Shown here: piece after piece, positions 1-64,000 of the stretch
How the letters are laid out: every line of letters starts with the position of its first letter
Numbering within the stretch: position 1 is the stretch's first letter
Virus record (IMG/VR): IMGVR_UViG_3300027749_000044
DNA: 64,000 bases
From: a virus
Reading direction: 5' to 3' (one strand)
Position numbers and translations under genes: made by a program
Notes under the pieces: model-generated
The model's input: only the letters and a program-made list of their open reading frames with translations
Database searches by the model: none
What the model was told of the DNA's origin: nothing

Positions 1-1
1 T

Positions 2-490
2 ATTGATTTTAACTTCAATAAAAAAGAATTGGCTGTTATCGCAGCCAAGTTTTTGAATCGTGTATGTGAGATTTTAGTATTAGAAAAAATCGAATATGAC
101 AAAGCCTCGGTTGCGTCATTGATTACATCATATTATCCTGATTGGCGCAGAGTCATCAATGAACTACAAAGATATTCTGCGAATGGCAGAATTGACAGTG
201 GTGTTTTGGCGTCACTGAGCGACGAATCGATTGAAACTCTGATAAAGTTTATGAAGAACAAAGATTTTATCAGTGTGCGCCGATGGATTGCTGAAAATCC
301 ACAAGATAATCCTTCTGCTCTATTTAAGAATATTTACGACCGGCTTGGTTTGTTTTTGACACCCAGATCGATTCCTCAAATTGTTCTGCATATTGCACAG
401 TATGAATATCAGTCTGCTTTTGTGGTAAATCAAGATATCAATACTGCCGCGGCACTTCTTCAAATTATGCATGATGCAGAATATCTATGA
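2..490 (+). CDS. 44: Clamp loader large subunit, C-terminal part (gene starts before the window)
   Basis: Frame open from window start; YYPDWRRVINELQRYS AAA+ sensor region; precedes gp62/regA as in T4-like phages. Confidence 0.9.
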   Translation: MDFNFNKKELAVIAAKFLNRVCEILVLEKIEYDKASVASLITSYYPDWRRVINELQRYSANGRIDSGVLASLSDESIETLIKFMKNKDFISVRRWIAENPQDNPSALFKNIYDRLGLFLTPRSIPQIVLHIAQYEYQSAFVVNQDINTAAALLQIMHDAEYL

Positions 491-954
491 TCAATACATT
501 ATTTGGGGAAGAAAAACAAAAGGTCGAAATACAAGAAACAGCAAAAGTTGAAAAGGCTAAGCCATGGGATTATACGAATGCGATCTATCAACATAAGCAT
601 TTAATCAATGAATCTGTAGATACTGAGGCAGCCGAAAAAGAATATAATGCATATTTTACAAATCAACATTTTTCTTTTTTCGTTGGTACAGTATTTTATG
701 CTAATGAAATGAATAGAAATTATAATATATCGAAGAAAATGCAATTCGATTATTATTTCAATTCTATACGTAAACAAAGACCTAACTTCATTAAACTACC
801 CAAACGCGAACAACCAGAGTCTATTGACTCGGTAAAAGAATTCTATAAATACAACGACAAGCGCGCACAAGAGGCACTGTCTCTTTTGACCGATGATCAA
901 ATTGTAACTATAGAAAAAAAGCTCGCAAAGGGTGGAGTAAGAAATGGACGATGA
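487..954 (+). CDS. 62: Clamp loader small subunit
   Basis: YNAYF..FYANEMN..MQFDYYFNSIRK..VKEFYKYN..A.EALSLL motifs; 44-62-regA synteny. Confidence 0.88.
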   Translation: MINTLFGEEKQKVEIQETAKVEKAKPWDYTNAIYQHKHLINESVDTEAAEKEYNAYFTNQHFSFFVGTVFYANEMNRNYNISKKMQFDYYFNSIRKQRPNFIKLPKREQPESIDSVKEFYKYNDKRAQEALSLLTDDQIVTIEKKLAKGGVRNGR

Positions 955-1360
955 TTTATTCAGTGGAGTTGGTGTAGAAGTCACCCTTAATGACCGTGAT
1001 GCGTTTCTCAAGGTAAAAGAAACATTGACGCGAATTGGCGTTGCATCCAAAAAAAGCAAAACGTTATATCAATCTTGCCATATTTTACATAAGCAAGGCA
1101 GATATGTAATTTTGCATTTTAAAGAACTTTTCATTCTCGACGGCAAAGATTCTGATTTTTCAGAAAATGACGTCGCCCGTAGAAATACAATTGTAAAACT
1201 TTTATCTGAATGGGGTCTAGTGAATATCATTGATCCTATAGAAGATGATGAGCCAATTGCCCCTATTTCTCAAATTAAAATTCTTCCGTACAAAGAAAAA
1301 CCAGATTGGGAATTGATCGCAAAATATCAAATTTCAGGTGGTGACAAATCAAAAAGGTAA
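944..1360 (+). CDS. regA: Translational repressor RegA
   Basis: FLKVKETLTRIGVAS..LYQSCHILHKQGRY.I.HFKELF signature. Confidence 0.95.
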   Translation: MDDDLFSGVGVEVTLNDRDAFLKVKETLTRIGVASKKSKTLYQSCHILHKQGRYVILHFKELFILDGKDSDFSENDVARRNTIVKLLSEWGLVNIIDPIEDDEPIAPISQIKILPYKEKPDWELIAKYQISGGDKSKR

Positions 1361-1366
1361 TATATT

Positions 1367-1747
1367 ATGTCAAATTTTGAAAAAGTAAAAACCTTTCATG
1401 CTATTTTTGGACAAAAAGATCCTACAGAAGCAACTTGGCCTTCGAAAGAAGTAATTAAGTTGCGTATTGCTCTTATTGTCGAAGAGTTAAATGAACTAAA
1501 GGATGCAATTAAAGATAAAGATATGATTGAAGTCGCCGATGCACTTACTGATATCTTATATGTGACTTATGGTGCCGCGGCCACATTTGGAATTAATATT
1601 GATGAATGTTTTTCTGAAGTACATAGATCAAACATGAGCAAACTTCAGCCAGATGGCACAGTAAAACGCAGAGAAGATGGTAAAATCCAAAAAGGTGAAA
1701 ATTATTCTCCTCCAGATCTTAAGCCAATCGTATATCCAGTAAAATAA
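1367..1747 (+). CDS. MazG/HisE-like nucleoside triphosphate pyrophosphohydrolase
   Basis: LIVEELNEL..EVADALTDILYVTYG..EVHRSNMSK motif. Confidence 0.85.
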   Translation: MSNFEKVKTFHAIFGQKDPTEATWPSKEVIKLRIALIVEELNELKDAIKDKDMIEVADALTDILYVTYGAAATFGINIDECFSEVHRSNMSKLQPDGTVKRREDGKIQKGENYSPPDLKPIVYPVK

Positions 1748-1756
1748 AACTTCGCT

Positions 1757-1787
1757 TGACAACTTTTAAGGGTTGTGCTATAGTATA
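1757..1787 (+). promoter_or_regulatory. Sigma70-like early promoter for gene 43
   Basis: TTGACA-N17-TATAGT followed by GGAGG RBS. Confidence 0.65.
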
Positions 1788-1809
1788 TTATGTTTTTAGC
1801 GGAGGATAA

Positions 1810-4302
1810 ATGGCGAAGTTTTATACAGAAGTAAATATTCGTGGAAATACAATTTTTGTTCGCGGCTATGATAATGGTAAAAGAGTCCAACGGAGAGTAG
1901 ATTACAAACCATATTTGTTTGTCTCCACAAAAAATTCTTCGGCTGAATATCGGTCACTCGACGGACACAAAGCCGATAAGATCGATTTTGATAATATCAA
2001 AGAAGCCAAAAATTTCATAAAAAGTTATTCTGGTGTTGAGGGAATGACCATTTATGGTCTTACTTCATTCCTTTATGCATATCTTAATGATGAGTATCCA
2101 GGCGAAGTCCAGTATGACCTGGATATGATCCGTAAGTTGGGTCTTGATATCGAATGTGCGCCCGAAGAAGGCGAAGATCATGGTTTTCCTGATATCCAGT
2201 TAGCTAACCAACCGATCACAGCAATCACATGTTCACTCAAAGGTAAGATGATGACCTTTGGGCTTAAGCCATATAAGGTAACTGATTCTAATGTTACTTA
2301 TAAAAAATGTGCTGATGAACGGCAACTATTGTTGGAGTTTATTGGATATTGGGAAAATGTAGATCCAGATATCGTCACAGGATGGAATATTGAATTTTTC
2401 GATATTCCATATCTTATTAATCGTATTAAACGAATTCTTGGTGAAGATTATGCCAAACGCCTAAGCCCTTGGAGGATGCTAGAAGAAAAATTGATTGAAA
2501 TCCAAGGCAAGGAACAACAGACTTTCCGGCCCATGGGTGTTTCTGTACTTGATTATCTCCGTGTCTATAAGCAATTCACATATGTACAACAAGAAAGCTA
2601 TAAGCTCGAAAACATTGCATTTGTTGAATTGGGTGAACATAAGCTTGATTATTCTGAATATGATAATCTTACTGAGTTTTATCGAAAAGATCACCAAAAG
2701 TATATCGATTATAACATTCACGACGTACGTCTGATCGATATGCTTGAAGAGAAGCTAGGTCTACTTGATCTCGGCTTGACTCTTTCTTATGATGCCAAGA
2801 TCACATATGATGATATGTTCACCAGCATTCGTCTATGGGATATCATCATTCATAATTATCTTCTTGATCAAAAGATTGTCATTCCTATGCCAAGTGGGTA
2901 TAAAAAGGATGATAAATTTGAAGGTGCATATGTACGCGAACCTAGAGTTGGTATGCACAAGTGGGTTGCCACTTTCGACGTGAATAGTCTATATCCGAGT
3001 TTGATCGTACAGAATAACATGTCTCCTGAAACTTTCCGGGGCAAAGTAAAAATGCCGGATGTTGATGAACTATTGAAAGGCAATATTGACGAACGCTTAT
3101 GGAACAAACTACATGATGCCGACTATGCTCTATCGGCAAATGGGGCACTTTGGGATAAGTCAGAACAAGGTATCTTTCCTAAACTAGTTCTGAAAATGTA
3201 CGATGAACGCAAAGCATATCAAGCAAAGTTGAAAGAAGCAAAACAAAAGAATAGTAAGGATATCTCTAGATATCATAATCTACAATTGGTCAAAAAGATT
3301 GTTCTTAACAGTTTGTTCGGCGCAACCGGTCACCCAGCATTTCGTTATTATCAAAATGACTATGCTGAAGGCATCACGATCCATGGCAAGCTTGCTATTC
3401 AGTGGGTTGCGCAAGATATCGATGCGTATTTGAATAAGATTCTAAAAACAGAAGGCAAGCAATATGTTGTTTATTGTGATACCGATTCTGTATTTGTTAC
3501 ATTAGACGTAGTTGTAAATATGACGGGGCTTACAAATACTCCCGAGATTGTGGATTTTGTTGCTCATTTTTGCGAAGACAAGTTAGAAAAAATCATAGAA
3601 AAATCATTTGAAAACTTGAAGAATTATACAAATTCTTACGTAAATCAAATGAAAATGAAGCGAGAAAATATCGCTGATACTTCGATCTTCCTTGCGAAGA
3701 AGAAGTATATCATGAATGTTTGGGACAGTGAAGGCTTTAGATACGAAACACCAAAACTTTACATCAAGGGCGTAGAAGCCGTTAGGTCTTCAACTCCAGC
3801 ATCATGTCGCGAAAAACTCAAAGAGAGTATGAAGATCATTATGTTGGGGTCAAACCAAAAATTGATCGATTATATTGATGGTTTCCGGGAAAAATTCAAG
3901 AAAATGCCATATGAAGATATTGCGTTTCCACGAGGAGTAAATGGTATCTCAAAATATTCGTCTGGAACTTCACAGAAACTTTATACTGACGGAACTCCTA
4001 TTCACGTACGAGGAACGATTGTATACAACCATCTATTGAAAAAAAATAAACTTGACGCAAAATATCCAACAATCAAAGAGGGCGAAAAAATTAAGTTTTG
4101 TTATATGAAATTACCAAATACATTCCAGGAAGATGTAATTTCATCTCCTGGTGATCTTCCTCATGAATTGAATATTCATAGATTTATTGATTTTGATACC
4201 CAATTCGATAAAGCATTTCTTGCTCCAATTAAGAATATTACAGATGCGATTGGATGGAAAACAGAGAACATTTCCACCCTTGAGTCATTTTTCGAAGACT
4301 AA
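1810..4302 (+). CDS. 43: Family B DNA polymerase
   Basis: Exonuclease DIE motif, DVNSLYPS, KIVLNSLFG, YCDTDS; no intein-sized insertion. Confidence 0.98.
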   Translation: MAKFYTEVNIRGNTIFVRGYDNGKRVQRRVDYKPYLFVSTKNSSAEYRSLDGHKADKIDFDNIKEAKNFIKSYSGVEGMTIYGLTSFLYAYLNDEYPGEVQYDLDMIRKLGLDIECAPEEGEDHGFPDIQLANQPITAITCSLKGKMMTFGLKPYKVTDSNVTYKKCADERQLLLEFIGYWENVDPDIVTGWNIEFFDIPYLINRIKRILGEDYAKRLSPWRMLEEKLIEIQGKEQQTFRPMGVSVLDYLRVYKQFTYVQQESYKLENIAFVELGEHKLDYSEYDNLTEFYRKDHQKYIDYNIHDVRLIDMLEEKLGLLDLGLTLSYDAKITYDDMFTSIRLWDIIIHNYLLDQKIVIPMPSGYKKDDKFEGAYVREPRVGMHKWVATFDVNSLYPSLIVQNNMSPETFRGKVKMPDVDELLKGNIDERLWNKLHDADYALSANGALWDKSEQGIFPKLVLKMYDERKAYQAKLKEAKQKNSKDISRYHNLQLVKKIVLNSLFGATGHPAFRYYQNDYAEGITIHGKLAIQWVAQDIDAYLNKILKTEGKQYVVYCDTDSVFVTLDVVVNMTGLTNTPEIVDFVAHFCEDKLEKIIEKSFENLKNYTNSYVNQMKMKRENIADTSIFLAKKKYIMNVWDSEGFRYETPKLYIKGVEAVRSSTPASCREKLKESMKIIMLGSNQKLIDYIDGFREKFKKMPYEDIAFPRGVNGISKYSSGTSQKLYTDGTPIHVRGTIVYNHLLKKNKLDAKYPTIKEGEKIKFCYMKLPNTFQEDVISSPGDLPHELNIHRFIDFDTQFDKAFLAPIKNITDAIGWKTENISTLESFFED

Positions 4303-4357
4303 ATACGTATGCTGGGGTAGTTCCCCAGGATAAATCAATCAACAAAAGGAACTAACC

Positions 4358-5395
4358 ATGTCATTACTCGACCGTCTATCTGGCGCAGGCTCAATCAAGC
4401 AGGCCCATGTACTAGCATCTTCTCCATTTTTCGGAGAAAAAGAACAAGCCTCTACCGGCATTCCCATTATCGATACTGCACTTTCTGGCCACCTCGACGG
4501 AGGCCTCGCGGCCGGACTTACTTTCCTTGCCGGACCATCAAAGCACTTCAAGTCACTACTAGGCCTAATCATGGTTGCTGCTTATATGAAAAAGCATCCA
4601 GATGCCGTATGTTTGTTTTATGACTCTGAATTTGGTATTACTCCTGATTATATCGAAGCAAATGGTATCGATACTTCAAGAGTTATTCATATTCCTATCG
4701 AACATCTCGAACAACTTAAATTCGATATTTCGAAGCGTCTAGACGAAATTAAAAAAGGCGATAAAGTAATTATTTTTATTGACTCGGTTGGTAATTTGGC
4801 TTCGAAGAAAGAAGTCGAAGACGCAATGGATGAAAAATCAGTTGCTGATATGTCCCGCGCCAAAGTCATGAAATCACTTTGGAGAATTGTCACTCCACAT
4901 TTGACTATCAAAGATATTCCTTGTATTGCAATTAATCACACCTATCAGACTATGGAAATGTATTCAAAGTCGATTATGTCTGGTGGAACCGGCGGCATGT
5001 ATTCCGCAAACCAAGTTTTCATTATTGGTAAAGCACAAGAAAAAGATGGCAAAGAACTTTTAGGTTGGAACTTTACGATCAATATCGAAAAGTCTAGGTT
5101 TGTAAAAGAAAAGTCAAAATTTACTTTTCAAATTACTTACGATAAAGGCATCGCTCGGTATTCTGGTCTATTGGATTTAGGTCTAGAAGCTGGATTCGTA
5201 ACAAAGCCAAAGCAAGGTTGGTATTGCTCGGTCGATCCTGAAACGGGCGAAGTTTCGAAAAACTATCGCGAAGCTGATCTGATGACAAATAAAGAATTTT
5301 GGGAACCTATTCTTGCCAATCCTGATTTCCAAAAATTTGTTACTGACAAGTTTAGTGTTTCTGGTGGAACTTTGATTCAGGATGACGAAGAATAA
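4358..5395 (+). CDS. uvsX: RecA-like recombinase UvsX
   Basis: AGPSKHFKS P-loop, FYDSEFG, IDSVGNLASKKE. Confidence 0.96.
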   Translation: MSLLDRLSGAGSIKQAHVLASSPFFGEKEQASTGIPIIDTALSGHLDGGLAAGLTFLAGPSKHFKSLLGLIMVAAYMKKHPDAVCLFYDSEFGITPDYIEANGIDTSRVIHIPIEHLEQLKFDISKRLDEIKKGDKVIIFIDSVGNLASKKEVEDAMDEKSVADMSRAKVMKSLWRIVTPHLTIKDIPCIAINHTYQTMEMYSKSIMSGGTGGMYSANQVFIIGKAQEKDGKELLGWNFTINIEKSRFVKEKSKFTFQITYDKGIARYSGLLDLGLEAGFVTKPKQGWYCSVDPETGEVSKNYREADLMTNKEFWEPILANPDFQKFVTDKFSVSGGTLIQDDEE

Positions 5396-5449
5396 CTATT
5401 GACATTCGCCTAATTTAGTCGTACACTGACAAGATAATAGGAGAAAATT

Positions 5450-6883
5450 ATGTCAATAGAAAATACAATCCTATCAGCCCTTCTTTTTGATAAAGAATAC
5501 GCACGAAAAGTACTTCCTTTCGTTAAAGAAGATTATTTCGACGAATCCGAACACAAAGTTATTTTTGGACTGATCGATGCCTATACTGAAAAATATGGTG
5601 TGCCTCCTTCGAAGGAGGCACTTTCCATTGACCTCGAAAATAAATCAGGTCTCAATGAATCGACGTTCAAAGATGCGAACATATTAATCGACGAATTAAA
5701 TCATGATCCTCTGACAAATAAAGACTGGTTGTTAGAAAATACAGAACAATTCTGTCAGCAACAAGCAATTAAAAATGCACTCATGGAAAGTATTGCAATC
5801 CATGGCGGCAAAGATAAGACACGGGATAAAGGATCTATTCCTACGATTTTAACCGAAGCTCTTGCTGTTTCTTTTGATAGTAATGTCGGACATGACTTCA
5901 TTGAAAATTTTGAAGACAGATATGATTTTTATCATAAAAAAGAAACAAAGATTCCGTTTGATTTGGATTGGTTCAATCGTGTAACGCGAGGTGGAGTGCC
6001 TCGCAAGACGTTGAACATTATCCTTGCTTCCACTGGCGTAGGTAAGACCATGTGTATGACACATATGGCATCAGCTAATTTATTGGAAGGATATAATGTA
6101 CTTTATATTACTATGGAAATGGCAGAAGAAAGAATCGCCGAGCGGATCGATGCCAATTTGATGAACATTGCTGTCGATGAACTTGCCGAATTGCCTCGCG
6201 ATTCTTATGAAAAAAAGATCGCAAAAGTAAAAAATAAAGTAAAAGGCAAATTGATCATCAAGGAATATCCTACCGGAGCAGGCTCTACTGCACATTTTCG
6301 GCATCTTATTCAGGAATTAAAGATTAAAAAGAATTTTGTTCCTGATATTATTTACATCGACTACCTAAATATTTGTGCATCTTCAAGGATGAAGATGGGC
6401 AGTAGTATTAATAGCTATACATTCGTGAAGTCTATTGCCGAAGAAATAAGAGGGTTGGCTGTTGAAACAAAAACCGCAATATTCACAGCCACCCAATCGA
6501 ACAGAGATGGATATGCGTCAAGCGATGTTGACCTCGCAAACACCTCGGAAAGCTTCGGGGTCCCTGCTACTGCTGATTTTATGTTTGCACTTATTTCAAC
6601 AGAAGAACTAGAAGAAATGAATCAACTTTTAGTTAAGATCCTCAAAAATAGATATGCCGAAACTGGCAAAAAATTTATTGTCGGTATAGACCGATCAAAA
6701 ATGCAATTTTTCGATGCTGATGATTCTGCACAAGATGACTTGCACGATGATACACCTAAACGTAAAGGCAAAAAGAAATCTGATGCCGTAATGGACAATA
6801 CTGGATTTGGCGAGCGCATCGAAGAAGAAACAACTTTTAATTGGAAATCAAAAAAGAAAGATTTTTCTGATTTTATGGCTTGA
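5450..6883 (+). CDS. 41: Replicative DnaB-like helicase
   Basis: ASTGVGKT Walker A, ITMEMAEERIAERIDAN, IYIDYLNIC, ATQSNR. Confidence 0.96.
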   Translation: MSIENTILSALLFDKEYARKVLPFVKEDYFDESEHKVIFGLIDAYTEKYGVPPSKEALSIDLENKSGLNESTFKDANILIDELNHDPLTNKDWLLENTEQFCQQQAIKNALMESIAIHGGKDKTRDKGSIPTILTEALAVSFDSNVGHDFIENFEDRYDFYHKKETKIPFDLDWFNRVTRGGVPRKTLNIILASTGVGKTMCMTHMASANLLEGYNVLYITMEMAEERIAERIDANLMNIAVDELAELPRDSYEKKIAKVKNKVKGKLIIKEYPTGAGSTAHFRHLIQELKIKKNFVPDIIYIDYLNICASSRMKMGSSINSYTFVKSIAEEIRGLAVETKTAIFTATQSNRDGYASSDVDLANTSESFGVPATADFMFALISTEELEEMNQLLVKILKNRYAETGKKFIVGIDRSKMQFFDADDSAQDDLHDDTPKRKGKKKSDAVMDNTGFGERIEEETTFNWKSKKKDFSDFMA

Positions 6884-6931
6884 CATATGTCCTTTACCTG
6901 CTATCATGACATATAATCATAGGATAAAATA

Positions 6932-8185
6932 ATGGATATAGAAAAAGCATGGGAAGAATGGCTGGAACATAATCCACCTGAGTCCTATAATGAAATTGAC
7001 GAAAAACAATTAACCGAAAATATCATCCGAGATTTATCAAACGTATCTCGGATGTCGGTTGGGGAATATACTCTTTATCAAAAGTGGGAAGAAATTCATT
7101 TCAAATACCAAACAGAAGTAAAACAAACTTTGTTTGGTGAAGAATTGGTTATGTCTGATCATGATCAATGGCTTGAAATCCAAAAAACAAAAAAGAACAT
7201 TTGGATTCCTGAGTCTCCAGATGATTATGTCAAACTCAAGCCTGTATTAGAATTTACTGGTGATGGCAATCTATCAGAACGATGGAATACTATTCGTACG
7301 TTCACTTCAACTATGAAAAACAATAGTAACATTGGCCGAAATCTTAATTTCATCGTTAAAGATGAAGTAACAGATAAGTATCTCGGTGTCATTTGCATCA
7401 GTTCAGATTTCCTGGATCTTACACCCAGAGACCAATATATTGGATGGGATCGATATAATAAGACTCAAGGCAAGATGGTTGGGCACACAGCTATTGGCTC
7501 AACTATTGTGCCATTGCAGCCGCTTGGATATAACTATACTGGCGGCAAACTATTGGCTCTTATGTGTCTTTCAGATACTATTCAGAATCTTTGGAAAGAA
7601 AAATATGGCGATGTATTGGTTGGCGTAACAACAACCTCACTTTATGGCAAAGATAAGAAAGACGGACTGAGCCAATACGATAATCTCGACCATTGGTTAA
7701 AAATGGGATTCACCGCTGGCTCGGTTTCATATGAACCATTGCGCGAAACAAGATTGCAGATTATTGATTGGCTAAAAAAGAATCATACACGAAAATATTT
7801 CGAATGGTATGTGGCCAAAAAAGATTCGGGACAACCATATAAAAGAGATCACAAGAATAGGTCATTGACTTTTGCTTATTCTAAACTTGGTGTTCCTAAA
7901 AATTTGATCAAATCAGAACATGCTCGTGGAATATATTTTAGCCCTCTTTATGATAACACAAAAGAATTTCTGTGTTCGCAAATCAAAGAAGATGAATTGG
8001 TCAAGTCATTTGATACATCCGAACATGCACTTGGTGAATTATGGAAACAAAATCACGCCCGCGGTCGTATTGGATTCTTAAAAAAGAAAAATAAAGTCAG
8101 TACAGATACGTTATTTTATGACGATCTTATTATGTTATCTTGGAATGAATGTAAGGAAAAATATCTTGGACAAGTTGGACGCTAA
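6932..8185 (+). CDS. DUF4338/DruA-like protein
   Basis: GRNLNFIV..YLGVI..RDQYIGW..IVPLQPLGYNYTGGKLLAL..GVTTTSLYG pattern recalled for DUF4338; own TTGACA..TATCAT promoter at about 6880-6907. Confidence 0.6.
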   Translation: MDIEKAWEEWLEHNPPESYNEIDEKQLTENIIRDLSNVSRMSVGEYTLYQKWEEIHFKYQTEVKQTLFGEELVMSDHDQWLEIQKTKKNIWIPESPDDYVKLKPVLEFTGDGNLSERWNTIRTFTSTMKNNSNIGRNLNFIVKDEVTDKYLGVICISSDFLDLTPRDQYIGWDRYNKTQGKMVGHTAIGSTIVPLQPLGYNYTGGKLLALMCLSDTIQNLWKEKYGDVLVGVTTTSLYGKDKKDGLSQYDNLDHWLKMGFTAGSVSYEPLRETRLQIIDWLKKNHTRKYFEWYVAKKDSGQPYKRDHKNRSLTFAYSKLGVPKNLIKSEHARGIYFSPLYDNTKEFLCSQIKEDELVKSFDTSEHALGELWKQNHARGRIGFLKKKNKVSTDTLFYDDLIMLSWNECKEKYLGQVGR

Positions 8186-8438
8186 TCTGTTGATGATAGG
8201 GCAAACTGTAAAAACTGCCGGAGGACTAACAGGAGAAATAATCGATATTGAAAATGGAATGTATCGAGTTGAAACTTCTGATGGTAAATTTTGGCATTGG
8301 CCTGAACATCTGTTTGATGTTGGAGATCCGGCCGCGCGGCCATATAGAACGATCAAAATTTTGATCGATGGAAATCTTGCCCATATGTTTGTCGCGCCGG
8401 TAGGCGAACGGTTCGGGTTTGAAGCATTTATCATATAA
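8175..8438 (+). CDS. Small hypothetical protein (SH3/KOW-like), start uncertain
   Basis: IGQTVKT.GG..GEIIDI pattern; fills the gap between co-oriented genes. Confidence 0.5.
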   Translation: MDANLLMIGQTVKTAGGLTGEIIDIENGMYRVETSDGKFWHWPEHLFDVGDPAARPYRTIKILIDGNLAHMFVAPVGERFGFEAFII

Positions 8439-8440
8439 AC

Positions 8441-8680
8441 ATGGTTGCCAAAGGTCCGATAATGTCCTACAGTTGGATTCTAGACAGATGGAGAGACGTT
8501 GTGCGAAATCAAGCACTGGTTGACTACTATGTGACCGAAGGATCCAGCCGAAGCCGGCAAACGGCGCAAATTGACGCCGGCGTTCAATTGAATGGCGCCA
8601 CAAGCGAATTTGCGATACAGACGTATTTGTCCCAAAAACATGGGCGCAATATTGAAATTATGAATATTAGGTGGCTATAA
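8441..8680 (+). CDS. Hypothetical protein
   Basis: Tightly packed co-oriented ORF. Confidence 0.5.
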   Translation: MVAKGPIMSYSWILDRWRDVVRNQALVDYYVTEGSSRSRQTAQIDAGVQLNGATSEFAIQTYLSQKHGRNIEIMNIRWL

Positions 8681-8904
8681 TGTCGCAGCTTGAACTAAAA
8701 ACACATCTTCCTGTTATAACACCTAAAGGCTCAGGAAGAGCAATTATAATGATTGACTATGGACCAGAAGAACATCTTTTATGGGTTGTCATTCAAGATG
8801 CAACCGGAGAAATATGGACATGGTCAAATTTAGATATTCGAGTTAAAGATAACATAACATTAAGAAGGAAAACCAATGACTGTTCCGTATTGTTGGAAAA
8901 TTGA
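8680..8904 (+). CDS. Hypothetical protein
   Basis: TAATG overlap with upstream ORF; IDYGPEEHLLWVV..TGEIWTW. Confidence 0.6.
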   Translation: MSQLELKTHLPVITPKGSGRAIIMIDYGPEEHLLWVVIQDATGEIWTWSNLDIRVKDNITLRRKTNDCSVLLEN

Positions 8905-9100
8905 GTTTCATGCCATCGGATACGATGGATCTACTTTGGATTGGTGCGATAGTTTAGAAGATGCCAAGTCAGTCAAGGGCTGCGTCAAAGTTGAACTTGT
9001 AAAATCATATGTTGATGATCGCGATCTCGTATGGGCATTGGATGATGAGGAATTAGATGACGAAGAATTAGATGACGAAGAATTGGATGAGGAGGAATGA
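8876..9100 (+). CDS. Hypothetical protein with acidic repeat tail
   Basis: AAGGA RBS; C-terminal DDEEL x3. Confidence 0.6.
   Translation: MTVPYCWKIEFHAIGYDGSTLDWCDSLEDAKSVKGCVKVELVKSYVDDRDLVWALDDEELDDEELDDEELDEEE
9041..9100 (+). repeat. 15-nt tandem repeat (about 4 degenerate copies) encoding DDEEL
   Basis: gatgatgaggaatta gatgacgaagaatta gatgacgaagaattg gatgaggaggaatga. Confidence 0.8.
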
Positions 9101-9387
9101 GTGACGATTATTGCCACGACATTGCTTGTGAATATGGATGCAGACACAAAACGCGCGTCTGTCCGAAACGCCAAGGAGAACGGGAAATGACACCCGAAGA
9201 ATGGGTAATACAAAAACTTGAGGCTGACCTTGATAAGTACGTTGCCCACATCGAGGCCTTGGAAGCCGAGAACGCAGCCCTCAAGGCGCTGGTAGCTGAG
9301 CGGGATGCATCCGCCGAGCAGCTACAGTTCTACGCCGATGACCTCAGATCATTCCTGCGGTTGAGTGCGGCAGGAGGAATGTTGTGA
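9097..9387 (+). CDS. Hypothetical coiled-coil protein
   Basis: GGAGG RBS, ATGA overlap. Confidence 0.55.
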   Translation: MSDDYCHDIACEYGCRHKTRVCPKRQGEREMTPEEWVIQKLEADLDKYVAHIEALEAENAALKALVAERDASAEQLQFYADDLRSFLRLSAAGGML

Positions 9388-9587
9388 TCGAATTTGGCTT
9401 TATCAGTTCTCATACCAAAGGCGGCCAACACACCAATGGTCCTGACTACGGGATCATGACGGCGCGAAGTCCCGAGGGCGTGTACGTAGAAGTCCAGACG
9501 CACCATGGGATGCCACCACATATTGCCCGACAATTAGCCGGTGAGGCCATCGAATGGATTTTGTCTTCTTCGCGAGGCCGGAAATGA
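9384..9587 (+). CDS. Hypothetical protein
   Basis: AGGAGG RBS, GTGA overlap. Confidence 0.55.
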   Translation: MIEFGFISSHTKGGQHTNGPDYGIMTARSPEGVYVEVQTHHGMPPHIARQLAGEAIEWILSSSRGRK

Positions 9588-9713
9588 TTCTAATTTTAAA
9601 ATTTATTGTTTGCATTTTTTGTTTTCTTTTAGGATTAATTGTCGCGGCGGTAATTGGGTATATTGTTATTAGTATTATCCTTGCCGGCATCCTTATTACG
9701 ATAGGAAAAATTC

Positions 9714-9986
9714 TTGGCTTTGAATAAATGGATAGGACTGGAAGTATCAAGTCCATATTGGGAAAAAGGTAAAGTGATCGCCGTGAATAACGGAGAAGCA
9801 TGGGTCGAAATACTTCGCCATGGCGGCCGAAAAGATATGGCTACAGTTAAATTATCGGAACTTAAACAGATTGTACAAAAACCAACTTTTATTAATTTGA
9901 TGTGTATCCTTGATGACGACACAATACCTATGACACTTAGAATCAAAAAAATAATGGATTTATACGAGGAATATTATGAAAGTTAA
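9714..9986 (+). CDS. Hypothetical protein
   Basis: AGGA RBS before TTG start. Confidence 0.5.
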   Translation: MALNKWIGLEVSSPYWEKGKVIAVNNGEAWVEILRHGGRKDMATVKLSELKQIVQKPTFINLMCILDDDTIPMTLRIKKIMDLYEEYYES

Positions 9987-10479
9987 TATTGGAAAATATC
10001 CTGGTCCTAGGTCGAAAAAAGAACGTAAGATCGATATTCGGATTGACCGTTGGGACACATGGTCGATGGATCATACTCTTTCTTTGATCATTCATCCTAT
10101 GCTTGTGCAACTAAAAGAAACAAAGCATGGTGCGCCTTTTACCGATGATGAAGACGTTCCCGAAGAACTACGGTCAACATCTGGCCCACCAAAAGAAAAC
10201 GAGTGGGACCTAGATGATCGATTTTTCAAACGCTGGGAATGGATCCTAGATGAAATGATTTGGGCATTTGAATTGAATATCGACGATGATTGGGATAGTC
10301 AATTTCATTCTGGCACACCAGACTTTAGATTTATAGACCAAGATGACGGAACTTCTAGATTAGTCAGAGGTCCTAATGATACTTCTGTGTGGGACCAAGA
10401 AGGTCAAAAAGCATATTCCGACCGAATGCAAAATGGATTTAGACTTTTTGGTAAATATTTTTCGTCATTGTGGGATTAA
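9976..10479 (+). CDS. Conserved phage hypothetical protein
   Basis: IDRWDTWSMDHTL..RWEWILDEMIWAF..GFRLFGKYFSSLWD, a pattern typical of T4-like phage ORFs. Confidence 0.75.
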   Translation: MKVNIGKYPGPRSKKERKIDIRIDRWDTWSMDHTLSLIIHPMLVQLKETKHGAPFTDDEDVPEELRSTSGPPKENEWDLDDRFFKRWEWILDEMIWAFELNIDDDWDSQFHSGTPDFRFIDQDDGTSRLVRGPNDTSVWDQEGQKAYSDRMQNGFRLFGKYFSSLWD

Positions 10480-10531
10480 ATACTAAATAGCCAGTGACTT
10501 CTTCTTTATTATAAAACAAAAGGAGAAGTAA

Positions 10532-10906
10532 ATGGAAGATTACACAAAGTTAACATTAGGACAAAAGTTAGCCGACGGTGTTGCCACTTTGGTCGGGTCT
10601 TGGCGATTTGTCATTATACAATCTTTATTAATTTGTTTTTGGATAGGAATGAATTTATGGTCTCCATGGAAATGGGATCCATTTCCTTTTATCTTGTTAA
10701 ACCTTTTTCTTAGTTTCCAGGCTGCATATACCGCTCCATTTATCATGATGAGTAGCAATCGGATCGAACAAATTGATAGAGCCCGATCAATTTCCATATA
10801 TAATTTGGAGACAATGGACCACGAAAAACTATTTTCTCTCGCGGAGCACATCGACAACCATTTTGATAAATTGCACGAAAAAATCGACAAAAATGGCTTG
10901 CCATAA
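10532..10906 (+). CDS. DUF1003-like membrane protein
   Basis: GSWRF..WDPFPFILLNLFLSFQAAYTAPFIMMS signature; ACTAAATA upstream. Confidence 0.8.
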   Translation: MEDYTKLTLGQKLADGVATLVGSWRFVIIQSLLICFWIGMNLWSPWKWDPFPFILLNLFLSFQAAYTAPFIMMSSNRIEQIDRARSISIYNLETMDHEKLFSLAEHIDNHFDKLHEKIDKNGLP

Positions 10907-10947
10907 CCGAAAAATGGTGTATGATAAAAATATGACAGGAGATCGGA

Positions 10948-11223
10948 ATGTCTAATTCAAACGACATCGGCCCACACGAAAATATCCAACTTTGGGCTGA
11001 TTATGATGAACTATTCCAAACAGCCGTATTTTTAAAAAAAATGGGAGTCGGTCGAATTCAAACGATGACCCCAAAAGAAGTTATGTTTGATATATATCAT
11101 GCTCTGTCTATTAAATATGAAATCGATTTCGAAGAAGTTGATGCCGCCCTAGACAGAATGGAAAAATATAATACAGGCACTGCAAAGTATCCCGAATCAG
11201 TTTTGGCCAATCGTAAGCACTAG
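10948..11223 (+). CDS. Hypothetical protein
   Basis: AGGAG RBS; follows a TTGCCA..TATGAT promoter. Confidence 0.6.
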   Translation: MSNSNDIGPHENIQLWADYDELFQTAVFLKKMGVGRIQTMTPKEVMFDIYHALSIKYEIDFEEVDAALDRMEKYNTGTAKYPESVLANRKH

Positions 11224-11406
11224 GAGAATATTTGTGTATAATGAAGTGACGAATGACCGGCCGCGACCGGCAAAAATTATGACGTTTAAGGCATATTGTG
11301 ACTTGCAAGAATTCGTCAAGCGCGAACGCAAGTTTGAATCCAAGGTTACGTATTTCGATCCATCATTAAAAGAATCATGGGTGTTAGTGGATGAGGACTA
11401 ATCGCC

Positions 11407-11817
11407 ATGGATTCCAATTTGAGAATCCTGGACACTTTGGCGAAGCTAGCCGAAACGGTACCTAATCATTATAGAGGCCGTCTGGCAGCTGCCCTTGTAT
11501 ACCGAAATGAATTTTTGTCTTTCGGTATTAATCAAATGAAGTCCCATCCGTTTCAAAGTAAATTTTCTTCCACAAAAGAAGCCATCTATCTCCATGCCGA
11601 GACGGATGCAATCCGACATGCATTGAAGAAATATGACTTTAAGACGGTCGCCAAATCGAAGCTTTATATTTGTCGGGTAAAACATGAAACTGCCAACAAT
11701 CCAAGCTTGGTTTGGGGACTTAGCCGGCCTTGCGCCGGATGTCAACGGGCAATTGCTACGTTTAACATTGAACATGTATGCTATACGACGGAGAATGGCG
11801 GATATGACTGGCTCTAG
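11407..11817 (+). CDS. Zn-dependent cytidine/dCMP deaminase-fold protein
   Basis: HAE and PCAGC motifs. Confidence 0.8.
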   Translation: MDSNLRILDTLAKLAETVPNHYRGRLAAALVYRNEFLSFGINQMKSHPFQSKFSSTKEAIYLHAETDAIRHALKKYDFKTVAKSKLYICRVKHETANNPSLVWGLSRPCAGCQRAIATFNIEHVCYTTENGGYDWL

Positions 11818-11970
11818 AATGCGGTATGGTCAACATCCAAATGAAAGTTGGGGTCCCAACTGGAAAAAAGAATATGATAAATTCATAGAAGGTTGCGTAT
11901 CCGGCAAAATTACCACTTGCCCTTATTGCAAACATCCTGTATATTTTCCTAATAAACCAAAGGAAACGAC

Positions 11971-12522
11971 ATGAATATATTTTTTGTAGATTCAAATCCT
12001 ATAAATGCCGCACAGGCTCTTGTTGATCGGCATATAGTGAAAATGGTTTTAGAAACTTCTCAGCTATTGTCGACCGCGCATCGTATCCTAGATGGCGCAC
12101 CTGTATTGGTTATGTTGCGTAACCCAGATACGGGTAAAACCCGTAAAAAGACGGTATGGATTTTGCCTGATGCCCGTAATGATATCATGTATAATGCCAC
12201 ACATGTTAACCATCCGTCGGCTATTTGGTGTCGAGAATCAGTAGAAAACTATACCTGGCTTAGTGACCATTTGTTTGCTCTATGTAATGAGTATACCTAT
12301 CGATATGGTAAAGTACATAAAGTCCAACGTACAGGGCTTATGCTTGACTTACTTTCTCCTCCATTGAACCTCAAGACATATGATCACACACCAATGCGTA
12401 TAGCCATGGCAGACGAATTCAAAATTTCCGATGACCCTGTAATTAATTATCGAAATTATTATCGACAAGGCAAACAGCATTTGCACAAGTGGACCAAACG
12501 TCCTGCTCCAGATTGGATTTAA
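11971..12522 (+). CDS. Pyrimidine-dimer DNA glycosylase (DenV-like family) protein
   Basis: MNIF..AAQAL.DRHIVKMVLE..QLLSTAH..HVNHPSAIW..EYTYRYGKVH. Confidence 0.7.
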   Translation: MNIFFVDSNPINAAQALVDRHIVKMVLETSQLLSTAHRILDGAPVLVMLRNPDTGKTRKKTVWILPDARNDIMYNATHVNHPSAIWCRESVENYTWLSDHLFALCNEYTYRYGKVHKVQRTGLMLDLLSPPLNLKTYDHTPMRIAMADEFKISDDPVINYRNYYRQGKQHLHKWTKRPAPDWI

Positions 12523-12525
12523 GAC

Positions 12526-12550
12526 AAAGCCCCCTAACGGGGGCTTTTTT
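12526..12550 (+). terminator. Rho-independent terminator
   Basis: aaagcccc-ctaacg-ggggcttt followed by a T-run. Confidence 0.85.
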
Positions 12551-12551
12551 G

Positions 12552-12559
12552 TATAAATA
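12552..12559 (+). promoter_or_regulatory. T4-type late promoter
   Basis: TATAAATA immediately after the terminator, upstream of GGAG RBS. Confidence 0.8.
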
Positions 12560-12580
12560 TATTAAACTGGAGAAATTGGT

Positions 12581-13513
12581 ATGCTAACTTTCAAAGAACA
12601 TTTTGAACTTGATCTTTTATTAGAAGAAGTATCTCCAAATGACAAAGGTGTTTTACATGAATTGTTGACGGGCAAAGCCCTCAATAATGGCGAACATATG
12701 TCACCAGAAGCAAAAGCCACACACGATAAAATTAAATCAAATATTACAGACGAAGAATATCAAAATCATGTAAAAATGGCCGAAGGTACTGCACATGCAT
12801 TACGCAAAAAATTCGGTCCAATTAGTTCGACGCATTGGTCGTCGAAACCAGGAGACATACACAAAATTACAGGTGTGCATGAAAGCCAACAAGAAAATCC
12901 TTCTGACATTATACTCAAACATCCTGATGGTGGACATACAGGAATTTCATTAAAAATTACACAAAAAAAACATCAAAAAATTCCCGTTGGAAATCCAGGA
13001 ATCGGACAAACTGACGCCGCGTTAGGTACAAATGCGAAAAGACATTATGATAAAGCAAAAGAAAATTTTGAAAAAGAATTTCCTGAATTAAAAGGCAAAT
13101 CCGACAAAGACAAAAAAATCGCGATTAAAGAAAATTCAGAAATGAGAAAACGGGCTGAACATCACTCGAATGATGCCATAGGAAAAATCAGAGATGAATG
13201 GCACGATAGATTTCATCAAATGGCCCACCACGAATTGGCCCATCATCTAAGACATTCTTTACATGCGAATGCTACTAAAATTCCAACATATAAAGTAACT
13301 ACCCGCGGAAATGGCAATGATCATTCTGTAGAGATTGAACATCCTGGAACAGAATATGATCATATTCTAAATCATCCCGAAGGAATAACAATCCACAAAT
13401 CTGGAAATAATAGTATTGAATTTAGACACAATGGCAAAAGATTCATGCGGCATAGAATTAAACCAATGAGTACTCCTATTGCCACGACATTAAAAGGCTC
13501 TATAGAGTATTAA
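12581..13513 (+). CDS. His-rich putative head-packaged protein with PD-(D/E)XK-like motif
   Basis: N-terminus MLTFKEHF..LLEE; ENPSDIILK..GISLK. Confidence 0.55.
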   Translation: MLTFKEHFELDLLLEEVSPNDKGVLHELLTGKALNNGEHMSPEAKATHDKIKSNITDEEYQNHVKMAEGTAHALRKKFGPISSTHWSSKPGDIHKITGVHESQQENPSDIILKHPDGGHTGISLKITQKKHQKIPVGNPGIGQTDAALGTNAKRHYDKAKENFEKEFPELKGKSDKDKKIAIKENSEMRKRAEHHSNDAIGKIRDEWHDRFHQMAHHELAHHLRHSLHANATKIPTYKVTTRGNGNDHSVEIEHPGTEYDHILNHPEGITIHKSGNNSIEFRHNGKRFMRHRIKPMSTPIATTLKGSIEY

Positions 13514-13543
13514 TAAATACTTGTTTGGACACGGAAAGAATAT

Positions 13544-14722
13544 ATGAAAAATTATCTCAGTTTTATCGTCGAAGAAAATGAAAAAAGTGCCGGCCACCAG
13601 CATATAGAACATATTTCCGATGTCGGAGCATTTGATGGTCCGCACGGAACAAAAAGAGCAATTGGTGCACTGCAAGGATTTCATGCAAAAACTGATGCTA
13701 CTCGCAAATTGGACGATTCGATGTCATTTCATACGACTAGATTGGCCGACGGTAAAGTTGGAGTTAAATATAAAGGCTCAGGTGCAAAGTGGTATTTTCA
13801 TGACGGCACCGAAAAGGGCATAGAAAATGCACACAAAGAAATTGACGCTGATTTGGCTCATAAACCATATATGGCCGAAAAGCTAAAACATTTGGTATCA
13901 CATATACACAAAGTACTTCCAGATCGACCAGGATCGTGGCAAGGCGGGTATATGCATGATGCAGAATCAAGACATGAAACAAATGGCAAAATTCATTTCC
14001 GGCCAAATACAATCAATTATTCTACCGACGCCGATTCTCCAGAAGGCAAGAAAATCAAAAAGTCAAAGGTAGGAATTGCAATACATACGGAACTAGTTCA
14101 TCCAGACGGCAAACCAGTTCCTGTTTTGGACAACTCAGAATTTAAACATCATCCGGACGTGCATATGATGGGTCACGTCATTCCTAAATCAGAAACTACA
14201 TTGTCCAAAGAAGACCATGATGCATTACATCATCATTTAAAAGAAGCACATGATTTATCCCACAACAGAGATTATAATCACCTCAAAGGACATGAAACCA
14301 CTTTGAGAACTTATATGAATTCTACGGTCAGAGAAAACAAAGAACCAAATGCCGAAGGATACCATAATTGGTTGAGAGATTATCATAATAAAAAAATCGA
14401 CTCTGTAAAAACGGATAAAGCTAAAGCCGCCAAAATTGCCGAACGCGACAAAGCACTCGCTCATGTAAAATCTAATAAAGACCATTTCGATAACACCTTT
14501 AAACTACATCATCATCTAGAAAAAGCTACTGATATTTTGGCCAATCATGTATCTAGACATTCGACAGGAGGATTTGGGCATGATATTGATGGGCAAGAAT
14601 CGGGCCCGGAAGGTGCTGTAATACATGGTCTCAAAATTGTAAAGCGCCGAGGTGGATTTTCAGAGGCAAATTTCCGTAGAGCGGAAGAATTCAAAAAATC
14701 TAGAGCAGAGGCTAAACAATAA
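13544..14722 (+). CDS. His-rich conserved T4-like protein (usually next to the cytidyltransferase), putative internal head protein
   Basis: N-terminus MKNYLSFIVEE; HIEH, FRPNTINY, EGAV..LKIVKR..FSEANF. Confidence 0.6.
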   Translation: MKNYLSFIVEENEKSAGHQHIEHISDVGAFDGPHGTKRAIGALQGFHAKTDATRKLDDSMSFHTTRLADGKVGVKYKGSGAKWYFHDGTEKGIENAHKEIDADLAHKPYMAEKLKHLVSHIHKVLPDRPGSWQGGYMHDAESRHETNGKIHFRPNTINYSTDADSPEGKKIKKSKVGIAIHTELVHPDGKPVPVLDNSEFKHHPDVHMMGHVIPKSETTLSKEDHDALHHHLKEAHDLSHNRDYNHLKGHETTLRTYMNSTVRENKEPNAEGYHNWLRDYHNKKIDSVKTDKAKAAKIAERDKALAHVKSNKDHFDNTFKLHHHLEKATDILANHVSRHSTGGFGHDIDGQESGPEGAVIHGLKIVKRRGGFSEANFRRAEEFKKSRAEAKQ

Positions 14723-16383
14723 TGGTTGATTCCCCAGATAACACCGGCCCAGATACAAGTAAAGTTGAGCCTGAAGCAAAACAAAAAGAATTACCAAAAC
14801 ATGCCAAGCTTGGTGATATTATAAGAAAAAAATTCAAGTCTGCTGGATTGCAAGTAAAAACTGCATTGGGAGACGAACCGGACGAAATCGTAATTAATCC
14901 TATGACTGAATCTGCCGCGGTGTCCAAAAATAGACATGCGGTTGTTTCATTTGGTCGTATGGGAATTTTTACTAATGGTCATAAAAAATTGACTGATAAA
15001 GTCAAAGCCGTGGCAAAAAAAGTCGGCGGAACAGCATCTGTTTATTTGTCAAAAACACAAGATGCAAAAAAGAATCCTTTATCATATGAAGACAAATTGA
15101 GATATGCCAAAATCGGGTCAGGTGGGGTTGTTAAACATTCTGATGCACGTAATATTATGGAAGTTGCAGCACAACATCATGGTCAGGCAGAACATCTACA
15201 TGTAGTTGTTGGTGGTGATAGAGTAAAAGAATTTCACGATTTGCTACACAAATATAATGGAAAAGAAGGAGCCGCCCATGGATTTTATCATTACAAGTCT
15301 ATTACTGTACATAATGCAGGCGACCGTGACCCAGACGCAGAAGGAACAGAAGGTATTTCTGCATCGAAAATGAGAGAACACGCATCAAATAATGATACAG
15401 AATCCTTTAAACAAGGATTGCCGGATTCATTGAAGCCACATGCCGGCGAAATGATGCATAAAGTAAGAAAGGGCATGAAATTGGAAGAAGAGTCGCTGAA
15501 AAGTATATTAAATTCTATATTCGAAGAAAAATCAGTGAAGGCTATTCCAACCCCAGGAAGTAGCAATATTCGTCCAACCAAATATCCAAACGGTGCCGGC
15601 GACGTTGGAATGGATTCGAATATTGAAGTTGCCAATGGTCCTATAGATCAAGCAAACAAAACAGTACAAAGAAAAAGAGGAGCAGTGGTAAAAAGAATGC
15701 AAGGACCATTGGATCTAGATGAAATGGGAACATTGGATCAACGTGCCCTCCAAGATTTAGAAGATAGAACTCCTAAGAAAGAAAGTCGATTGACTCCTTG
15801 GGAAAGGATTCAAAAAAAAAGAAGAAGTCACAAAAAAGAAACGACAACGGTAAATGAACACATTGTCAAGTTGCCTTCTGGCAAATATAGATTACTTTCC
15901 CATAAAGGCAAAAATTTAGGCACGTTTGATAGTCATGAGGCCGCGGCCAAACATGAGGGTGAAGTTGAATATTTCAAAACTCACAATGAAGGTTTTGATG
16001 TTGAAGAATCCGCCGCCTGGCAACGTAAAGAAGGAAAAAATCCTACAGGCGGACTAAATGATAAAGGTATTGCTTCGTATCGCGCTGAAAATCCAGGTTC
16101 ACATCTACAAAAAGCAGTAACAGGTAAAGTAAAACCAGGGTCAAAAGCCGCCAATAGACGCAAGTCATTCTGTGCTAGAATGTCTGGTGTTCCTGGTCCT
16201 ATGAAAGATGATAAAGGAAGACCAACAAGAAAAGCTCTGTCTCTCAGAAAATGGAAATGCCATGAAGAAAATGAAACAGGCGGACTATTAGAAGACAAAC
16301 CATGTTGGAAACAATATAAGCAACTTGGAATGAAAAAGAAAAATGGGAAAGAAGTGCCCAATTGTGTACCTAAAGAGGAATAA
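14722..16383 (+). CDS. Cytidyltransferase-like (HxGH family) multi-module protein
   Basis: FGRM..TNGH..KNPL..VVGGDR..AGDRDPDAEG..ISASKMR followed by short modules joined by Glu-rich linkers. Confidence 0.8.
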   Translation: MVDSPDNTGPDTSKVEPEAKQKELPKHAKLGDIIRKKFKSAGLQVKTALGDEPDEIVINPMTESAAVSKNRHAVVSFGRMGIFTNGHKKLTDKVKAVAKKVGGTASVYLSKTQDAKKNPLSYEDKLRYAKIGSGGVVKHSDARNIMEVAAQHHGQAEHLHVVVGGDRVKEFHDLLHKYNGKEGAAHGFYHYKSITVHNAGDRDPDAEGTEGISASKMREHASNNDTESFKQGLPDSLKPHAGEMMHKVRKGMKLEEESLKSILNSIFEEKSVKAIPTPGSSNIRPTKYPNGAGDVGMDSNIEVANGPIDQANKTVQRKRGAVVKRMQGPLDLDEMGTLDQRALQDLEDRTPKKESRLTPWERIQKKRRSHKKETTTVNEHIVKLPSGKYRLLSHKGKNLGTFDSHEAAAKHEGEVEYFKTHNEGFDVEESAAWQRKEGKNPTGGLNDKGIASYRAENPGSHLQKAVTGKVKPGSKAANRRKSFCARMSGVPGPMKDDKGRPTRKALSLRKWKCHEENETGGLLEDKPCWKQYKQLGMKKKNGKEVPNCVPKEE

Positions 16384-16386
16384 ACT

Positions 16387-16827
16387 ATGTCAACATTGAG
16401 TGATAAATTAAAAGTAGTATTGGCCGACACTTTTGCATTATATTTAAAAACACATAATTTTCATTGGAATGTAGAAGGCCCAAATTTTCCACAGTATCAT
16501 GCATTTTTCGATTCATTATATAATGAATTATGGGAAGCAACTGACGGTATTGCAGAACATATCCGGGCGCTAGATGATTATGCTCCAGGATCTTTTGCTA
16601 GGTTCGGAGCACTGTCAAATATTAAAGATGAAGTACGGATTTTATCAGCCGAAGACATGATTAAAATTTTATATTTAGATAATGACGTTGTAATGAAATC
16701 AATCAAAGACGCATATAAAGAAGCAGAAAAAGCAGGCGAATGTGGAGTAAGTAATTATCTACAAGATCGATACGACATACACAAAAAACATGCATGGATG
16801 CTAAGGTCTACTTCAAAGAAACCATAA
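16387..16827 (+). CDS. dps: Dps/ferritin-like DNA protection protein
   Basis: LYLKTHNFHWNVEG..H..LY.E..D.IAE.IR..H.KHAWML ferroxidase signature. Confidence 0.92.
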   Translation: MSTLSDKLKVVLADTFALYLKTHNFHWNVEGPNFPQYHAFFDSLYNELWEATDGIAEHIRALDDYAPGSFARFGALSNIKDEVRILSAEDMIKILYLDNDVVMKSIKDAYKEAEKAGECGVSNYLQDRYDIHKKHAWMLRSTSKKP

Positions 16828-16859
16828 ATAACAAGAATATTCAAATACAGGGAACCAAA

Positions 16860-18866
16860 ATGAACATTAATGAAGCAAAGAAAAGAGCCGAAAATTCACG
16901 CAGAATGTCAGAAATTCTAGCAAAACTTTCATCGGCTCCAAATAAAAATGCCAAGAAAAGAGCCGCAGCCGAATTGTCTCGCATCGGCATTGAATCAGCA
17001 TTGAAGTTGGCTCCTGTTTCTGAAGCCGAAGAATTGTTCAATGATTTTGATGTTCTTTCTGAAAATGAATTTGCGATGAAGTATTCGGGAGTACTTGGTG
17101 TTCCTATCTATGAAGGATTGGTTGATATTGCCAAAAACCATATGAAGACTCGCGGACAAATCGATGCATTGAAAAGTATTTTGAATGGTGAAAAGAAACC
17201 AAAAGCTCCTAAGACCGAAGTATTTCCTGGGTCAAGTGATCCATACAAACGTGGCATTAAAACCATAAAGACACCTAAACAAGTCGCCAAAGAAGATTAT
17301 GAGTTGGATGAATATTATATCAATACTGACGAAAGCAATCCTCACGACAAACGTAAAGTTACTGTACCTACAACAAAAAGAAAAATTTCTGATATAACAC
17401 CGGACGAAATTAAACGTCATATCTATGGACGCGAAATTAACCATCGTATCGGTGTACACCGGGACACAGAAACTTATATGCATAAAGAAGATTATGAGTT
17501 GAATGAAGGCGCCGGTGATTTGTCTGATGAAGCCCGCGAGTTGACTTTACATGCTGATAATGACCGTCATTTACATATGTCAAGTCATGAGCCTATTATG
17601 ACTAATCTTCGTAAAAAAGTAAAAGAAGGGAAATATGATTCTGCACTTGCGAAAAAGCTTTGGAGATATCATGCTGACCGTGCCGCACAAGATTATGCAA
17701 AAAAGCACGGAAATGGAATTCATTGGTCCAAAATGTTCACGCCAGCGCACCGCGACGAGGCGGCCGCCCATTGGGAAGAAATGCATCGTGGCGAATTGTC
17801 CGAAGCAAAAAATCCATTCACTCAAATGGATGTACCAGGAACAATTGCAAGTAGAGTTAGCACCCGCGTTATTTCTGATCCAAAAGCAAGAAAAAAAGCA
17901 GCAAGAGATGCCAATAAACCACCTAAGGTTGATAAAAAAGGCAAAGTAAAAAATCCAACACCAAACGTATTGAATCCTCCCGCAGTTACGCGCGTAGCGA
18001 GACCAAAAACAAAAGCTCCTGGTGTTGTTAGAGGCATTACTGTTCCCATCAAAAAAATCGCAGGAGAAATGTTGGGTGACGTTGTTGGCGCGATCAAAAA
18101 TAGAAATCAGCCTTATGAAAGATTACAAGAGGAACCAGAAATGACCAAAATGACACCAGACAGTATGTCAAAAAGAAATCTAAATGTCGAACGTGATATT
18201 ATGGAAATTATGTCACAGGATCGCGATGTTCGTATGGAAGCAAAGTTGGCCGAAGCAAAGTTGGCAGGCATTATTTCCGAAAGTTCGCCTACACACGACG
18301 AAAAAACAAAATATGCACATCCTGGATTAAACCACGAACCAGAAGAAGAAGGCGGCCCTGATCTCTCTAAGCCTGCCGCCGGACATGAATATCATAAAAA
18401 GCACGGATTGGTTCACCCAGGACTTCCCATGCATCATGGTGGTTGGAGTAAAAGTACCGGAGTTTATAATACCGGACATCATTTTCTATCTGGCGAACAT
18501 ATTCATGACTGGCATAAGCATTTGATGAATACTTCACCAGATGAACATGAAGCACATTTATCACATCTTTCTGACGTCGGTGCTGGGCGTAAAGGTTGGA
18601 GAGGAGTACATTTGGCAACAGTAAATGCACAAAGTATTCTTGCACATCATTATACAAATTTACTAGTCGACCATAAAAAGCATTTGGCTAATGCCAAGAC
18701 TAAAGAAGAAAAAGACGAAGTACATGCCAGACTGGCCCGCGCACATGATGCGGCCATGCACGGCGGAGTAGATATCACCGGCCATGATGGTGTACACCGT
18801 TACGCACAACATATTTTAAATTCACGCAAAGATGCTGAAAGTATTATAGGAAAAAGTAAAGACTAA
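16860..18866 (+). CDS. Large modular His/Lys-rich late protein (putative processed head protein)
   Basis: CATAAATA upstream; Glu-linker-separated modules; ATG at 16860 preferred. Confidence 0.65.
   Translation: MNINEAKKRAENSRRMSEILAKLSSAPNKNAKKRAAAELSRIGIESALKLAPVSEAEELFNDFDVLSENEFAMKYSGVLGVPIYEGLVDIAKNHMKTRGQIDALKSILNGEKKPKAPKTEVFPGSSDPYKRGIKTIKTPKQVAKEDYELDEYYINTDESNPHDKRKVTVPTTKRKISDITPDEIKRHIYGREINHRIGVHRDTETYMHKEDYELNEGAGDLSDEARELTLHADNDRHLHMSSHEPIMTNLRKKVKEGKYDSALAKKLWRYHADRAAQDYAKKHGNGIHWSKMFTPAHRDEAAAHWEEMHRGELSEAKNPFTQMDVPGTIASRVSTRVISDPKARKKAARDANKPPKVDKKGKVKNPTPNVLNPPAVTRVARPKTKAPGVVRGITVPIKKIAGEMLGDVVGAIKNRNQPYERLQEEPEMTKMTPDSMSKRNLNVERDIMEIMSQDRDVRMEAKLAEAKLAGIISESSPTHDEKTKYAHPGLNHEPEEEGGPDLSKPAAGHEYHKKHGLVHPGLPMHHGGWSKSTGVYNTGHHFLSGEHIHDWHKHLMNTSPDEHEAHLSHLSDVGAGRKGWRGVHLATVNAQSILAHHYTNLLVDHKKHLANAKTKEEKDEVHARLARAHDAAMHGGVDITGHDGVHRYAQHILNSRKDAESIIGKSKD
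17289..17507 (+). repeat. 24-nt direct repeat (1 mismatch) flanking an in-frame module
   Basis: aaagaagattatgagttggatgaa (17289-17312) and aaagaagattatgagttgaatgaa (17484-17507). Confidence 0.85.
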
Positions 18867-19072
18867 TGGTCATCATTGCTGGACAAATGAAACTTCTGAA
18901 TTCAGAAGGTGAACCCACAAAAAAGTTGGAGTCTGAAGTTCAACACAAATTGGTTGTTGACTTCACTCCGACATATATTGTCCAAAATGAAGTAATTAAG
19001 TTGGCAGATTATGTGGAAAAGCCATCCGATTATGTTATGGAAATGACCGCGCTAAATACCACAAAAACATAA
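18866..19072 (+). CDS. Hypothetical protein
   Basis: TAATG overlap. Confidence 0.55.
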   Translation: MVIIAGQMKLLNSEGEPTKKLESEVQHKLVVDFTPTYIVQNEVIKLADYVEKPSDYVMEMTALNTTKT

Positions 19073-19087
19073 TAAAGGAAAAAAGCC

Positions 19088-20023
19088 ATGTCTCTCTGGA
19101 GTAATACTCAAAACCAAAATGCCGCACCAAAATTTACAACTTATACTGTCGACCGAATCGCAAAATATAGGTTGTCCGGTGCAGGAAACGTTGCAACCTC
19201 AACTAGCCCTGCCGACCCTTTGTCTTTCACTACGTATAACAACACTTCTATTGCCGCATTTGGAAATAATATTGCAGTAGGAACATTTGGTGTTTCTGTT
19301 GGCGAAGCCAAAGCAAAAAATGGCAATACTTCAGGTCAAGGGTTAGGGTCTCAAGGAAATGGTGGTCCTGGTGTTTCTCCTGGTTGGGTTAACGTTCGTT
19401 TTGGTACAGGACCTGTTGTTGGTGCAACTGTAGCTACGTCGAACGCAACTGTATATACAACATTGTTTGCAAATGGAGAAACGGCTGTTTTCTCTAATGG
19501 CACGTCAAATGCCATTTTGACGGCCGTAACAAATGCAACCGGCAACTTGGTTTCTCTTGTAGTTACAAATGGTGGTTCCGGATTTGCCAATGTTTCTCAA
19601 GGTGTAATTGCTTTTGCTCGCCAGAAACACTTAGGCACAATTGCCGTTACTTCAAACGCTACTGCCATTGGTTATAATAATACAGACCTTATTATTGCTT
19701 CAAATGGTGTAACAAATGCCGTGGCTACATTGACTACTAATGCGACCGGTGGTATTACAGCAACTACAGTAACCAATCCTGGTCTATTCGGAAATACAGT
19801 CGCAAACTCGACTGTTGTATTCTCTGTAACAAATGCCACCGGTGGAGCCACATCCGGCAACGTTGTTTCTACTGTATTTGCGGCTAACTTGGTTGCTAGT
19901 ACAAATACTGGCGCTCAAATCGCAGTAACTTTAGGTGGTCGTGCAGGAAGAATCCAATATGAAACACTTGCTGTAGTTAAGGCCATGGCCAATAACTCAC
20001 CAAGTACAATTTTCCCAGGATAA
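19088..20023 (+). CDS. Virion structural protein (Thr/Asn/Gly-rich, beta-rich)
   Basis: MSLW start, PGWV and C-terminal GGRAGRIQYETL motif seen in T4-like structural proteins. Confidence 0.65.
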   Translation: MSLWSNTQNQNAAPKFTTYTVDRIAKYRLSGAGNVATSTSPADPLSFTTYNNTSIAAFGNNIAVGTFGVSVGEAKAKNGNTSGQGLGSQGNGGPGVSPGWVNVRFGTGPVVGATVATSNATVYTTLFANGETAVFSNGTSNAILTAVTNATGNLVSLVVTNGGSGFANVSQGVIAFARQKHLGTIAVTSNATAIGYNNTDLIIASNGVTNAVATLTTNATGGITATTVTNPGLFGNTVANSTVVFSVTNATGGATSGNVVSTVFAANLVASTNTGAQIAVTLGGRAGRIQYETLAVVKAMANNSPSTIFPG

Positions 20024-20029
20024 TAATTA

Positions 20030-20266
20030 ATGACCTCTATTGCAAATTTAAATTCTACTTCCAGTTTGACGCAAGACGCGGTCTTTGTTGTTGATAATGC
20101 TCCCAATACTAATCCAAGTACAGTAAAAATTACATTGGCGAGCCTTATCAACAACATTATCCCTGGACCATATGCGAATAATTCCATGATGTTGGCCGCA
20201 AATACAGTACAGATAGGACAACCATTTTATTATTCTAATGGGATGGTTGTAGTAAGACTTTCATAA
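20030..20266 (+). CDS. Small putative structural protein
   Basis: Co-oriented, fibre-like composition. Confidence 0.55.
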   Translation: MTSIANLNSTSSLTQDAVFVVDNAPNTNPSTVKITLASLINNIIPGPYANNSMMLAANTVQIGQPFYYSNGMVVVRLS

Positions 20267-20658
20267 TGTACGAAAAATTGGATGAAAGTAATTTTTTAAT
20301 TTACGCCGCGAAATATTATGATAATCCACAGTGTTTCGATACTCAAGAATTTATGGAAGATTTGAATAGGTTTAGATACGTCAAAAGATTATTAAAGAAA
20401 TATAAAGAAACGGGCGATTTAAAAGAGAGATTGATTCTCAACCATATTATAATAATTTACAATGTTTTTGGGTTGGTCCCAGCTACTCGAATGTTATTTT
20501 TCAAAATGAATACTATGTATTCTGAGTTGACACCGTTTCTTGAATTTCTTGGATATATGCCAGATCGCATTGATAATATAGGATTAGTTCCAAAAACTGT
20601 ATATAATAAAGATATCGAACAGGATAAATATATATTGGATTGCCTCAAAAAAATATAG
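20266..20658 (+). CDS. Conserved T4-like hypothetical protein
   Basis: NFLIYAAKYYDNPQC..EF.EDL.RF.YVKRL..LKERLILNHIIII.NVFG. Confidence 0.8.
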   Translation: MYEKLDESNFLIYAAKYYDNPQCFDTQEFMEDLNRFRYVKRLLKKYKETGDLKERLILNHIIIIYNVFGLVPATRMLFFKMNTMYSELTPFLEFLGYMPDRIDNIGLVPKTVYNKDIEQDKYILDCLKKI

Positions 20659-20670
20659 AACGGAATCAAA

Positions 20671-21144
20671 ATGAAATGTTATTCTGAATATATTGCCGAA
20701 AAAAAAGAAACAGAAGTTGACGTAAGCCGAAAACATGTTGGTCCCGCATTGGCGACACACAAAGGTTATACTTATCATATTATTAATACCGTCACAGGAG
20801 CCGATTTTGTCAAAGCGAATCCAAGCGCCCAGATTGGCCGATACCAAGTCATCAAAAGATCCAAAGATGGTCGACATATCTCACGTGGCATTTTTACTAC
20901 ACCAGAAGGTGCCATGCGCCAAATCAGACGGTCGACAGGAAGACCAGCCGTGGTTTCGGAGGATGGCGGAGGAGCCGTTGGAGGTGGGGCCCCTGCTACA
21001 TCTACAGCCGGAGTGTCTGGAACTGGCTCGGACAAAACTGTTCCTGTTTCCGTCAAAGCCCAAAAGAAAATCGTAAAAGCAGCACAAGATCCATCACATA
21101 AACCACTTCGCAATATATCAACGACGGCGATGTTTGGCAAGTAA
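20671..21144 (+). CDS. Putative internal head protein
   Basis: N-terminus MKCYSEYIAE closely matches the T4 capsid-targeting sequence. Confidence 0.6.
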   Translation: MKCYSEYIAEKKETEVDVSRKHVGPALATHKGYTYHIINTVTGADFVKANPSAQIGRYQVIKRSKDGRHISRGIFTTPEGAMRQIRRSTGRPAVVSEDGGGAVGGGAPATSTAGVSGTGSDKTVPVSVKAQKKIVKAAQDPSHKPLRNISTTAMFGK

Positions 21145-21146
21145 TA

Positions 21147-21659
21147 ATGAATCCATTATTTTTTCTTAATGTAATTCCTTTACCTTGGAAAATAGTCGGC
21201 ATATCTTTTATGATTGTCGCTATTTTTTTTGCTGGATATTTTCATGGCAAAAAAATAGAACACATTAATTTTGAAAATTATCAACTTGCTCAAGAAAAAA
21301 AATACGCCGAATTAGAAAAAAAAGTTGGACAAGTATCTGTGGAAACAGTCACAAAATATCTAACTAATACGAGTGTGATTGAAAAAAGGATTCCTATATA
21401 TGTCCAAATTGCCAATAATAATGTTCCTTCTCAGTATGATCTTTCTAATGGTTGGGTGTTCTTACACAACACCGCAGCCACAAATAGTGATCCCGACCCC
21501 ACCCGAAGTTCTGATGCGACCCCCTCGGGAATTAAAGACAATACAGCCCTCGAAACCGTCACAGAAAATTACGGAATCTGCCACGAAAACTCAGAACAAT
21601 TAAAGCAATTACAGGCATGGATAAATACCGTCAGTAAAACAAATAAAGGGCCAAAATAA
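21147..21659 (+). CDS. Rz-like inner-membrane spanin
   Basis: Single N-terminal TM helix, periplasmic helical domain, C-terminal NYGIC..QL..LQAWI. Confidence 0.8.
   Translation: MNPLFFLNVIPLPWKIVGISFMIVAIFFAGYFHGKKIEHINFENYQLAQEKKYAELEKKVGQVSVETVTKYLTNTSVIEKRIPIYVQIANNNVPSQYDLSNGWVFLHNTAATNSDPDPTRSSDATPSGIKDNTALETVTENYGICHENSEQLKQLQAWINTVSKTNKGPK
21400..21603 (+). CDS. Rz1-like outer-membrane lipoprotein spanin, embedded in the +1 frame of Rz
   Basis: AAAGGA RBS, signal peptide with lipobox MVG-C, Pro-rich mature part (PTPPEVLMRPP). Confidence 0.8.
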   Translation: MSKLPIIMFLLSMIFLMVGCSYTTPQPQIVIPTPPEVLMRPPRELKTIQPSKPSQKITESATKTQNN

Positions 21660-22138
21660 TGACTGCCAATTCTTCAATCGAAGTTAGAGTTTCTTTGCTC
21701 GAAAAAGGGTTCGATGGATTGTCTGCTCTATTGGACAAATTTGACGTAACAAACGAAAAATTATCTGATGTCACATATTCTATAAAACAACTTCTGGCTG
21801 TACACGAAATACAATTACGCAAGCATGACGAAGCCGATGAAGAAATTTATAAGTTAATCGAAGCTCGACGTGATGAAATGATGATGATGAACAACGTACA
21901 GAATCAAAAATTTCAAACTTTGCAAACCGAACTCAATAGAAAAATTGATGATACTGAGCGGGAATTACTCAAAGAACTTAAATCAATTAAAGATGACATG
22001 CAAACTCGACATAAAGAAACCGATACAAGATCCCAGCAACTTGAACGTTGGAAATGGATCGCAGTCGGCGCGATTGGCCTAGCATTTTTCCTGGCATCAA
22101 AATCAAATATTTTTTCATTTTTCACCTCTATGATCTAA
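21659..22138 (+). CDS. Coiled-coil protein with C-terminal TM helix (possibly lysis-related)
   Basis: Heptad-rich, LERWKWIAVGAIGLAFFL; coupled to the spanin gene. Confidence 0.6.
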   Translation: MTANSSIEVRVSLLEKGFDGLSALLDKFDVTNEKLSDVTYSIKQLLAVHEIQLRKHDEADEEIYKLIEARRDEMMMMNNVQNQKFQTLQTELNRKIDDTERELLKELKSIKDDMQTRHKETDTRSQQLERWKWIAVGAIGLAFFLASKSNIFSFFTSMI

Positions 22139-22143
22139 TTTCT

Positions 22144-22174
22144 GGTTGCCAACCGTCGGCCGGCTTGATATAAT
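22144..22174 (+). promoter_or_regulatory. Early promoter, GGTTGCCA-N17-TATAAT
   Basis: TTGCCA 22146-22151, TATAAT 22169-22174, upstream of primase. Confidence 0.7.
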
Positions 22175-22207
22175 CAGGTGTTGTTTTGAAATTGATGGTG
22201 GTAACCG

Positions 22208-23209
22208 ATGTTATGGATTGAATCAAAATATGCCGTGAACCTAAGGTCCCGGCTACAGAAATTTGTTATTAAAACCCAAAATCCTATTTTGATTAATTTC
22301 AGATGTCCTTATTGTGGCGATTCTGAGACAAATAAAAATAAAGCAAGAGGTTATTTGTATACTAGAAAGGACAAGATCAAATATTCTTGTCATAATTGTG
22401 GTATTGCAAAGTCATTCGGGGATTTCTTGAAAGAGACTGATAATCTTTTGTATAAAGAATACATCATGGAAATGTTTGAGAATGGCACAAAAAGAGAAGT
22501 GCCTGCCGTAAATGTTTCTTTTGTAGCTCCTGTATTTAAACGACCTCCTGCATCTATGTCAGGTCTCAAAAAAGTATCACAATTAAATCCTGCGCATCCG
22601 GCCAAAATGTATGTTGTTTCGCGCAAGATTCCAAATTTTTATCACAGTAGATTATATTTTGCTCCTAAATTCAACGCATGGACAAACACATTTATTCCGG
22701 ATAAACTGAAATTGGAATACGAAGAACCAAGATTGGTTATTCCATTTTTCAATAAAGAGGGTGATGTATTTGGTTATTCTGGCCGTAGTTTTAAGCCCGA
22801 TACGAATAAAAGATATATTACTATTATGTTAGATGATGAGGCCTCAAAATTATATGGTTTGGATACTTGCGACCAAACTAAGCTTCATTATGTCACTGAG
22901 GGACCTTTTGATTCTATGTTCTTGGAAAATGCCATGGCCATGGCTGGATCCGATGCAACTTTATCTTTGTTTGACCGCGAACTGACAGTTTTTGTTTATG
23001 ATAATGAGCCTAGATCGAAAGAAATTACCAAAAAGATTCATAAAACGATTGTCAGAGGATATAAGGTTGTTATTTGGCCTAATAATCTTCCATATAAGGA
23101 CATTAACGATATGGTTTTGGCCAACGTTGATATCCTTGATTTGGTCCAAGAAAGAACATTTTCAGGCCTTCAGGCGCGACTCATGTTCGAGGATTGGCAA
23201 AAAATTTAA
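22208..23209 (+). CDS. 61: DNA primase
   Basis: CPYCGDS..CHNC zinc ribbon, TEGPFDSMF and YDNEPR TOPRIM, KDINDM. Confidence 0.96.
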   Translation: MLWIESKYAVNLRSRLQKFVIKTQNPILINFRCPYCGDSETNKNKARGYLYTRKDKIKYSCHNCGIAKSFGDFLKETDNLLYKEYIMEMFENGTKREVPAVNVSFVAPVFKRPPASMSGLKKVSQLNPAHPAKMYVVSRKIPNFYHSRLYFAPKFNAWTNTFIPDKLKLEYEEPRLVIPFFNKEGDVFGYSGRSFKPDTNKRYITIMLDDEASKLYGLDTCDQTKLHYVTEGPFDSMFLENAMAMAGSDATLSLFDRELTVFVYDNEPRSKEITKKIHKTIVRGYKVVIWPNNLPYKDINDMVLANVDILDLVQERTFSGLQARLMFEDWQKI

Positions 23210-23400
23210 TTTTATGGTTGACATATGGGATCCTTGTGATATGATGAAAATATGATGAAAAACACACGGAAAATACAATGAAAATTAAACCGAATTTTAT
23301 ACGGGGCCTAATTAATGGTGCCTTGCTTTCTTCCCTACTTTGGGGAATTATTTTTGTTATTGTTGTGGTCGTACATACAGTTTTTTGGAAAGGACATTAA

Positions 23401-23727
23401 ATGTTCAAGTCTATTGGATCTGCTATTATTGTAATTTTTGCATCTCTACTTATCGTTTTTGGACTATCTTTCGTTAGTTATGAATTATATTCTTTTTTCG
23501 CTCCAAAATATAATGAAGTAGATGCGCGAGTATTCAAGCAGTCTGTTCAATACAACGAAGGAATGATTCGTGATCTTGAAAATCTCAAGATCGAATACGC
23601 AAATTCAGATGCAGAAGGTAAGAGAGCACTTAAGCCTATTATTCTACATCGTTTTTCTGTGTATGATCGCAATCGTCTTCCTGCCGATCTTCAACTATTT
23701 TACAATCAAGTTGAAGGAATGAACTGA
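23401..23727 (+). CDS. Membrane-anchored hypothetical protein
   Basis: N-terminal TM helix; AAGGA RBS. Confidence 0.65.
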   Translation: MFKSIGSAIIVIFASLLIVFGLSFVSYELYSFFAPKYNEVDARVFKQSVQYNEGMIRDLENLKIEYANSDAEGKRALKPIILHRFSVYDRNRLPADLQLFYNQVEGMN

Positions 23728-23728
23728 A

Positions 23729-24115
23729 ATGATGAAGGCATTTAAAGCACTCGGCGATATTATTTCTAATGAAAAGAAGCGTCGCGATGTAGAACATCAA
23801 GAATTTTTGGCGTTTCTTCGTGAACTAATCGAAACACTTCCTGCGGAAGCCTGTAGTAGATTTGGAAATTTATCTGTTGTTCTTATTGAAAAAGAACTAA
23901 AGAAAAATTTTGGAATTCAATTAACTGTTGCTGATTATCTCTTTTGGAAAGATAAGTTCGAAAATACCGATCTTCGGTTTGAAGAAACAACAGGCCAAAT
24001 TAAAAGCAGAATGCTAGAAAAATTGACCAATGTCGCAGAAGTTAATAATCTAGGACCTAAAGAACGCAAAGAACTACTTGCAATTCTAATTGAAGCAAAA
24101 AAAGAAACAAAGTAA
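23729..24115 (+). CDS. Hypothetical protein
   Basis: Packed ORF with RBS. Confidence 0.6.
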   Translation: MMKAFKALGDIISNEKKRRDVEHQEFLAFLRELIETLPAEACSRFGNLSVVLIEKELKKNFGIQLTVADYLFWKDKFENTDLRFEETTGQIKSRMLEKLTNVAEVNNLGPKERKELLAILIEAKKETK

Positions 24116-24609
24116 TGAATACTCGTATTTTTGCCCTTCTGGGTATTGCTGCACTCACTCTAACTGCCTGTGATTATACTCCTACATCAGATGATCTACA
24201 GAACCAAAAGCAAGAGCAAGCAAACAAACAAGCTGTCCAAACGGTTGGTATGCCTGCTATTGTAAATTTCCAAGAGAAGAGGATTCTCAAGGACATTTAT
24301 GAATTGCGCGACACTCAGATTCGTACGTACACTTATATTACCGACCTGAATGGTCACCTCCACAAGATGTGTGACAGTATTGGTTATGGTATTCCTGGTG
24401 GTACTCAATATACTAACCCACAAAAGGTCGAATACCACACTTCTGGTGGATATGTTACTACACCCCAAGCCGATCCTAATGGCCTGTATTCTCCTGCATC
24501 CTCAGAAGGTACCTGGGTTCTTTGTAATCAACCAGGAAAGGACAAGACTGTTCCAGTTTATATTGAGCCTAGGGTAATTGTTTCTCCTTTCCCTCTAGGT
24601 ACAAACTAA
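24115..24609 (+). CDS. Lipoprotein
   Basis: Lipobox LTAC; IGYGIP..QYTNP..QADPNGLY..S.GTWVLC. Confidence 0.75.
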   Translation: MNTRIFALLGIAALTLTACDYTPTSDDLQNQKQEQANKQAVQTVGMPAIVNFQEKRILKDIYELRDTQIRTYTYITDLNGHLHKMCDSIGYGIPGGTQYTNPQKVEYHTSGGYVTTPQADPNGLYSPASSEGTWVLCNQPGKDKTVPVYIEPRVIVSPFPLGTN

Positions 24610-24613
24610 TATA

Positions 24614-24979
24614 ATGAAAGTTATTATTGCCGGATCGCGTGAGTTTACGTGTGATTTAATGACTCACATTGTAGATCATGCGGTCCGAAAAAGTAAATTT
24701 GATATTAATGAAGTTGTTTCAGGAACGGCTAAAGGCGTAGATACGGCCGGCGAAACTTGGGCTTTTTTCAAAAATATTAAAATTACAAAATTTCCTGCTG
24801 ATTGGAAAAAACATGGCAAAGCTGCTGGGCCCATTCGTAATGGACTAATGGCCGAATATGCGGATGCTCTAATCGCAATATGGGACGGCCAATCTTCTGG
24901 AACAAAGCATATGATAGAATCTATGAAAAAAATAGGAAAACCTATATACGTCTTAATATTAAAGGAATATTCACTATGA
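24614..24979 (+). CDS. SLOG-family (YspA/DUF2493-like) protein
   Basis: IIAGSR..VVSGTAKGVD..ADW..HGKAAGPIRN..WDG.S.GT..M. Confidence 0.85.
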   Translation: MKVIIAGSREFTCDLMTHIVDHAVRKSKFDINEVVSGTAKGVDTAGETWAFFKNIKITKFPADWKKHGKAAGPIRNGLMAEYADALIAIWDGQSSGTKHMIESMKKIGKPIYVLILKEYSL

Positions 24980-25380
24980 ATACGGATGATTTGTATAATG
25001 AAGGCCCAGTCTATAAACTTGGCCAAAAATTATATTATCTTAAAGATACCTATGATTACAATCACGAACATCAGTTTGTTGAAATTGTAGAATGTGAAGT
25101 AATCGAAGTTGAATTAAAGAGCTATTATATATTTAAACCAGGAAAAAATGAATATCGCGTGGAGCGTTGGTATAAATTGTCTGACCTTAATGGTCACAGA
25201 CACGTAGGACCACAAGCACGCCAAATAACTAAACACGAGTTTCTTACCCTTGAAGAAGCTATTGAAGCACGAACTAAAAAGCTGCTTGCTATTCACGAAG
25301 AAGCCAAAAATGAATATGCAAGAACCGAAGCGGCATTACAATCAATAGAAAGAAAGTTATTTGAATATGGGATCAGTTAA
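24976..25380 (+). CDS. Hypothetical protein
   Basis: AAGGA RBS, ATGA overlap. Confidence 0.6.
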   Translation: MNTDDLYNEGPVYKLGQKLYYLKDTYDYNHEHQFVEIVECEVIEVELKSYYIFKPGKNEYRVERWYKLSDLNGHRHVGPQARQITKHEFLTLEEAIEARTKKLLAIHEEAKNEYARTEAALQSIERKLFEYGIS

Positions 25381-25416
25381 TTGCTAAATACATGGTAGTC
25401 TAATGGAGACCAATGT

Positions 25417-25986
25417 ATGCATTATAGAAAAATATGGGAAAATTATCACGGCAAAAAAATACCAGAAGGATATGAAATACATCATATAGATGGAAATAGA
25501 AATAATAATAATATTGATAATTTATTATGCGTTTCTATCGAAGGTCATTTACAAATACATTTAGATCAAGAAGATTGGTCTGCTGTGCAATCTATATTTT
25601 TAAGAATAAAAAATGATTTAAACTTTAAAAATGAAAATTTTAAAGAAATTTGTTCTAAAGCACAAAAAAAATTATGGGAAGAAGGAAATCATAATTGGCA
25701 AATCAATTCTGAAAAAAGAAAAATTAATTTTGATTTGCATATGAAAACAAGAATAGAAAAAACCGGCAATGCTTTTTTGGGTATAAATGATAGAGTTGAC
25801 AATGGTCGCAAAGCAGGTAAAATAGCCGCTGAAAAGAATGCTGGATTTTTGAATATAAATTCAAATTTTCATGGAAGTAAAGCCGTAAAAAATACAAAAT
25901 GGTGGACTAATATTGATGGAACAAGAGTTAGATCACATGAATGTCCTCCAGGTGATTGGAAACAAGGAATGAAATATGACAAATAG
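25417..25986 (+). mobile_element. Free-standing HNH homing endonuclease upstream of thyX
   Basis: YEIHHIDGNRNNN.IDNL..H..IH; C-terminal WWTN..W..G NUMOD-like tail; very AT-rich. Confidence 0.85.
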
Positions 25987-26641
25987 TGTTAAATTAATTT
26001 CGGTTAGTAAACCTACAATAGAAGGTTTAAATACCTCTTCAGAATTACTTGCGTATTGTGCGAGAGTTAGTAACCCTACAAATCAAATGAACAAAGAAAC
26101 ATCAGGTAAACTACTGTCTTATTGTATTAAAAATAAACATTGGTCAATTTTCGAAATGGTCCACATGACGATGGAAATCACCACGACGCGAGACATTGCC
26201 CGTCAAATCCTTCGTCATAGGTCGTTTTCTTTCCAAGAATTTAGTCAGCGATATGCTGTTGCCGAAAACTTTGTTACTCGCGAAGCACGAATGCAAGATA
26301 CAAAAAATCGTCAAAATTCTTTAGAAACAGATGACGAAATTTTACAAAGAGCCTGGCAAATCAGACAAGAGCATATTTTGGAAAATGTCCAATCGTCATA
26401 TGATTGGGCATTGAAGAATGGTATTGCCAAAGAACAGGCACGTGCTATCCTACCAGAAGGACTGACTGAATCTCGTCTTTATATGGCCGGAAATCTTAGG
26501 TCATGGATTCATTATGTCCAACTACGAACTTCAAATGGAACTCAAAAAGAACACCGTGAAATTGCAGAACAATGCCAAAAAATTATCGGACTAGAATTTC
26601 CAGAAATTTTGGATGCATTGTCTGCCGTATCCGAAGGATAA
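25976..26641 (+). CDS. thyX: Flavin-dependent thymidylate synthase
   Basis: HWSIFE, QILRHRSFSFQEFSQRY, EQARAILP, TQKEHR. Confidence 0.96.
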   Translation: MTNSVKLISVSKPTIEGLNTSSELLAYCARVSNPTNQMNKETSGKLLSYCIKNKHWSIFEMVHMTMEITTTRDIARQILRHRSFSFQEFSQRYAVAENFVTREARMQDTKNRQNSLETDDEILQRAWQIRQEHILENVQSSYDWALKNGIAKEQARAILPEGLTESRLYMAGNLRSWIHYVQLRTSNGTQKEHREIAEQCQKIIGLEFPEILDALSAVSEG

Positions 26642-26647
26642 AATCGA

Positions 26648-26935
26648 ATGACTGATAACGGTGTAATTTATGATTATTTTATTTGGGACCATGAAAAACA
26701 AACATATAAGTTTCCATTAGATAATAATCCAGATTGGGTTGCCATTCGAGGAGATAAAGTTGTATTTCTAAATAAAAATGGATATGATTCCGAAAGAGAA
26801 CATGCCGCCAGAGTCTTTGAAGAAGGTCAAATATTAACTGTAGACACCGTGCGTATTGGTATGTCGAAATCTTATTATAAATTCAAAAACCTCCAATATG
26901 AATATAATACCGTAATGTTTGAGAAATTAACATGA
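26648..26935 (+). CDS. Hypothetical protein
   Basis: Packed ORF with RBS. Confidence 0.6.
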   Translation: MTDNGVIYDYFIWDHEKQTYKFPLDNNPDWVAIRGDKVVFLNKNGYDSEREHAARVFEEGQILTVDTVRIGMSKSYYKFKNLQYEYNTVMFEKLT

Positions 26936-26962
26936 ACTCTTTACTGAAGGAATTAAAAAAAG

Positions 26963-27175
26963 ATGAGTAATACAAATATTAATCATGTATTTACTCAAGT
27001 AGAAAATATTATCAAAAAAAATCCAAACTTGTATGATCGAATTAGAAATAACTGGATAGATTATTCAAGTCCACAAAAATATAAAGGATATTGCGCTTGT
27101 TGCGGAGCTCCTAGAATGGAAGATGACACACAAGAACATGATTTTGAATGTATATGGTTTGAAGAGATTGAATAG
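26963..27175 (+). CDS. Small Cys-containing hypothetical protein
   Basis: CACC..H..C possible Zn site. Confidence 0.5.
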   Translation: MSNTNINHVFTQVENIIKKNPNLYDRIRNNWIDYSSPQKYKGYCACCGAPRMEDDTQEHDFECIWFEEIE

Positions 27176-27178
27176 AAG

Positions 27179-27376
27179 ATGAAAAAATTAAAATTTTATA
27201 ATTTGTCATCGATATTACTTTTGGCTATGATCGAATATATATTATTGGGATGTATCATTATTACTCCTTATGCCGGCTCAATATTCTGGCCAATGTTTTT
27301 GTTGCTTCCTCCTGAATTGGTATTATTTGTCATTGTTTATTTGACAATTCTTGATTTTATTCATACGGAACTATAA
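27179..27376 (+). CDS. Small membrane protein
   Basis: Two hydrophobic segments. Confidence 0.5.
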   Translation: MKKLKFYNLSSILLLAMIEYILLGCIIITPYAGSIFWPMFLLLPPELVLFVIVYLTILDFIHTEL

Positions 27377-27397
27377 ATAGTTATTTTGGAGAAGCGC

Positions 27398-27730
27398 ATG
27401 AATGATACTAATACCAAACAAATTTTAGATTTATTGGCGTTGATTGAAGCCAAAAATGAAGAAAATCAAAAACAATTAGATTCACTTCAAAGCCAACTAT
27501 GGTCAATATTAAACAGACTTAATGTTTTGGAATCAACAAATAATTTATCTTATCCGATTCCATATTACAAATATGCATTGCCTAATGGTCCTCAAGTTCT
27601 GCCGGTGGACACAAAGTGGGAACCAAGGTGGTTAACTATAACCATGCCTCATACCATGAGAAATTATACAATAGGCGAAGGAATTTCAACTACACCATAT
27701 CTTGATAATTCCGGTCCACATTCAATTTAA
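27398..27730 (+). CDS. Hypothetical protein
   Basis: TATAAATA and GGAG upstream. Confidence 0.55.
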   Translation: MNDTNTKQILDLLALIEAKNEENQKQLDSLQSQLWSILNRLNVLESTNNLSYPIPYYKYALPNGPQVLPVDTKWEPRWLTITMPHTMRNYTIGEGISTTPYLDNSGPHSI

Positions 27731-27942
27731 TGACTGATTATTCTATAACTTTTGTTTCAAATAATAATCCTGAAGCAAAAATTTCAGGAAAAATTTCTGA
27801 CAACGGAGAGTTACCTATACAATTGGATCAATTAGTTAATTATTTCCGAAATAATGGAATTGCAGTGAAGGCGATTGGCGTTTCGGATTGGACTTCATTG
27901 GAAATTTACATCGAAGACGATTCTTATTATTATACACGATAG
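27730..27942 (+). CDS. Hypothetical protein
   Basis: TAATG overlap. Confidence 0.5.
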   Translation: MTDYSITFVSNNNPEAKISGKISDNGELPIQLDQLVNYFRNNGIAVKAIGVSDWTSLEIYIEDDSYYYTR

Positions 27943-28006
27943 ATAATCTTCTGGACTCTTATATAAATGTACTAGTACGTATTCAAAAATCAAAAAGGAT
28001 AAAATA

Positions 28007-29854
28007 ATGGATAAATCACAAGAAATTTTAAGTTCTATTACCGGGTTCATGAAGTATTCAAAATTCATTCCTGAATTAGGCCGCCGGGAGAACTGGGAAG
28101 AACTTGTTACTAGAAATAAAAATATGCACATTAAAAAGTTTCCAGAATTACAAAACGAAATTGAAACGGCATATGAATTCGTATATAATAAAAAAATCCT
28201 TCCTTCGATGCGGTCTTTGCAGTTTGCCGGCAAACCAATCGAATTAAACGAAACACGGTTATATAATTGTTGTTTTTTGCCTGTTGATAATTACGTTGCT
28301 TTCAGCGAAATTATGTTCCTTTTGCTTTCAGGAACAGGCGTCGGGTATTCAGTACAAAGTCACCATGTCGAAAAGCTACCTTCTATCACAAAGCCAACCA
28401 AAAAGAAAAGGTATCTCGTAGGAGATTCTATCGAAGGTTGGGCCGATGCAGTCAAGATGTTGATGAAAGCATATCTTGCCGGCAAGCCATTGCCTGTTTT
28501 TGATTTTAATGACGTTCGACCAAAAGGATCACATTTGATTACTGCCGGCGGAAAAGCACCGGGTCCAGAACCACTTAAGGATTGCCTTCATAATATTCAA
28601 AAAATTCTAGACAGAAAAGAAAACGGCGAACAATTAACTACATTGGATGTTCATGACATTAATTGTTATATTGCCGATTCTGTTTTGTCTGGTGGTATTC
28701 GTAGATCCGCAATGATCGCTCTATTCGATATCGATGACGAAGAAATGCTTACATGCAAGTTTGGCAATTGGTGGGAACAAAATCCACAGCGAGGTCGAGC
28801 GAACAATTCTGCCGTAATCGTTCGTCATATGGTCGACGAAGATGTGTTCTTTGATCTTTGGAAGAAAATCGAATTGTCTGGATCAGGCGAACCTGGATTC
28901 TTCTTTACTAATGATGCCGATTGGGGATTAAATCCTTGTGCTGAAATTTCTCTTCGTCCATTCCAATTTTGTAATCTTTGTACAATCAATGCAGGCGATG
29001 TTGAATCACAAGAAGACTTTAATGCACGGGCCAAGGCCGCCGCATTTATTGGAACTCTACAGGCTTCATATACCAACTTCCATTATCTTCGTGATATTTG
29101 GAAAAGAACTACCGAAAAAGAAGCACTTATTGGAATTTCAATGACTGGCATCGCATCTGGAACAGTATTGAATTTGAATATGAAAGAAGCTGCTCATGTT
29201 GTTAAAGAAGAAAATGCAAGAATTGCCGAAATTATCGGAATTAAACCAGCTGCCAGAACTACAACTGTTAAACCAGAAGGCACGGCTTCATGTATTCTCG
29301 GTACCTCATCTGGAATTCACGCCTGGCACAATGACCATTACATCCGTAGAATTAGAGTCGGTAAAGACGAGTCAATTTATCGTTACCTTGCCGACAACCA
29401 TCCAGAACTTATCGAAGATGAATACTTCAAGCCTAATCAACAAGCAGTCATATCGATTCCTCAGAAGTCACCCGCTGGCGCAATCACGCGATCTGAATCT
29501 GCAATTGACCTATTGAATCGTGTATCCAAAGTATACAAAGAATGGATTTCACCTGGACACAGACGTGGTGTAAATAAAAATAACGTCTCGACTACTGTTA
29601 CTATCAAAGCTAACGAATGGGAAGAAGTCGGCCAATGGATGTGGAAAAATAGGAATTCATTTACTGCTTTGTCGGTTCTTCCTCATTTTGATCATACGTA
29701 CGTCCAAGCTCCATTTGAAGATTGTTCCGAAGAACAATTTAATGCATTCTATGAACAATTGCATGAAATTAATTTGGATAACGTTGTTGAATTTGAAGAC
29801 AACACCACATTACGTGACGAAGTTGCATGTGCCGCAGGGGGATGTGAAATATGA
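28007..29854 (+). CDS. nrdJ: Class II (B12-dependent, monomeric-type) ribonucleotide reductase
   Basis: LYNC, GTGVG, GGIRRSA, NPCAEI..CNL, TTVKPEGT, C-terminal CAAGGCEI; no nrdB seen in the window. Confidence 0.92.
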   Translation: MDKSQEILSSITGFMKYSKFIPELGRRENWEELVTRNKNMHIKKFPELQNEIETAYEFVYNKKILPSMRSLQFAGKPIELNETRLYNCCFLPVDNYVAFSEIMFLLLSGTGVGYSVQSHHVEKLPSITKPTKKKRYLVGDSIEGWADAVKMLMKAYLAGKPLPVFDFNDVRPKGSHLITAGGKAPGPEPLKDCLHNIQKILDRKENGEQLTTLDVHDINCYIADSVLSGGIRRSAMIALFDIDDEEMLTCKFGNWWEQNPQRGRANNSAVIVRHMVDEDVFFDLWKKIELSGSGEPGFFFTNDADWGLNPCAEISLRPFQFCNLCTINAGDVESQEDFNARAKAAAFIGTLQASYTNFHYLRDIWKRTTEKEALIGISMTGIASGTVLNLNMKEAAHVVKEENARIAEIIGIKPAARTTTVKPEGTASCILGTSSGIHAWHNDHYIRRIRVGKDESIYRYLADNHPELIEDEYFKPNQQAVISIPQKSPAGAITRSESAIDLLNRVSKVYKEWISPGHRRGVNKNNVSTTVTIKANEWEEVGQWMWKNRNSFTALSVLPHFDHTYVQAPFEDCSEEQFNAFYEQLHEINLDNVVEFEDNTTLRDEVACAAGGCEI

Positions 29855-30026
29855 AATGGAATGAATTAATTAAAGGTTATTTTTCTTCTTTGGCTTCGAA
29901 TAATAAAGAAGAGGCAAATAAATTTTGGAATCTAATTTTACAAAAAAATTTGGATCTAAATAAAAAAGTCAATGCTGGTAAAAAGCATATCAAACCAAAA
30001 CACACTATTATTGAATAGGTAATTTA

Positions 30027-30188
30027 ATGTCAAAACACGAAAATCAATCATATTCTTGTGGTTATTGTGAAGCAGAATTCGATATCGTACCTAGTAATCC
30101 TCAAGCTTATACGGATGTTTCTTATTGTCCATTCTGTGGAGGAGATATATCCGAAGAAGTAGAAGATATTACAGACTGGGAAGAATAA
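30027..30188 (+). CDS. Small zinc-ribbon protein (not in ORF track)
   Basis: MSKHENQSYSCGYC..YCPFCGG..WEE, 53 aa. Confidence 0.7.
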   Translation: MSKHENQSYSCGYCEAEFDIVPSNPQAYTDVSYCPFCGGDISEEVEDITDWEE

Positions 30189-30193
30189 CTAAG

Positions 30194-30220
30194 TACCCTC
30201 CGAACGGAGGGTATTTTTTT
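30194..30220 (+). terminator. Terminator hairpin that also contains the RBS of the next gene
   Basis: taccctcc-gaac-ggagggta followed by T7, then ATG at 30221. Confidence 0.8.
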
Positions 30221-30640
30221 ATGTGGATATATAAAGGCGAACCATTTACTGAAGATATGATTGGTGAAAATTATGGATATGTTTATGTCATCACTCATAT
30301 TCCTTCTGGCAAAAAATATATAGGTCGAAAATTTTTCACTTCTGCTGGATATAAAACGGTCAAAGGCAAACGGAAAAAAATAAGAAAGCCATCTGACTGG
30401 CAAACATATTATGGATCATCACCTGCGCTCGCCAAGGCTATAGCCGAATATGGGCACGATCAATTCACGCGGGAAATTGTTATGCTCTGTCCTAACCGTT
30501 CCTCCGCCTCCTATTATGAGGCAAAAATGATTTTGTCCGAAGATGCAATTTTATCTGACAATTATTTTAACGATTGGATATCCCTCAAGGTATCATCGAT
30601 GCACGTCAATGCCATAAAAAAAATGAAAAAAGAGGGTTGA
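30221..30640 (+). CDS. denA: GIY-YIG endonuclease II-like nuclease
   Basis: YGYVYVIT..KKYIGRK..SDWQTYYGSS..FTREI..YYE..YFNDWI. Confidence 0.75.
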   Translation: MWIYKGEPFTEDMIGENYGYVYVITHIPSGKKYIGRKFFTSAGYKTVKGKRKKIRKPSDWQTYYGSSPALAKAIAEYGHDQFTREIVMLCPNRSSASYYEAKMILSEDAILSDNYFNDWISLKVSSMHVNAIKKMKKEG

Positions 30641-30695
30641 CATTCTTTCCTAAATGATACATAATAGCATATGGTCCGAAAAAGGAGTATGTGCC

Positions 30696-30869
30696 ATGGT
30701 AGATTTTGTAATTTTTTCGTTTCCTGATCCACTCAAGGACGGGACAAAAAAGGTCGAAGAAACCTATTGCGAATTGCTCTCGCGTCAGCGCCAGGGTGAA
30801 ATCTTGTACCCAGAAGAAATTGACTATTTGGATTATGCTAACACAATTTTGTCGGAATCTAAACGATGA
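30696..30869 (+). CDS. Hypothetical protein
   Basis: AAGGAG RBS after a TTGACA..CATAAT promoter. Confidence 0.55.
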   Translation: MVDFVIFSFPDPLKDGTKKVEETYCELLSRQRQGEILYPEEIDYLDYANTILSESKR

Positions 30870-31108
30870 CCGAAGAAGAATTGTATGAACAGGCAATTAA
30901 AAATGATCCGTTGCGTCAGCGCCTACATGAATTATTCAATCAATTTAATGGAATGACCCGACAATATATTTTACAAAAATATTCAGGCATTTTTAATTAT
31001 TATTATGAAATTAATAATGAGCAACTTGAGGATTTGGTTTCCAAAATGGAAAAAGCTCTCATGAAAGAAGAAGAACGTTTGTTTAATTTGTATAAGGATG
31101 AACTATAA
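30866..31108 (+). CDS. Hypothetical protein
   Basis: ATGA overlap. Confidence 0.55.
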   Translation: MTEEELYEQAIKNDPLRQRLHELFNQFNGMTRQYILQKYSGIFNYYYEINNEQLEDLVSKMEKALMKEEERLFNLYKDEL

Positions 31109-32199
31109 TGGCTCGACCAGCCAAGAAAAAAACTATGAGTCGCCGAGGAGCTAAACTTGCCGGCGATAAATTCATGGGTACAGAACCAGAACTTCCTATG
31201 ATTTATACTCAATGCGATCTTATACAAACTCTCAATTGGTATAATTACATGTATGATCATACAGAAGGTATGAATTGGATCGTAGAATGGGCAGAAAATG
31301 CAGGATATACTCCAAAATCGATTGAAATTTTAAAGAAAGTTGATCCTAGACAATTTTCATTTACAACAATGTCTTTGTCTAGGATTGATATGAATACACC
31401 CGCATTGGATGACCGACTGAAGTTAAAAATCAAAGCTCAAGTTGATGATTTGATTTCAAAGAGCATGGAACCAAAAGATGTTGTTGTCGTAAAGCTTGCG
31501 CCGACCGTACAAGACCGAGTGAAAGAAAAAACAAATAATATAATTGCAGAATTCGATTTCGCAATTGACAATCGTGATCTGGAAATGGATCCATATTCGT
31601 TCATGAAATCACAAGAAATTAAACCTGTACATGCAGCAAAAATTATTTCTTATTATTCGCGAATTGTCGATGAATATAAAAATGCGGATACTCTATCCCA
31701 TATGACTAAGGCGAACGCGAAAAAATTGGTTGCCTTTCTTGAAAAAATAGTGGAAGCTGGTAAAGCTATCCAATCCACAGGCAAGGTGACTAGGGCTGCA
31801 CGTAAGCCAAAACCCAAGGCCGCAAGCCAACTGGTGTCAAAGTTTAATTATGCAAAAGAAAATACGGAATATAAAATTGTATCCATCGATCCAACTGGAA
31901 TCATTGGTGCATCTACTCTCTGGGTTTTTAATCCCCGATATAAGCATATCACATATTATGAGTCTGACACTTCCCTTACTGTTAAGGGCACGACCATCAT
32001 CGGATACAATAATGAAAAGTCTTTTAGACTTAGGGTGAGAAAACCTGCCGATGCAACTAAACTCATTTTATCTTCAACTAAAGCTCAATTGACAAAAATG
32101 GCCAAAAATAAGAACCTAAATACATTGAAGGCCACAAACGTCTCTTTGTTTACTGGCAGAACAACCGAAGATGCAATTTTGTTGAGAGTAGATAGATAA
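31108..32199 (+). CDS. Conserved T4-like hypothetical protein
   Basis: MGTEP..LNWYNY..SIDP..IIGA..LWVFN..VKGTTI. Confidence 0.75.
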   Translation: MARPAKKKTMSRRGAKLAGDKFMGTEPELPMIYTQCDLIQTLNWYNYMYDHTEGMNWIVEWAENAGYTPKSIEILKKVDPRQFSFTTMSLSRIDMNTPALDDRLKLKIKAQVDDLISKSMEPKDVVVVKLAPTVQDRVKEKTNNIIAEFDFAIDNRDLEMDPYSFMKSQEIKPVHAAKIISYYSRIVDEYKNADTLSHMTKANAKKLVAFLEKIVEAGKAIQSTGKVTRAARKPKPKAASQLVSKFNYAKENTEYKIVSIDPTGIIGASTLWVFNPRYKHITYYESDTSLTVKGTTIIGYNNEKSFRLRVRKPADATKLILSSTKAQLTKMAKNKNLNTLKATNVSLFTGRTTEDAILLRVDR

Positions 32200-32579
32200 T
32201 GTCAAACACCGCGGTTAGTAATTCTGATAACGTAATTCAATTTCCTAAAACAAATGTATGGGGCGATTTGTCGCACATTACAAATTTAGAAAAAGCCGTC
32301 GAAGAAGCTGAGACCGCCCGAGCATATTATGCCGAATTAACCGCCGATGAAATTATGGGATTTGTTCTTGCCAAATGCCAAATTGCAGGGTATTCTATGT
32401 TAGAAGGCCCCGAAAATGTCCGGGATGCGGTAATGATCAGTGAAGCAATTAAATCTATGTTATTGCGTAGTCAAGGTATAAATCATCCTATACAAGAATT
32501 TGTGGATGATATAATTGACCTAGATAACATACCCGAAGAAAAATTGCCGGTATCAAATTTAGATTATGAAGATGAATGA
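32199..32579 (+). CDS. Conserved hypothetical protein
   Basis: NVIQFP..EAIKSMLLR..HPIQ; upstream of rnh. Confidence 0.7.
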   Translation: MSNTAVSNSDNVIQFPKTNVWGDLSHITNLEKAVEEAETARAYYAELTADEIMGFVLAKCQIAGYSMLEGPENVRDAVMISEAIKSMLLRSQGINHPIQEFVDDIIDLDNIPEEKLPVSNLDYEDE

Positions 32580-32598
32580 ATATGTTTCTTAAGAATGG

Positions 32599-33450
32599 AT
32601 GGCAATGATTATTCTTGATCTATCTCAAGTGATGATTTCAACTTTGATGGCCCAAATTGGCAACCATCATAATGCTGAAATCGACGAAAATTTGCTTAGG
32701 CATATGGTGCTCAATAGCGTCAGAGCAAATAAGCGCAAATTCGCCGACGAATATGGCGAATTCGTAATTGCATGTGACGGCCGTCATAGCTGGCGCAAAG
32801 ATGTATTTCCATTTTATAAGGCTAATCGTAAAAAGAATCGTGAAGAGTCTGAACTAAACTGGACCCTTATCTTCGAAAGTCTAGGTAAAATTCGAGACGA
32901 ATTGAAAGAGTATTTTCCATATAGAGTAATTCAACTCGACACCGCTGAAGCCGACGACATTATTGCGACGTTAGTCAAAGAAAATCAAGGCGAACGAATT
33001 TTGATTGTTTCTGGCGACAAAGATTTCCAACAATTACAAAAATATCCTTTCGTCCAACAATACGATCCAACACGAAAAAAGTTCTTGCAATGTAATTCCC
33101 CGTCTGCCTTCCTGAAAGAGCATATACTCAAGGGCGATACCAGTGATGGTGTTCCTAATTTTCTTTCTGAAGATAATTGTCTTGTTGTTGGAGTTAGACA
33201 AAAATCCGTCACCACCAAGAAGTTGGCATATTGGCTCAATCAAGAACCAGAAACATTTTGTAATTCATATATGCTAAGAAACTATAAACGTAATCAACAA
33301 TTGATTGATTTTGATTTCATTCCGGAAGAAATTCAAAAATCCATCGTTTCTATATATAATGAACAAGAAAATAAAGGTCGCGAAAAGTTATTTAACTATT
33401 TCGTCCAATTCAAACTCAAACACCTATTAACTGATATTGGTGATTTTTAA
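32599..33450 (+). CDS. rnh: RNase H / 5'-3' flap exonuclease
   Basis: WRK..FPFYKANR, EADDIIA, SGDKDF.QL, GDTSDGVPN. Confidence 0.95.
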   Translation: MAMIILDLSQVMISTLMAQIGNHHNAEIDENLLRHMVLNSVRANKRKFADEYGEFVIACDGRHSWRKDVFPFYKANRKKNREESELNWTLIFESLGKIRDELKEYFPYRVIQLDTAEADDIIATLVKENQGERILIVSGDKDFQQLQKYPFVQQYDPTRKKFLQCNSPSAFLKEHILKGDTSDGVPNFLSEDNCLVVGVRQKSVTTKKLAYWLNQEPETFCNSYMLRNYKRNQQLIDFDFIPEEIQKSIVSIYNEQENKGREKLFNYFVQFKLKHLLTDIGDF

Positions 33451-33460
33451 GGATTAAAAA

Positions 33461-34045
33461 ATGGCAAAACTACCCGGCGTAGCCGAGATTCTAAAGGGTG
33501 TCAACGAAAAGACAACTGAACAAGAACGACAAGATGTATTGGCAGGGCATTGGCCAAATACGACAATGCTTAAGATTCTTCGCGGCTTCTGGGCCGAAGA
33601 TCAAATTTTAGACCTTCCTGCTGGAACACCACCTTACACCCCAGCAAAAAAGAGCCAAGATTTGCAAGGTTCTCTGTATAGAGAAATCAAGAAGATGTAT
33701 ATTTTTCTTCCTGAAACAAAAGCCCAACGTGTACGTAAAGAACAACTTTTCATTGAAATGTTAGAAGTACTGGATCCTGATGATGCGGCATTGATTGTTG
33801 CTATGAAGGATAGAAAGATGCCATACGAAAACATTACAGAGGATCTGGTTCGAAAGACTTTTCCAGACTTGCTACCTCCTCGTCCGTTTCAAGCTGAAAG
33901 TCCAATTGAGACTACAGAAAATAAAAAGGTGGCTACTATTTCCGTTCCACACGGCGCTAAGCCTCCTAAAGCAAATTCTACCAACCAAGCAAAAGTAGCC
34001 GCGTGGTACGCCCGCCAGGCTGAAATCGAAGCAAATAGAAAGTAA
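33461..34045 (+). CDS. Conserved T4-like hypothetical protein
   Basis: LP.GTPPY..RKEQLFIEMLE.L.P.DA..MKD. Confidence 0.75.
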   Translation: MAKLPGVAEILKGVNEKTTEQERQDVLAGHWPNTTMLKILRGFWAEDQILDLPAGTPPYTPAKKSQDLQGSLYREIKKMYIFLPETKAQRVRKEQLFIEMLEVLDPDDAALIVAMKDRKMPYENITEDLVRKTFPDLLPPRPFQAESPIETTENKKVATISVPHGAKPPKANSTNQAKVAAWYARQAEIEANRK

Positions 34046-34225
34046 GGATATACGTTACCTATGGGAAAGTCTAGACACCGTGATGCTCGGGATTATGTTG
34101 AGTATAGAGAATATGATGTTGACCCGGAAGAACCTCTCCGGCATAGACGAGAAAAACGACTAAAAAACGCCCTAAGAAGTATGGATATCGATGTTCTTTT
34201 AGAAGACGACGAGGATGATCAATAA

Positions 34226-34495
34226 ATGACTAAAGAATATATTAAATGGAACAAGGAAATTCCAATTGCACTCCAAGAAATCCTTGAAAAAGTAACAGCA
34301 GAATTTGCTAAAATTGAGGCTGAACGTCTAGAGCGGCAAAAAGATTTGGATAAAATTGAAGTTCTCAAGTCAGAAATTAAACGTTTGACTGAACAATTCG
34401 AATTGGTTGTCGAAGCAAATAAAGCATTGGGTAACAAAAATGCCGCATTGAACACTGTTTTGGTAAATGTTAAGAATGTCCTAAGAGATGTCTGA
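34226..34495 (+). CDS. Coiled-coil hypothetical protein
   Basis: Heptad pattern; GAGGA RBS. Confidence 0.6.
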   Translation: MTKEYIKWNKEIPIALQEILEKVTAEFAKIEAERLERQKDLDKIEVLKSEIKRLTEQFELVVEANKALGNKNAALNTVLVNVKNVLRDV

Positions 34496-34868
34496 TATTG
34501 CAGATACACATTATTGGGGGTATCATTTGCTCCTAGATTGCGCCGAGTGCGACATACAATCAATTACTGACCCGGAAACATTGAAGTCTTTTGCTGAAAC
34601 TTTGGTTAAAGAAATCGACATGGTGGCATATGGTGATCCACAGATCATTCATTTTGGCCATGGAGAAGATCATCTTGCTGGTTGGACCGTTATTCAATTA
34701 ATCGAAACGTCCAATATTATCGCTCATTTTTGTGATAATACACAAGAAGGTTATATCGATATTTTTTCATGTAAACCATATGATGAAAAAATTGCAATTG
34801 ATGTTGTTCGAAGATTTTTTAATCCAAAAACAATTCGGCGAAATTTTCTTACGAGACAGGCACATTAA
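34488..34868 (+). CDS. speD: S-adenosylmethionine decarboxylase-family pyruvoyl enzyme
   Basis: GYHLLLD..LIETSNI.AHF..DIFSCK; self-cleavage Ser in ETS. Confidence 0.85.
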   Translation: MSDIADTHYWGYHLLLDCAECDIQSITDPETLKSFAETLVKEIDMVAYGDPQIIHFGHGEDHLAGWTVIQLIETSNIIAHFCDNTQEGYIDIFSCKPYDEKIAIDVVRRFFNPKTIRRNFLTRQAH

Positions 34869-34905
34869 TGGTTGCCATCCTACGGCAACCATGTAGGATA
34901 TAATT

Positions 34906-35475
34906 ATGACAAAGATTCTTTATATTAATGGGTTTGGTGGCGGCGGCCGGTCTCCTAAATTGGATGCACTGGAAGCCGCTTTCCCCGGACAAGTGGTCGC
35001 CCCGTATATTTCTGCCCGCGCGGATGATGCATTTCGGCAAATTTGCTGGGAAGCAGGCAGAATTTATGAAAAAAACAATAGCATAATTTTCGTTGGAACG
35101 AGTCTAGGTGGATTTTGGTCTGCATTTTTCTCCACTTATTTTGGAGAAAAAGCTGTCATGTTGAATCCAAGTCTTGACCCAGGCAAATCTTTGACAAAAT
35201 ATGTTGGGCGAGAAATCGACGGAAAAGAATGGATGTTCTGTGACGCACTAGCGTACAATGAATATAAATTAAAGTTAAATGACGGGATTCCAAGAATTGT
35301 TCTGTGTGAAATGGGCGACGATATCATTTCTAGTGATGATGTGATCGAACAACTCGGTATGAATCAAGAGCATCATGCGGAATTTCATTTGCTTCCTGGT
35401 GGTTCCCACCGGTTCGAAAACTATCCTGCTATGATCGATGCCATCAAGCGGCTGATGAATCAAGAACCTCACTGA
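34906..35475 (+). CDS. YqiA/YcfP-like alpha/beta hydrolase
   Basis: ILYINGF, GTSLGG nucleophile elbow, LNPS, GDD, GGSHRF. Confidence 0.85.
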   Translation: MTKILYINGFGGGGRSPKLDALEAAFPGQVVAPYISARADDAFRQICWEAGRIYEKNNSIIFVGTSLGGFWSAFFSTYFGEKAVMLNPSLDPGKSLTKYVGREIDGKEWMFCDALAYNEYKLKLNDGIPRIVLCEMGDDIISSDDVIEQLGMNQEHHAEFHLLPGGSHRFENYPAMIDAIKRLMNQEPH

Positions 35476-35511
35476 AAGCATAAATACTCTCCAGAATAGG
35501 AGATGTTATTG

Positions 35512-36105
35512 ATGCTTTCATACAGTAATTATATCACTGAACATTGGCTAAATTTTGTCGGAAATCATCCCGACAAAGAAAAACATAAGCATGAAGTCTT
35601 TAAGTTACTTCAAGATGCATATAAACCAATTGGCGGCATTCATGGATCAGGATTCAAAGATGCTGATGACATGGTTAAAAATGTTCCCATGTGGAAACTC
35701 AAGAAACATAAAGGCAAGATCGTCTCGGCCGCGTTATACAAAGATAAAGGCGGCCGTAAAAGAGTTGCGGTGGCTACCGATGGATCAGACGAAGGCAAAA
35801 AACATCTTGCCACAATTATGTCAGATGACGTAAAACGCAATCGTGCGTATGCAGAACAATCAGGTCCTTCCCTTAAATTTTTGAAGCGGCATTTGCCTGA
35901 TGGTCACCTAGAAAAAGCTGCTATTCATCCAGAAGCCGTCAAGAAATTGATGCCAGATGATGAAATTGATACTCATGTTCCTGATGATGATCCAGAAGTC
36001 AAGGCACATCCAGAACTAAAACATAAATTTTATAGACGTAAAATTGGCGGGGAATGGCACACAAAGTTGTCGTTAGGAACACCCGGGAATGAGATTAAGG
36101 ATTAA
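35512..36105 (+). CDS. His-rich putative internal head protein
   Basis: CATAAATA late promoter; N-terminus MLSYSNYITE. Confidence 0.65.
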   Translation: MLSYSNYITEHWLNFVGNHPDKEKHKHEVFKLLQDAYKPIGGIHGSGFKDADDMVKNVPMWKLKKHKGKIVSAALYKDKGGRKRVAVATDGSDEGKKHLATIMSDDVKRNRAYAEQSGPSLKFLKRHLPDGHLEKAAIHPEAVKKLMPDDEIDTHVPDDDPEVKAHPELKHKFYRRKIGGEWHTKLSLGTPGNEIKD

Positions 36106-36106
36106 T

Positions 36107-36397
36107 ATGCCCTATTATAAATTTTTTAATCATGAAACAAATGAAGAATATATCCAATTTATGGGTATTTCTGAAGCAGATACTTTTTTGGAAAATAATC
36201 CCCACATCGAACGCAAAGTAAACGGTGCACCTGGTCTCCACAGCGGCATTGGTCTTGGCGGCGGACTTAAAGTGGATTCAGGATTTAATGATCTACTCGG
36301 ACGAATTAAAGGTAAACACTCAGAAAGTTCAACTCTCGGCGGCGCTAAGCTTACCGAGAAATACGGATTAGCCAGGAGTACAATCCAGACAAAGTAA
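36107..36397 (+). CDS. Conserved T4-like small protein
   Basis: MPYYKF..FLENNPHI..GFNDLL.RIK; precedes phoH. Confidence 0.7.
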   Translation: MPYYKFFNHETNEEYIQFMGISEADTFLENNPHIERKVNGAPGLHSGIGLGGGLKVDSGFNDLLGRIKGKHSESSTLGGAKLTEKYGLARSTIQTK

Positions 36398-36462
36398 CCT
36401 GGCTATTGATTATGTGCGCCGTGACTATATCACGTAAAAACAAGGCACACGGAGAAAATCAA

Positions 36463-37239
36463 ATGGCCTTAGATTCATATACAGACGAAGACCAAGCTTT
36501 CCTATCTAGAAGACAAAGAAAGGCTGCCAGAAAAAATCCTAATAGACAACACATTCAAACCCAACATAAGCCAGAACCAAAAGGGTTACATTTAAAGTCT
36601 ATTGTACCAATTACCGAAAATCAAAGAGACGTATTTTATCAATATGCTTCCGACAAGCATCTTTTATTGCTTGGATCGGCCGGCACAGGTAAAACTTTCT
36701 TAAGCTTCTTTCTTGCATTGTCTGACGTTGCTAAAGAAGAAGAATACGAAAGAGTTGTTGTTATTAGATCGGCAGTCCAAAGCCGAGACCAAGGATTTTT
36801 GCCAGGTAGTGTTGCTGAAAAATCTAAAGTATATGAATTGCCATATCAAGCTATTTGCACTGAACTCTATAATCGCGGAGATGCATATTCAATCCTAAAA
36901 GGAAAAGGGCAAATTGAATTCATTACAACTTCATTCGTCCGCGGTATTACTTTAAAAAATTGCATTGTAATTGTGGATGAAATCCAGAATCTTTCTGGTC
37001 CTGAGCTGAATGCCGTTATGACGAGAGTCGGTGAAAATTGCAAAATTATTTTTTGTGGTGATTTCAAACAGTCCGATTTGACAAAAGAACAAGAAAGAAT
37101 GGGACTAAAATCATTCGTAAAAGTCATTGACAAATTGGACCAATTTGCTACAATCAACTTTACTCGAAATGATATCGTAAGGTCGAAACTCGTTAAAGAC
37201 TTCATTATCGCATGTGAGGATCTAAACATCGTATTATAG
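36463..37239 (+). CDS. phoH: PhoH-like ATPase
   Basis: GSAGTGKT, GFLPG, SFVRG.T, VDEIQN, TRVG..GD..QSD, DIVRS. Confidence 0.95.
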   Translation: MALDSYTDEDQAFLSRRQRKAARKNPNRQHIQTQHKPEPKGLHLKSIVPITENQRDVFYQYASDKHLLLLGSAGTGKTFLSFFLALSDVAKEEEYERVVVIRSAVQSRDQGFLPGSVAEKSKVYELPYQAICTELYNRGDAYSILKGKGQIEFITTSFVRGITLKNCIVIVDEIQNLSGPELNAVMTRVGENCKIIFCGDFKQSDLTKEQERMGLKSFVKVIDKLDQFATINFTRNDIVRSKLVKDFIIACEDLNIVL

Positions 37240-37246
37240 GAATGTA

Positions 37247-37924
37247 ATGTATACACTGAAATTAATAAAAACGCCGGAGTTAGAAGTAAAAACGACTGAT
37301 TCCGGCCGTTTTTATACCACGCCAGAAGGCAATGTTTACCCATCGGTTACCACCGTACTTGGTTCTTTTGAAAAAGAATATCTACAAAAGTGGATTAAAC
37401 GGGTAGGACAAGAAGAAGCAAACAAAATCCGCGACCAAGCCGGACGAAAAGGTACTGCGGTCCACCGAATGATTGAGCGTATGCTCCTCGGTGAAGATAA
37501 TATTTTCAAAGGCGAAATGCCAGTTAATATAGCACACTTCAAAACCATAAGAAAAGGTCTCGAAAAAAGATTAACGACGGTATATGCCATGGAAAATGCT
37601 CTATGGTCAAATAAATTAAAAGTTGCCGGTAGAGTTGATTGCATCGGTGATTATGATGGCAAATTATCTATTATTGATTTCAAGACATCCAATAAACTAA
37701 AAGACATCACTCAAATCGGTGATTACTTTATCCAAACCACAATGTACTCAATGATGTGGCAGGAAATCACAGGAATGAAGGTCGAACAATTGGTTATTGT
37801 CATGGTTGTTAACGACGAACCGGAACCTTTTATTTTTATCCAAAACAGGTCGGATTGGTTGGAATTGACCGCCAGAAAAATGTTCGATTATCAAAAAAAG
37901 ATGGTTGCCTCTTCCTCCATATAG
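37247..37924 (+). CDS. PD-(D/E)XK exonuclease
   Basis: YPSVTTVL, GTAVH, AGRVDC, IIDFKTS, YFIQ..Y. Confidence 0.88.
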   Translation: MYTLKLIKTPELEVKTTDSGRFYTTPEGNVYPSVTTVLGSFEKEYLQKWIKRVGQEEANKIRDQAGRKGTAVHRMIERMLLGEDNIFKGEMPVNIAHFKTIRKGLEKRLTTVYAMENALWSNKLKVAGRVDCIGDYDGKLSIIDFKTSNKLKDITQIGDYFIQTTMYSMMWQEITGMKVEQLVIVMVVNDEPEPFIFIQNRSDWLELTARKMFDYQKKMVASSSI

Positions 37925-37964
37925 GCTATTATGGAAAATGTAGAGAGCAACAGAGAGACACGAA

Positions 37965-38702
37965 ATGACTGCCGACCTTTCTTCGATCAAGGCACAAATC
38001 CGAGCCATGTCGAATAAGACCGTTGCAAATGGTTGCACGGAAGCCGAAGCAATGACCGCCATCGCTATGGTTGGTAAGTTGCTCCAAAAGTATAACCTCT
38101 CCATGGATGAAGTCCAACTGAGAGACGAAAAGTGCGATACTCTCCAAATTCATACAGGAAGCAAGCATAAGGACGGCCTCTATTATGCCGTCTCTGCTAT
38201 TGCTGATTTCTGTGACTGTAAGGTTTGGACCGTTCGCAGTAAGAACGGACTTTCTTATTCGTTTTTTGGACAAGAATCCGACCGTTTGATGGTCAGGTAT
38301 TTGTTCGATGTCATCACATCCGCCCTTAATACCGAACTGGCGGCGTATAAAACCACACCGGAATATAATCGCTGCCATGTGCGTGGTGTATCCAAGCGCG
38401 GAGCAAGCTCCTCCTTTGGTATCGGCATGGGCCGACGTATCAGCCAGCGCCTGTATGATATCATTCGGTCCAATCGTAAGGAAAACGAAACCACGGGTAA
38501 CAATGCGCTTGTGGTTCTTAAGAGCCAATTGGTGTCCGACGCATATGCTAATCTCCAGCTTCGCCTTAAGAAGGCTTATTCCAACACCACTGTTACGGAT
38601 GGCCAATCTTATTATAAGGGCGCCGAGGCTGCCAACCGAGTAAACCTCAACCGTCCTGTTAACGGCCCGACCAATTCGGTTTTGGCCATCGGCAATCGAT
38701 AA
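37965..38702 (+). CDS. DUF2786-like early protein
   Basis: IRAM..TEAEA..A..LLQKYNLS N-terminal motif; GGTTGCC promoter upstream. Confidence 0.7.
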   Translation: MTADLSSIKAQIRAMSNKTVANGCTEAEAMTAIAMVGKLLQKYNLSMDEVQLRDEKCDTLQIHTGSKHKDGLYYAVSAIADFCDCKVWTVRSKNGLSYSFFGQESDRLMVRYLFDVITSALNTELAAYKTTPEYNRCHVRGVSKRGASSSFGIGMGRRISQRLYDIIRSNRKENETTGNNALVVLKSQLVSDAYANLQLRLKKAYSNTTVTDGQSYYKGAEAANRVNLNRPVNGPTNSVLAIGNR

Positions 38703-38786
38703 AAAAGTGAAATAGGTGGTTGCCTTATCGGCCATCTGTGTTATTATCATAATGTAAGTTGAAACCTCGAAAGAAAGAAATAGATT

Positions 38787-39734
38787 ATGTCTCATGAAAT
38801 TGAAATTATCAACGGCCAAGCCCAACATGTTTATGTTGGCGAAACGCCATGGCACGGGCTCGGAACGAAGGTTCCTAATGATCTAACGCCAGTCCAAATG
38901 CTCGGTGCTGCCGGGCTTGATTGGTCTGTAGAAAAGTATCCGGCTACAGTCGAAATTGCCGGCAAGCGAATCGAAACGGGCCATTCTGCCCTTGTTCGTT
39001 CGAGTGATAATAAGATTCTTGATGTGATTACCGACGATTGGAATCCTTGTCAGAATCTCGAAGCCTTTGAATTTTTCAATGACTTCATTGGCGCCGGTGA
39101 TATGGAAATGCACACTGCCGGCTCCCTCAAGGGCGGCAAGGTCGTTTGGGCACTTGCGAAGGTCCATGATTCCTTTGACCTGTTCGACGGAGATCGTGTA
39201 GAATCTTATCTACTCTTCACGAATCCACACCAATACGGACAGTCTATTGATATCCGGTTCACCCCTATTCGGGTTGTTTGTAACAACACTCTTACCCTGT
39301 CTTTGAATACAAAGTCTTCAAAGATGGCCAAGGTTTCTCATGCTCGCGTGTTCAATGCGGATGAAGTGAAGGAAACACTTGGTGTAGCCAAGGAAAAGCT
39401 CCAAACGTATAAGGAAATGGCTGCCTTTCTTGGATCGAAGCGATATACCGAAGAAACTGTGGTTGACTATTTCAAGCGCATTTTCCCTGGTACGTCGACC
39501 AAGAAGGAACTGTCTAAGAATGCTCGGGTTGGTCTTGCCCTACTCGAAACCCAACCTGGTGCCGAATATGCTCCAGGAACGTGGTGGACCGCCCTCAATG
39601 CGGTGACACACATGACTGACCATATTATTGGTCGCTCGGTGGATGCTCGCCTGACCAGCGCCTGGTTTGGCGCCAATAAGGGCCTTAAGGGCAAGGCTAT
39701 CGACCTTGCCGTCGAAATGGCAGAGGCATCTTAA
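38787..39734 (+). CDS. DUF932 / phage-plasmid LGT family protein
   Basis: TPWHGLG, AGLDW.V, QN.EAF.FF, TAGSL.GG, TPIRVVCNNTL. Confidence 0.88.
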   Translation: MSHEIEIINGQAQHVYVGETPWHGLGTKVPNDLTPVQMLGAAGLDWSVEKYPATVEIAGKRIETGHSALVRSSDNKILDVITDDWNPCQNLEAFEFFNDFIGAGDMEMHTAGSLKGGKVVWALAKVHDSFDLFDGDRVESYLLFTNPHQYGQSIDIRFTPIRVVCNNTLTLSLNTKSSKMAKVSHARVFNADEVKETLGVAKEKLQTYKEMAAFLGSKRYTEETVVDYFKRIFPGTSTKKELSKNARVGLALLETQPGAEYAPGTWWTALNAVTHMTDHIIGRSVDARLTSAWFGANKGLKGKAIDLAVEMAEAS

Positions 39735-39887
39735 TGGACCTAAAAGAGGTAGAAAAGGTTGCACTAGAGGAACTGGCCCGGGAGCAATTCCGGGCCAGGG
39801 TCGAAGAGGCAAAAGACAGACTCCGTAATCGGAAGTCTCTAATCCAAAAGATTTTCCCATTTAAAATCAGAATTGAAAGGATCTAAT

Positions 39888-40061
39888 ATGTTCGATATCA
39901 AGCAAGTTGAAGAAGAGGCCCGCAAGGAACTCGCAGACGAAAAGTCCACTGCTGCCAAGTCCAAGATCAAGGCTCACCTGGCTAAGATTGCGGCTGCCAA
40001 AAAGGTCGTTGCTAATCTTGAAGAAGAGTATCAAGTACTTCTACGGGATATCGGCGCGTAA
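39888..40061 (+). CDS. Small coiled-coil protein
   Basis: AAGGA RBS. Confidence 0.6.
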   Translation: MFDIKQVEEEARKELADEKSTAAKSKIKAHLAKIAAAKKVVANLEEEYQVLLRDIGA

Positions 40062-40669
40062 TGGCGGTCGACCGTTACTTTGAATTGTCGGTAGACCCCA
40101 TACTTTCCCGGCCGATTGAAGTACATTTTGGTTCATTCCGTAGTGATACATTTGCCCTGCAAAATGCAGGATGGAAATTATCATATGACAGAATGATGGA
40201 TGCAATGCACTATCGGCCTCGGCATTTGTTGGCCATGGAACACAGGGGCTATAATCTAAAAGGATTAGCCGAGGCTCATGGTGAAAATACGGACGTGTAT
40301 GGTTCATTGCGGGGCCAAAGATTGACCCAACCGATACAGTTTAATGTTATATCGATGGGCCGAGATGTTGTTTACGTCCAGCATCCTGCCCCGTTACATT
40401 TTAAAGATTTTAAATCCATCGACGCAGAGCCCGTGATTAGAGGTCCTATTCAACAGAAGATGTCGGACTTTGATATTTTTGCCTATGTTGAAAAGCCACC
40501 GGAACTAATCATTCCGGAAGAAAATGTTGACCAACTACTTCAAAGGATTCTAGACCTCCAGCAACCCGACCGAGAAAAAAGAATCATTGAAGCCGTACGT
40601 AATCAACATGGGGATAATATTTCTCCTGCTAAAAAGTCTTACGGTAACATCATTAGTTTGGTGGCCTAA
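40061..40669 (+). CDS. Hypothetical protein
   Basis: TAATG overlap; 202 aa. Confidence 0.65.
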   Translation: MAVDRYFELSVDPILSRPIEVHFGSFRSDTFALQNAGWKLSYDRMMDAMHYRPRHLLAMEHRGYNLKGLAEAHGENTDVYGSLRGQRLTQPIQFNVISMGRDVVYVQHPAPLHFKDFKSIDAEPVIRGPIQQKMSDFDIFAYVEKPPELIIPEENVDQLLQRILDLQQPDREKRIIEAVRNQHGDNISPAKKSYGNIISLVA

Positions 40670-40679
40670 GTAACAATAT

Positions 40680-40771
40680 GGCAGGATGGTAGAGCCTGGT
40701 TTATTGCACCGGTCTTGAAAACCGGAGAACCTGAAAGGGTTCCGTGGGTTCGAATCCCACTCCTGCCGCCA
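40680..40771 (+). tRNA. tRNA-Ser (UGA)
   Basis: ccggt-cttgaaa-accgg anticodon arm, long variable arm, TTCGAAT loop, G73, CCA. Confidence 0.93.
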
Positions 40772-40960
40772 TTTTTATGGTTGCCATATGGCGGCCATAT
40801 GTTATTATGAATTATAACGTGAAAAGAGAGAAACAAAATGCCGTATGAAGTGACGAGTGTTTCGGAAGTGAACGAATTTGCTATCGAAGCCAACGAATCG
40901 GCTTTGGCGAAGCGCGAGGTAGGGCGCCGGGCCGAAGCCGCGCGGTATGACTAAATAAGA

Positions 40961-41277
40961 TCAATGGTTGTAAACTAAACTATTAAAAGCTGGGCAACAC
41001 GGGAGTGCGAATCTCCCCGCCTCCACCAAAGGTACACAGCCGCAACAGGTCTTGATGGGGCTATAAGCCAAAGTAGAGTGAAAGCCTCTACCTGTGTATC
41101 TTTGTTGGGGGCGAATAGAATCGACTGACAGTTAGTAGATAGAATAGCAACTCGGGTAGTTCCGTTAATGACTAAAAACTGTAAATGTCGCAGCTAATGA
41201 CAACACTGTGGAATTTGCTCTAGCAGCATAATCTACACGGGCTTTGCAAGTTGAGCCTCGGAACAGAATCAACTTGC
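40961..41277 (+). ncRNA. ssrA: Circularly permuted two-piece tmRNA
   Basis: Acceptor piece ends CGCCTCC-A-CCA (41018-41028); coding piece starts GGGGGCG (41107) giving G3:U70; tag ORF 41190-41231 AANDNTVEFALAA*; 3' pseudoknot; ACTAAATA upstream; 5' end approximate. Confidence 0.9.
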
Positions 41278-41694
41278 TTTTTTTCTTGCCCAATATTCTA
41301 GTTTTTTCTGTCGAATTTTTTCTTTTGTTTCGTCAGAATGTGGGCATTTTAATCCTCTATTCCAACACCAGTGATGTGGTATTCCTTTTTTTGATTCAGA
41401 AACTTTTTTCTTTGTTTCTTCTGACCGGACAATACCCTGTTGACCTTCGCCGCCGTCTGTTCTATTTCTAAGAACTCCAGTTTCAATATCTTTACGTCCA
41501 TACCACCGAATGTAGAATCGTTCAAGTGCAAAAGCACCCAATTCACTGAGATTGGATTCCATTATTACAATACGATGTTTGGGAGGTATACCAACAGAAT
41601 GTCTTTTGTCATATGCTCTTTTACCGGTTCCTTTACCAATGTAATAAGGTGTGCCATCTTCCCTTAGATAGGCATAGACGTAATAAATAAACAT
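41269..41694 (-). mobile_element. GIY-YIG homing endonuclease with NUMOD3-like repeats
   Basis: MFIYYVYAY..PYYIGKG..R..E..LRNRTDGGEG..RSEETKKK..HSDETKEK; stop lies inside the tmRNA 3' stem. Confidence 0.88.
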
Positions 41695-41761
41695 GTGCTG
41701 GGCTCCTTGTATGAGGACTAGAGTAGGTGGGACCGCTATCCGTGACCTACACATATTTATA
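41692..41761 (-). promoter_or_regulatory. Late promoter plus structured leader of the endonuclease (copy 1)
   Basis: TATAAATA; gtaggt/acctac stem; tcct/agga hairpin over the AAGGAG RBS. Confidence 0.7.
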
Positions 41762-41786
41762 CTAAATAAGGATACAGGACGAACAT

Positions 41787-41856
41787 AACGCACCTATGGC
41801 ACTAGCGGCGTAAGCCGTGCCGGGGTTCGGGGAGTACCTTGCAACAGAAACTCCCC
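41787..41856 (+). ncRNA. Second tmRNA tag-plus-pseudoknot module
   Basis: aac gca cct atg gca cta gcg gcg taa (NAPMALAA*), then cggggt/accttg and ggggagt/actcccc stems with AACAGAA linker. Confidence 0.75.
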
Positions 41857-41906
41857 ACTTTCACTAAATAGTTTATCCAACCACAGGTAACAAACAGGAG
41901 GCAGAC

Positions 41907-42068
41907 ATGGTCTATCTTTTATTGTTCGTTATTATTATAGGTGGGATATTATATTTTTTTCATGCATTAGAAGCGATCAGAGTGAAAGACGAATTGCTCA
42001 CTGCAAACGCAAAATTGAAGCTAGCCGAAGAAAAAATCGTCAAATTAATGGCGAAACATAGACACTAA
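41907..42068 (+). CDS. Small membrane-anchored coiled-coil protein (not in ORF track)
   Basis: AGGAGG RBS; MVYLLLFVIIIGGILYFF.. Confidence 0.6.
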   Translation: MVYLLLFVIIIGGILYFFHALEAIRVKDELLTANAKLKLAEEKIVKLMAKHRH

Positions 42069-42217
42069 GGCTTGACAACGTACATACTAAGTATTACAAT
42101 GAAGTCCAGGTTATAAATCTGGCTTGGATTTCATTTTTTCTAAACGACTGCTATACTCCGTGACATAGACATGTGTCTTAACCCTTTATTAAGGAGTATC
42201 AAAACAAAGGGAGAAAG

Positions 42218-42778
42218 ATGACCGATTTACCTAAGCGAAATCGCTTGGCCATTGGGTTTCTATTCGGATTAACTATTGGTATGACAGCCATTACCGGTGG
42301 AGCCCTTCTACTAAAACCTAAACCATTGGTTATGGTAGTACCACAGACTAAAGTAATTGAGCAGAAAGTAATCGTGAAAGTTCCAGTAAAATTAACCACG
42401 GAAGATAAAAAACAAATCGATTGTCTCGCCACGAATATCACATATGAGGCGGACAATCAACCAACAGAAGGCAAAATTGCCGTGGCTCATGTGGTAATGA
42501 ATAGGACAAAAGATCCTAGATTTGCCGACAATGCATGTTCTGTTGTGAAACAAAAGATAGGTGGAATTTATCAATTTTCTTGGATGCGCGAATCGTCCAA
42601 AAGACATAAATTCCATTGTAAGATAGAAAAAAATAGGAAAATTGCCGAACAAGTTTACATTGGCAATATCCAAGATAACACAGGCGGCGCCAAATTTTAC
42701 CATGCTACATGGTGTCATCCTCACTGGAGATTAGCGAAAACAGTAACTATTGGACAACATATTTTTTATACGGGATAA
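42218..42778 (+). CDS. SleB/Hydrolase_2-family cell wall hydrolase with N-terminal TM helix
   Basis: CLA.NI.YEA..GKIAVAHVVMNR..QFSW..GAKFYHA..IGQHIFY. Confidence 0.88.
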   Translation: MTDLPKRNRLAIGFLFGLTIGMTAITGGALLLKPKPLVMVVPQTKVIEQKVIVKVPVKLTTEDKKQIDCLATNITYEADNQPTEGKIAVAHVVMNRTKDPRFADNACSVVKQKIGGIYQFSWMRESSKRHKFHCKIEKNRKIAEQVYIGNIQDNTGGAKFYHATWCHPHWRLAKTVTIGQHIFYTG

Positions 42779-42783
42779 TTATA

Positions 42784-43017
42784 ATGGAAATAAAGATCAA
42801 GTCGGCTGATACATTCTATGACGACATTGAGGACTTGGTTTGGCAGCATGACATCAATTATATTGATGCTGTTGTACTATACTGTGAAATTAACAATCTG
42901 GAAATCGAAAGTGTAGTATCTCTCGTCCGAAAAAATGAAAATCTAAAATCAAAAATTTCATTGGATGCAGAAGTACTACACTTTCTTCCTAAGGTTCAAC
43001 GTCTACCAATTGAATGA
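42784..43017 (+). CDS. 33: Late transcription coactivator
   Basis: F..IE.LV..INYIDAV..YCE.N.LE.E..LK.KI..A..LHFLP; 33-59-32 synteny. Confidence 0.85.
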   Translation: MEIKIKSADTFYDDIEDLVWQHDINYIDAVVLYCEINNLEIESVVSLVRKNENLKSKISLDAEVLHFLPKVQRLPIE

Positions 43018-43607
43018 CCCCCTATGAATCTTATGTAATGTATCTTGCGCTCAAACGGCATTTTACGTCGGAATCTTATGATTTTATCAAATATAATGGA
43101 AAAATTCCTGTCTCGCCTGCCGCATTTGACGCAAGAAAAGACAAATATCAATTTCAAAAGCTTTCTAAAAAAGAAGACGTCAAAAACTTTCTTGTCGCGA
43201 ATTTTGTGGAGACTGGTCCTAATATTTGGGTTGGAGACCTTGTATCTAATAGCCGAAGTGATCATATATATAATGTATGGTTGGGCAGACAGCAATCTTT
43301 GACCAGAACATTTAAAACCGATCTTGAAAAATTGAAATCCAATTTTGATGAAAATTTCAAACCAACGGAAACTTCAAGTCATCCTTATTTGTTAAAATTG
43401 TTTTTGTCCAAATCTATTTCGATTGAAACACTGATTATTTTGAATGAACTGGTTGCCTTTTTCCCTGCATGGTGTAAGATACTAAAAGATGATCCGATAT
43501 GGGCAAATGTATATTTACTATGTAACAAATATAAACCGTTCATTAAATTTGATAAACAAAAATTTAAAGAATTGGCCATAAAAACAATTAATGATAATAA
43601 GGAATAA
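43014..43607 (+). CDS. 59: Helicase loader
   Basis: Y..YLALK.HF..YDFIKYNGK..F..RKDKYQF.KL..ISIETL. Confidence 0.9.
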   Translation: MTPYESYVMYLALKRHFTSESYDFIKYNGKIPVSPAAFDARKDKYQFQKLSKKEDVKNFLVANFVETGPNIWVGDLVSNSRSDHIYNVWLGRQQSLTRTFKTDLEKLKSNFDENFKPTETSSHPYLLKLFLSKSISIETLIILNELVAFFPAWCKILKDDPIWANVYLLCNKYKPFIKFDKQKFKELAIKTINDNKE

Positions 43608-43609
43608 TA

Positions 43610-44194
43610 ATGGTAAAATTGAATATTATCCCACCTGGTGGTTCCGCTCTTCCTTCGCATTTAGGTGGGCATGAAAATGAAACACACCTAGACGAAGGTG
43701 CTCTAAATTATATTATCGAAAAATTTGGCATCAAGTCAATGATCGATGTAGGATGTGGACCTGCCGGAATGGTAGAATTGGCAAGGTCAAAAGGCTTGGA
43801 AGTCTTGGGCGTCGATGGAGACTTTATTGTCGATCGGGCCGTGTCAGACATTGTAATCCATGATTATCAGGTGGCTCCATATAAACCAGAAAAGAATTAT
43901 GACCTTGCTTGGTCCGTTGAATTTGTTGAGCACATCGAAGCCAGATACATTCAAAATTTCGTTACAACTTTTCAGTCATGTAAATATGTCATTATGACAC
44001 ATGCGCTTCCTGGTCAACCTGGACATCATCATGTGAATTGTCAGCCTATTGAATATTGGGTAGCGGTCATGCAGGCATTTGGATTCGAAGTTGATGTAGA
44101 ATCGACAAATGAAATCCGAGAAGCCTCAACAATGAAAGAACGTTATATCCGACAACAGTCATTGTTCTTGAAGAATGTAAATTATACAGAATAA
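43610..44194 (+). CDS. Class I SAM-dependent methyltransferase
   Basis: IDVGCGPAG, GVDGD, YDLAWSVEFVEH, HHHVNCQ..YW. Confidence 0.8.
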   Translation: MVKLNIIPPGGSALPSHLGGHENETHLDEGALNYIIEKFGIKSMIDVGCGPAGMVELARSKGLEVLGVDGDFIVDRAVSDIVIHDYQVAPYKPEKNYDLAWSVEFVEHIEARYIQNFVTTFQSCKYVIMTHALPGQPGHHHVNCQPIEYWVAVMQAFGFEVDVESTNEIREASTMKERYIRQQSLFLKNVNYTE

Positions 44195-44237
44195 TTCGAC
44201 TAAATAAAACAGTCAACATAACATAAGGATAGTGACT

Positions 44238-44465
44238 ATGAAACTCTTTAAAACTTTGGCTTTGGTTGCTGGACTATTTACTGCCACCTTTGCAATGAAT
44301 GCTACTACAGTTAATGCCGCTACTGTTTATAATTATAACAATGGCCTGTATTACGGTAATATTTGTCAAACGCCTGCCGGATGGCAAGTCGTTCCATGGC
44401 AACTCGTCGGTGGATCGTGTTGGTCGCCTGCTTGGGGCATGTGGGGATATATCGCAAACTATTAA
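44238..44465 (+). CDS. Small secreted protein
   Basis: Signal peptide ending VNA; two Cys. Confidence 0.6.
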   Translation: MKLFKTLALVAGLFTATFAMNATTVNAATVYNYNNGLYYGNICQTPAGWQVVPWQLVGGSCWSPAWGMWGYIANY

Positions 44466-44474
44466 CTTGATTTT

Positions 44475-44563
44475 TTAAATGATGGTATAAATAAACATGC
44501 TGATGCTCCTTGCTAGCTATTAGAGTGACTGGGCACCCAACCGCGAGTCACATTATATTTATA
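44475..44563 (-). pseudogene. Endonuclease remnant: late promoter, structured leader (copy 2) and MFIYTII* stub
   Basis: Same layout as 41692-41761 with compensatory changes; same atgtttatttat start. Confidence 0.7.
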
Positions 44564-44656
44564 GTCCTGTAGTTTAGTGGTAAAACACCTGGCTTATACC
44601 CAGCATCGTCTCCAGATTAGAGAGCGTCGTTGGTTCGAATCCAACCGGGACTACCA
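44563..44656 (+). tRNA. tRNA-Ile (UAU) with long variable arm
   Basis: ctgg-cttatac-ccag, TTCGAAT, A73, CCA; about 25-nt extra arm. Confidence 0.8.
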
Positions 44657-44671
44657 ACATACCAAATATTA

Positions 44672-44746
44672 GGCCCTGTAGCTCAATGTTAGAGCAAACA
44701 ATTCTAAACTGTTAGGTTGTGGGTTCAAGTCCCACCGGGGTCGCCA
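44672..44746 (+). tRNA. Amber suppressor tRNA (CUA)
   Basis: aacaa-ttCTAaa-ctgtt arm (A31-C39 mismatch), normal D and T arms, G73, CCA. Confidence 0.78.
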
Positions 44747-44768
44747 ATACTATATAATGGAGAATCAC

Positions 44769-44921
44769 ATGGAACACCCAGAAAATATTTTAGAGCCGAA
44801 TGAATTGACAGAAGAAGATTTTACCGTTGTTGATGACTGGACAAAACAATATCTTCTTATGGCATATAATGCTATTCTAGAACAAGATTTAACCCAATTT
44901 GAGGATGATTATAATGCATAG
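44769..44921 (+). CDS. Small acidic protein (not in ORF track), ends in TAG
   Basis: GGAG RBS; MEHPENILEP..EDDYNA, 50 aa. Confidence 0.6.
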   Translation: MEHPENILEPNELTEEDFTVVDDWTKQYLLMAYNAILEQDLTQFEDDYNA

Positions 44922-44952
44922 GTAGATTTATTATCAAACAGGACCTCCGTAA
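44914..44952 (+). promoter_or_regulatory. Candidate leader peptide MHR-[UAG]-IYYQTGPP-[UAA]
   Basis: GAGGA 8 nt upstream; in-frame amber; Pro-Pro-stop; alternative hairpins follow. Confidence 0.5.
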
Positions 44953-45022
44953 TATTCATTTGAGGTCACAATAGGTGACCACATACACCTCATTTAAATT
45001 ATTACAATTACGGAAAAACACA

Positions 45023-45724
45023 ATGAAAAATTTTAGAACTGCATTCGCCAAACTTGCCCATGAAAAGAAAAATACTGCATGGGACCACATTTGCCTTTGT
45101 GTACTGCGCGCCATGGTGGCCAAAAGTAACAAAGACAAATATGAAATTGCGACCGCCCAATTAATGCGGGCATTTAGTTTAAACCGACGGCTACACGAAT
45201 ACGATTACCAAGGCATTTATAATGCTCTGTTGTATCGACATTTTCATAAAATGACTGAGCCGCAATGGGAAATAATGAAAACAAAGAGTCTTTGGTTTCC
45301 ATACGATCAATTCGACACGTACGATGAATTTGTATTATATCGCGAATTGATGGAGAAAATCAAGGAGTCCGTATGTAATACGGGTACTTTTCCAGACAAG
45401 GAATACGCCTTTATTTTTGTCAGAAAGGATCTCAGTCCAGAACAAATCATTGTACAATCAAACCATGCATCCATTGAATTGGGGCATCGACTTGGTGAAA
45501 CTGGGTCTAGCATTAGTAATCTTCATATTGCTCTTATTGGTGTGGATAATCTATCTGCCCTTGAAGATGTTGGTGAATTGCTTAGAAAAAATAACTTTGA
45601 TTACACTTTCTTTTTAGAACCAGATCTAAACAATGAAATGACCGCGATTGCTTCTTATCCTATTAAAAATAGTCAAAAGAGGTTTCTTCGGAACTACGAT
45701 AAACTATCATTTGCCAACCTATAA
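45023..45724 (+). CDS. Two-domain protein with C-terminal Pth2-like peptidyl-tRNA hydrolase domain
   Basis: IFVRKDLS..VQSNHA..FLEPDLNNEMTAIA..L, recalled as Pth2-like; ATG 45023 or GTG 44975. Confidence 0.7.
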   Translation: MKNFRTAFAKLAHEKKNTAWDHICLCVLRAMVAKSNKDKYEIATAQLMRAFSLNRRLHEYDYQGIYNALLYRHFHKMTEPQWEIMKTKSLWFPYDQFDTYDEFVLYRELMEKIKESVCNTGTFPDKEYAFIFVRKDLSPEQIIVQSNHASIELGHRLGETGSSISNLHIALIGVDNLSALEDVGELLRKNNFDYTFFLEPDLNNEMTAIASYPIKNSQKRFLRNYDKLSFANL

Positions 45725-45746
45725 GGCTTGTGATATACTAAAGTTT

Positions 45747-45819
45747 AGGCAGCCTAGCATCTCGGATAAGATGCACCGTACATGTCGGAGAAACCAGGTT
45801 CGACTCCTGGGGCTTGCCT
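45747..45819 (+). ncRNA. tRNA-like element at the 5' end of the gene 32 transcript
   Basis: Closing stem, gcatct/agatgc arm, 3-bp anticodon-like arm, perfect ccagg-TTCGACT-cctgg; no CCA. Confidence 0.65.
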
Positions 45820-45890
45820 AAATACCATATATTATGAATACAGTGGATAAATCGCATATAGCAACATACAAACATACAAGGAAATAAAAC

Positions 45891-46823
45891 ATGGTAGATT
45901 TTGCCTCACTAAAAAAGAACCGTCAGTCATCACTAGAGAAGCTAACGGCAGAATTGAATAAAATGAGTTCGCCGGCGAATGGCGCCGATGATACTCGGTT
46001 TTGGCAACCTACAGCCGATAAGGCTGGTAACGGTTCAGCTACAATCCGATTCCTACCCGCTCCCGGATCAGAAGATGTCCCATTTGTTCGACTATTCGAC
46101 CATGCATTCAAGGGTCCAACAGGCAAGTGGTATATTGAAAAGTCATTGACAACTATTGGTCAAAACGATCCGGTCAGTGAATATAATAGTAAGCTCTGGA
46201 ATATGTCAGATGACGATAAGTCTCCTGAGCGCGAACAAGTACGCAGACAAAAGCGTCGCTTGTATTATGTTTCCAACATTTATGTCGTAAAAGATTCTGC
46301 TCATCCTGAAAATGAAGGCAAGGTCTTCCTATTCAAGTATGGCAAGAAGATTTTCGACAAGCTAAATGATCTAATGAATCCATCGTTCGAGGATGAAACT
46401 CCAGTAAATCCATACGATCTTTGGGAAGGCGCAAATTTCCGTCTCAAGATTCGTCAAGTTGATAATTATCGTAACTACGATAAGTCAGACTTCGCGGATG
46501 TGGCTCCTTTGTTGGATGACGACGAGGAACTAGAAAGAATTTGGAAGTCAGAACATTCACTTCAAGCATTTTTGCAACCAAGTGAATTTAAGCCTTATGC
46601 GGATCTCAAGAAGAGACTGCACGAAGTCCTTGCCTTAGAAGAAGAAGATGATCTACCTGCGCGTCGATCTTCAACAAAAGCCAAGAAAGTGGAGGTTGAT
46701 GACGAGGACGATATCCCTTTTGATGCAACTCCAAAGCGTAAGGCCCCAAAAAAGGCCGAAGCCGAGGAGACAGAAGAAGAAGATTTCATGGAATATTTTA
46801 AGAATTTAACAAAGGAAGATTAA
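45891..46823 (+). CDS. 32: Single-stranded DNA-binding protein
   Basis: DTRFW..GNGSA.IRFLPA, GKVFLFKYGKKIFDK, GANFRLK..NYDKS.F, acidic tail. Confidence 0.96.
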   Translation: MVDFASLKKNRQSSLEKLTAELNKMSSPANGADDTRFWQPTADKAGNGSATIRFLPAPGSEDVPFVRLFDHAFKGPTGKWYIEKSLTTIGQNDPVSEYNSKLWNMSDDDKSPEREQVRRQKRRLYYVSNIYVVKDSAHPENEGKVFLFKYGKKIFDKLNDLMNPSFEDETPVNPYDLWEGANFRLKIRQVDNYRNYDKSDFADVAPLLDDDEELERIWKSEHSLQAFLQPSEFKPYADLKKRLHEVLALEEEDDLPARRSSTKAKKVEVDDEDDIPFDATPKRKAPKKAEAEETEEEDFMEYFKNLTKED

Positions 46824-46824
46824 T

Positions 46825-47004
46825 ATGACTTCACATGTAGTACGTAATATTATGATTGCTGGTCTTTCGGTCGCCGCTCTATCTATTTCGGCATGTTCGA
46901 AAAAGAATAGTACGCCCGTTCCTGCTCCTGTAGAAAATACAGTTGTGGCTGACGACAATACAACGTCAGTTGATCATGCAACACCTGGGCATCAAATCCC
47001 ATAA
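46825..47004 (+). CDS. Small lipoprotein (not in ORF track)
   Basis: Lipobox ISAC then SKKNSTPVPAPV; 59 aa. Confidence 0.6.
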   Translation: MTSHVVRNIMIAGLSVAALSISACSKKNSTPVPAPVENTVVADDNTTSVDHATPGHQIP

Positions 47005-48870
47005 TTAAGTGTATGTTGCCAACTTCAGTGAACCTCGGTCTGCTGCGGTTGGCAACATCATACTCATATTCGAGTTATGATTGATAACAGTGGTTTTGCT
47101 GCTATTATCAGAAGAAATAATAGGTGAACTAAACTTAGAAGACGCGGCCTGATCTTTCATGGCCGCGTTTTTGTTTGTCATGCCTGCTACTGCCGCCGTC
47201 TTAGGAACAACAGATGGTTTTAAAGGAACATTAGCAGGTTTCTTTTTTGCAAATGGATCACCAAAGAATTCGGCCGCCATACCTGCGCCCGTCAAACCAA
47301 ACCCAGCAATATCAGCCGCGATACCAATTGGGGCTCCGATTCCTGTTAAATCGGCCGCTGCCCCAGTAGCATTCAATGCACCACCGGCAGCATATAATCC
47401 ACCGGCCAAGTTATTACCTTTTTTATAGGCTTCCGCTGAAGAGTATGCATCGATCCCGGCGCCGACTCCTGGAATTAAAGCTCCGCCTAATCTACCGGCG
47501 CCTTTGGCGACAACTTTACCTCCGGTCCCCAAAGCTTTACCTGCGCCTTCGGCCAATCCACCGACTGCTTTCATACCACCTTTAACTAATTTGCCGCCTT
47601 CTTCGGCAATACCACCAATAGATTTTTTCGCGCCTTCTAATAATTTCCCGGCGCCTTCTAGTAAATCACCAACAATTTTCTTTGCCTTGTCTGCAATAGC
47701 ACCAATGAATTCTCCGGCAGAAGCTGCCATTTTCTTACCAAATTTGGCAATACCTTCGAAGATATCTCCCAATTTACTTTTGAACGTGGACCAAAGTGCT
47801 TCCAACCCTAATAATAATCCTGCGCCAGTTCCGTTAGGATCTCCTTCAGGTACTTTGGTGGCATCTTGTTTATTATCATTTGCAGCCATAGGTCGACTGT
47901 CTTGGGCAATTTCTTCCGGTGTGATAGGAGGAGGAGTTTCGCCTTTTATTGCTTTAGTAATCGCATCTGCTAATTTAGTAATTACATTTTGACTTATATC
48001 CGTAATCTTTACGCCTGATTGGGCAGAAATATGATCGCCTGTATTCAGTGCCGGTTTCGCGTCAGGGGCATCGGATCCACTGCCAGGCAATCCAGCGAGT
48101 CTTTTTTGTTCATATTCATTCGCTTTGATTTGGTCTTTATTGTTTTGGTTAAGGTCATTGAACCGACGCACGATCCCTGTGGGATCCAATCTTTCGCCGA
48201 CCCCCTGGAAGTATTTTCCAATTCCTGCCATTGCGGAAGATCCCGCGGCGACCAACCGCCCCGGACGATTGTTGTATTTTTCTTGTTCTTCTTTGTAATC
48301 ACTCTCGCCATGTTCTTTCCCTGTCAATTTATTAATATATTTGCCGGTTGCTGGATCTTTTTCTATTTGAGGAACTGCTCTGAGTTGATTATATGTTTCC
48401 ATAAATTTGCCGCCAGATCGGCTGCCCTCACCGATTGCACCTTTGATGGCGGCTTTAAGTAATTCACCTATTGATAATTTAATACTTTTGATTTGGTCCT
48501 GTGGCGACATAGGAGATTCATTTGGTCCTGCTCCTGGCCCACGTTGCAATTTATCACCAAGAGTCGAAACTTCAGACTCAACTCCACCCATGGTTTTATT
48601 AAGTTCTTTTACTCTATCAATGAGCGCAAGTAAAGATTCTTGTTCTTTGCTGTCGCCTTTTTCTACTGAATTTTGTAAGGCCAACAAATCAACTTTTAGG
48701 CTTTTATCTTCTACCGGTACAGTTTCTTTTTGTGATTTTGCTAAACCTTGTTCCAATACATTTTGCATTCCGGGTGGTGCCGGTGCTTTTGATTTTTTGT
48801 CGACCCAAGTATCGTCTTGTTTGATATACGTGGTATCGCCAATTTTTATTTGGGGTGTTTTATCGGCCAT
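47005..48870 (-). CDS. gp29-like baseplate hub / tape-measure-like protein
   Basis: Gly/Ala-rich amphipathic repeats, hydrophobic stretch, position downstream of 26/51. Confidence 0.6.
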   Translation of the reverse strand: MADKTPQIKIGDTTYIKQDDTWVDKKSKAPAPPGMQNVLEQGLAKSQKETVPVEDKSLKVDLLALQNSVEKGDSKEQESLLALIDRVKELNKTMGGVESEVSTLGDKLQRGPGAGPNESPMSPQDQIKSIKLSIGELLKAAIKGAIGEGSRSGGKFMETYNQLRAVPQIEKDPATGKYINKLTGKEHGESDYKEEQEKYNNRPGRLVAAGSSAMAGIGKYFQGVGERLDPTGIVRRFNDLNQNNKDQIKANEYEQKRLAGLPGSGSDAPDAKPALNTGDHISAQSGVKITDISQNVITKLADAITKAIKGETPPPITPEEIAQDSRPMAANDNKQDATKVPEGDPNGTGAGLLLGLEALWSTFKSKLGDIFEGIAKFGKKMAASAGEFIGAIADKAKKIVGDLLEGAGKLLEGAKKSIGGIAEEGGKLVKGGMKAVGGLAEGAGKALGTGGKVVAKGAGRLGGALIPGVGAGIDAYSSAEAYKKGNNLAGGLYAAGGALNATGAAADLTGIGAPIGIAADIAGFGLTGAGMAAEFFGDPFAKKKPANVPLKPSVVPKTAAVAGMTNKNAAMKDQAASSKFSSPIISSDNSSKTTVINHNSNMSMMLPTAADRGSLKLATYT

Positions 48871-49148
48871 TAGTGTTTATCTGATTCATTCAATATATTT
48901 GTAACTGTATTTGGACCATTTGCACTTTTTTTGGCAAATTGTTCAAGACCAGTAAATCCTAATCCAGCAATTGTAATATCTTTAATGCCGTCAAAAATAA
49001 TTCCATCCATCTTGTAGCCCCAAAACAAATCAGAAAAAAATGCTATGAGTAATGCTACAAGACAAATGAATGTGATCCATCGTTTTGACGAAGGATGACC
49101 ATCGATATCTTTAAAAATATTATCGATATACTTTAAATTTGCGTTCAT
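48870..49148 (-). CDS. Small two-TM protein (holin-like)
   Basis: SSKRWITF..; AGLGFTGLEQF. Confidence 0.6.
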   Translation of the reverse strand: MNANLKYIDNIFKDIDGHPSSKRWITFICLVALLIAFFSDLFWGYKMDGIIFDGIKDITIAGLGFTGLEQFAKKSANGPNTVTNILNESDKH

Positions 49149-49330
49149 CCTGCGCTATCCCTTAATCGTTCGTATTCTTCTTCCAAGAATTGATTTAGTA
49201 ATGAAACATAGATATCGCGTTCGAATGGTATAAGATTTTCTATTTCTGTCAATGAGTATTTATGGTGTTGCATCAAATTGAAATTTAATATATAGTAATT
49301 CGAAAGGCTGTTATGTGCCAGCCCTACTGA
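49145..49330 (-). CDS. 51: gp51-like baseplate hub assembly protein; no start codon at its conserved N-terminus (not in ORF track)
   Basis: HNSLSNYYILNFNLMQHHKYSLTEIENLIPFERDIYVSLL; first ATG only at 49273. Confidence 0.8.
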   Translation of the reverse strand, partial: SVGLAHNSLSNYYILNFNLMQHHKYSLTEIENLIPFERDIYVSLLNQFLEEEYERLRDSAG

Positions 49331-50028
49331 AAAAAATCAGAGAGGCCCTCCAATACAATTTTCCTATCATTTCCTAATTTATTTTTATATTCAAAAGTGT
49401 GAATTAACTTTGGCATAGATTCAAAGAATTCGTAGATTTTACTCATTTGATCAACCCGAAGATTGGAAATGAATTCTTTTAATTCTTCAATTGTACTTTC
49501 GGATGCAGGATATACAGTATCAGCATCATAAATTTTGTCAATGCAATGTGCAATTATTTCGATAGTATCTTCTGGATTAGAAGAATCATAAGTTGAAAAT
49601 TTCTTCATTGATTTGAAACTAGGATATTTCATGACTAATCCAATATTTTCATTTATTTGGATAATATTGTTTTTGGTTAATGTATTGTCTATATCTATTT
49701 TATCCAAATCCAATGAAAAATCATAAACAGTTTCATCTTCTGTATCTTGATATTTCAATTCTACAATATTGTTGATAGATTTTGCCCTAATTTTAAGGAA
49801 TAGATATTCAATGGCGAATATCGGAAGTTCGTCAATATTAACTTCATCGATGATACAATTATTTAATATTTGAGTAATTGCACTCAATTGATCTTCTTTT
49901 TCGTCTGATTGTTGGGCAATAAGCAAAATTTTCTCTTCTTTTACAAGAAAAGGCCGAAATTGGATTACCCGTTGTGTGCAAGGAATAGTTTCAGAAAATA
50001 CTGGATACTGAATTTTAGGTAAAGTCAT
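49324..50028 (-). CDS. 26: Baseplate hub subunit / chaperone
   Basis: MTLPKI..FRPFLVKEEKILL..EYLFLKIRAKS..FFESMPKL..LEGLSDFF. Confidence 0.9.
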   Translation of the reverse strand: MTLPKIQYPVFSETIPCTQRVIQFRPFLVKEEKILLIAQQSDEKEDQLSAITQILNNCIIDEVNIDELPIFAIEYLFLKIRAKSINNIVELKYQDTEDETVYDFSLDLDKIDIDNTLTKNNIIQINENIGLVMKYPSFKSMKKFSTYDSSNPEDTIEIIAHCIDKIYDADTVYPASESTIEELKEFISNLRVDQMSKIYEFFESMPKLIHTFEYKNKLGNDRKIVLEGLSDFFQ

Positions 50029-50047
50029 ACTATAAAATCCTTATTGA

Positions 50048-50686
50048 TTAAAAAATTGTACCTGGGGTTCCAGGCAAATTCGTGATAATTTGATTTACAT
50101 AATTTACTGGAGATTGCGAATTTGTTATTGAATTGTCCGCCGAGAAAGTCCAGTTTTTATATAAAAATGCCACATCGATACTGGTAATTTGATCGGTCGC
50201 ATCCCAACTTACTGAAGTATCAGAGACTTGATATGGATAAATATCGTGTACATTATATCGCATTGCAATGCCTCCTTGAGGATTGAAATGGTCTATTGTA
50301 CATCTAGAAATATACGTGTCTCTGTAATTAACTCTATATGAATTATCATTACTCGTATCATCTCCGATTGAGATTATTTGATTTGACCAATCTCTGAATA
50401 GTCTATAGATTTTACCTTGGTCATCATTATAAAATGACATACGAATTGGAGGATACTTGACGCCATATGGAAAATATTCTTCGACTCCGCCGCCGCCGCG
50501 TCTGTTTGCGAATGTTTGGAATTCAAGACCAGGCAAAGATGCTCTGTGACAACGCAAACGAACAAAATCAGAATCATTATAACCTTTTGATTGAGCCCAA
50601 GTAGGCAAAGTGAAAGACACTTCAAAATGAGAAGGTTTCGTATAAGTTGTTACTTTATTCGAAAAATCAGAAACTTTAAAGCTCAT
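50048..50686 (-). CDS. Tail tube-fold protein (gp54/gp19-like)
   Basis: C..ASLPG..F.DW..YP..V..W..F.Y..W. Confidence 0.7.
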   Translation of the reverse strand: MSFKVSDFSNKVTTYTKPSHFEVSFTLPTWAQSKGYNDSDFVRLRCHRASLPGLEFQTFANRRGGGGVEEYFPYGVKYPPIRMSFYNDDQGKIYRLFRDWSNQIISIGDDTSNDNSYRVNYRDTYISRCTIDHFNPQGGIAMRYNVHDIYPYQVSDTSVSWDATDQITSIDVAFLYKNWTFSADNSITNSQSPVNYVNQIITNLPGTPGTIF

Positions 50687-51287
50687 TGGTCATCCTTTGG
50701 CTATCTTCCCATACTTTTTGTTTTGTTGCTCCCGTAAATTGTTCTGTAGGAAGAAACAATGCTATGTCCCATTGTATAGGATTGATGAAAATAAATCTTG
50801 ATTTGACATGGGTGTTCAAATATCGTTTAATACAAGGCTTAATCAACCTATGAGTACTGAATTGTTTTAATGTCTGATAGCCTAATCTGATTTTTGTTTT
50901 GTCATCAAATCGACTGTCAGAAACAATTGTATATAGGGAGTCCATCAGTACCGCGCGTAATTTCGGATTCAAATAGTGCATATTAATTCCATAAAATCCG
51001 CCGTCGGCATAATCAAATGGAAATATTAATGGAAATTTATCCCAATATGGAAGTTTATCTTTTGTTTTTGCATCATAGACGAACATGTACATTTGTCCAG
51101 GGATAATACTTGATTGTAAACTGGCATTTTTTTCTTCAAAAATACCGGCCGGTGTTGCTCCGGTCACTTGTGCTGCCTGATTTCTATACCAATTTCTGGC
51201 AGCCTGGGTACGATTAGGAAACTGGCCTTGGGCCAATCCTTTTTGTAAAATTGTACTGAATACGTATTTGTCTGTAACAGAAGCCAT
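50676..51287 (-). CDS. 2: DNA end protector protein
   Basis: PGQMYMF.YDAKTKDKLPYWDKFPL..GINMHYL..KRYL..LPTEQF. Confidence 0.92.
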   Translation of the reverse strand: MASVTDKYVFSTILQKGLAQGQFPNRTQAARNWYRNQAAQVTGATPAGIFEEKNASLQSSIIPGQMYMFVYDAKTKDKLPYWDKFPLIFPFDYADGGFYGINMHYLNPKLRAVLMDSLYTIVSDSRFDDKTKIRLGYQTLKQFSTHRLIKPCIKRYLNTHVKSRFIFINPIQWDIALFLPTEQFTGATKQKVWEDSQRMTNEL

Positions 51288-51310
51288 TTGTTTCCCTTAT
51301 CCTTTGATAT

Positions 51311-52267
51311 TTAGGAAGACCGGCCAAACAATTCTTTTTCGGTAATTATTTGCCATCTCCAGCCTCTACTTTCACATAATGATTCCGCGGCTTTCCATTT
51401 GGCTTCATTTATTAGCCAAGTTGCAACGGCATTTACATAAGTTTTTGTTTGTTTTTTTTGTAATTTTGGTGGTGAACATTGGACCGAAGGCTTTACTTCG
51501 ATTAGTAGAATTTCTTTTTTGCCATCTTTATTGATTTGTTCAACCCAAAAATCCACGTAATATCTGTGTATTCTGCCATCAATAGGACTTCTATACGGAA
51601 TTATAACTTCTTCTGAGTTCCATTGCAATACATTTGGATTTGCGTCTAAAAATGTCATTAATTTGAATTCATATGAACTTCTATAAATAATATTCGTCGG
51701 ATCACCTTTGTATTTTTTTGGATTATTTGGTTTGAATTTACCTTTCATTGCTTTATTGAACCCTGATGTTTGATTTTGTATATTTTTTATACATTGTTCT
51801 GCGCCTAATTTATTTAATCTATCGATAGTTTTGTCATCACACGTATGATATCTACTGTATTTTATAGCTAATTCTTCTTTAGTTAATTTGCTATTATTCG
51901 AGGTGGATGTTTTAGAAATTTTGTTTCGAATTGTTATATTTTCTTCTGTCGTTCTATTTTTCCAAATATTTTTTTGGTTAATTGAAACACATTCTTTAAA
52001 TTTTTGAAATTTTTCTGCTTCAAATGAAAGATTTTTTCTGTGTAATTTTCCGCCGCAAATATGCGAACATGTTTTTGCATACCCCTCGACAATACTTAAA
52101 AATTTTGTTTCTTGATTACAAACAAAACAGTTACCTTCTACTTCTTTTTTGTAAAATAAATCATAATACTCTTTTGATGTTTTTTTATGTGCTTGGCTGA
52201 CATGTCTTATTTCCGAAAGCTTAGATTTGAAATTTCTATTACAAATTTGGCAAATATTTGGATTCAT
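51311..52267 (-). CDS. 4: Head completion nuclease with N-terminal zinc-finger extension
   Basis: C-terminal KGKFKP.NPKKYKGDPTNIIYRSS.E..IPY..HRYYVDF..IEVKP..N.AKW; N-terminal CxxC..H..H and CxxC..CSxxC. Confidence 0.88.
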   Translation of the reverse strand: MNPNICQICNRNFKSKLSEIRHVSQAHKKTSKEYYDLFYKKEVEGNCFVCNQETKFLSIVEGYAKTCSHICGGKLHRKNLSFEAEKFQKFKECVSINQKNIWKNRTTEENITIRNKISKTSTSNNSKLTKEELAIKYSRYHTCDDKTIDRLNKLGAEQCIKNIQNQTSGFNKAMKGKFKPNNPKKYKGDPTNIIYRSSYEFKLMTFLDANPNVLQWNSEEVIIPYRSPIDGRIHRYYVDFWVEQINKDGKKEILLIEVKPSVQCSPPKLQKKQTKTYVNAVATWLINEAKWKAAESLCESRGWRWQIITEKELFGRSS

Positions 52268-52318
52268 AAAATTATACACTAAATAAGAGGAAACTCGGTT
52301 CAATATTTAGGTAGAAAC

Positions 52319-53224
52319 ATGGCCACCAGAACAGATCCTGCCACAGTAATGAATAATAGTTCATTAAAAACTAAAGCAGGACTTGTATTTCCTTCCGATT
52401 TACAATCAACGTATCAAGACTTTATGGCTATTAGTGCATTTAAGTATAGCCGAGATGCTGCTGGAGATAAACCGGCTTTGACTCCGGGCGGAGGAAATGG
52501 AATAGGTACAGTATTCCTTCCTATGCCAACTGGCGGTCTTTCTGATTCTTATAAGATAAACTATAAAACCGATGCATTAGGTGTAATTGGTGGCTTTGCC
52601 AAAGATATTTCAGGTAACGATCCTTCTCAATGGATCAAACAAGTTGGCGCAGCCGGCAATAGAGCAATGAACGGACCTGGAGCCGGGGACCTCGCTTTAA
52701 TTGGGGCCCAAGAAACCGCCGCGACGGCATTAAATGCAGGCGGAAATTATATTTCCAAAGCTTTTGCCGGCAAAGGCGGTCCAAACCTTGGTGGGTTAGC
52801 AGATCAAATAACTTCGGTTGGAAGTCAAGCTCTCGGCAAAAGTCAAAATCCAAATCTATCATTGACGTTCAATGGTATGGATCTAAAGTCACATCAATTT
52901 ATATGGAAATTGGTTGCCAAAAACAGACAAGAAAGTCAAAATATAACTCAAATAATGAATTTTTTCAAGTCACATGCTCTTCCTGCAAAGTCATCCGATT
53001 TCGCATTTAATTATCCGGATATTTTCAAAATATCATTCCACGGGCAACAAAATCCTTCATTGATTTTATTTTCAACACAAGGAATGTTCTTGACATCAGT
53101 TGATTTCAAATATGATAACGAAGGACATCCAGCTTTTTTTGCTGGTACTGGTGATCCTGTTTCTGTAATCATGAGTTTAAGTTTCCAAGAAAGAATTGTT
53201 CTCACCCGAGAGGACATCAAATAA
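52319..53224 (+). CDS. 48: Baseplate tail tube cap
   Basis: FP.DL, LPMP, NPN..F.G..F.WKL..ES, YP..F, LSFQE..LTRE. Confidence 0.8.
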   Translation: MATRTDPATVMNNSSLKTKAGLVFPSDLQSTYQDFMAISAFKYSRDAAGDKPALTPGGGNGIGTVFLPMPTGGLSDSYKINYKTDALGVIGGFAKDISGNDPSQWIKQVGAAGNRAMNGPGAGDLALIGAQETAATALNAGGNYISKAFAGKGGPNLGGLADQITSVGSQALGKSQNPNLSLTFNGMDLKSHQFIWKLVAKNRQESQNITQIMNFFKSHALPAKSSDFAFNYPDIFKISFHGQQNPSLILFSTQGMFLTSVDFKYDNEGHPAFFAGTGDPVSVIMSLSFQERIVLTREDIK

Positions 53225-53850
53225 TGAAATATTTCGAAAACTTTCCTGTAATTGATTATAATAATGTCAACGTACAAAATTTGTTGATGAGAATTCGTTT
53301 ACTCGAAGGATCAAAAGAACAATCTACGATTTATTATCCTTATGTTATCAAAGACGGAGAGAGAGCCGAAAATCTAGCTTTTGATTATTATGACAGTACA
53401 GATTATGTGTGGATTATCTATCTTGTTAATAATATTATCGATCCTTATTATGATTGGCCTTTGTCTGGAGTACAATTTGATAGATATATTGCAAAGAAAT
53501 ATGAAAGTTCAACTGGGGCGAACGATGGAATTAACGTGGCCAAAAAAACAATTATCGGATACAAACAAATTCCCGTCACATATTATGTTAATCAAATAAC
53601 AAACGTAGTATTGACGTCGAATTCTTATCTTAGTTCTGGAGTATCGGATCCATATAATTGGTTGCCTGTTGTACAAGATAACAATATTATGATATCAACA
53701 AATAGTACATATGATACAACACAATATAATTCGGTCGATCTATACACTACAGAATTCGACAAAAACGAAAAGAAAAAGTTCATACGTCTATTGGATAAAA
53801 CTTATACTTCAGATATTAGCAAGCAACTTAAAGCATTATTGGTGCAATAA
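53224..53850 (+). CDS. 53: Baseplate wedge subunit
   Basis: MKYFENFP..Y.IKDGERAE.LA..YY..WII..NNIIDPYYDWPL. Confidence 0.9.
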   Translation: MKYFENFPVIDYNNVNVQNLLMRIRLLEGSKEQSTIYYPYVIKDGERAENLAFDYYDSTDYVWIIYLVNNIIDPYYDWPLSGVQFDRYIAKKYESSTGANDGINVAKKTIIGYKQIPVTYYVNQITNVVLTSNSYLSSGVSDPYNWLPVVQDNNIMISTNSTYDTTQYNSVDLYTTEFDKNEKKKFIRLLDKTYTSDISKQLKALLVQ

Positions 53851-55314
53851 ATGGCAGTCCAAAATAATGAAGCCTACAAAGAATTAGGCTCCCTGAAAAA
53901 TTTCTCTGTTTTTCTATTGAATACAGATAGAACAAAAACCATAGATATCACATTGCAAATGTTGGCAATGACGATCTATGAAGACATTTTTTCGCCTACT
54001 TTGTATGGAACGATTACTATTACTGATTCTATTGGACTCATGAACGGAGTCAAAGGATCGGGCAACGTATATTTTCCAATTGTCGGAGAAGAATTTCTTG
54101 CGGTCAATTATGAAGTCGCAGGCAAGCCAGACGTTACCCTTGGATTCCAAATATATAAAATCGAAGGAATTGAAAATGAGCCAAATTTTAAGAACAGAAA
54201 ATACCAATTACATTTTGCGAGTGTAGAACATTTCAAAGATGCCACAACACTTATTCAAAAATCTTATAAGTCTGCTATCAATGACATTGCGTCTGACATT
54301 TTCACCTCATATTTGAAAACAAATAAAACACTTGACATACAACCTACGCGAGGCCAACAAAATATTATTATACCTAGACTTACGCCATTTGAAACATTGG
54401 AAATGTTAGCCCGTAGATCAGTCGACCAGGCCGACAACAAAATAGCAGCATTTCTTTGTTTTGAAACAACAGATGGCGTTTTTCATTTCAAAAATTTAGA
54501 ACAGATTATATTGGATGGGCACAAGAAACAAACGTCAAATTCTTCATTGTATACGTATTATATTAAAAATCCTAATATCACAGACAATCAGACTGATGCA
54601 TTCAAGACAGTAATATCATTCAAAATTAAAAATAAATTCGATACTATAGAAAAATTGAAAAAGGGATATTTCGAAAATTCAACTATAGTATATGATTTTA
54701 TCAACCATACATTCACTGAAACCAGATTTCGGTTCAAAGACGAAAACAAAAACACAGTATCTTTGGCAAATTATCCAGAAAATTCTGTTGCGTTCATAGA
54801 TAAAGTAACTAGTCCAACAACAAACACCAGTGGCACTAATACTTCTTCCGCGGCAAATACTGATGTATATGTTAAAAAATTTATGGTTGCCAAAGACTCT
54901 ACATTACCGGATACTTGGTTCGAAAATGTATATGGGTCAAAGGCGAGCTATATTACCAGGTTGGCCCAAAATATGACGACAATGGAAGTATACGGTGATC
55001 CTGAAATTCGCGCCGGTGATGTAATTAACTTACATTATCCAGAAATCATAGGGTTAACTAATCCTCCTGATAAAGATTTATTTTTATCTGGTAATTTTTT
55101 GATCGCAACAATTCAGCATAAATTTACGAAAAATGCTTATGTTGCCACGATGGATCTATATAAAAGTGGATACGAATCCGAAGTAAAAGAAACAGAACAA
55201 CGTACAAATACAAATATCAATTCACTCACATCTGATATAAACAAACTATCGCAAGTACAATTAGCAAAACAAATTGATCTAGCTTTGACCCCATCAATTA
55301 AAGTAATAAAATAA
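53851..55314 (+). CDS. gp27-like baseplate hub protein
   Basis: IYEDIF..L.G.I.I.D..PIVGEE..FET..G..AGDVI..SG.FLI..H.F; between 53 and 5. Confidence 0.7.
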   Translation: MAVQNNEAYKELGSLKNFSVFLLNTDRTKTIDITLQMLAMTIYEDIFSPTLYGTITITDSIGLMNGVKGSGNVYFPIVGEEFLAVNYEVAGKPDVTLGFQIYKIEGIENEPNFKNRKYQLHFASVEHFKDATTLIQKSYKSAINDIASDIFTSYLKTNKTLDIQPTRGQQNIIIPRLTPFETLEMLARRSVDQADNKIAAFLCFETTDGVFHFKNLEQIILDGHKKQTSNSSLYTYYIKNPNITDNQTDAFKTVISFKIKNKFDTIEKLKKGYFENSTIVYDFINHTFTETRFRFKDENKNTVSLANYPENSVAFIDKVTSPTTNTSGTNTSSAANTDVYVKKFMVAKDSTLPDTWFENVYGSKASYITRLAQNMTTMEVYGDPEIRAGDVINLHYPEIIGLTNPPDKDLFLSGNFLIATIQHKFTKNAYVATMDLYKSGYESEVKETEQRTNTNINSLTSDINKLSQVQLAKQIDLALTPSIKVIK

Positions 55315-56354
55315 TGGAAAATACAAATGACAACCATTTTATGGGAAGAAATGGATTCTATTGGTTCTTTGGGATCGTTGAAGACCGAGACGATCCTCTT
55401 TGCCTTGGGCGGATCAAAGTCAGAGTATTTGGAACACATCCAACTGATAAAACCCTTGTTCCCACAGAAGACCTTCCGTGGGCCATGTGTTTACAACCAA
55501 TCTATTCAGCCGCCGCTTTTGGAATTGGACACTCTCCAGTCGGACCTGTGCCTGGAACTCATGTCATGGGTTTCTGGCTTGACGGAAGAGATTGTCAAAT
55601 CCCGTTTATCATTGGAACAATTGCAGGTGGAACAGGACAACTAAATTATGGTGTACCACAAAATGGACTTATTGATTCACAAATAGTCGCATCAGCATTG
55701 GGTCCTTTAGGAATTCCAATCAATTTACCAGAAGGAAGTAAATCATTGCCAAATAGAGCCGCAACATTCGCCAAAATCATCCAAGACAGATATGGTATGA
55801 AAGATTATCATGCATGTGCTATCGTAGGTAACATGTGGCTTGAATCCAACGGGTTCAAAGCTATTCGTGAATATGGTACATTACATGGAGTTCCTCAAGA
55901 TCAACCGCCACCAAGAGGAACCAAGAGAGTTGGTTATGGTTGGGCCCAATGGACCAACGATAGACTTGATCTTTTTCTAGATTACTGTAAGAATACAGGA
56001 AAAACACCACAATCAGATGAAGCTAATCTTGGTTATCTTATGCAAGAACTTGATGGAGTTTATGGACAACGCCTTATTCCAGGATTAAAAGCTAATGGAC
56101 CTGTTACAATTAGTAAAGGTGTATGGGCAGGCACATATGATACTTCTACACTAGAAGGTGCCACCCGATATGTTATGGCCGAATTCGAGCGACCTGCCAA
56201 AGGCAAAGACCATGTAGGCGAAAGAATCCAATATGCAGCACAAACATTGGCTGCATTGAATAAAGTAAATGTTCCACAAAGAGGAGCATCAGTTCCGGAT
56301 CCAAATGCTCAAATTACGACAAATAATGATTCGGGAAATGTAAAAGGTAATTAA
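55314..56354 (+). CDS. 5: gp5 N-terminal OB-fold plus phage tail lysozyme domain
   Basis: WFFGIVEDRDDP..LGRIKVR..LPWA..GFWLDG; AIVGNMWLES..GYGWAQWT..R..FERP. Confidence 0.85.
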   Translation: MENTNDNHFMGRNGFYWFFGIVEDRDDPLCLGRIKVRVFGTHPTDKTLVPTEDLPWAMCLQPIYSAAAFGIGHSPVGPVPGTHVMGFWLDGRDCQIPFIIGTIAGGTGQLNYGVPQNGLIDSQIVASALGPLGIPINLPEGSKSLPNRAATFAKIIQDRYGMKDYHACAIVGNMWLESNGFKAIREYGTLHGVPQDQPPPRGTKRVGYGWAQWTNDRLDLFLDYCKNTGKTPQSDEANLGYLMQELDGVYGQRLIPGLKANGPVTISKGVWAGTYDTSTLEGATRYVMAEFERPAKGKDHVGERIQYAAQTLAALNKVNVPQRGASVPDPNAQITTNNDSGNVKGN

Positions 56355-58333
56355 TGTCTACAATTGATCCTACCAATCTTATTGGTAATATTACTGGTGC
56401 CATTGCTGGAACTATAGCCGACGTTACACAATCAGTATTAGGCACAACTTCTACTCTTGTTATAACTATGACTCCGTTGACCGGTAAATTTACGGTAGGA
56501 GAAGAAGTTACTTCGGGCACAGCAATTGGCCAAGTTATTTCTGTTGATTACAATAACAATATTGTAACAATACAAATGCAATTTGGTACCATTGCTGTTC
56601 CGTCGGTAATTGTTGGTACATCAGGAGCAACGGCCGCCGCGGTAGGAATTGGCTCAAGTAATCCATTCGATTTTATTAGTTTATTCCCCGGCGGAACACC
56701 TTCGAATTTTGATTTCACGAATTATATTTCATCCATCAATACAAGCAATTTCACTCTTCCTACTATAGATTCAATATTCAATATTTCAAATACTGTTTCT
56801 TCTGGTGGAGAAGTAAGTATTGTTTATAAAGATGTTGTCGCATCTATTACGAATCCTGCCAATAATTTTGCCAAAACATTCACGTATGGAACAGATCGAT
56901 ATATCCAACAACATGCAATCGAACCTAATTTTCCATTCAAAGGTCAATATCCATACGTAAAAACAAATAGAACAGAGTCCGGACATATAATAGAAATCGA
57001 TGACACTCCAGGTCACGAAAGACTATTACAACAGCATAAATCAGGTACGTATGAAGAAATTCATAATACCGGTGACCGAGTGATGAAAATTGTAGGTCGG
57101 AACCATCATATTACTTTGCATGATGAAAATGTTTACGTTGAAGGCACAGCAACAGTTAGTGTAAAAGGCAACGTTACATTAAGAGTTGGAGGCTCGGTTG
57201 TCATCCAAGCCGAAAAAGGAATGAGTTTTATTTCCGCCGGCGATATTCGAATGAAAGCCAATAATATAGTAATGGAAGCCACCAAAGGGAATGTAGAATT
57301 ATTAGCTAATGTCGATATCAAAGCTACCGCCGGCAATAATACACATGTGTCGTCCAAAAATAATCTTCTGACTTCTTCTGCGAACACTTCAATATCAGTA
57401 GGATCTCATTTGGATATGATATCGCAATCTGCGACCTCATTGCAATCTGCCGTCGATATTAATTTGAAGGCTGCCACTGATTTCAAGGTCGGTGCCGGCG
57501 GGACAATGAACCTGGCAGCGGCCGGACAGTTTAATGGAGACGGAGCTACGGTTCACTTCCAAGAAGGCGCAACAGTCGCCCCAACCGTTCCTGGATCGGT
57601 TCCTATAGCTAATGTGAGTTATGGTACGGGACTAACCTATTCGACTATCGTGGAACATATGTTCCTGGAATCCGACGACGATCCACAACATTTTGCTCAA
57701 GCGGCTCAGGCGGCGATCAAGGCAGGACTTATCACACAAGCCGATTTAAATGCCACACCTACCGGAACTGGCACCGCAGACACCACATTAGCTCCGTCGA
57801 ATTCTGGTATCCAATACAAGATAGCCCCGGTATCCAGCCTGGATTCATTCCCTGTGAATCTCCAATTGTCTCCACATTTCACGTTAGGTCGATTGACCAT
57901 CGGCACGCCGGCTGGCGCCCATCCATTGAAAGCTCAATATGGATTAACAGAAGCCCAAATAGCAGGCAATCTTCAATTATTATCTTTAAATATTTTAGAA
58001 AAAATTTATACAAAATATCCAGATATGAGTGTAACAAGTGCATTTAGATCCGATAACACAACAGGTTCTAATCTATCTCAACATTGTAAAGGCCAAGCGG
58101 CCGACATTCAATTTGCTTCTGCCCAACAAAATCCAGAGTTATATTTGACATACGCCCAATGGATCAGAGATAATGTTCCTAATTTTGACCAATTATTACT
58201 CGAACATAATAGTTTCGGTAATAAACCTTATTGGCTACATTTATCATTTAATGTAAACAATCCACGTCGCCAAGTATTGACTCTTTTCAATAATAGGACC
58301 TTTGCTCAAGGTCTCCAGTTTATTAAATCATAA
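56354..58333 (+). CDS. gp5 C-terminal beta-helix spike plus M15-family peptidase
   Basis: YPY..TESGH..EIDDTPGHER..HKSGT; beta-helix repeats; SAFR..SQHCKGQAADI..DQLLLE..WLHLSF. Confidence 0.82.
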   Translation: MSTIDPTNLIGNITGAIAGTIADVTQSVLGTTSTLVITMTPLTGKFTVGEEVTSGTAIGQVISVDYNNNIVTIQMQFGTIAVPSVIVGTSGATAAAVGIGSSNPFDFISLFPGGTPSNFDFTNYISSINTSNFTLPTIDSIFNISNTVSSGGEVSIVYKDVVASITNPANNFAKTFTYGTDRYIQQHAIEPNFPFKGQYPYVKTNRTESGHIIEIDDTPGHERLLQQHKSGTYEEIHNTGDRVMKIVGRNHHITLHDENVYVEGTATVSVKGNVTLRVGGSVVIQAEKGMSFISAGDIRMKANNIVMEATKGNVELLANVDIKATAGNNTHVSSKNNLLTSSANTSISVGSHLDMISQSATSLQSAVDINLKAATDFKVGAGGTMNLAAAGQFNGDGATVHFQEGATVAPTVPGSVPIANVSYGTGLTYSTIVEHMFLESDDDPQHFAQAAQAAIKAGLITQADLNATPTGTGTADTTLAPSNSGIQYKIAPVSSLDSFPVNLQLSPHFTLGRLTIGTPAGAHPLKAQYGLTEAQIAGNLQLLSLNILEKIYTKYPDMSVTSAFRSDNTTGSNLSQHCKGQAADIQFASAQQNPELYLTYAQWIRDNVPNFDQLLLEHNSFGNKPYWLHLSFNVNNPRRQVLTLFNNRTFAQGLQFIKS

Positions 58334-58608
58334 TGCCCGGAGTAGCCCGAGAAAGTATCGATTACGTAAACGGAAGCGCCGGTATCATTCAAGTTACCGG
58401 CGCTCCAACATTTTTTATTGAGGGTAAAAGTATTGCCCATATAGGATCAAATGTGACTCCACATGGAAGTCATACAGGCACAATAACAATGGTAACAGGA
58501 TCTTCTACATTCTCAGTATCTGGGAATAAAGTCTGTCGTATTGGCGACCGAGCATCTTGTTCTGACACAATTTCGGTTGGAAGTAGTAGTTTTTTTATTG
58601 GCTCGTAA
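58333..58608 (+). CDS. 5.4: PAAR-like spike tip
   Basis: MPGVAR..H..H..GSST..G..RIGD..C..GS. Confidence 0.85.
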   Translation: MPGVARESIDYVNGSAGIIQVTGAPTFFIEGKSIAHIGSNVTPHGSHTGTITMVTGSSTFSVSGNKVCRIGDRASCSDTISVGSSSFFIGS

Positions 58609-58840
58609 TTGTCGCTATTGACTTTTCTCGGTCAATTGTCATGGTACCATAACAAGCAATATTCCAATCATCATGTCCATTAGGCAAAGTAGACACTTCT
58701 GTCCAACTAGGAACTAGAATTTGGACGTTTTTTAACAAATATTCTTTGTCATCTTCGAATACCCGCCAAACGTGATCCATAGTTCCTCTACCAGGAAGGC
58801 CGCGAGTTTTATTAAATCTAATAAGATATTTGTGTACCAT
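58595..58840 (-). CDS. Conserved small hypothetical protein
   Basis: IRFNKTRG.PGRGT.DHVWRVFE..DWNIAC.G. Confidence 0.7.
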   Translation of the reverse strand: MVHKYLIRFNKTRGLPGRGTMDHVWRVFEDDKEYLLKNVQILVPSWTEVSTLPNGHDDWNIACYGTMTIDREKSIATITSQ

Positions 58841-59496
58841 TAAATGATTTCCGCGGCAGGTTCATTCATTTGTTGTGCCGGCATAAGACTCAAGTTAAAA
58901 TGAACGAATCGAAACGGGTCATCTGATCCATTTCTAGAAAATGAATGTGGCAACCAAGAATTTGTGAAAATAAACAATCCAGGTTGCGGTACGAATCCAA
59001 TAGTATGACTCGCATATGTTGCCTGACTCATATTTTTTTCTGGAAGATTCGCGAATTTCTTAGCTGGCCTTGGATCATGTATCATTGCCCGAGAACAATT
59101 TTCTGGGCAATCAAGAAAATAAAATCCAGAAATTTGATTTCCGAATCCATGAATATGTTCTTCTTGCCCGGAAGACTTATAATGTTCTTGACACCAAAGT
59201 TCATGTAGCCTCATATTAAAATGAGACATATTAAATCCTTGAGATGCCAAGATTCCGTAAGAAGTCTTTTTAATATAATCAGCAAATTCTTTTGCCCGAG
59301 GATCATCTTGGAAACCCAAAGACATATCAACTGGGTATAATGCGGTACAATTACTTGGTCGATTTAGTTTCTTTAAATATTCTTCGCACAATTCTGAGAC
59401 AACGGGAATAAATTCCGGTTTCATGCTTTGATATACAGCAGAGGGAAAATAAAATAATGTTTTTAAATCATCATTCCCTGTAATAATTTCAGTCAT
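58840..59496 (-). CDS. Putative 2OG-Fe(II) oxygenase
   Basis: H.H..ISGFYFL..DPR..P.PG..F.NSWLPH..HFN. Confidence 0.8.
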   Translation of the reverse strand: MTEIITGNDDLKTLFYFPSAVYQSMKPEFIPVVSELCEEYLKKLNRPSNCTALYPVDMSLGFQDDPRAKEFADYIKKTSYGILASQGFNMSHFNMRLHELWCQEHYKSSGQEEHIHGFGNQISGFYFLDCPENCSRAMIHDPRPAKKFANLPEKNMSQATYASHTIGFVPQPGLFIFTNSWLPHSFSRNGSDDPFRFVHFNLSLMPAQQMNEPAAEII

Positions 59497-59532
59497 ATAA
59501 TGTCTCCATAAAGTGGTGCATTATATAGTCTG

Positions 59533-59787
59533 TTAAAACCATGCACTACGTTCAATATACTCGGGTGCACCTGCGTCAACCAACCGATAGGTATAGAAGT
59601 CCGGCTTGCGGGCATTAGACCGTTCAAGTTCCTGCTCCGCGGACTCAAGATCATCGAAAGACCAGATCAGGGACCAAAGGTCATCCGGATCAATACCGCG
59701 AAGGCGATACTGGGCCTTGTGTTCAGGCGGAAGGTCCTCATGACGGAGGATACGATAGCGGCCGACTCTTTCTTGATAGGTTTCCAT
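59533..59787 (-). CDS. Early hypothetical protein
   Basis: GAGGA RBS; GGTTGCC promoter upstream; GC-richer codons. Confidence 0.65.
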   Translation of the reverse strand: METYQERVGRYRILRHEDLPPEHKAQYRLRGIDPDDLWSLIWSFDDLESAEQELERSNARKPDFYTYRLVDAGAPEYIERSAWF

Positions 59788-59852
59788 GAATTCCTCGTTG
59801 TTCTCTACATTTACCAATCTAAAGGAGGCGATGGAGAAGGCAACCATAAAAA

Positions 59853-60401
59853 TTAGTCCCGTTCGAAATGAAATACCTTCGAATGATCCACGATATCCGA
59901 ATGGTTCCTCTTTTTGGAAACAGCAGTGACCTTGTGTCTCCAGCCTTTATCGGCCATTGATTTAATAAAATGTTTATTGGTCATAAGACGTTCGTACATG
60001 GAACCAAGTCTAGGATCGGCGCCATGAAATTTAAGCTTTTTAATATTATGCTTATCTGCGATATGATGTATGATATGCATAGTTTTACCAAATGCACCAA
60101 TGGGACTTCCATGGGGCTGGCGAACATCACTGTAATGCATGATATGTAATGAATGATCTTTTGAAGTACCCATACCGACTTCATGCTCACCATTAGCATC
60201 CGGTGTCTGGATTATCACTGCATGGTGGTTGCCTTTATGGGTAAAGAAAGTATAATGGTTGCCGAATTCAGATTTGATTTCGCCGTTATTTTTTTCTTTA
60301 TTGGTACCGAATTCAGTCGGGGTATCGACAATTGATTCCGACAAACACCATTGTTCGAATGACAACATCCTATTGTTTTCGTCGAAATAAAAGGTACTCA
60401 T
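59853..60401 (-). CDS. His-rich putative internal head protein
   Basis: MLSFEQWCLSE at alternative ATG 60368. Confidence 0.6.
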   Translation of the reverse strand: MSTFYFDENNRMLSFEQWCLSESIVDTPTEFGTNKEKNNGEIKSEFGNHYTFFTHKGNHHAVIIQTPDANGEHEVGMGTSKDHSLHIMHYSDVRQPHGSPIGAFGKTMHIIHHIADKHNIKKLKFHGADPRLGSMYERLMTNKHFIKSMADKGWRHKVTAVSKKRNHSDIVDHSKVFHFERD

Positions 60402-60575
60402 TTACCATTTCTTTGAAGTTGTGCCGGCGCCAGTAGTTGTTCTCACTGTAGTCCGGGTCTTGCCGGTCTTTGTATTACGGGTAACTGTAGTAGTTGTGCC
60501 GCCTGATCTAGCCCGCTCAGTAATAGTTGTGGCTTTTCCGCCGGTACGAACAGTATTCTTGGTGATTTTTGACAT
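60402..60575 (-). CDS. Small Thr/Arg/Lys-rich basic protein (not in ORF track)
   Basis: MSKITKNTVRTGG..TTSKKW, 57 aa; GGAG RBS, CATAAATA upstream. Confidence 0.65.
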   Translation of the reverse strand: MSKITKNTVRTGGKATTITERARSGGTTTTVTRNTKTGKTRTTVRTTTGAGTTSKKW

Positions 60576-60605
60576 AATATACTCCGTTTTTGGAGTATAT
60601 ATTTA

Positions 60606-60682
60606 TGGCGACCACAGAGGGACTTGAACCCCCAACCTACAGCTTAGAAGGCTGTTGCTCTATCCAATTGAGCTATGTGGTC
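60606..60682 (-). tRNA. tRNA-Arg (UCU)
   Basis: acagc-cttctaa-gctgt, A20, TTCAAGT, CCA. Confidence 0.95.
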
Positions 60683-60764
60683 TTTACAATTTTTCCGGTG
60701 TCTCTCTCTCTCACAAATTCATCTTATAATTCATATTAGACCATCTGGCCTAAAAGGCAACCAC

Positions 60765-61145
60765 TTATTCCAAAAATCCTTGCCCGGTGGCGAATTTTCT
60801 CATAATTATGCCGGCGAGCGCATTGGCTTCGTTTTCATGGTCAGAACCGGTGACGCCAGATTCCGAGTGCAATTCATTGTTAAGATTTTGGCGATGGTGA
60901 ACGAATTCGTGGGCCAAAGTCCTGAATGTATCCATAATATGCCGGCCTTTGGTCGAAATAGTAATGGTTTCATCCATAGGAGAATATTGACCGAATGTTG
61001 GAATCCGTCCAGGTAAATGCGAATCTGTTTTAATTATGATTTTAGGTACTGATTCCAAACCAAGTTCTTTTGCCGCAAATTTTGCGAATAAATCGATTTG
61101 CTCTTTTACTTTTTCTTCATTGAGATAAGAAAGATAAGATTTCAT
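60765..61145 (-). CDS. HExxH metallopeptidase-like putative internal head protein
   Basis: MKSYLSYLNEE; RTLAHEFVHHRQ..ENEANA.AG. Confidence 0.75.
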   Translation of the reverse strand: MKSYLSYLNEEKVKEQIDLFAKFAAKELGLESVPKIIIKTDSHLPGRIPTFGQYSPMDETITISTKGRHIMDTFRTLAHEFVHHRQNLNNELHSESGVTGSDHENEANALAGIIMRKFATGQGFLE

Positions 61146-61777
61146 TATTTTTGCCTTTGAACTGTTCTGATATGAGTTTCCCCAGTATCGTGGTTGTGAT
61201 CCACATGATGAGCCACAAAATTTACATGTGGATGTTCATCTTTTAATGACAAAAACTTTTGAAGATTTTCGTGGGAGTCATCATATAGATGGACTTCCTT
61301 ATATCCGTGTTTCTTAACTAAATCTGATACAATTTTTTTCTTAGTATCGGAGGGCCGGCCTGGATTATTACCGGCCCTCCGGACGTGGATTTTATTAATG
61401 TCTATACCATAACTTTTCATAAAATGACCAAACTTTTCTTTCGAATCAAAGTCTGATCTAGCAGTCAATATTTCAGTCTTTCCGCCATTTCTATGTATCG
61501 CCTTCATTTTCGCTAACATTTTGCGAATAGGACGAGCAGTCTTATGTAATTTTTCGGCGGATTTAAAATCAGAGAAGTCATAAGAATGACCGGGTTCTAA
61601 TGTATGTGTATTGAATTCTTGATTAGTGAGCGATTGTACTTTTTTACCAGTTTCGTCTTTTACATGTATCTTTAATTTTTTAGGATCATGTGCAAACAGT
61701 GTTTCATCCATATCAAAAGCATGGAGAGTTTTGTGTTTTTTTTCTTCTTCGGATAGAAATATTGAATAAGAAAACAT
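61145..61777 (-). CDS. HAD-superfamily hydrolase, His-rich
   Basis: FDMDETL, ILTAR, K, YDDS..NL; MFSYSIFLSEE; TATAAATA at 61798-61805. Confidence 0.8.
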   Translation of the reverse strand: MFSYSIFLSEEEKKHKTLHAFDMDETLFAHDPKKLKIHVKDETGKKVQSLTNQEFNTHTLEPGHSYDFSDFKSAEKLHKTARPIRKMLAKMKAIHRNGGKTEILTARSDFDSKEKFGHFMKSYGIDINKIHVRRAGNNPGRPSDTKKKIVSDLVKKHGYKEVHLYDDSHENLQKFLSLKDEHPHVNFVAHHVDHNHDTGETHIRTVQRQK

Positions 61778-61860
61778 CAATTAAACCTTTTTAAGTTTAT
61801 TTATATTTTCTTATCCAACTCGGGATTCACACCAATAACTTTGGTATTTCTACCTAAACT

Positions 61861-61946
61861 TGGACCCCGCTTGGGATTTTCACCCCAGATTGGTCGACGG
61901 CCGCGGGGCCACAGCCGATCTTATTACGCTCCAGACTTACGGGGTC
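61861..61946 (-). ncRNA. Degenerate tRNA-like RNA (His-like)
   Basis: gaccccgt/gcggggtc 8-bp closing stem, D- and T-like arms, GTG in a poorly formed anticodon arm. Confidence 0.4.
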
Positions 61947-61966
61947 ATCGCCCTGCGGGAGATATT

Positions 61967-62042
61967 TGGTCTCCAGCCCTGGCGCTGCCCCAGGTTCACG
62001 GCCTTCCAAGGGCCGTAGTAATCTTGCCCTACTTCGCCAGAG
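61967..62042 (-). tRNA. Non-canonical tRNA-Pro (UGG)
   Basis: C1:G72, A73, CCA, cggcc-cttggaa-ggccg; T-loop GGCAGCG and G8 are atypical. Confidence 0.7.
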
Positions 62043-62601
62043 ATGAATTATATTTAGTATATAGGTAATTATCTATAATAGGCTGAATTTCGTTTTTATA
62101 TCTACTATGTACGTATTGATGGTGTGTTGGACATAAAGGCACTATATTTTCTGGTCTATTATCAGTATGATCTTCGTTTACATGATGGGCCGCAACAATT
62201 TTTGTTTCATCACAGACTAAACATTTTTTACCATGTTCCGAAAAACATATAGATTGGTAGTTATTTCCATTCCAGTTGCCATTTTTTGCACCCGATCTGA
62301 ATAGTTTATTGGAACATGCATGTGAACAAGTTTCTGTATTTTTATAATACACGGTTGCACAAACAACACATTCTTTTCTATTTGCATCTAGAAAGGAAGG
62401 ATTTAAATTACACGAATTAATATGTTTTTTAAAATTTCCTTTTGTAAATCCAGAACCACAAAACTCACAAAAAAACTTTGTATTATTGATAAAATCAAAT
62501 CCACTTGATTGTCTATTTGGATTTAACTTGCAAAGTCTTTCATGATTTTTTATCGAATTTGTAGTATTACATTCCTTATTGCAATATATACATTTATACA
62601 T
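62029..62601 (-). mobile_element. HNH homing endonuclease with zinc fingers
   Basis: Multiple CxxC; CLVC..AHHVNEDHTDNRPENIVPLCPTHH..H. Confidence 0.85.
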
Positions 62602-62631
62602 AGAGTTCTCCTTTTGGGTATTTATGTCCCG

Positions 62632-62945
62632 AAAGATTTACCCTACCTTAATTCTACGGCTGGCTGGTCTTTACATACCACCATTCAAATCACTGTCACC
62701 TGGCACCATCAGGTTCAAAGCCTGAGCTACCGAATGGGGGTTGGCCACTCATTGGTGGGGTCCATTCTTGGTCGTGTTTCACCATTTTGCTTTTGGGGTA
62801 GGATTTGCACCTACGTTTTTCCAGTCGGAGTGTCCTGCCTTTTTAGACGACGGATCAATAGATCCGTCCAGTTGGCTACGCTGGCATTTTCTCCCGTCGG
62901 AACGTCCTCGGCTTTTTAGACGACCCAAAATCTCTCGTTCAACTC
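62632..62945 (-). ncRNA. Compact GOLLD-like structured RNA with double tRNA-like 5' domain
   Basis: GC-richer non-coding block behind a TTGCCA promoter; motifs recalled from the GOLLD 3' domain; ends approximate. Confidence 0.55.
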
Positions 62946-62985
62946 ATATTCTTATCTTACAGGATATATATAGATTGGCAAGTGG

Positions 62986-63318
62986 TTATTTTAGTTTTTC
63001 CGGATCAAAATGACCATAAAAAATTTGAGCGGGTTCTTCCTGGCTTTTGCCATTGTAAAAATAACACACCCAAAGGTCGCCGGTTTCTTCGCCTTCGCCT
63101 TTAAGCACAAATACCGTTTCGGGATATTTAAGGCTAAATGCCTTCATATCCTTGTGCCAATCATACCATTTTGTTTCGCTTTTGGAAGTTCCATCTTCTT
63201 CCAGAGCCCAAGTTGCATTTTCACAATCACATAGGAGTTGCTCAATTACAGTTTCTGGCTCATAACTGGCCGTATTAGGTACGACCAGATCAAGTGAATA
63301 TCTAGTATAATAACCCAT
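62986..63318 (-). CDS. Conserved phage hypothetical protein
   Basis: MGYYT..KWYD..DMKAFS.KYP..F.L.GEGEE.GDLW..Y..GK. Confidence 0.75.
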   Translation of the reverse strand: MGYYTRYSLDLVVPNTASYEPETVIEQLLCDCENATWALEEDGTSKSETKWYDWHKDMKAFSLKYPETVFVLKGEGEETGDLWVCYFYNGKSQEEPAQIFYGHFDPEKLK

Positions 63319-63336
63319 TTTATTTCCCTGTTTTAA

Positions 63337-63421
63337 TGGTGCCCTCTCCCGGACTCGAACCGGGACTCCGTTAGGAAACAGATTTTGAGTCTGTCGCGTC
63401 TACCAATTCCGCCAAGAGGGC
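63337..63421 (-). tRNA. tRNA-Leu (CAA)
   Basis: acaga-ctcaaaa-tctgt, long variable arm, TTCGAGT, A73, CCA. Confidence 0.95.
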
Positions 63422-63565
63422 TTAATATTCTTCACACTTCCAGGCAGCTTTAGCTTCATTTCGCTTGGCGATTCGAAACTTGAGGCGCCGTTCCTTAGAC
63501 CCAGGAGCCGGGAAACAACAGTCACAACGGACTCCACCAGGACCAACAACCAGATGCTTGTTCAT
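63422..63565 (-). CDS. Small basic Cys-containing early protein (not in ORF track)
   Basis: MNKHLVVGPGGVRCDCC..; GGTTGCCA promoter upstream. Confidence 0.55.
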   Translation of the reverse strand: MNKHLVVGPGGVRCDCCFPAPGSKERRLKFRIAKRNEAKAAWKCEEY

Positions 63566-63627
63566 GTGAATTTCTCTTTCGTCTCTGTCTATATCCTTAA
63601 CTTACAGGTACCCCAGGGAATGGCAAC

Positions 63628-63837
63628 CTAGTCCTGGATAAAAATGTTTTTATTTTCCGACAAAGGCGCGCCTGCGGTATAAACCAAATTGTCGTCGGCA
63701 TCGACCACGGTGAAGTCCAGGCCGCGTACCTCACCGAACCTAATGGCTTCTTGCACGGTCGGGAGACCAGGCTGGTGGCTCATTGGATAGCGCCACACAA
63801 AGCGGCCGGATCGAAATTGTTTCACATAGTATGTCAA
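63628..63837 (-). CDS. Hypothetical protein
   Basis: AGGAG RBS before TTG. Confidence 0.55.
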   Translation of the reverse strand: MTYYVKQFRSGRFVWRYPMSHQPGLPTVQEAIRFGEVRGLDFTVVDADDNLVYTAGAPLSENKNIFIQD

Positions 63838-64000
63838 AATTATTCTCCTAAAAATAAAAAATTATTTAGCTTTTGAAGTTCCATCGACTGAAATATTTCC
63901 AGAATTCTTCGATCATGTGCTTCAGTAACATAAGTGGCCAAAAGAATGCCATAATAGGACTGGGACCAAACAAAAATGGAGACTCAACTAAACATGCAAA

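Follow-up and report, generated by a model that had tools for sequence, protein, structure and literature searches.

A complete permuted tmRNA gene, an antisense GIY-YIG endonuclease and the orphan 3' end of another tmRNA allele in a T4-like lake-water phage

How did a phage come to carry, behind one tmRNA gene, a homing endonuclease gene and then the end of a second, different tmRNA? The question is raised by the virus record IMGVR_UViG_3300027749_000044, of which a stretch of 64,000 nucleotides (here, the window) was analysed. The window comes from a contig, some 151 kb long, of a T4-like phage of lake water; three public assemblies contain the locus, without differences over the stretches compared. 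According to Pfam, the genes adjoining the tmRNA locus include a DUF932 gene, a gp59 loader and a cell-wall hydrolase; a gp33-like coactivator and PhoH are also near it according to the gene tables of near-identical contigs, and a neighbouring 202-aa protein, used as a query, found no relatives in IMG/VR. Two-piece tmRNAs of aquatic phages are known already, while their evolution is not. A first-pass annotation of this DNA had described an antisense endonuclease flanked by two tag-plus-pseudoknot modules, and had taken it for a mobile cassette that swaps the degradation tag. Each of its statements about the sequence was checked and confirmed, including the observation that a join of the two modules at their shared AAC reads AANDNAPMALAA; its interpretation is taken up below. 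On the plus strand, the complete permuted tmRNA gene (40966-41284), which ends in module 1, is followed by the antisense endonuclease unit (41269-41761) and by an orphan tmRNA 3' fragment, module 2 (41785-41864). The features, with the evidence for each, are as follows.

40950-40957, plus strand: late-promoter-like ACTAAATA(AG) before the tmRNA gene (motif enrichment, siting upstream of ORF starts)
40966-41028, plus strand: tmRNA acceptor piece, with the P2 3' strand, T arm, acceptor strand CGCCTCC, discriminator A and CCA (RF04321)
41029-41106, plus strand: intervening segment between the tmRNA pieces, 78 nt (insertion relative to the Rfam model)
41107-41189, plus strand: start of the coding piece, comprising GGGGGCG (5' acceptor strand), P2 and the stretch ahead of the resume codon (Rfam, profile)
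41190-41231, plus strand: module 1 tag frame AANDNTVEFALAA and stop (direct reading; 42/45 identical to L122)
41238-41284, plus strand: module 1 pseudoknot, then seven T; probable tmRNA end and terminator (pairing scan, folding, model R1)
41269-41694, minus strand: predicted free-standing GIY-YIG/NUMOD3 homing endonuclease gene, 141 aa (NUMOD3, PHROG 314, structural matches)
41695-41761, minus strand: endonuclease leader, with the ribosome-binding site AAGGAG at 41708-41703, hairpins and a perfect TATAAATA late promoter at 41761-41754
41761-41768, plus strand: late-promoter-like ACTAAATA facing module 2, overlapping the endonuclease promoter on the other strand
41769-41784, plus strand: filler of 16 bases that separates the promoter motifs from the tmRNA homology (no significant similarity)
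41785-41813, plus strand: module 2 tag end, with (D)N codons, APMALAA and stop (profile alignment; best relative L125, 36/45)
41821-41856, plus strand: module 2 pseudoknot, stem 1 of 6 bp and stem 2 of 7 bp (Rfam, pairing scan, R1)
41863-42068, plus strand: third ACTAAATA and the 53-aa ORF behind it, the first gene past module 2 (motif scan)

The window holds one complete tmRNA gene of the alpha-type permuted (two-piece) kind, at 40966-41284. The Rfam model RF04321 matches it over its full length (model positions 1-213, at 40966-41231) with 86.7 bits, against a gathering score of 47, and the parts stand in the permuted order, with the acceptor piece first, the coding piece second and the P2 pairing formed between the two. 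GGGGGCG (41107-41113) pairs with CGCCTCC (41018-41024), with a G3:U pair; ACCA follows, and the T arm is aligned in the Rfam match. When RF01849 was run on the tmRNA body with module 1, the alignment covered model positions 40-270 and stopped at the tag stop codon. The tag codons of module 1 (41190-41228) read AANDNTVEFALAA and end in a TAA stop (41229-41231), giving what is expected of a tmRNA: a tag frame with a terminal ALAA and a stop, and then a terminal pseudoknot. In this pseudoknot, stem 1 pairs CGGGC (41238-41242) with GCC(T)CG (41255-41260) in 4 of 5 positions, and stem 2 pairs GCAAGTTGA (41246-41254) with TCAACTTGC (41269-41277) over 9 bp, the loop AACAGAA lying at 41262-41268. Seven T (41278-41284) stand right behind stem 2. 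The hairpin has a folding energy of -13.5 kcal/mol, and the pseudoknot scores 54.0 bits with model R1; a simple terminator scan did not flag the hairpin because its loop measures 14 nt. ARAGORN reported no tmRNA in the window, nor in the in-silico excisions joined at the AAC or at stem 1. This program misses about half of the relatives that are detected by Rfam or BLAST and, since it was negative on both joins as well, its failure is uninformative about the modules. A group I or group II intron within the tmRNA gene was also considered and rejected: an Rfam search of 40850-41950 at E values up to 10 matched no intron family, module 1 is closed by a stop, a pseudoknot and a T run of its own, and the endonuclease is antisense.

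Module 2 is an 80-nt 3' fragment of a different tmRNA allele, which starts inside the ANDN codons. A profile built from the tmRNA 3' regions of 49 relatives matched 41108-41284 at 81 bits and, separately, 41785-41864 at 47.9 bits (E 8e-16). The homology of the second match begins at ATAAC (41785), that is, at the Asp-Asn codons of ANDN, in agreement with the first-pass annotation, which had placed the start of module 2 within these codons. The AAC at 41787-41789 is followed by APMALAA and a stop at 41811-41813. Stem 1 of the pseudoknot pairs CGGGGT (41821-41826) with ACCTTG (41836-41841), and stem 2 pairs GGGGAGT (41829-41835) with ACTCCCC (41850-41856) around the loop AACAGAA (41843-41849). 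The whole module (41800-41863) scores 66.2 bits with R1. The annotation had proposed scoring module 2 against the alphaproteobacterial tmRNA covariance model, and this test came out in its favour: RF01849 gives a local match at 41738-41859 with 38.9 bits (E 2e-9), whose well-aligned part, from about 41779, covers the last 120 positions of the model, that is, its 3' end. Acceptor stem, T arm, P2 and resume codon are all absent from module 2, and neither ARAGORN nor Rfam found a tRNA-like element in 41695-41785. What makes a tmRNA independent, its own tRNA-like domain and resume codon, is missing from module 2, which, lacking any tRNA-like part, can have no stand-alone tmRNA function. No terminator was found behind it. 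Module 2 is most likely a relic. Its identity with module 1, 28/45 over the tag region and 32/52 over the pseudoknot region, suggests that the two modules come from different alleles or are long-diverged copies. The filler at 41769-41784 gave no significant match to the tmRNA 5' region, the pre-tag region or any of the fetched loci. The idea that module 2 is a second tmRNA gene that was deleted internally and kept its promoter and 5' end was rejected: beyond a shared TAT(G)ACTAAATAAG, the similarity does not rise above that of shuffles.

That both modules form the same kind of structure is supported by related loci, 80 of them retrieved by way of the DUF932 gene nearby, 24 by the resume-codon block and 2 by the APMALAA tag. 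In 38 distinct modules of related phages, the two stems are paired in 86.5% of cells, compared with 61% in shuffles; double-sided changes number 113 against 36.5, and the covariation score is 0.62 against 0.18. Controls in which the pairing was slid all remained below the score of the proposed pairing. Both modules conform to this covarying pseudoknot, module 1 with 4 + 9 pairs and module 2 with 6 + 7, and the covariation over the 38 sequences backs the earlier proposal of a common two-stem topology maintained by different but still paired sequences.

The endonuclease ORF runs on the minus strand from 41694 to 41269. As had been noted before, its stop codon lies inside the last stem of module 1, the TGA being the complement of 41269-41271, in the 3' strand of stem 2. 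The protein contains a NUMOD3 motif above the Pfam cut-off (E 3e-6), with a second NUMOD3-like repeat in the alignment, and matches the PHROG 314 homing endonuclease family (E 5e-9). It stays below threshold with the Pfam GIY-YIG model; the predicted structure of its N-terminal domain (residues 1-70, pLDDT 83-94) has GIY-YIG domains as all ten of its best structural matches (PD-T4-3, UvrC and I-TevI; Z 5.2-7.5), and its profile matches GIY-YIG proteins in the PDB (E 1e-3). The protein belongs to a very large family (6085 homologues), and the family-invariant Tyr, Arg, Glu and Asn are all present in it. Natural homologues of 136-145 aa occur, which indicates that the 141-aa protein is not truncated and, on these sequence and modelling grounds, the endonuclease looks intact. 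On the strand of the gene, a perfect TATAAATA precedes the start codon by about 60 nt. An orphan copy of the leader at 44486-44563 sets the right edge of the unit at 41761: it repeats the promoter, the leader and codons 1-4 (MFIY), and then ends, abutting tRNA-Ile. Judged by these boundaries, the endonuclease is a discrete, self-contained unit (41269-41761) that has no tmRNA sequence within it. The safest reading of the locus as a whole is then that of a predicted working tmRNA, which uses module 1, an apparently intact free-standing GIY-YIG unit, and the orphan tail of another tmRNA allele.

The late-promoter-like motif ACTAAATA is found 8 times in the window against 3.4 expected, a count reached by 2 of 100 shuffles, and 7 of the 8 copies belong to the plus strand, most of them preceding an ORF start by 20-90 nt. 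The 10-mer ACTAAATAAG occurs at 40950, 41761 and 52278, and thus precedes both the tmRNA gene and module 2. The suggestion that module 2 has a late-promoter-like motif in front of it holds in so far as the motif is present and enriched; it is weakened by the overlap with the perfect TATAAATA that serves the endonuclease. From its sequence, the site before module 2 may be active. A third copy of ACTAAATA, at 41863, already serves the next ORF, the 53-aa frame, for which no family match was found in Pfam or PHROG.

What an uninterrupted locus looks like was assessed from about 50 uninterrupted tmRNA loci of related phages, which have a single module. The endonuclease is absent from these loci, and their relationship to the window is distant, the proteins of the neighbouring genes being about 50-70% identical, so that none of them is a close outgroup. 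Over the last 45 nt of the tag region, module 1 is identical to L122 (AANDNNVDLALAA) at 42/45 positions, to L114 at 41/45 and to L119 at 40/45, all three of them uninterrupted genes with the same block ahead of the resume codon as module 1, and the tag of L022, also uninterrupted, is AANDNSSVEFALAA. The tag of module 2 is closest to the ANTNAPMALAA of L125 (36/45), with ANDNYAPMALAA in L079 and ANDNFAPMALAA in L126; tags ending in APMALAA occur only in these other, more distant tmRNAs. Contrary to the expectation of the first-pass annotation that relatives free of the endonuclease would have a contiguous ANDNAPMALAA, the nearest ones carry module-1-like tags (L122 with its 42/45, and L022). 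Nothing marks a junction at the AAC ending at 41204, the module 1 tag being contiguous with the same resume-codon block as in the relatives.

The pseudoknots tell a different story. That of module 1 is at most 69% identical to its best relative, while the stretch behind the module 2 stop (41814-41865) is 79% identical to L102 and 77% to L119, two loci that have a tag like that of module 1 and a pseudoknot like that of module 2. Hence, for the tag, the upstream copy in the window matches the relatives better (93% vs 80%), and, for the pseudoknot, it is the downstream copy that has the relatives. With L102 and L119 of mixed make-up, the comparison singles out neither module as donor or recipient, and neither end as the native one. 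The annotation had counted against its own proposal the case in which relatives carry module 1 only: their tags are indeed module-1-like, but the pseudoknots of L102 and L119 are module-2-like. One tag occurs with three different pseudoknots among the relatives; tags and pseudoknots are freely reassorted. An allele of this same phage without the endonuclease was found neither in the three identical assemblies nor in metagenome contigs, where two exact patterns, the resume block followed by AAC(A/G)C and the module 2 pseudoknot, had no matches. In IMG/VR, a 19-mer of the tmRNA body and a 20-mer of the module 1 tag had no matches, and a 17-mer of the module 1 pseudoknot had only chance matches in coding DNA.

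Whether such arrangements recur was examined from both sides. Close homologues of the endonuclease occupy unrelated intergenic sites: no tmRNA module occurs within 1.5 kb of any of the 80 closest IMG/VR loci, seven of which are near tRNA genes. From these sequence comparisons, the association of the endonuclease with a tmRNA appears so far to be unique to this phage, and with 0/80 homologues beside a tmRNA module, a recurrent tag-swapping cassette is not shown and the tmRNA is a presumed target of the enzyme. The claim of a mobile tag-swapping cassette found no support, either in the homologues or in the boundaries of the unit, which enclose no tmRNA sequence. From the side of the tmRNA, second pseudoknots were detected in L040 and L063 (R1, pairing scan) and, more weakly, by eye and below the R1 threshold, in L037. 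In all three, a small sense ORF separates the tmRNA from the second pseudoknot, and no endonuclease is present (tblastn); in L040, two near-identical pseudoknots flank a 69-aa ORF, and in L063 the two differ. These second copies have no tag codons, as seen in L040 and L063 from an R1 match that starts at position 9 or 12, and in L037 by direct reading. Duplication of the tmRNA 3' end therefore also occurs without an endonuclease, and this end looks like a recurrent breakpoint in this phage group.

For the origin of the locus, a history is proposed to which we give about an even chance: module 2 would be a displaced remnant, the scar of an endonuclease-triggered, one-sided recombination between tmRNA alleles. 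Two tmRNA alleles of co-infecting phages would have recombined non-reciprocally, the event most likely starting when both strands of an endonuclease-free allele were broken in the conserved ANDN codons. The break would have been repaired from the endonuclease-bearing genome and, the homology for this repair being restricted to the tmRNA side, the tail of the broken allele would have been kept downstream, as module 2. The working tmRNA would use module 1, and transcripts from ACTAAATA at 41761 would carry module 2 merely as a leader towards the 53-aa ORF. The start of the orphan in the most conserved stretch of the tag codons, together with the endonuclease packed against the pseudoknot of module 1, favours a one-sided repair triggered by the endonuclease; the missing endonuclease-free allele of the phage, the second modules found elsewhere without an endonuclease and the 16 unexplained bases (41769-41784) speak against break repair. 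Those second modules are also the starting point for a somewhat unlikely alternative, in which the duplication was independent of the endonuclease: a partial second module would have arisen first, at a recurrent point of recombination in the tmRNA 3' end, and the endonuclease would have entered the spacer between terminator and promoter later. Such spacers are the usual landing place of free-standing endonuclease genes, which is where the window's gene lies, and its relatives occupy many unrelated intergenic sites; moreover, if 41269-41761 is taken out, the terminator directly meets ACTAAATAAG. However, only in the window are tag codons kept, and they start exactly at the most conserved tag stretch, the expected target of the endonuclease, while the packing of the endonuclease stop inside stem 2 would become a coincidence. 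A crossover inside stem 1, by which the tag of module 1 would be joined to the pseudoknot of module 2 (the combination seen in L102 and L119), was considered and set aside: it fits the identities, but it needs a circular or tandem donor and, because one tag occurs with three pseudoknots, it is indistinguishable from ordinary mosaicism.

Two further readings give the modules a more active part. One is that the tag end and pseudoknot of module 1 moved together with the endonuclease as a cassette, which invaded an ANDNAPMALAA tmRNA at the AAC and spreads by swapping tags, module 2 being the native end; this is in our view unlikely. It would account for the start of module 2 homology at ATAAC, for the endonuclease stop in stem 2 of module 1, and for a module 1 pseudoknot without close relatives (69% at most) next to a canonical module 2 that follows the Rfam 3' consensus and scores better with R1 (66 vs 54 bits). 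Natural tags of the required kind exist (ANTNAPMALAA, ANDNYAPMALAA and ANDNFAPMALAA), and so does a precedent in fungal mitochondria (PMC3630166). Against it, the tag and spacer of module 1 are 89-93% identical to the contiguous tags of the endonuclease-free L122, L114 and L119, the shared resume-codon block leaves no junction marked at AAC 41204, L022 reads AANDNSSVEFALAA, and ANDNAPMALAA on such a tmRNA body is found in no relative compared; in addition, the endonuclease unit (41269-41761) contains no tmRNA sequence, and 0/80 of the nearest homologues flank a tmRNA module. Equally doubtful is a true homing of the endonuclease into the tmRNA at the ANDN codons, by which a foreign tag end and pseudoknot would be brought in, the tag of the recipient rewritten and the allele made immune to recutting, with the displaced end, behind a late promoter, perhaps transcribed. 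As for module 2 itself, it is very improbable that it has been selected as a working small RNA or alternative 3' end expressed from its own late promoter, for example as a stabilising leader ahead of the 53-aa frame or to draw off tmRNA partners as a decoy. In its favour, neither stem is disrupted, nor is the tag frame, and the enriched, gene-upstream motif ACTAAATAAG precedes it; yet a recent relic is equally expected to be intact, the overlapping TATAAATA, which serves the endonuclease, accounts for the motif, tRNA-like domain, resume codon and downstream terminator are all missing, and the copies, being all identical, are uninformative on conservation.

Endonuclease-triggered one-sided recombination, the preferred reading, can be set beside several known systems, of which the C-terminal swaps of fungal mitochondria and the tmRNA 3' ends borne by genomic islands appear to be the closest analogues of the locus. 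In fungal mitochondria (atp6 of Allomyces; atp6, atp9, cox2 and nad3 of Glomus), endonuclease ORFs stand together with an inserted C-terminus and a displaced native one (PMC3630166). The layout of such a 3'-end replacement is found here as well: the core of a gene, one 3' end, an endonuclease ORF (a GIY-YIG one in Glomus atp9) and a diverged second 3' end, the two ends differing strongly in both systems, consistent with a different source or a long divergence (PMC3630166). Unlike the fungal cases, the gene concerned is an RNA gene, for the tmRNA of a phage, and the endonuclease is antisense and free-standing, with a promoter of its own; and whereas in the fungi the downstream copy clusters with close relatives (PMC3630166), here only the pseudoknot does so, and the tag shows the reverse. 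Genomic islands and prophages that enter tmRNA or tRNA genes supply the RNA gene with a restored 3' end, and a displaced piece of the original gene stays at their far end (Islander, PMC4383910). In the same way, a displaced fragment of the original gene would mark the far end of the present insert, and the incoming 3' end would have restored the gene. Islands, however, employ tyrosine integrases and short identical att repeats in bacterial chromosomes (PMC4383910), while this phage is of lytic type, no integrase is involved and the two ends are about 62% alike.

Within phages, the precedent is SegB of T4, a free-standing GIY-YIG enzyme in a tRNA gene cluster, which cuts tRNA genes and drives the inheritance of the flanking RNA genes (PMC2330249). 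As in the window, a GIY-YIG enzyme there adjoins phage RNA genes, and those that SegB cuts belong to endonuclease-free relatives (PMC2330249). Repeats of an RNA gene and its endonuclease can also arise through microhomology, by segmental amplification (PMC13096335). Such an amplification was rejected for the window: it yields identical tandem units (PMC13096335) and would require near-identical copies, whereas the two modules are diverged, with only 28/45 and 32/52 identical positions. The phages Melnitz and HTVC008M likewise have an alpha-type permuted tmRNA near a gp33-like coactivator gene (PMC9004378), and Melnitz shows a weak DNA similarity to the tmRNA neighbourhood of the window; the paper describing them mentions neither an endonuclease insertion nor a second 3' module (PMC9004378).

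The event proposed here would be the RNA-gene counterpart of both the mitochondrial C-terminal swaps and the island-borne tmRNA 3' ends, with SegB as its phage precedent. If it took place as outlined, the mRNA-like 3' part of tmRNA, that is, the end of the tag together with the terminal pseudoknot, would be exchangeable between phages as a block, and this would be the first example in an RNA gene of a homing endonuclease at this kind of junction; similar examples from fungal mitochondria are in protein genes. The tmRNA 3' end stands out as a probable hotspot of recombination, through both the mixing of tags and pseudoknots among the relatives and the second pseudoknots of L040, L063 and L037. 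Finally, if the endonuclease does target the ANDN codons, it would be a natural enzyme directed against one of the most conserved short coding stretches of bacteria.

Second copies of the two-stem pseudoknot that terminates the tmRNA were found in three related phage tmRNA loci, at which the endonuclease is absent:

L040:10960-11300, small ORF (sense to the tmRNA) and second pseudoknot
L063:10840-11170, small ORF (sense to the tmRNA) and second pseudoknot
L037:8540-8930, small ORF (sense to the tmRNA) and second pseudoknot

In all of them the tmRNA is directly followed by the small ORF and then by the second pseudoknot. The ORFs encode 66-81 residues, share the N-terminus M..TP(Y/F)E(I/L)R and matched no family. 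The first and second pseudoknots are near-identical in L040 and differ in L063 and L037.

Three further features lie in the window itself:

41029-41106, segment between the two tmRNA pieces, long (78 nt)
44486-44563, antisense, second endonuclease unit reduced to a relic, same family as that at 41269-41761
44672-44746, tRNA with the amber-reading anticodon CUA (ARAGORN call)

The intervening segment is unaligned to the Rfam model, and its length varies widely among relatives. The relic comprises a late promoter (TATAAATA), an AAGGAG-containing leader and the first four codons (MFIY), its reading frame meeting a stop codon after seven codons, and it is immediately adjoined by tRNA-Ile(UAU). The latter is also the neighbour of the CUA-anticodon tRNA.

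Back-to-back late-promoter motifs, in the form of the 12-13-mer ATTTATACTAAAT, recur in many related phages (for example, at L047:14405, L041:14659 and L079:5468); in the four loci checked, the tmRNA is followed by this 12-13-mer at a distance of about 1-2 kb.

Finally, the tmRNA genes of L101-L124 share an identical stretch of about 30 nt surrounding the resume codon, while the remainder of their bodies differs greatly. Choosing these loci by that very stretch is an obvious bias; even so, the mosaic pattern suggests that the tag region is exchanged between tmRNAs.

What the first reader, a model, noticed from the sequence alone, without database searches (positions are those of the whole stretch)
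44672..45724. Candidate termination/stalling-sensing switch: amber tRNA, stop-interrupted Pro-Pro leader peptide, and Pth2-like hydrolase
Seen: 44914-44952 reads ATG CAT AGG TAG ATT TAT TAT CAA ACA GGA CCT CCG TAA (MHR-amber-IYYQTGPP-ochre), with GAGGA 8 nt upstream. It lies about 170 nt after a CUA-anticodon tRNA and 70 nt before a gene with a Pth2-like domain. GACCTC inside the Gly-Pro-Pro codons (44942-44947) can pair with GAGGTC (44962-44967). That pairing excludes the hairpin GGTCAC/GTGACC (44964-44980), which buries the alternative GTG start at 44975, and also excludes TGAGG/CCTCA. Established: Pro-Pro before a stop codon slows peptide release and induces SsrA tagging in E. coli; Pth recycles peptidyl-tRNA. 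Inference: ribosomes reach the PP-stop only when UAG is read through (RF1 limiting or suppressor tRNA present), then pause and refold the RNA, coupling Pth expression to termination capacity. Caveat: the putative RBS and ATG lie in the last codons of the upstream 50-aa ORF, so chance is not excluded.
Basis: partly seen in the sequence, partly recalled or inferred. Interest (0 to 1): 0.9.

Follow-up and report, generated by a model that had tools for sequence, protein, structure and literature searches.

The report
Stop-readthrough-gated leader before phage Pth2-like gene
A T4-like phage with the normal genetic code carries a UAG-reading tRNA next to a tiny leader gene whose UAG probably has to be read through before a tRNA-hydrolase-like gene can be translated. 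Many distant phages keep this design, which would give their unexplained stop-reading tRNAs a target, but nothing has been tested at the bench.

Summary
The window holds tRNA(CUA) at 44672-44746 and the micro-ORF MHR-UAG-IYYQTGPP-UAA at 44914-44952. The 233-aa protein (45023-45724) has a C-terminal domain with the Pth2 fold (Z 14.2 to 1wn2).

In 12 of 12 loci (11 lineages, 25-72% protein identity) with this fused gene type, the 160 nt upstream hold an in-frame TAG followed 3-8 codons later by Pro-Pro (Ser-Pro in L030). Chance is about 2-3% per locus. The Pro-Pro region pairs with the Shine-Dalgarno region of the Pth2-like gene, and the flanks covary between lineages.

Of 80 metagenome loci, 49 carry a tRNA(CUA). 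The two loci with tRNA(UUA) use TAA as the gating stop. The window uses the standard code.

The likely mechanism is this. The phage tRNA reads through the UAG, the ribosome pauses on GPP-stop over the anti-SD arm, the start site is unmasked and the hydrolase-like protein is made.

This copy also lacks the Arg of the RGPP-type arrest motif that most relatives have.

This scan has already found the same module in other genomes. I found no published description. No experiment exists.

The parts
44672..44746 (+). tRNA with anticodon CUA (amber suppressor type). It is 75 nt and encodes its own CCA. The anticodon loop is UUCUAAA, and positions 31 and 39 form an A-C mismatch.
   Evidence: Called by ARAGORN and by the Rfam tRNA model at 62.2 bits. 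Twelve such tRNAs from related loci are diverse in sequence. They keep the cloverleaf through compensatory changes in 19 of 20 pairs, and UCUAAA is invariant.
44757..44921 (+). ORF54, a small acidic protein with a good SD (GGAG). It ends in TAG at 44919-21. Readthrough would carry ribosomes in this frame across the anti-SD arm to TGA at 44961-63.
   Evidence: In the L001 group the homologous 52-aa ORF is in frame with the TAG-PP tail. The window has a net 2-nt deletion, so ORF54 ends at a second TAG 4 nt upstream.
44901..44905 (+). GAGGA, the Shine-Dalgarno sequence of the leader micro-ORF, 8 nt before ATG 44914.
   Evidence: TTTGAGGA and ATGCA are invariant in alignment A1. They also code for F-E-D/E, so this conservation is ambiguous.
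44914..44952 (+). Leader micro-ORF M-H-R-UAG-I-Y-Y-Q-T-G-P-P-UAA. The UAG is at 44923-25, the Gly-Pro-Pro codons at 44941-49 and the UAA at 44950-52.
   Evidence: The same design is found in 11 related loci. Examples are MLDFR*VCLKPP*, MM*IKIRDPPC, MERALVNT*NNLIRGPPC and MFVDQQPGG*VIIPP*.
44946..44953 (+). Anti-SD arm UCCGUAAU. It overlaps the last base of the first Pro codon, the second Pro codon, the UAA stop and one base beyond it.
   Evidence: It is part of the minimum-free-energy fold. The duplex energy is -10.5 kcal/mol, and only 1.1% of other 27-nt segments of the window pair as well with the start region.
44964..44980 (+). Hairpin GGTCAC...GTGACC, found only in this window. Part of its sequence lies in a 14-nt insertion, and it sits in the loop of the long-range helix.
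   Evidence: fold. One search shows the 14-nt gap in L001 and L006-L010.
45007..45014 (+). SD arm AUUACGGA. It contains the GGA Shine-Dalgarno of the Pth2-like gene, 8 nt before the ATG.
45023..45724 (+). Gene for a 233-aa two-domain protein. Residues 1-122 form a helical N-domain with no match to a known fold. Residues 124-228 (nt 45392-45706) form a Pth2-like domain.
   Evidence: - AlphaFold2 with a 126-sequence alignment gives pLDDT 91.4 and pTM 0.80.
- Foldseek's top hits are all Pth2 structures: 2zv3, 1wn2, 3erj, 1rlk, 1xty and 1q7s.
- VIA-align gives Z 14.2 and rmsd 2.1 A over 105 residues to 1wn2. The best N-domain match is Z 5.2.
- 66 of 96 family members hit Pfam PTH2.

Best explanation
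The region is one copy of a widespread phage module. The module has three parts: a suppressor tRNA, a short leader ORF with an in-frame stop that matches the tRNA's anticodon, and a Pth2-like gene. The phage otherwise uses the standard code.

Proposed mechanism in this window:
1. Ribosomes start at ATG 44914. Others arrive on ORF54.
2. Normally they are released at UAG (44923 for the micro-ORF, 44919 for ORF54), about 20 nt before the helix.
3. The helix between 44946-53 and 45007-14 therefore stays closed and hides the Shine-Dalgarno of the Pth2-like gene.
4. When charged tRNA(CUA) outcompetes RF1, the ribosome continues. It reaches Gly-Pro-Pro-UAA, a slow peptide-bond and slow termination context, and pauses there.
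5. The paused ribosome covers the anti-SD arm, the start site is freed, and the Pth2-like protein is made in proportion to suppressor activity.

Shown here:
- the sequence elements;
- their conservation and position;
- covariation of the helix;
- stop-anticodon matching;
- the Pth2 fold;
- the standard code.

Inferred:
- that the tRNA is expressed and charged;
- that the ribosome pauses;
- that the pause unmasks the start site;
- what the hydrolase-like protein acts on. My guess is peptidyl- or aminoacyl-tRNA released as a by-product of genome-wide UAG readthrough.
For: 1. Leader conservation.
- TAG, then 3-8 codons, then Pro-Pro (Ser-Pro in L030) lies 57-79 nt before the gene start in 12 of 12 fused-type loci. 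These represent 11 lineages at 25-72% protein identity.
- Chance is 2-3% per locus.
- Most of these leaders have their own strong SD.

2. The leader is translated.
- The CCNCCN is always in the Pro-Pro frame relative to the TAG.
- Relatives carry R-(G/D/S/A)-P-P with varied Arg codons: AGA 25, CGT 13, CGA 6, CGC 5, CGG 3.
- The first Pro codon also varies: CCT 30, CCG 12, CCA 8, CCC 2.
- Selection is therefore acting on the peptide.

3. RNA structure.
- The Pro-Pro region pairs with positions -24 to +3 of the gene in 10 of 12 loci, at -10.5 to -19.2 kcal/mol.
- The flanks differ between lineages but stay complementary. Examples: window UCCGUAAU/AUUACGGA, L032 UCCUUGUUU/AAACAAGGA, and L041 and L064 with other sequences again.
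- The helix is in the minimum-free-energy fold of the window, L001 and L006.

4. Link to the tRNA.
- A tRNA(CUA) lies within 2 kb in 9 of 11 viral loci and in 49 of 80 metagenome loci with flanks of 1.5 kb or less. It accounts for 49 of the 94 tRNAs found there.
- Both loci with tRNA(UUA) use TAA as the gate. L072 has ML-TAA-...IRGPPC, and L047 has TAA as codon 4 of the Pth2-like gene.
- Stops preceding R-x-P-P are TAG 47, TAA 7 and TGA 1.
- In L006-L009 a different, odd-shaped tRNA(CUA) has replaced the L001-type one at the same place.

5. Standard code.
- Coding coverage under table 11 is 91%, and TAG ends 14 of 92 ORFs.

6. Literature.
- RGPP and RAPP are strong arrest motifs (PMC12992588; PMC10951233).
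- A C-terminal Pro-Pro before a stop, and Gly-Pro-Pro, both slow the ribosome (PMC3985003).
Against: - No expression, charging, toeprint or reporter data exist for any member.
- This copy lacks the Arg that published work finds essential for RAPP/RGPP arrest; AAPP derivatives served as arrest-defective controls. It has only T-G-P-P-stop, a weaker pause that EF-P can relieve.
- Its helix is only 8 bp (-10.5 kcal/mol). The fold z-scores are modest, -1.5 to -2.3.
- The leader's SD and ATG lie inside ORF54, and ORF54 is out of frame with the leader. This copy could therefore be partly decayed.
- L036 shows no anti-SD pairing and L026 only weak pairing.
- A strong suppressor should be costly, since TAG ends 15% of the phage's own ORFs.
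- An earlier later-check of the same idea in another genome gave the bold reading only 20 in 100.
Confidence: 0.6

Rival explanations
1. In this window the leader is a decaying remnant. The module is real in relatives, but here the arrest motif has lost its Arg and ORF54 has shifted frame. The Pth2-like gene would then be translated constitutively from its own weak SD.
For: - The window has TGPP instead of RGPP or RDPP. Arg is required for arrest in published assays.
- The window has a net 2-nt deletion relative to L001.
- Its helix is the weakest of the positive cases.
Against: - After the frame change both frames still end in TAG, 4 nt apart. TAG makes up only 15% of stops.
- The ATG, the SD, the Pro-Pro-stop and the helix are all kept between the window and L001 at about 70% nucleotide identity.
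- Other lineages also use Pro-Pro-stop without Arg: L023 has KPP* and L064 has IPP*.
Confidence: 0.2
2. The TAG is just the ordinary stop of a leader ORF. Expression is set by classical translational coupling or by a hairpin, and the Pro-Pro codons after the stop are only the anti-SD sequence CCUCC, never translated. The tRNA linkage would be unrelated.
For: - CCU CCN doubles as the anti-SD sequence.
- The first Pro codon is CCT in 30 of 52 leaders.
- The helix is conserved.
Against: - The stop is TAG in 47 of 55 cases although TAA is the commonest stop in the window (62 of 92 ORFs). It changes to TAA where the tRNA is UUA.
- The Pro-Pro is always in frame with the TAG.
- An Arg with varied codons precedes it.
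- Some leaders carry two TAGs in a row.
- In L028, L029 and L032 the frame runs on into the gene.
Confidence: 0.1
3. The phage reads TAG as a sense codon (code 15 type recoding), so the leader TAG is an ordinary codon and nothing is gated.
For: Suppressor tRNAs are the hallmark of recoded phages (10.1101/2021.08.26.457843, listed).
Against: - Table 11 gives 91% coding coverage.
- Reading TAG as sense adds only 3 points to that figure.
- TAG ends 14 of 92 ORFs.
- gp59, gp32 and the other genes checked are intact.
- No other gene in the window has a convincing early in-frame TAG.
Confidence: 0.03
4. The functional output is the readthrough product itself, not unmasking. That product would be an extended ORF54 or leader peptide, or an N-terminally extended Pth2-like protein.
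For: In L028, L029 and L032 the leader is in frame with the gene and no stop lies between them.
Against: In the window, the L001 group, L023, L030, L036, L041 and L064 a stop closes the leader before the gene, and L026 is in another frame. The post-TAG peptides share only the motif next to Pro-Pro.
Confidence: 0.05

Closest known systems
RAPP/RGPP-type regulatory arrest peptides (ApdA, ApdP, ApcA; SecM with RAGP), PMC10951233, PMC7897499, PMC12992588
   Same: Both are short upstream ORFs ending near an R-(A/G)-P-P motif. The stalled ribosome is thought to open a helix that hides the next gene's Shine-Dalgarno. Relatives of this locus carry RGPP, RDPP, RSPP or RAPP.
   Different: - The motif here lies behind an in-frame stop codon, so the input is readthrough, not secretion or membrane insertion.
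- There is no signal peptide.
- The nascent chain is very short.
- The window's own copy has TGPP-stop without Arg.
- The context is a phage.
prfB (RF2) autoregulation through an in-frame UGA (from general knowledge)
   Same: A stop codon early in a reading frame acts as a sensor of how well that stop is recognised.
   Different: In prfB escape is by a +1 frameshift and the sensed factor is the release factor. Here escape would be by a dedicated suppressor tRNA, and the regulated gene is a separate cistron controlled through a helix.
Stop-codon-recoded phages with suppressor tRNAs (code 15: crAss-like, Lak; 10.1101/2021.08.26.457843, PMC7886860)
   Same: Both have a phage-encoded tRNA(CUA) in a host that uses the standard code.
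   Different: In the window I found only this leader and the overlapping ORF54 stop as UAG gates, not in-frame TAGs across many late genes. The phage's own genes use TAG as a stop.
Peptidyl-tRNA hydrolase 2 (Pfam PF01981; PDB 1wn2, 2zv3, 3erj, 1xty, 1q7s)
   Same: The fold of residues 124-228 is the same (Z 14.2). The motifs VR.D, VQ..HA and the acidic residue before ..TA are shared.
   Different: - The GKGK loop is two residues shorter, and its Lys positions are Pro139 and Gln141 in the window.
- An extra 122-residue helical N-domain is fused. In other phages it is a separate overlapping ORF.
- Activity is untested.
Synthetic suppressor-tRNA gates (PMC7969014, listed)
   Same: Expression of a target gene is made to depend on a suppressor tRNA reading an in-frame UAG.
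   Different: Those circuits are engineered and place the UAG in the target gene itself. This is a natural element that acts through a leader and an SD-hiding helix.

Membership tests
Phage suppressor-tRNA / stop-gated leader / Pth2-like module (seen by this scan, unpublished) | A suppressor tRNA on the same strand, close to the Pth2-like gene | tested here: met
   tRNA(CUA) at 44672-44746 lies 277 nt before the gene. The same linkage holds in 9 of 11 viral loci and 49 of 80 metagenome loci.
Phage suppressor-tRNA / stop-gated leader / Pth2-like module (seen by this scan, unpublished) | A short ORF with its own SD and an in-frame stop that matches the tRNA's anticodon | tested here: met
   GAGGA, then 8 nt, then ATG CAT AGG TAG. 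The two loci with tRNA(UUA) use TAA.
Phage suppressor-tRNA / stop-gated leader / Pth2-like module (seen by this scan, unpublished) | Pro-Pro a few codons after the stop, overlapping an arm that pairs with the next gene's SD | tested here: met
   GPP lies at 44941-49. The helix pairs 44946-53 with 45007-14 at -10.5 kcal/mol.
RAPP/RGPP arrest peptides | Arg two residues before Pro-Pro, essential for arrest | tested here: not met
   The window has T-G-P-P. AAPP variants are arrest-defective controls in PMC12992588. Most relatives do have R-(G/D/S/A)-P-P.
RAPP/RGPP arrest peptides | Demonstrated ribosome stalling at the motif | not testable with these tools
   This needs toeprinting or an in vitro translation assay.
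Peptidyl-tRNA hydrolase 2 (PF01981) | Pth2 alpha/beta fold | tested here: met
   The model has pLDDT 91.4. VIA-align gives 1wn2 Z 14.2 and rmsd 2.1 A over 105 residues. Foldseek probability is 1.00 for six Pth2 entries.
Peptidyl-tRNA hydrolase 2 (PF01981) | Match to the Pfam model | tested here: inconclusive
   The window's own protein gives no hit at E 0.1 or better. 66 of 96 family members do hit, the best at 2.7e-12. A family profile hits the PDB Pth2 chains 24bt and 2zv3 at 1.5e-6 and 5.6e-6.
Peptidyl-tRNA hydrolase 2 (PF01981) | Catalytic Lys and Asp (K18 and D86 of the Sulfolobus enzyme, recalled from memory and not checked) | tested here: inconclusive
   In the alignment to 2zv3 the GKGK loop is shortened, and the window has Pro139 and Gln141 at the Lys positions. 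The acidic position is kept (Glu199/Asp201, nearly invariant).
Stop-codon-recoded phage (TAG as sense) | Many genes interrupted by in-frame TAG under the standard code | tested here: not met
   Coding coverage under table 11 is 91%. TAG ends 14 of 92 ORFs. No other gated gene was found.
Functional amber suppressor tRNA | Cloverleaf with a 7-nt anticodon loop carrying CUA | tested here: met
   Covariation across 12 relatives supports the structure.
Functional amber suppressor tRNA | Expression, aminoacylation, and the identity of the amino acid | not testable with these tools
The discriminator is G73 in the window, and the acceptor stems differ between lineages.

The most novel reading that the evidence does not exclude
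The module is a closed feedback loop. The leader measures how strongly the phage's suppressor tRNA overrides UAG, and it sets the level of a Pth2-like esterase. The esterase's helical N-domain would aim it at tRNA(CUA) carrying a peptide or an amino acid, or at ribosomes stalled after readthrough. The phage would thereby hold stop-codon readthrough at a chosen level during infection.
Probability: 0.15. Interest if true: 0.9.

Novelty: new variant of a known kind. Interest (0 to 1): 0.75.

Why it matters
Many phages with the normal genetic code carry suppressor tRNAs whose targets are unknown. The authors of the XacN1 genome paper looked for targets of its two CUA tRNAs and found none (PMC5852040). 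This module offers a conserved target that travels with the tRNA and is matched to it.

If the mechanism holds, it would be a natural translational switch whose input is stop-codon readthrough. It would be built from parts known elsewhere: an arrest peptide and an SD-hiding helix. It would also link three translation-rescue functions in one phage: a suppressor tRNA, a Pth2-like hydrolase, and a tmRNA that lies 4 kb upstream in this window.

It would also be a compact, portable sensor of suppressor activity for genetic-code engineering.

Tried and rejected
- A single-sequence AlphaFold2 run of the 233-aa protein gave pLDDT 43 and was useless. The run with an alignment succeeded.
- The direct Pfam scan of the window protein gave no hit. 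PHROGs gave only weak 'hydrolase' hits.
A2 and A7 worked.
- No whole genome is held for this window, so genome-wide TAG use and the full tRNA set could not be counted.
- TTG 44960 followed by AGG TCA CAA TAG is in frame with the gene. It resembles the 'UAG at codon 3-5' design seen in cultured phages. It has no SD and is absent from the L001 group, so I treat it as chance.
- A scan for other genes with an early in-frame TAG in the window found nothing convincing.
- For the N-domain, the PDB search's best Z was 5.2 and the Atlas structure search's best TM was 0.50. That is no usable match.
- Nucleotide search against cultured phages found only tRNA-sized matches.
Full report
**What is there**

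The window is a divergent T4-like phage. The gp59 helicase loader lies at 43014-43607 and gp32 at 45891-46823. The closest DNA matches among cultured phages are only tRNA-sized.

Between gp59 and gp32 lie, all on the + strand:
- a methyltransferase;
- a 77-aa ORF;
- a 94-nt tRNA with anticodon UAU;
- tRNA(CUA) at 44672-44746;
- ORF54 at 44757-44921;
- the micro-ORF at 44914-44952;
- a 233-aa ORF at 45023-45724;
- a decayed tRNA-like element.

That ORF also ends in TAG (44919-21), 4 nt before the micro-ORF's TAG and in another frame.

**The code is standard**

Under table 11 a greedy non-overlapping ORF set covers 91% of the window. TAG ends 14 of 92 ORFs. Reading TAG as sense adds only 3 points of coverage. 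No other gene has a convincing early in-frame TAG.

**The protein**

Direct Pfam search finds nothing. A profile search of 1.84 billion representatives finds 3,622 relatives at E 0.001 or better. Most are stand-alone proteins of about 100 aa. About 20 representatives share the window's fused N-domain.

Of 96 members scanned, 66 hit Pfam PTH2. With a 126-sequence alignment AlphaFold2 gives pLDDT 91.4. Residues 124-228 match archaeal Pth2 at Z 14.2 and rmsd 2.1 A over 105 residues. The six best Foldseek entries are all Pth2. Cultured-phage proteins annotated as peptidyl-tRNA hydrolase also match.

The GKGK loop of Pth2 is shortened, and the window has Pro and Gln at the Lys positions. The fold is therefore shown, but the chemistry is not. 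The N-domain is a helical bundle without a usable match.

I collected relatives from viral contigs, from contigs that encode close homologs and from metagenome contigs.

In the closest group (L001, L006-L010; 71-73% protein identity) the homolog of ORF54 runs in a single frame...TMQA-TAG-ICRPPVPP-TAA. The window differs by a net 2 nt.

In more distant fused-type loci (25-41% identity) the space between tRNA(CUA) and the gene holds a free-standing mini-ORF with a strong SD:
- MLDFR-TAG-VCLKPP-TAA;
- MSSYT-TAG-IEIKIRGSPFCG;
- MERALVNT-TAG-NNLIRGPPC...;
- MKFKL-TAG-SARSPPL...;
- MFVDQQPGG-TAG-VIIPP-TGA;
- MM-TAG-IKIRDPPC...;
- longer forms.

In all 12 loci (11 lineages) the pattern is present, and the Pro-Pro codons lie 57-79 nt before the start. 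Chance is 2-3% per 160-nt window, or 0.4-1.5% with the positional limit.

The stand-alone relatives have the same leader, upstream of the separate N-domain ORF or directly upstream of the Pth2-like ORF. It usually carries R-(G/D/S/A)-P-P and often two TAGs.

Arg codons vary (AGA 25, CGT 13, CGA 6, CGC 5, CGG 3) and so does the first Pro codon. The constraint is therefore on the peptide, not only on CCUCC.

**RNA structure**

The Pro-Pro region and the following roughly 12 nt pair with the region from -24 to +3 of the gene. Energies are:
- -10.5 kcal/mol in the window;
- -11.4 in L001;
- -13.1 in L023;
- -12.6 in L028;
- -15.2 in L029;
- -14.3 in L030;
- -19.2 in L032;
- -18.5 in L041;
- -15.4 in L064.

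In each of these, at most 1.7% of other segments of the same locus pair as well. L026 is weak and L036 is negative.

The flanks of CCUCC and GGAG differ between lineages but stay complementary, which is covariation across independent lineages. The helix is in the minimum-free-energy fold of the window, L001 and L006.

Over 49 leaders of all types, the mean best duplex is -15.2 against -11.3 kcal/mol for upstream controls. It beats all ten controls in 17 cases, where about 4.5 would be expected by chance.

**Link to the tRNA**

A tRNA(CUA) lies within 2 kb in 9 of 11 viral loci. It is present in 49 of 80 metagenome loci, despite short flanks, always on the same strand. It accounts for 49 of the 94 tRNAs found there.

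The tRNAs are diverse. They keep the cloverleaf through compensatory changes in 19 of 20 pairs and share an invariant UCUAAA loop.

Two loci have tRNA(UUA) instead. L072 has ML-TAA-VSCLPYQNRPIRGPPC, and L047 has TAA as codon 4 of the Pth2-like gene. Stops in front of R-x-P-P are TAG 47, TAA 7 and TGA 1.

In L006-L009 a different tRNA(CUA) with a reduced D-arm sits beside the remnant of the L001-type tRNA.

**Mechanism**

This part uses general knowledge of ribosome footprints, about 15 nt 3' of the P-site codon.

A ribosome released at UAG 44923 or 44919 reaches only to about 44936. That leaves the helix arm at 44946-53 paired. A ribosome held with the second Pro codon in the P site and UAA in the A site covers to about 44963 and must open the helix.

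Pro-Pro before a stop, and Gly-Pro-Pro, both slow the ribosome (PMC3985003). RGPP and RAPP give strong arrest, insensitive to EF-P for RAPP-containing ApdA/ApdP, that needs the Arg (PMC12992588).

The window has no Arg, so its pause should be weaker than in most relatives. Readthrough of ORF54's own TAG would also send ribosomes across the arm, without a pause, to TGA 44961-63.

**Why a hydrolase**

This part is inference. Readthrough by a suppressor sends ribosomes into 3' regions and to mRNA ends, which is known to trigger trans-translation (PMC3985003). The window also encodes a two-piece tmRNA 4 kb upstream. In L005 an ArfB-like GGQ protein lies next to the module. Tuning a peptidyl-tRNA-hydrolase-like protein to suppressor activity fits this theme.

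**Relation to earlier work**

This scan has already reported the same module on other DNA, including RGPP leaders, anti-SD stems and stop-anticodon matching. One later check priced the bold reading of a related cassette at 20 in 100.

I re-derived the main points on my own loci. I also confirmed the direct form, with UAG at codon 3-4 of the Pth2-like gene, in two cultured phages: Salmonella phage Arash and Cronobacter phage GAP32.

Four literature searches found no description of the switch. The XacN1 paper states that targets of its CUA tRNAs could not be identified.

**Verdict**

This particular copy is a weaker variant without Arg. No experiment exists.

Noticed in passing
window 40966-41231 and 41738-41859 (+): A phage-encoded two-piece (permuted) tmRNA. 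Rfam tmRNA_permuted scores 86.7 bits against a gathering score of 47, and a second alpha_tmRNA match (38.9 bits, below that family's gathering score of 50) lies about 500 nt downstream. The reading frame ends in ...FALAA, then a stop. It fits the translation-rescue theme of the region.
   Followed up: no
window 44563-44656 (+): A 94-nt tRNA with anticodon UAU has an unusually long extra arm: a 5-bp stem and a 7-nt loop CAGAUUA that itself looks like an anticodon loop with GAU. A 95-nt tRNA(UAU) of the same kind sits near the module in L012 (300-394).
   Followed up: no
window 45748-45819 (+): A tRNA-like element directly after the Pth2-like gene is 92% conserved with the L001 group, more than the coding DNA. 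In L006 it is a tRNA-Ile(GAU), scoring 25.5 bits. In the window it has a 4-nt deletion in the anticodon arm and a bulge in the acceptor stem, and neither ARAGORN nor Rfam calls it. It still folds well (z -4.0).
   Followed up: partly
L006-L009, 2624-2745: The tRNA(CUA) is a different, 67-70-nt tRNA with a reduced D-arm (Rfam 36 bits). It is followed by the 3' remnant of the L001-type tRNA(CUA). One suppressor tRNA appears to have replaced another at the same site.
   Followed up: partly
L002-L005, for example L004 2745-3107 and 2938-3327: In the stand-alone relatives the N-domain ORF and the Pth2-like ORF overlap in different frames. In the window and about 20 other representatives they are fused, and a second N-domain type is fused in P0005, P0021 and P0069. 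Whether these are separate coupled genes or a programmed frameshift is open.
   Followed up: no
L005 2076-2414: A 112-aa protein with a GGQ motif, like ArfB or the peptidyl-tRNA hydrolase domain of release factors, lies just upstream of the module.
   Followed up: no
L102 (Salmonella phage Arash OQ632216), 1990-2324 and 3310-3384: The deposited annotation truncates the Pth2-like gene. The full frame starts ATG CTT TAG. The tRNA annotated as tRNA-Phe has anticodon CUA by ARAGORN. GAP32 (L103) likewise has MAQ-TAG at the start of its Pth2-like frame.
   Followed up: partly
window 44960-44974: TTG AGG TCA CAA TAG is in frame with the Pth2-like gene. It mimics the 'UAG at codon 5' design, but it has no SD and lies in the window-specific insertion.
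   Followed up: partly
L021, within 2001-2267: The Pth2-like frame of this 234-kb phage contig has an internal in-frame stop (...YLTDP*VQDW...). I did not check which stop codon it is.
   Followed up: no

Follow-up and report, generated by a model that had tools for sequence, protein, structure and literature searches.

The window analysed here, a 64,000-nt stretch of DNA, belongs to a T4-like freshwater phage of ~151 kb that is uncultured and was found in lake metagenomes. The locus under study occupies a 384-nt gap on the minus strand, with a 110-aa ORF upstream (63318-62986) and a 190-aa ORF downstream, and its GC fraction is 0.47–0.52 against ~0.25–0.40 in the flanks. The locus folded better than its shuffles (z = -2.5), a score that draws partly on sequence later recognised as foreign. 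Comparison with relatives indicates that the 314 nt described in the original prediction hold two separable modules behind one conserved sigma-70-type promoter; the features of the locus are listed in Table 1.

Table 1 Features of the tRNA-like gene row and their coordinates in the 64,000-nt window.
Feature	Position	Strand	Description
Putative sigma-70-type promoter	62954..62981	-	TTGCCA, 16-nt spacer, TAAGAT (relatives TAGAAT); 9/12 matches in scan
Module 1, ~140 nt	62791..62930	-	RNAalifold consensus (three, then four sequences, same fold) and covariation
Acceptor-like closing stem, 7 bp	62930-62924 with 62797-62791	-	Module 1
D-like arm 1 (GUCU, loop, GGAC)	62921-62904	-	Module 1
Inter-unit "anticodon" helix	62902-62899 with 62822-62819; 62894-62891 with 62830-62827	-	Module 1; leads into second body
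T-like hairpin 2 (CCAGG/CUUGG)	62884-62868	-	Module 1, permuted second body
Capped acceptor-like hairpin (CGGAUC/GAUCCG)	62866-62851	-	Module 1, permuted second body
D-like arm 2 (second GUCU/GGAC)	62848-62832	-	Module 1, permuted second body
T arm, loop UGCAAAU	62814-62798	-	Module 1; UUCAAAU in L060 and L072
Module 2, ~130–150 nt by lineage	~62658..62786	-	Three-way junction; n = 6 homologs
Helix P2	62772-62770 with 62700-62698	-	Closes three-way junction; covaries: G-C to A-U, C-G to U-G
P3, GAAUGG/CCAUUC	62767-62762 with 62737-62732	-	Bears optional inner hairpin
P4 stalk	62731-62728 with 62705-62702	-	Covaries: GGUA/UGCC to CAAUA/UAUUG (5-bp stalk)
tRNA-Gln-type anticodon stem-loop UCAGG-CUUUGAA-CCUGA	62725-62709	-	Tip of P4
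Nearly invariant 3′ domain of module 2	62697-62658	-	Contains hairpin UGGUGGU/ACCAGCCA
HNH homing-endonuclease cassette	62043..62648	-	~600 nt; splits RNA gene row, not part of RNA
HNH ORF, 190 aa	62601-62029	-	PHROG HNH endonuclease, E 1.6e-7; weak Pfam HNH
Atypical tRNA-Pro(UGG)-like gene	61967..62042	-	Clean cloverleaf; 9–10 nt spacer after module 2 in relatives
Third tRNA-like RNA	61861..61962	-	Acceptor-like stem, GC-rich hairpin, T-like arm, UCCA end; from sequence and L060/L073 comparison only

Upstream on the same contig are genes for an RNA ligase, an AAA protein, a HAD_PNKP protein and a Gad2-like protein, and the ORF that follows the HNH gene resembles polynucleotide kinase and HAD phosphatases; RNA ligase, HAD_PNKP and PNK-like HAD genes flank the row of RNA genes. 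Among named relatives of a neighbouring 47-aa protein, the nearest is in Caulobacter phage Cr30. Elsewhere the window carries a permuted tmRNA (40966-41231) and four tRNAs detected with Rfam 15, and a fifth tRNA gene called by ARAGORN.

Homologs of the locus were obtained from protein-anchored look-ups and one metagenome pattern scan. Five further distinct versions were found in lake and pond metagenomes, designated L060 (= L061), L072, L073, L068 and L078. This gave four distinct sequences for module 1 and six for module 2, all from one narrow clade, so that covariation statistics computed from them are weak. Blastn of the region against 50,697 phage records returned no match, five DNA patterns searched in IMG/VR gave no hits or only chance and tRNA-Gln matches, and a scan of genome contigs gave chance matches only. 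No homolog was seen among the neighbours of 52 protein-anchored IMG/VR loci, and neither module had one in four whole IMG/VR phage records, T4 or Sinorhizobium phage Phosso. A cultured carrier of module 1 or 2 was not found among the phages searched.

The promoter precedes module 1 by ~25 nt, and stands immediately before module 2 where module 1 is missing; it was alignable and nearly invariant in six lineages, and transcription would presumably start there. ORFs across the RNA region were not conserved, and the alignments were full of 1–2 nt indels. An opposite-strand ORF of 125 aa, picked by one gene caller, was rejected as a protein gene, being conserved in neither L060 nor L078.

The modules behave as separate units. 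In L073 and L068 the promoter is followed at once by ...CGCGGUGAAACACGG, the whole ~165-nt 5′ domain being missing and module 2 kept, which leaves the proposal of a single ~310-nt RNA unsupported. Module 1 is thus present or absent as a unit and is dispensable in two lineages.

The leader of the HNH cassette contains a hairpin and a late-promoter-like ATAAATA, and the stop codon of the HNH ORF lies within the next tRNA-like gene. The cassette is absent from L060, L061, L073, L068 and L078, in which module 2 abuts the tRNA-Pro-like gene. In L060, L073, L068 and L078 the RNA ends ...GACCAGCCAGCC AAUGAAAUUA and is followed by CUCUGGCGAAG..., the 5′ end of the tRNA-Pro(UGG)-like gene, and the cassette of the window sits exactly at this joint. 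L072 retains only approximately the last 52 nt of the HNH gene (85% identity), and a pond-metagenome contig spans the site without the cassette. DNA contigs from sequencing runs yielded no new variant, only the HNH-free joined form. In the HNH-free relatives all elements are arranged head-to-tail with spacers of 5–10 nt. Judged by these alignments, the HNH gene is an insertion into the RNA gene row.

This insertion disguised the 3′ end of the RNA. Two motifs that the original prediction had assigned to the conserved 3′ part of a GOLLD RNA fall at the edge of the cassette or within it: "agccgtag" runs across the point where the conserved RNA stops, "gtagggta" falls inside the 5′ leader of the cassette, and neither "gtag" nor "gtagggta" is kept in the relatives. 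The conserved RNA therefore ends near 62658 and not at 62632.

The order of structured RNA, endonuclease ORF and structured RNA is also that of an ORF-bearing self-splicing (group I-like) intron, which would extend from the structured region through the HNH ORF to the GC-rich block downstream of that ORF. The GC-rich block itself had no Rfam match at E ≤ 10. We consider such an intron extremely improbable. No intron model matched the window or its segments 62300-63300 and 60900-62400, no host gene is interrupted, and the relatives have both RNA blocks contiguous as independent tRNA-like genes without the ORF; the position of the ORF stop inside the downstream tRNA-like gene is typical of a free-standing endonuclease gene. 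In our view the HNH-free relatives already refute the intron.

The region is a rearrangement hot spot, with an HNH insertion in the window and an HNH remnant in L072. In L068 a second HNH gene splits tRNA-Leu, and L072 and L073 contain tRNA-Leu fragments or inserts.

Module 1 holds the imperfect direct repeat that was noticed from the sequence. A mechanical search of the minus strand recovered this repeat as 13 nt exact and 21 nt at 81% identity with 72–73 nt spacing, together with the linker hairpin ACGGATC/GATCCGT and the closing stem TTTTGGG/CCCAAAA, and the T-like arm GTAGG-TGCAAAT-CCTAC was read on the same strand. Compensatory changes were present at 4/7 pairs of the closing stem and 2/5 pairs of the T stem among the four distinct homologs, placing the claimed stems beyond chance. 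The closing stem occurs as UUUUGGG/CCCAAAA, UUUCAGG/CCUGAAA and AUUUGAG/CUCAAAU.

According to the consensus fold, which has two four-way junctions, module 1 comprises a tRNA body and, continuing from its anticodon stem, a second tRNA-like body in circularly permuted order. The proximal junction runs in the order acceptor stem, UC (positions 8 and 9), D arm, one nucleotide, "anticodon" stem, short variable loop and T arm, with a 3–4 nt linker preceding the T arm. The distal junction has the permuted order of a 5-nt variable linker, a 5-bp T-like hairpin, a 6–7 bp capped acceptor-like hairpin, UC and D arm. Covariation backs the earlier reading of the 5′ domain as two fused tRNA-like bodies.

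The "stub arms" ascribed to each repeat unit are better described as the two strands of one helix joining the units. This helix is GGAG/CUCC in the window and L060, GAGG/CCUC in L072 and GAAG/CUUC in L078. Its duplex energy is -9 to -10 kcal/mol, compared with -0.1 to -7.4 kcal/mol for both local hairpins together. The two local stub hairpins were rejected: they are energetically worse than the inter-unit helix in three of the four sequences, and stub 1 of L078 would be left with 2 bp while the cross helix is fully Watson-Crick.

In a plain alignment of module 1, 96.9% of 160 cells were paired, and 9/40 pairs carried compensatory changes, a count reached by 3 of 500 shuffles; slid controls had 30–56% of cells paired. 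The model-fitted alignment, which is biased towards its own model, had 98.1% paired, compensatory changes again in 9/40 pairs (reached by 2/500 shuffles) and slid controls at 31–55%.

A sub-threshold tRNA was the only relevant Rfam match at the locus. Over D arm 2, the stub and the T arm, the Rfam tRNA model scored 17 bits for the window and 24.9 bits for L060 (threshold 29), and this alignment works only with the middle of the module skipped. A covariance model built from module 1 in turn matched genuine tRNAs at 28–35 bits, indicating that the outer shell of the module is tRNA-like. The elbow nucleotides are inconsistently canonical: the T-loop reads UGCAAAU in the window but UCCACAG in L078, and the D-loop GG belongs to arm 2 for the window and L060 but to arm 1 for L072 and L078. 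The T-like loop of the permuted body (NUARCMA) is a non-canonical T-loop, and module 1 lacks an anticodon loop. D-loop 2 and T-like loop 2 share a 3-nt complementarity in every lineage with a shifting register; loop-loop pairing with a register that moves between lineages is too weak to claim.

Module 2 carries an anticodon arm but no cloverleaf. The tip of its stalk in the relatives (CCAGG-CUUUGAA-CCUGG, 17 nt) recurs unchanged as the anticodon arm of tRNA-Gln(UUG) genes called by ARAGORN in unrelated phages. The P3 loop is 3–5 nt long in L060 and L072 and has a 20-nt insertion elsewhere; "gagtggc", one of the motifs listed in the original prediction, sits in this optional hairpin-loop insertion and is missing from the two short versions. 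The inner hairpin of P3 covaries (CCAC/GUGG to CUGC/GCGG). All 30 of 30 pairs were kept in the six sequences (100%), with compensatory changes in just two; covariation support for the predicted fold is moderate because only these two pairs show double changes. An RNAalifold helix between UGAUUU and the spacer AAAUUA was rejected, 2/6 of its pairs being broken in the window, and a local extension of the GUG-AAA-CAC hairpin, broken in 2/6 sequences, was judged less likely than the long-range P2. No Rfam family matched module 2 in the window or L060.

The tRNA-Pro(UGG)-like gene downstream departs from ordinary tRNAs in its G8, its D-loop GGGCAAGAU, its T-loop GGCAGCG and an encoded ACCA end, and was missed by ARAGORN and the Rfam tRNA model; ARAGORN called no tRNA gene at the locus. 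Five lineages share one sequence of the gene, and its anticodon stem contains a mismatch in L078. The near-identity of this gene and of the 3′ domain of module 2 could result from co-conversion during endonuclease homing and not from selection at the RNA level. Sinorhizobium phage Phosso has a homolog of the tRNA-Pro-like gene with compensatory stem changes, and of the row has only that gene. The elements after the tRNA-Pro-like gene are likewise tRNA-like and vary between lineages.

The loss of module 1 in two lineages, the drift of the T- and D-loops from the tRNA consensus, the anticodon-stem mismatch in the tRNA-Pro-like gene of L078 and the history of rearrangement (HNH insertions and remnant, split tRNA-Leu and tRNA-Leu fragments) would all suit a row of decaying tRNA-gene relics with no function of their own, scrambled by homing-endonuclease invasion and illegitimate recombination. 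Such decay seems quite unlikely, as compensatory changes preserve nine pairs of module 1 and the stems of module 2 while loops and linkers diverge by 15–25%, and pairing at 97–100% is not expected of pseudogenes. The promoter, moreover, is conserved, and even the optional inner hairpin of module 2 covaries.

GOLLD RNAs are phage- and tRNA-associated and were first found in lake metagenomes. The locus resembles them in being phage-borne, tRNA-associated and of freshwater origin, and it had been proposed as a minimal member of the family. The GOLLD model (RF01998) gave no match at its gathering score in the whole window. At E ≤ 10 with lax filters, no GOLLD, ROOL, HEARO, OLE, YrlA, skipping-rope or intron match was obtained in 62300-63300, in 60900-62400 or in the HNH-free L060. 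GOLLD is a single large RNA of ~600–800 nt with a variable 5′ part and a conserved 3′ half, whereas the locus has two self-closing modules of ~140 and 130–150 nt (~140 + 135 nt). With the model silent, the modules separable and the motifs likened to GOLLD partly derived from the HNH cassette, the family assignment was abandoned; the evidence favours the fallback offered alongside it, a new class displaying tRNA mimics.

It is also unlikely that the two modules, the tRNA-Pro-like gene and the next element are domains of one large (>500 nt) ornate phage RNA, GOLLD- or ROOL-like in spirit, forming one particle with an optional 5′ domain and embedded tRNAs. Such an RNA would explain the single conserved promoter, the lack of a coding-strand terminator-like site between elements and the head-to-tail order with 5–10 nt spacers in HNH-free relatives, and the phage comes from a lake, as did the first GOLLD sources. 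However, even the contiguous L060 matched neither GOLLD, ROOL nor another large RNA, each module is closed by its own terminal stem, and module 1 is present or missing as a whole unit across lineages. The row also accommodates a 600-nt endonuclease cassette between module 2 and the tRNA-Pro-like gene, and the downstream elements vary by lineage.

Among known RNAs, YrlA (RF02553) shares its topology with part of module 1. Its tRNA-like domain is circularly permuted, with T and D arms flanking a loop-capped "acceptor" stem, and is joined to the remaining RNA through the equivalent of the anticodon stem; the YrlA of Mycobacterium smegmatis, with a 7-bp acceptor stem, is cleaved by RNase P and has CCA added (Chen et al. 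2014, PMC4201824). Exactly this arrangement is seen in the distal body of module 1, where covariation backs it. In place of the Ro60-binding helix of YrlA, module 1 has a second, normally oriented tRNA body; by its modelled fold, the module combines a permuted tRNA domain of the YrlA type with an ordinary tRNA body. The YrlA model gave no match at E ≤ 10 in the window locus or L060, and no TROVE/Ro60 gene was present in Pfam calls for ~3 kb on either side in L054, L055 and L078. We found no description of the two-headed architecture in Rfam or in the literature searched.

The stable RNAC (~140 nt) and RNAD (~120 nt) of T4 are encoded in the T4 tRNA cluster beside the homing-endonuclease gene segB, and their function is unknown (PMC3014915, PMC9697503). 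RNAC ends in a canonical T arm and an acceptor-like stem. The modules share with these RNAs position, size and tRNA-like ends only: RNAC folds as one T arm with long hairpins, unlike the two tRNA-like junctions of module 1, and RNAD lacks the Gln-type anticodon arm of module 2. Models R1 and R2, built from modules 1 and 2, found nothing at rnaC/rnaD, in either the T4 tRNA region or the whole T4 record. The tRNA-like domain of tmRNA resembles module 1 in having an acceptor stem and T arm, with the anticodon arm replaced by a helix to other domains. Module 1 differs from tmRNA in its full D-like arms, with no tag reading frame and no pseudoknots, and the tmRNA model did not match the locus.

Neither module is able to decode. 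The explanation we favour, and judge probable, is that the locus consists of two independent, non-decoding tRNA-mimic genes, placed first in this freshwater T4-like phage's row of atypical tRNA-like genes. The conserved sigma-70-type promoter would drive the row of module 1, module 2, the tRNA-Pro(UGG)-like gene and the CCA-ended tRNA-like gene, and the tRNA-processing enzymes of the host would presumably release stable small RNAs from the precursor. In this scheme RNase P would cleave at the 7-bp acceptor-like stems, after which the 3′ ends would be trimmed and CCA added. T4 RNAC and RNAD are matured in this manner from the T4 tRNA cluster. Module 2 would then present the tRNA-Gln(UUG) anticodon stem-loop on a stalk beside its invariant 3′ domain. 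By imitating the shape of a tRNA or the Gln anticodon arm, the modules may take part in a conflict over tRNA damage and repair, either as decoys or by assisting a tRNA-binding enzyme as cofactors. From the shapes of the modules and the RNA-repair neighbourhood, we infer that tRNA mimicry is the likely role of both RNAs. Sequence features, conservation, covariation, modularity and the HNH insertion have direct support, and transcription, processing and function are inferred.

Phage tRNA clusters are usually read as codon-usage helpers. T4 RNAC and RNAD have been without a known function for fifty years, and the extra RNAs described here have a legible design, two tRNA bodies without an anticodon in module 1 and an isolated Gln anticodon arm in module 2. 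The covariation shows selection on these shapes and thereby points to tRNA mimicry at the RNA level as a phage strategy, for which the RNA-repair-rich gene neighbourhood would be the setting. If the function is to decoy tRNA-targeting defences, the modules would be an RNA counterpart to protein anti-defence factors. The analysis also sets right an appealing but mistaken GOLLD assignment, and the locus illustrates that an inserted homing endonuclease can mask where an RNA gene ends.

A broader reading, which we offer only tentatively, places module 1 in a widespread, unpublished class of two-headed phage tRNA mimics and makes module 2 a dedicated mimic of tRNA-Gln(UUG), both acting as decoys that would shield phage translation from the defence nucleases with which hosts attack tRNAs, or guiding the RNA-repair enzymes encoded nearby. 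The mimicry of module 2 would then consist of the exact anticodon arm and possibly of an acceptor-like hairpin with U-A, G-C and G-C pairs followed by GCCA. The last 40 nt of module 2 can pair as UGGUGGU/ACCA(G)CCA, followed by GCCA, in a register that is ambiguous since (A/G)CCA occurs three times; the window reads GCCG. We hypothesise that this 3′ hairpin and the GCCA might form an acceptor-like end. An end of this kind would resemble the U1-A72, G2-C71, G3-C70 and G73 end of T4 tRNA-Gln and that of Escherichia coli tRNA-Gln.

The promoter-led row includes a tRNA-Pro(UGG)-like gene whose sequence is the same across five lineages, with G8, the D-loop GGGCAAGAU and the T-loop GGCAGCG as its oddities. 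It was not called by ARAGORN or by the Rfam tRNA model. A homolog is encoded by Phosso, a cultured Sinorhizobium jumbo phage (PV764938.1, locus L119). Its anticodon and T stems differ by compensatory changes, its T-loop is GGCGGCG and its acceptor stem has 9–10 bp. Phosso also carries a 78-nt tRNA-like gene that ends in ACCA and whose acceptor, D and T stems are all normal, but its "anticodon" loop, ACGAAA, has 6 nt and its T-loop is GUCAAAA. A further tRNA-like RNA, which follows the tRNA-Pro-like gene, has an acceptor-like stem, a T-like arm and a UCCA end, and a GC-rich hairpin occupies the place expected for the anticodon arm.

The row of tRNA-like genes is a hot spot for homing endonucleases. 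The end of the window's HNH gene falls within the tRNA-Pro-like gene, and only the tail of this HNH gene is left in the metagenome relative L072. The upstream tRNA-Leu(CAA) is split in L068 by a different HNH gene, and in L073 about 50 nt have been inserted into it. In L072 a 5' tRNA-Leu fragment is followed by another tRNA. RNA-repair-type genes flank the row on both sides, and the window phage encodes several translation-related RNAs elsewhere.

Features of the window, its metagenome relatives and phage Phosso
Feature	Location	Strand	Remarks
Permuted (two-piece) tmRNA gene	Window 40966-41231	+	86.7 bits
tRNA, anticodon CUA	Window 44672-44746	+	Amber suppressor type
PNK-like HAD protein (phrog_415)	Window 61145-61780	-	Downstream of row
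Third tRNA-like RNA	Window 61861-61962	-	Follows tRNA-Pro-like gene
tRNA-Pro(UGG)-like gene	Window 61967-62042	-	Clean cloverleaf
Hot-spot loci	Window 62029-62648 (-); L072 525-795; L068 742-1410 (-); tRNA-Leu regions of L073, L072
Module 1 D-loop 2; T-like hairpin 2 loop	Window 62836-62844, 62872-62880	-
RNA ligase (PF09414), HAD_PNKP, AAA and Gad2-like proteins	L054 79-2260, L078 1-2821		Same contig, past window end
L060 tRNA-like gene	L060 1928-1999		Anticodon loop 6 nt; 29.2 bits on tRNA model
tRNA-Pro(UGG)-like homolog	L119 4001-4058 (Phosso about 427996-428053)		Unannotated
78-nt tRNA-like gene	L119 3823-3900 (Phosso 427818-427895)		Unannotated; between tRNA-Lys and tRNA-Leu

In module 1, the two-headed tRNA-like RNA, an elbow-like loop-loop contact could form between D-loop 2 and the loop that caps T-like hairpin 2. 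The two loops share a 3-nt complementarity in every lineage (GGC/GCC, GGU/ACC or GUU/AAC), but its register is shifted in L072 and L078.
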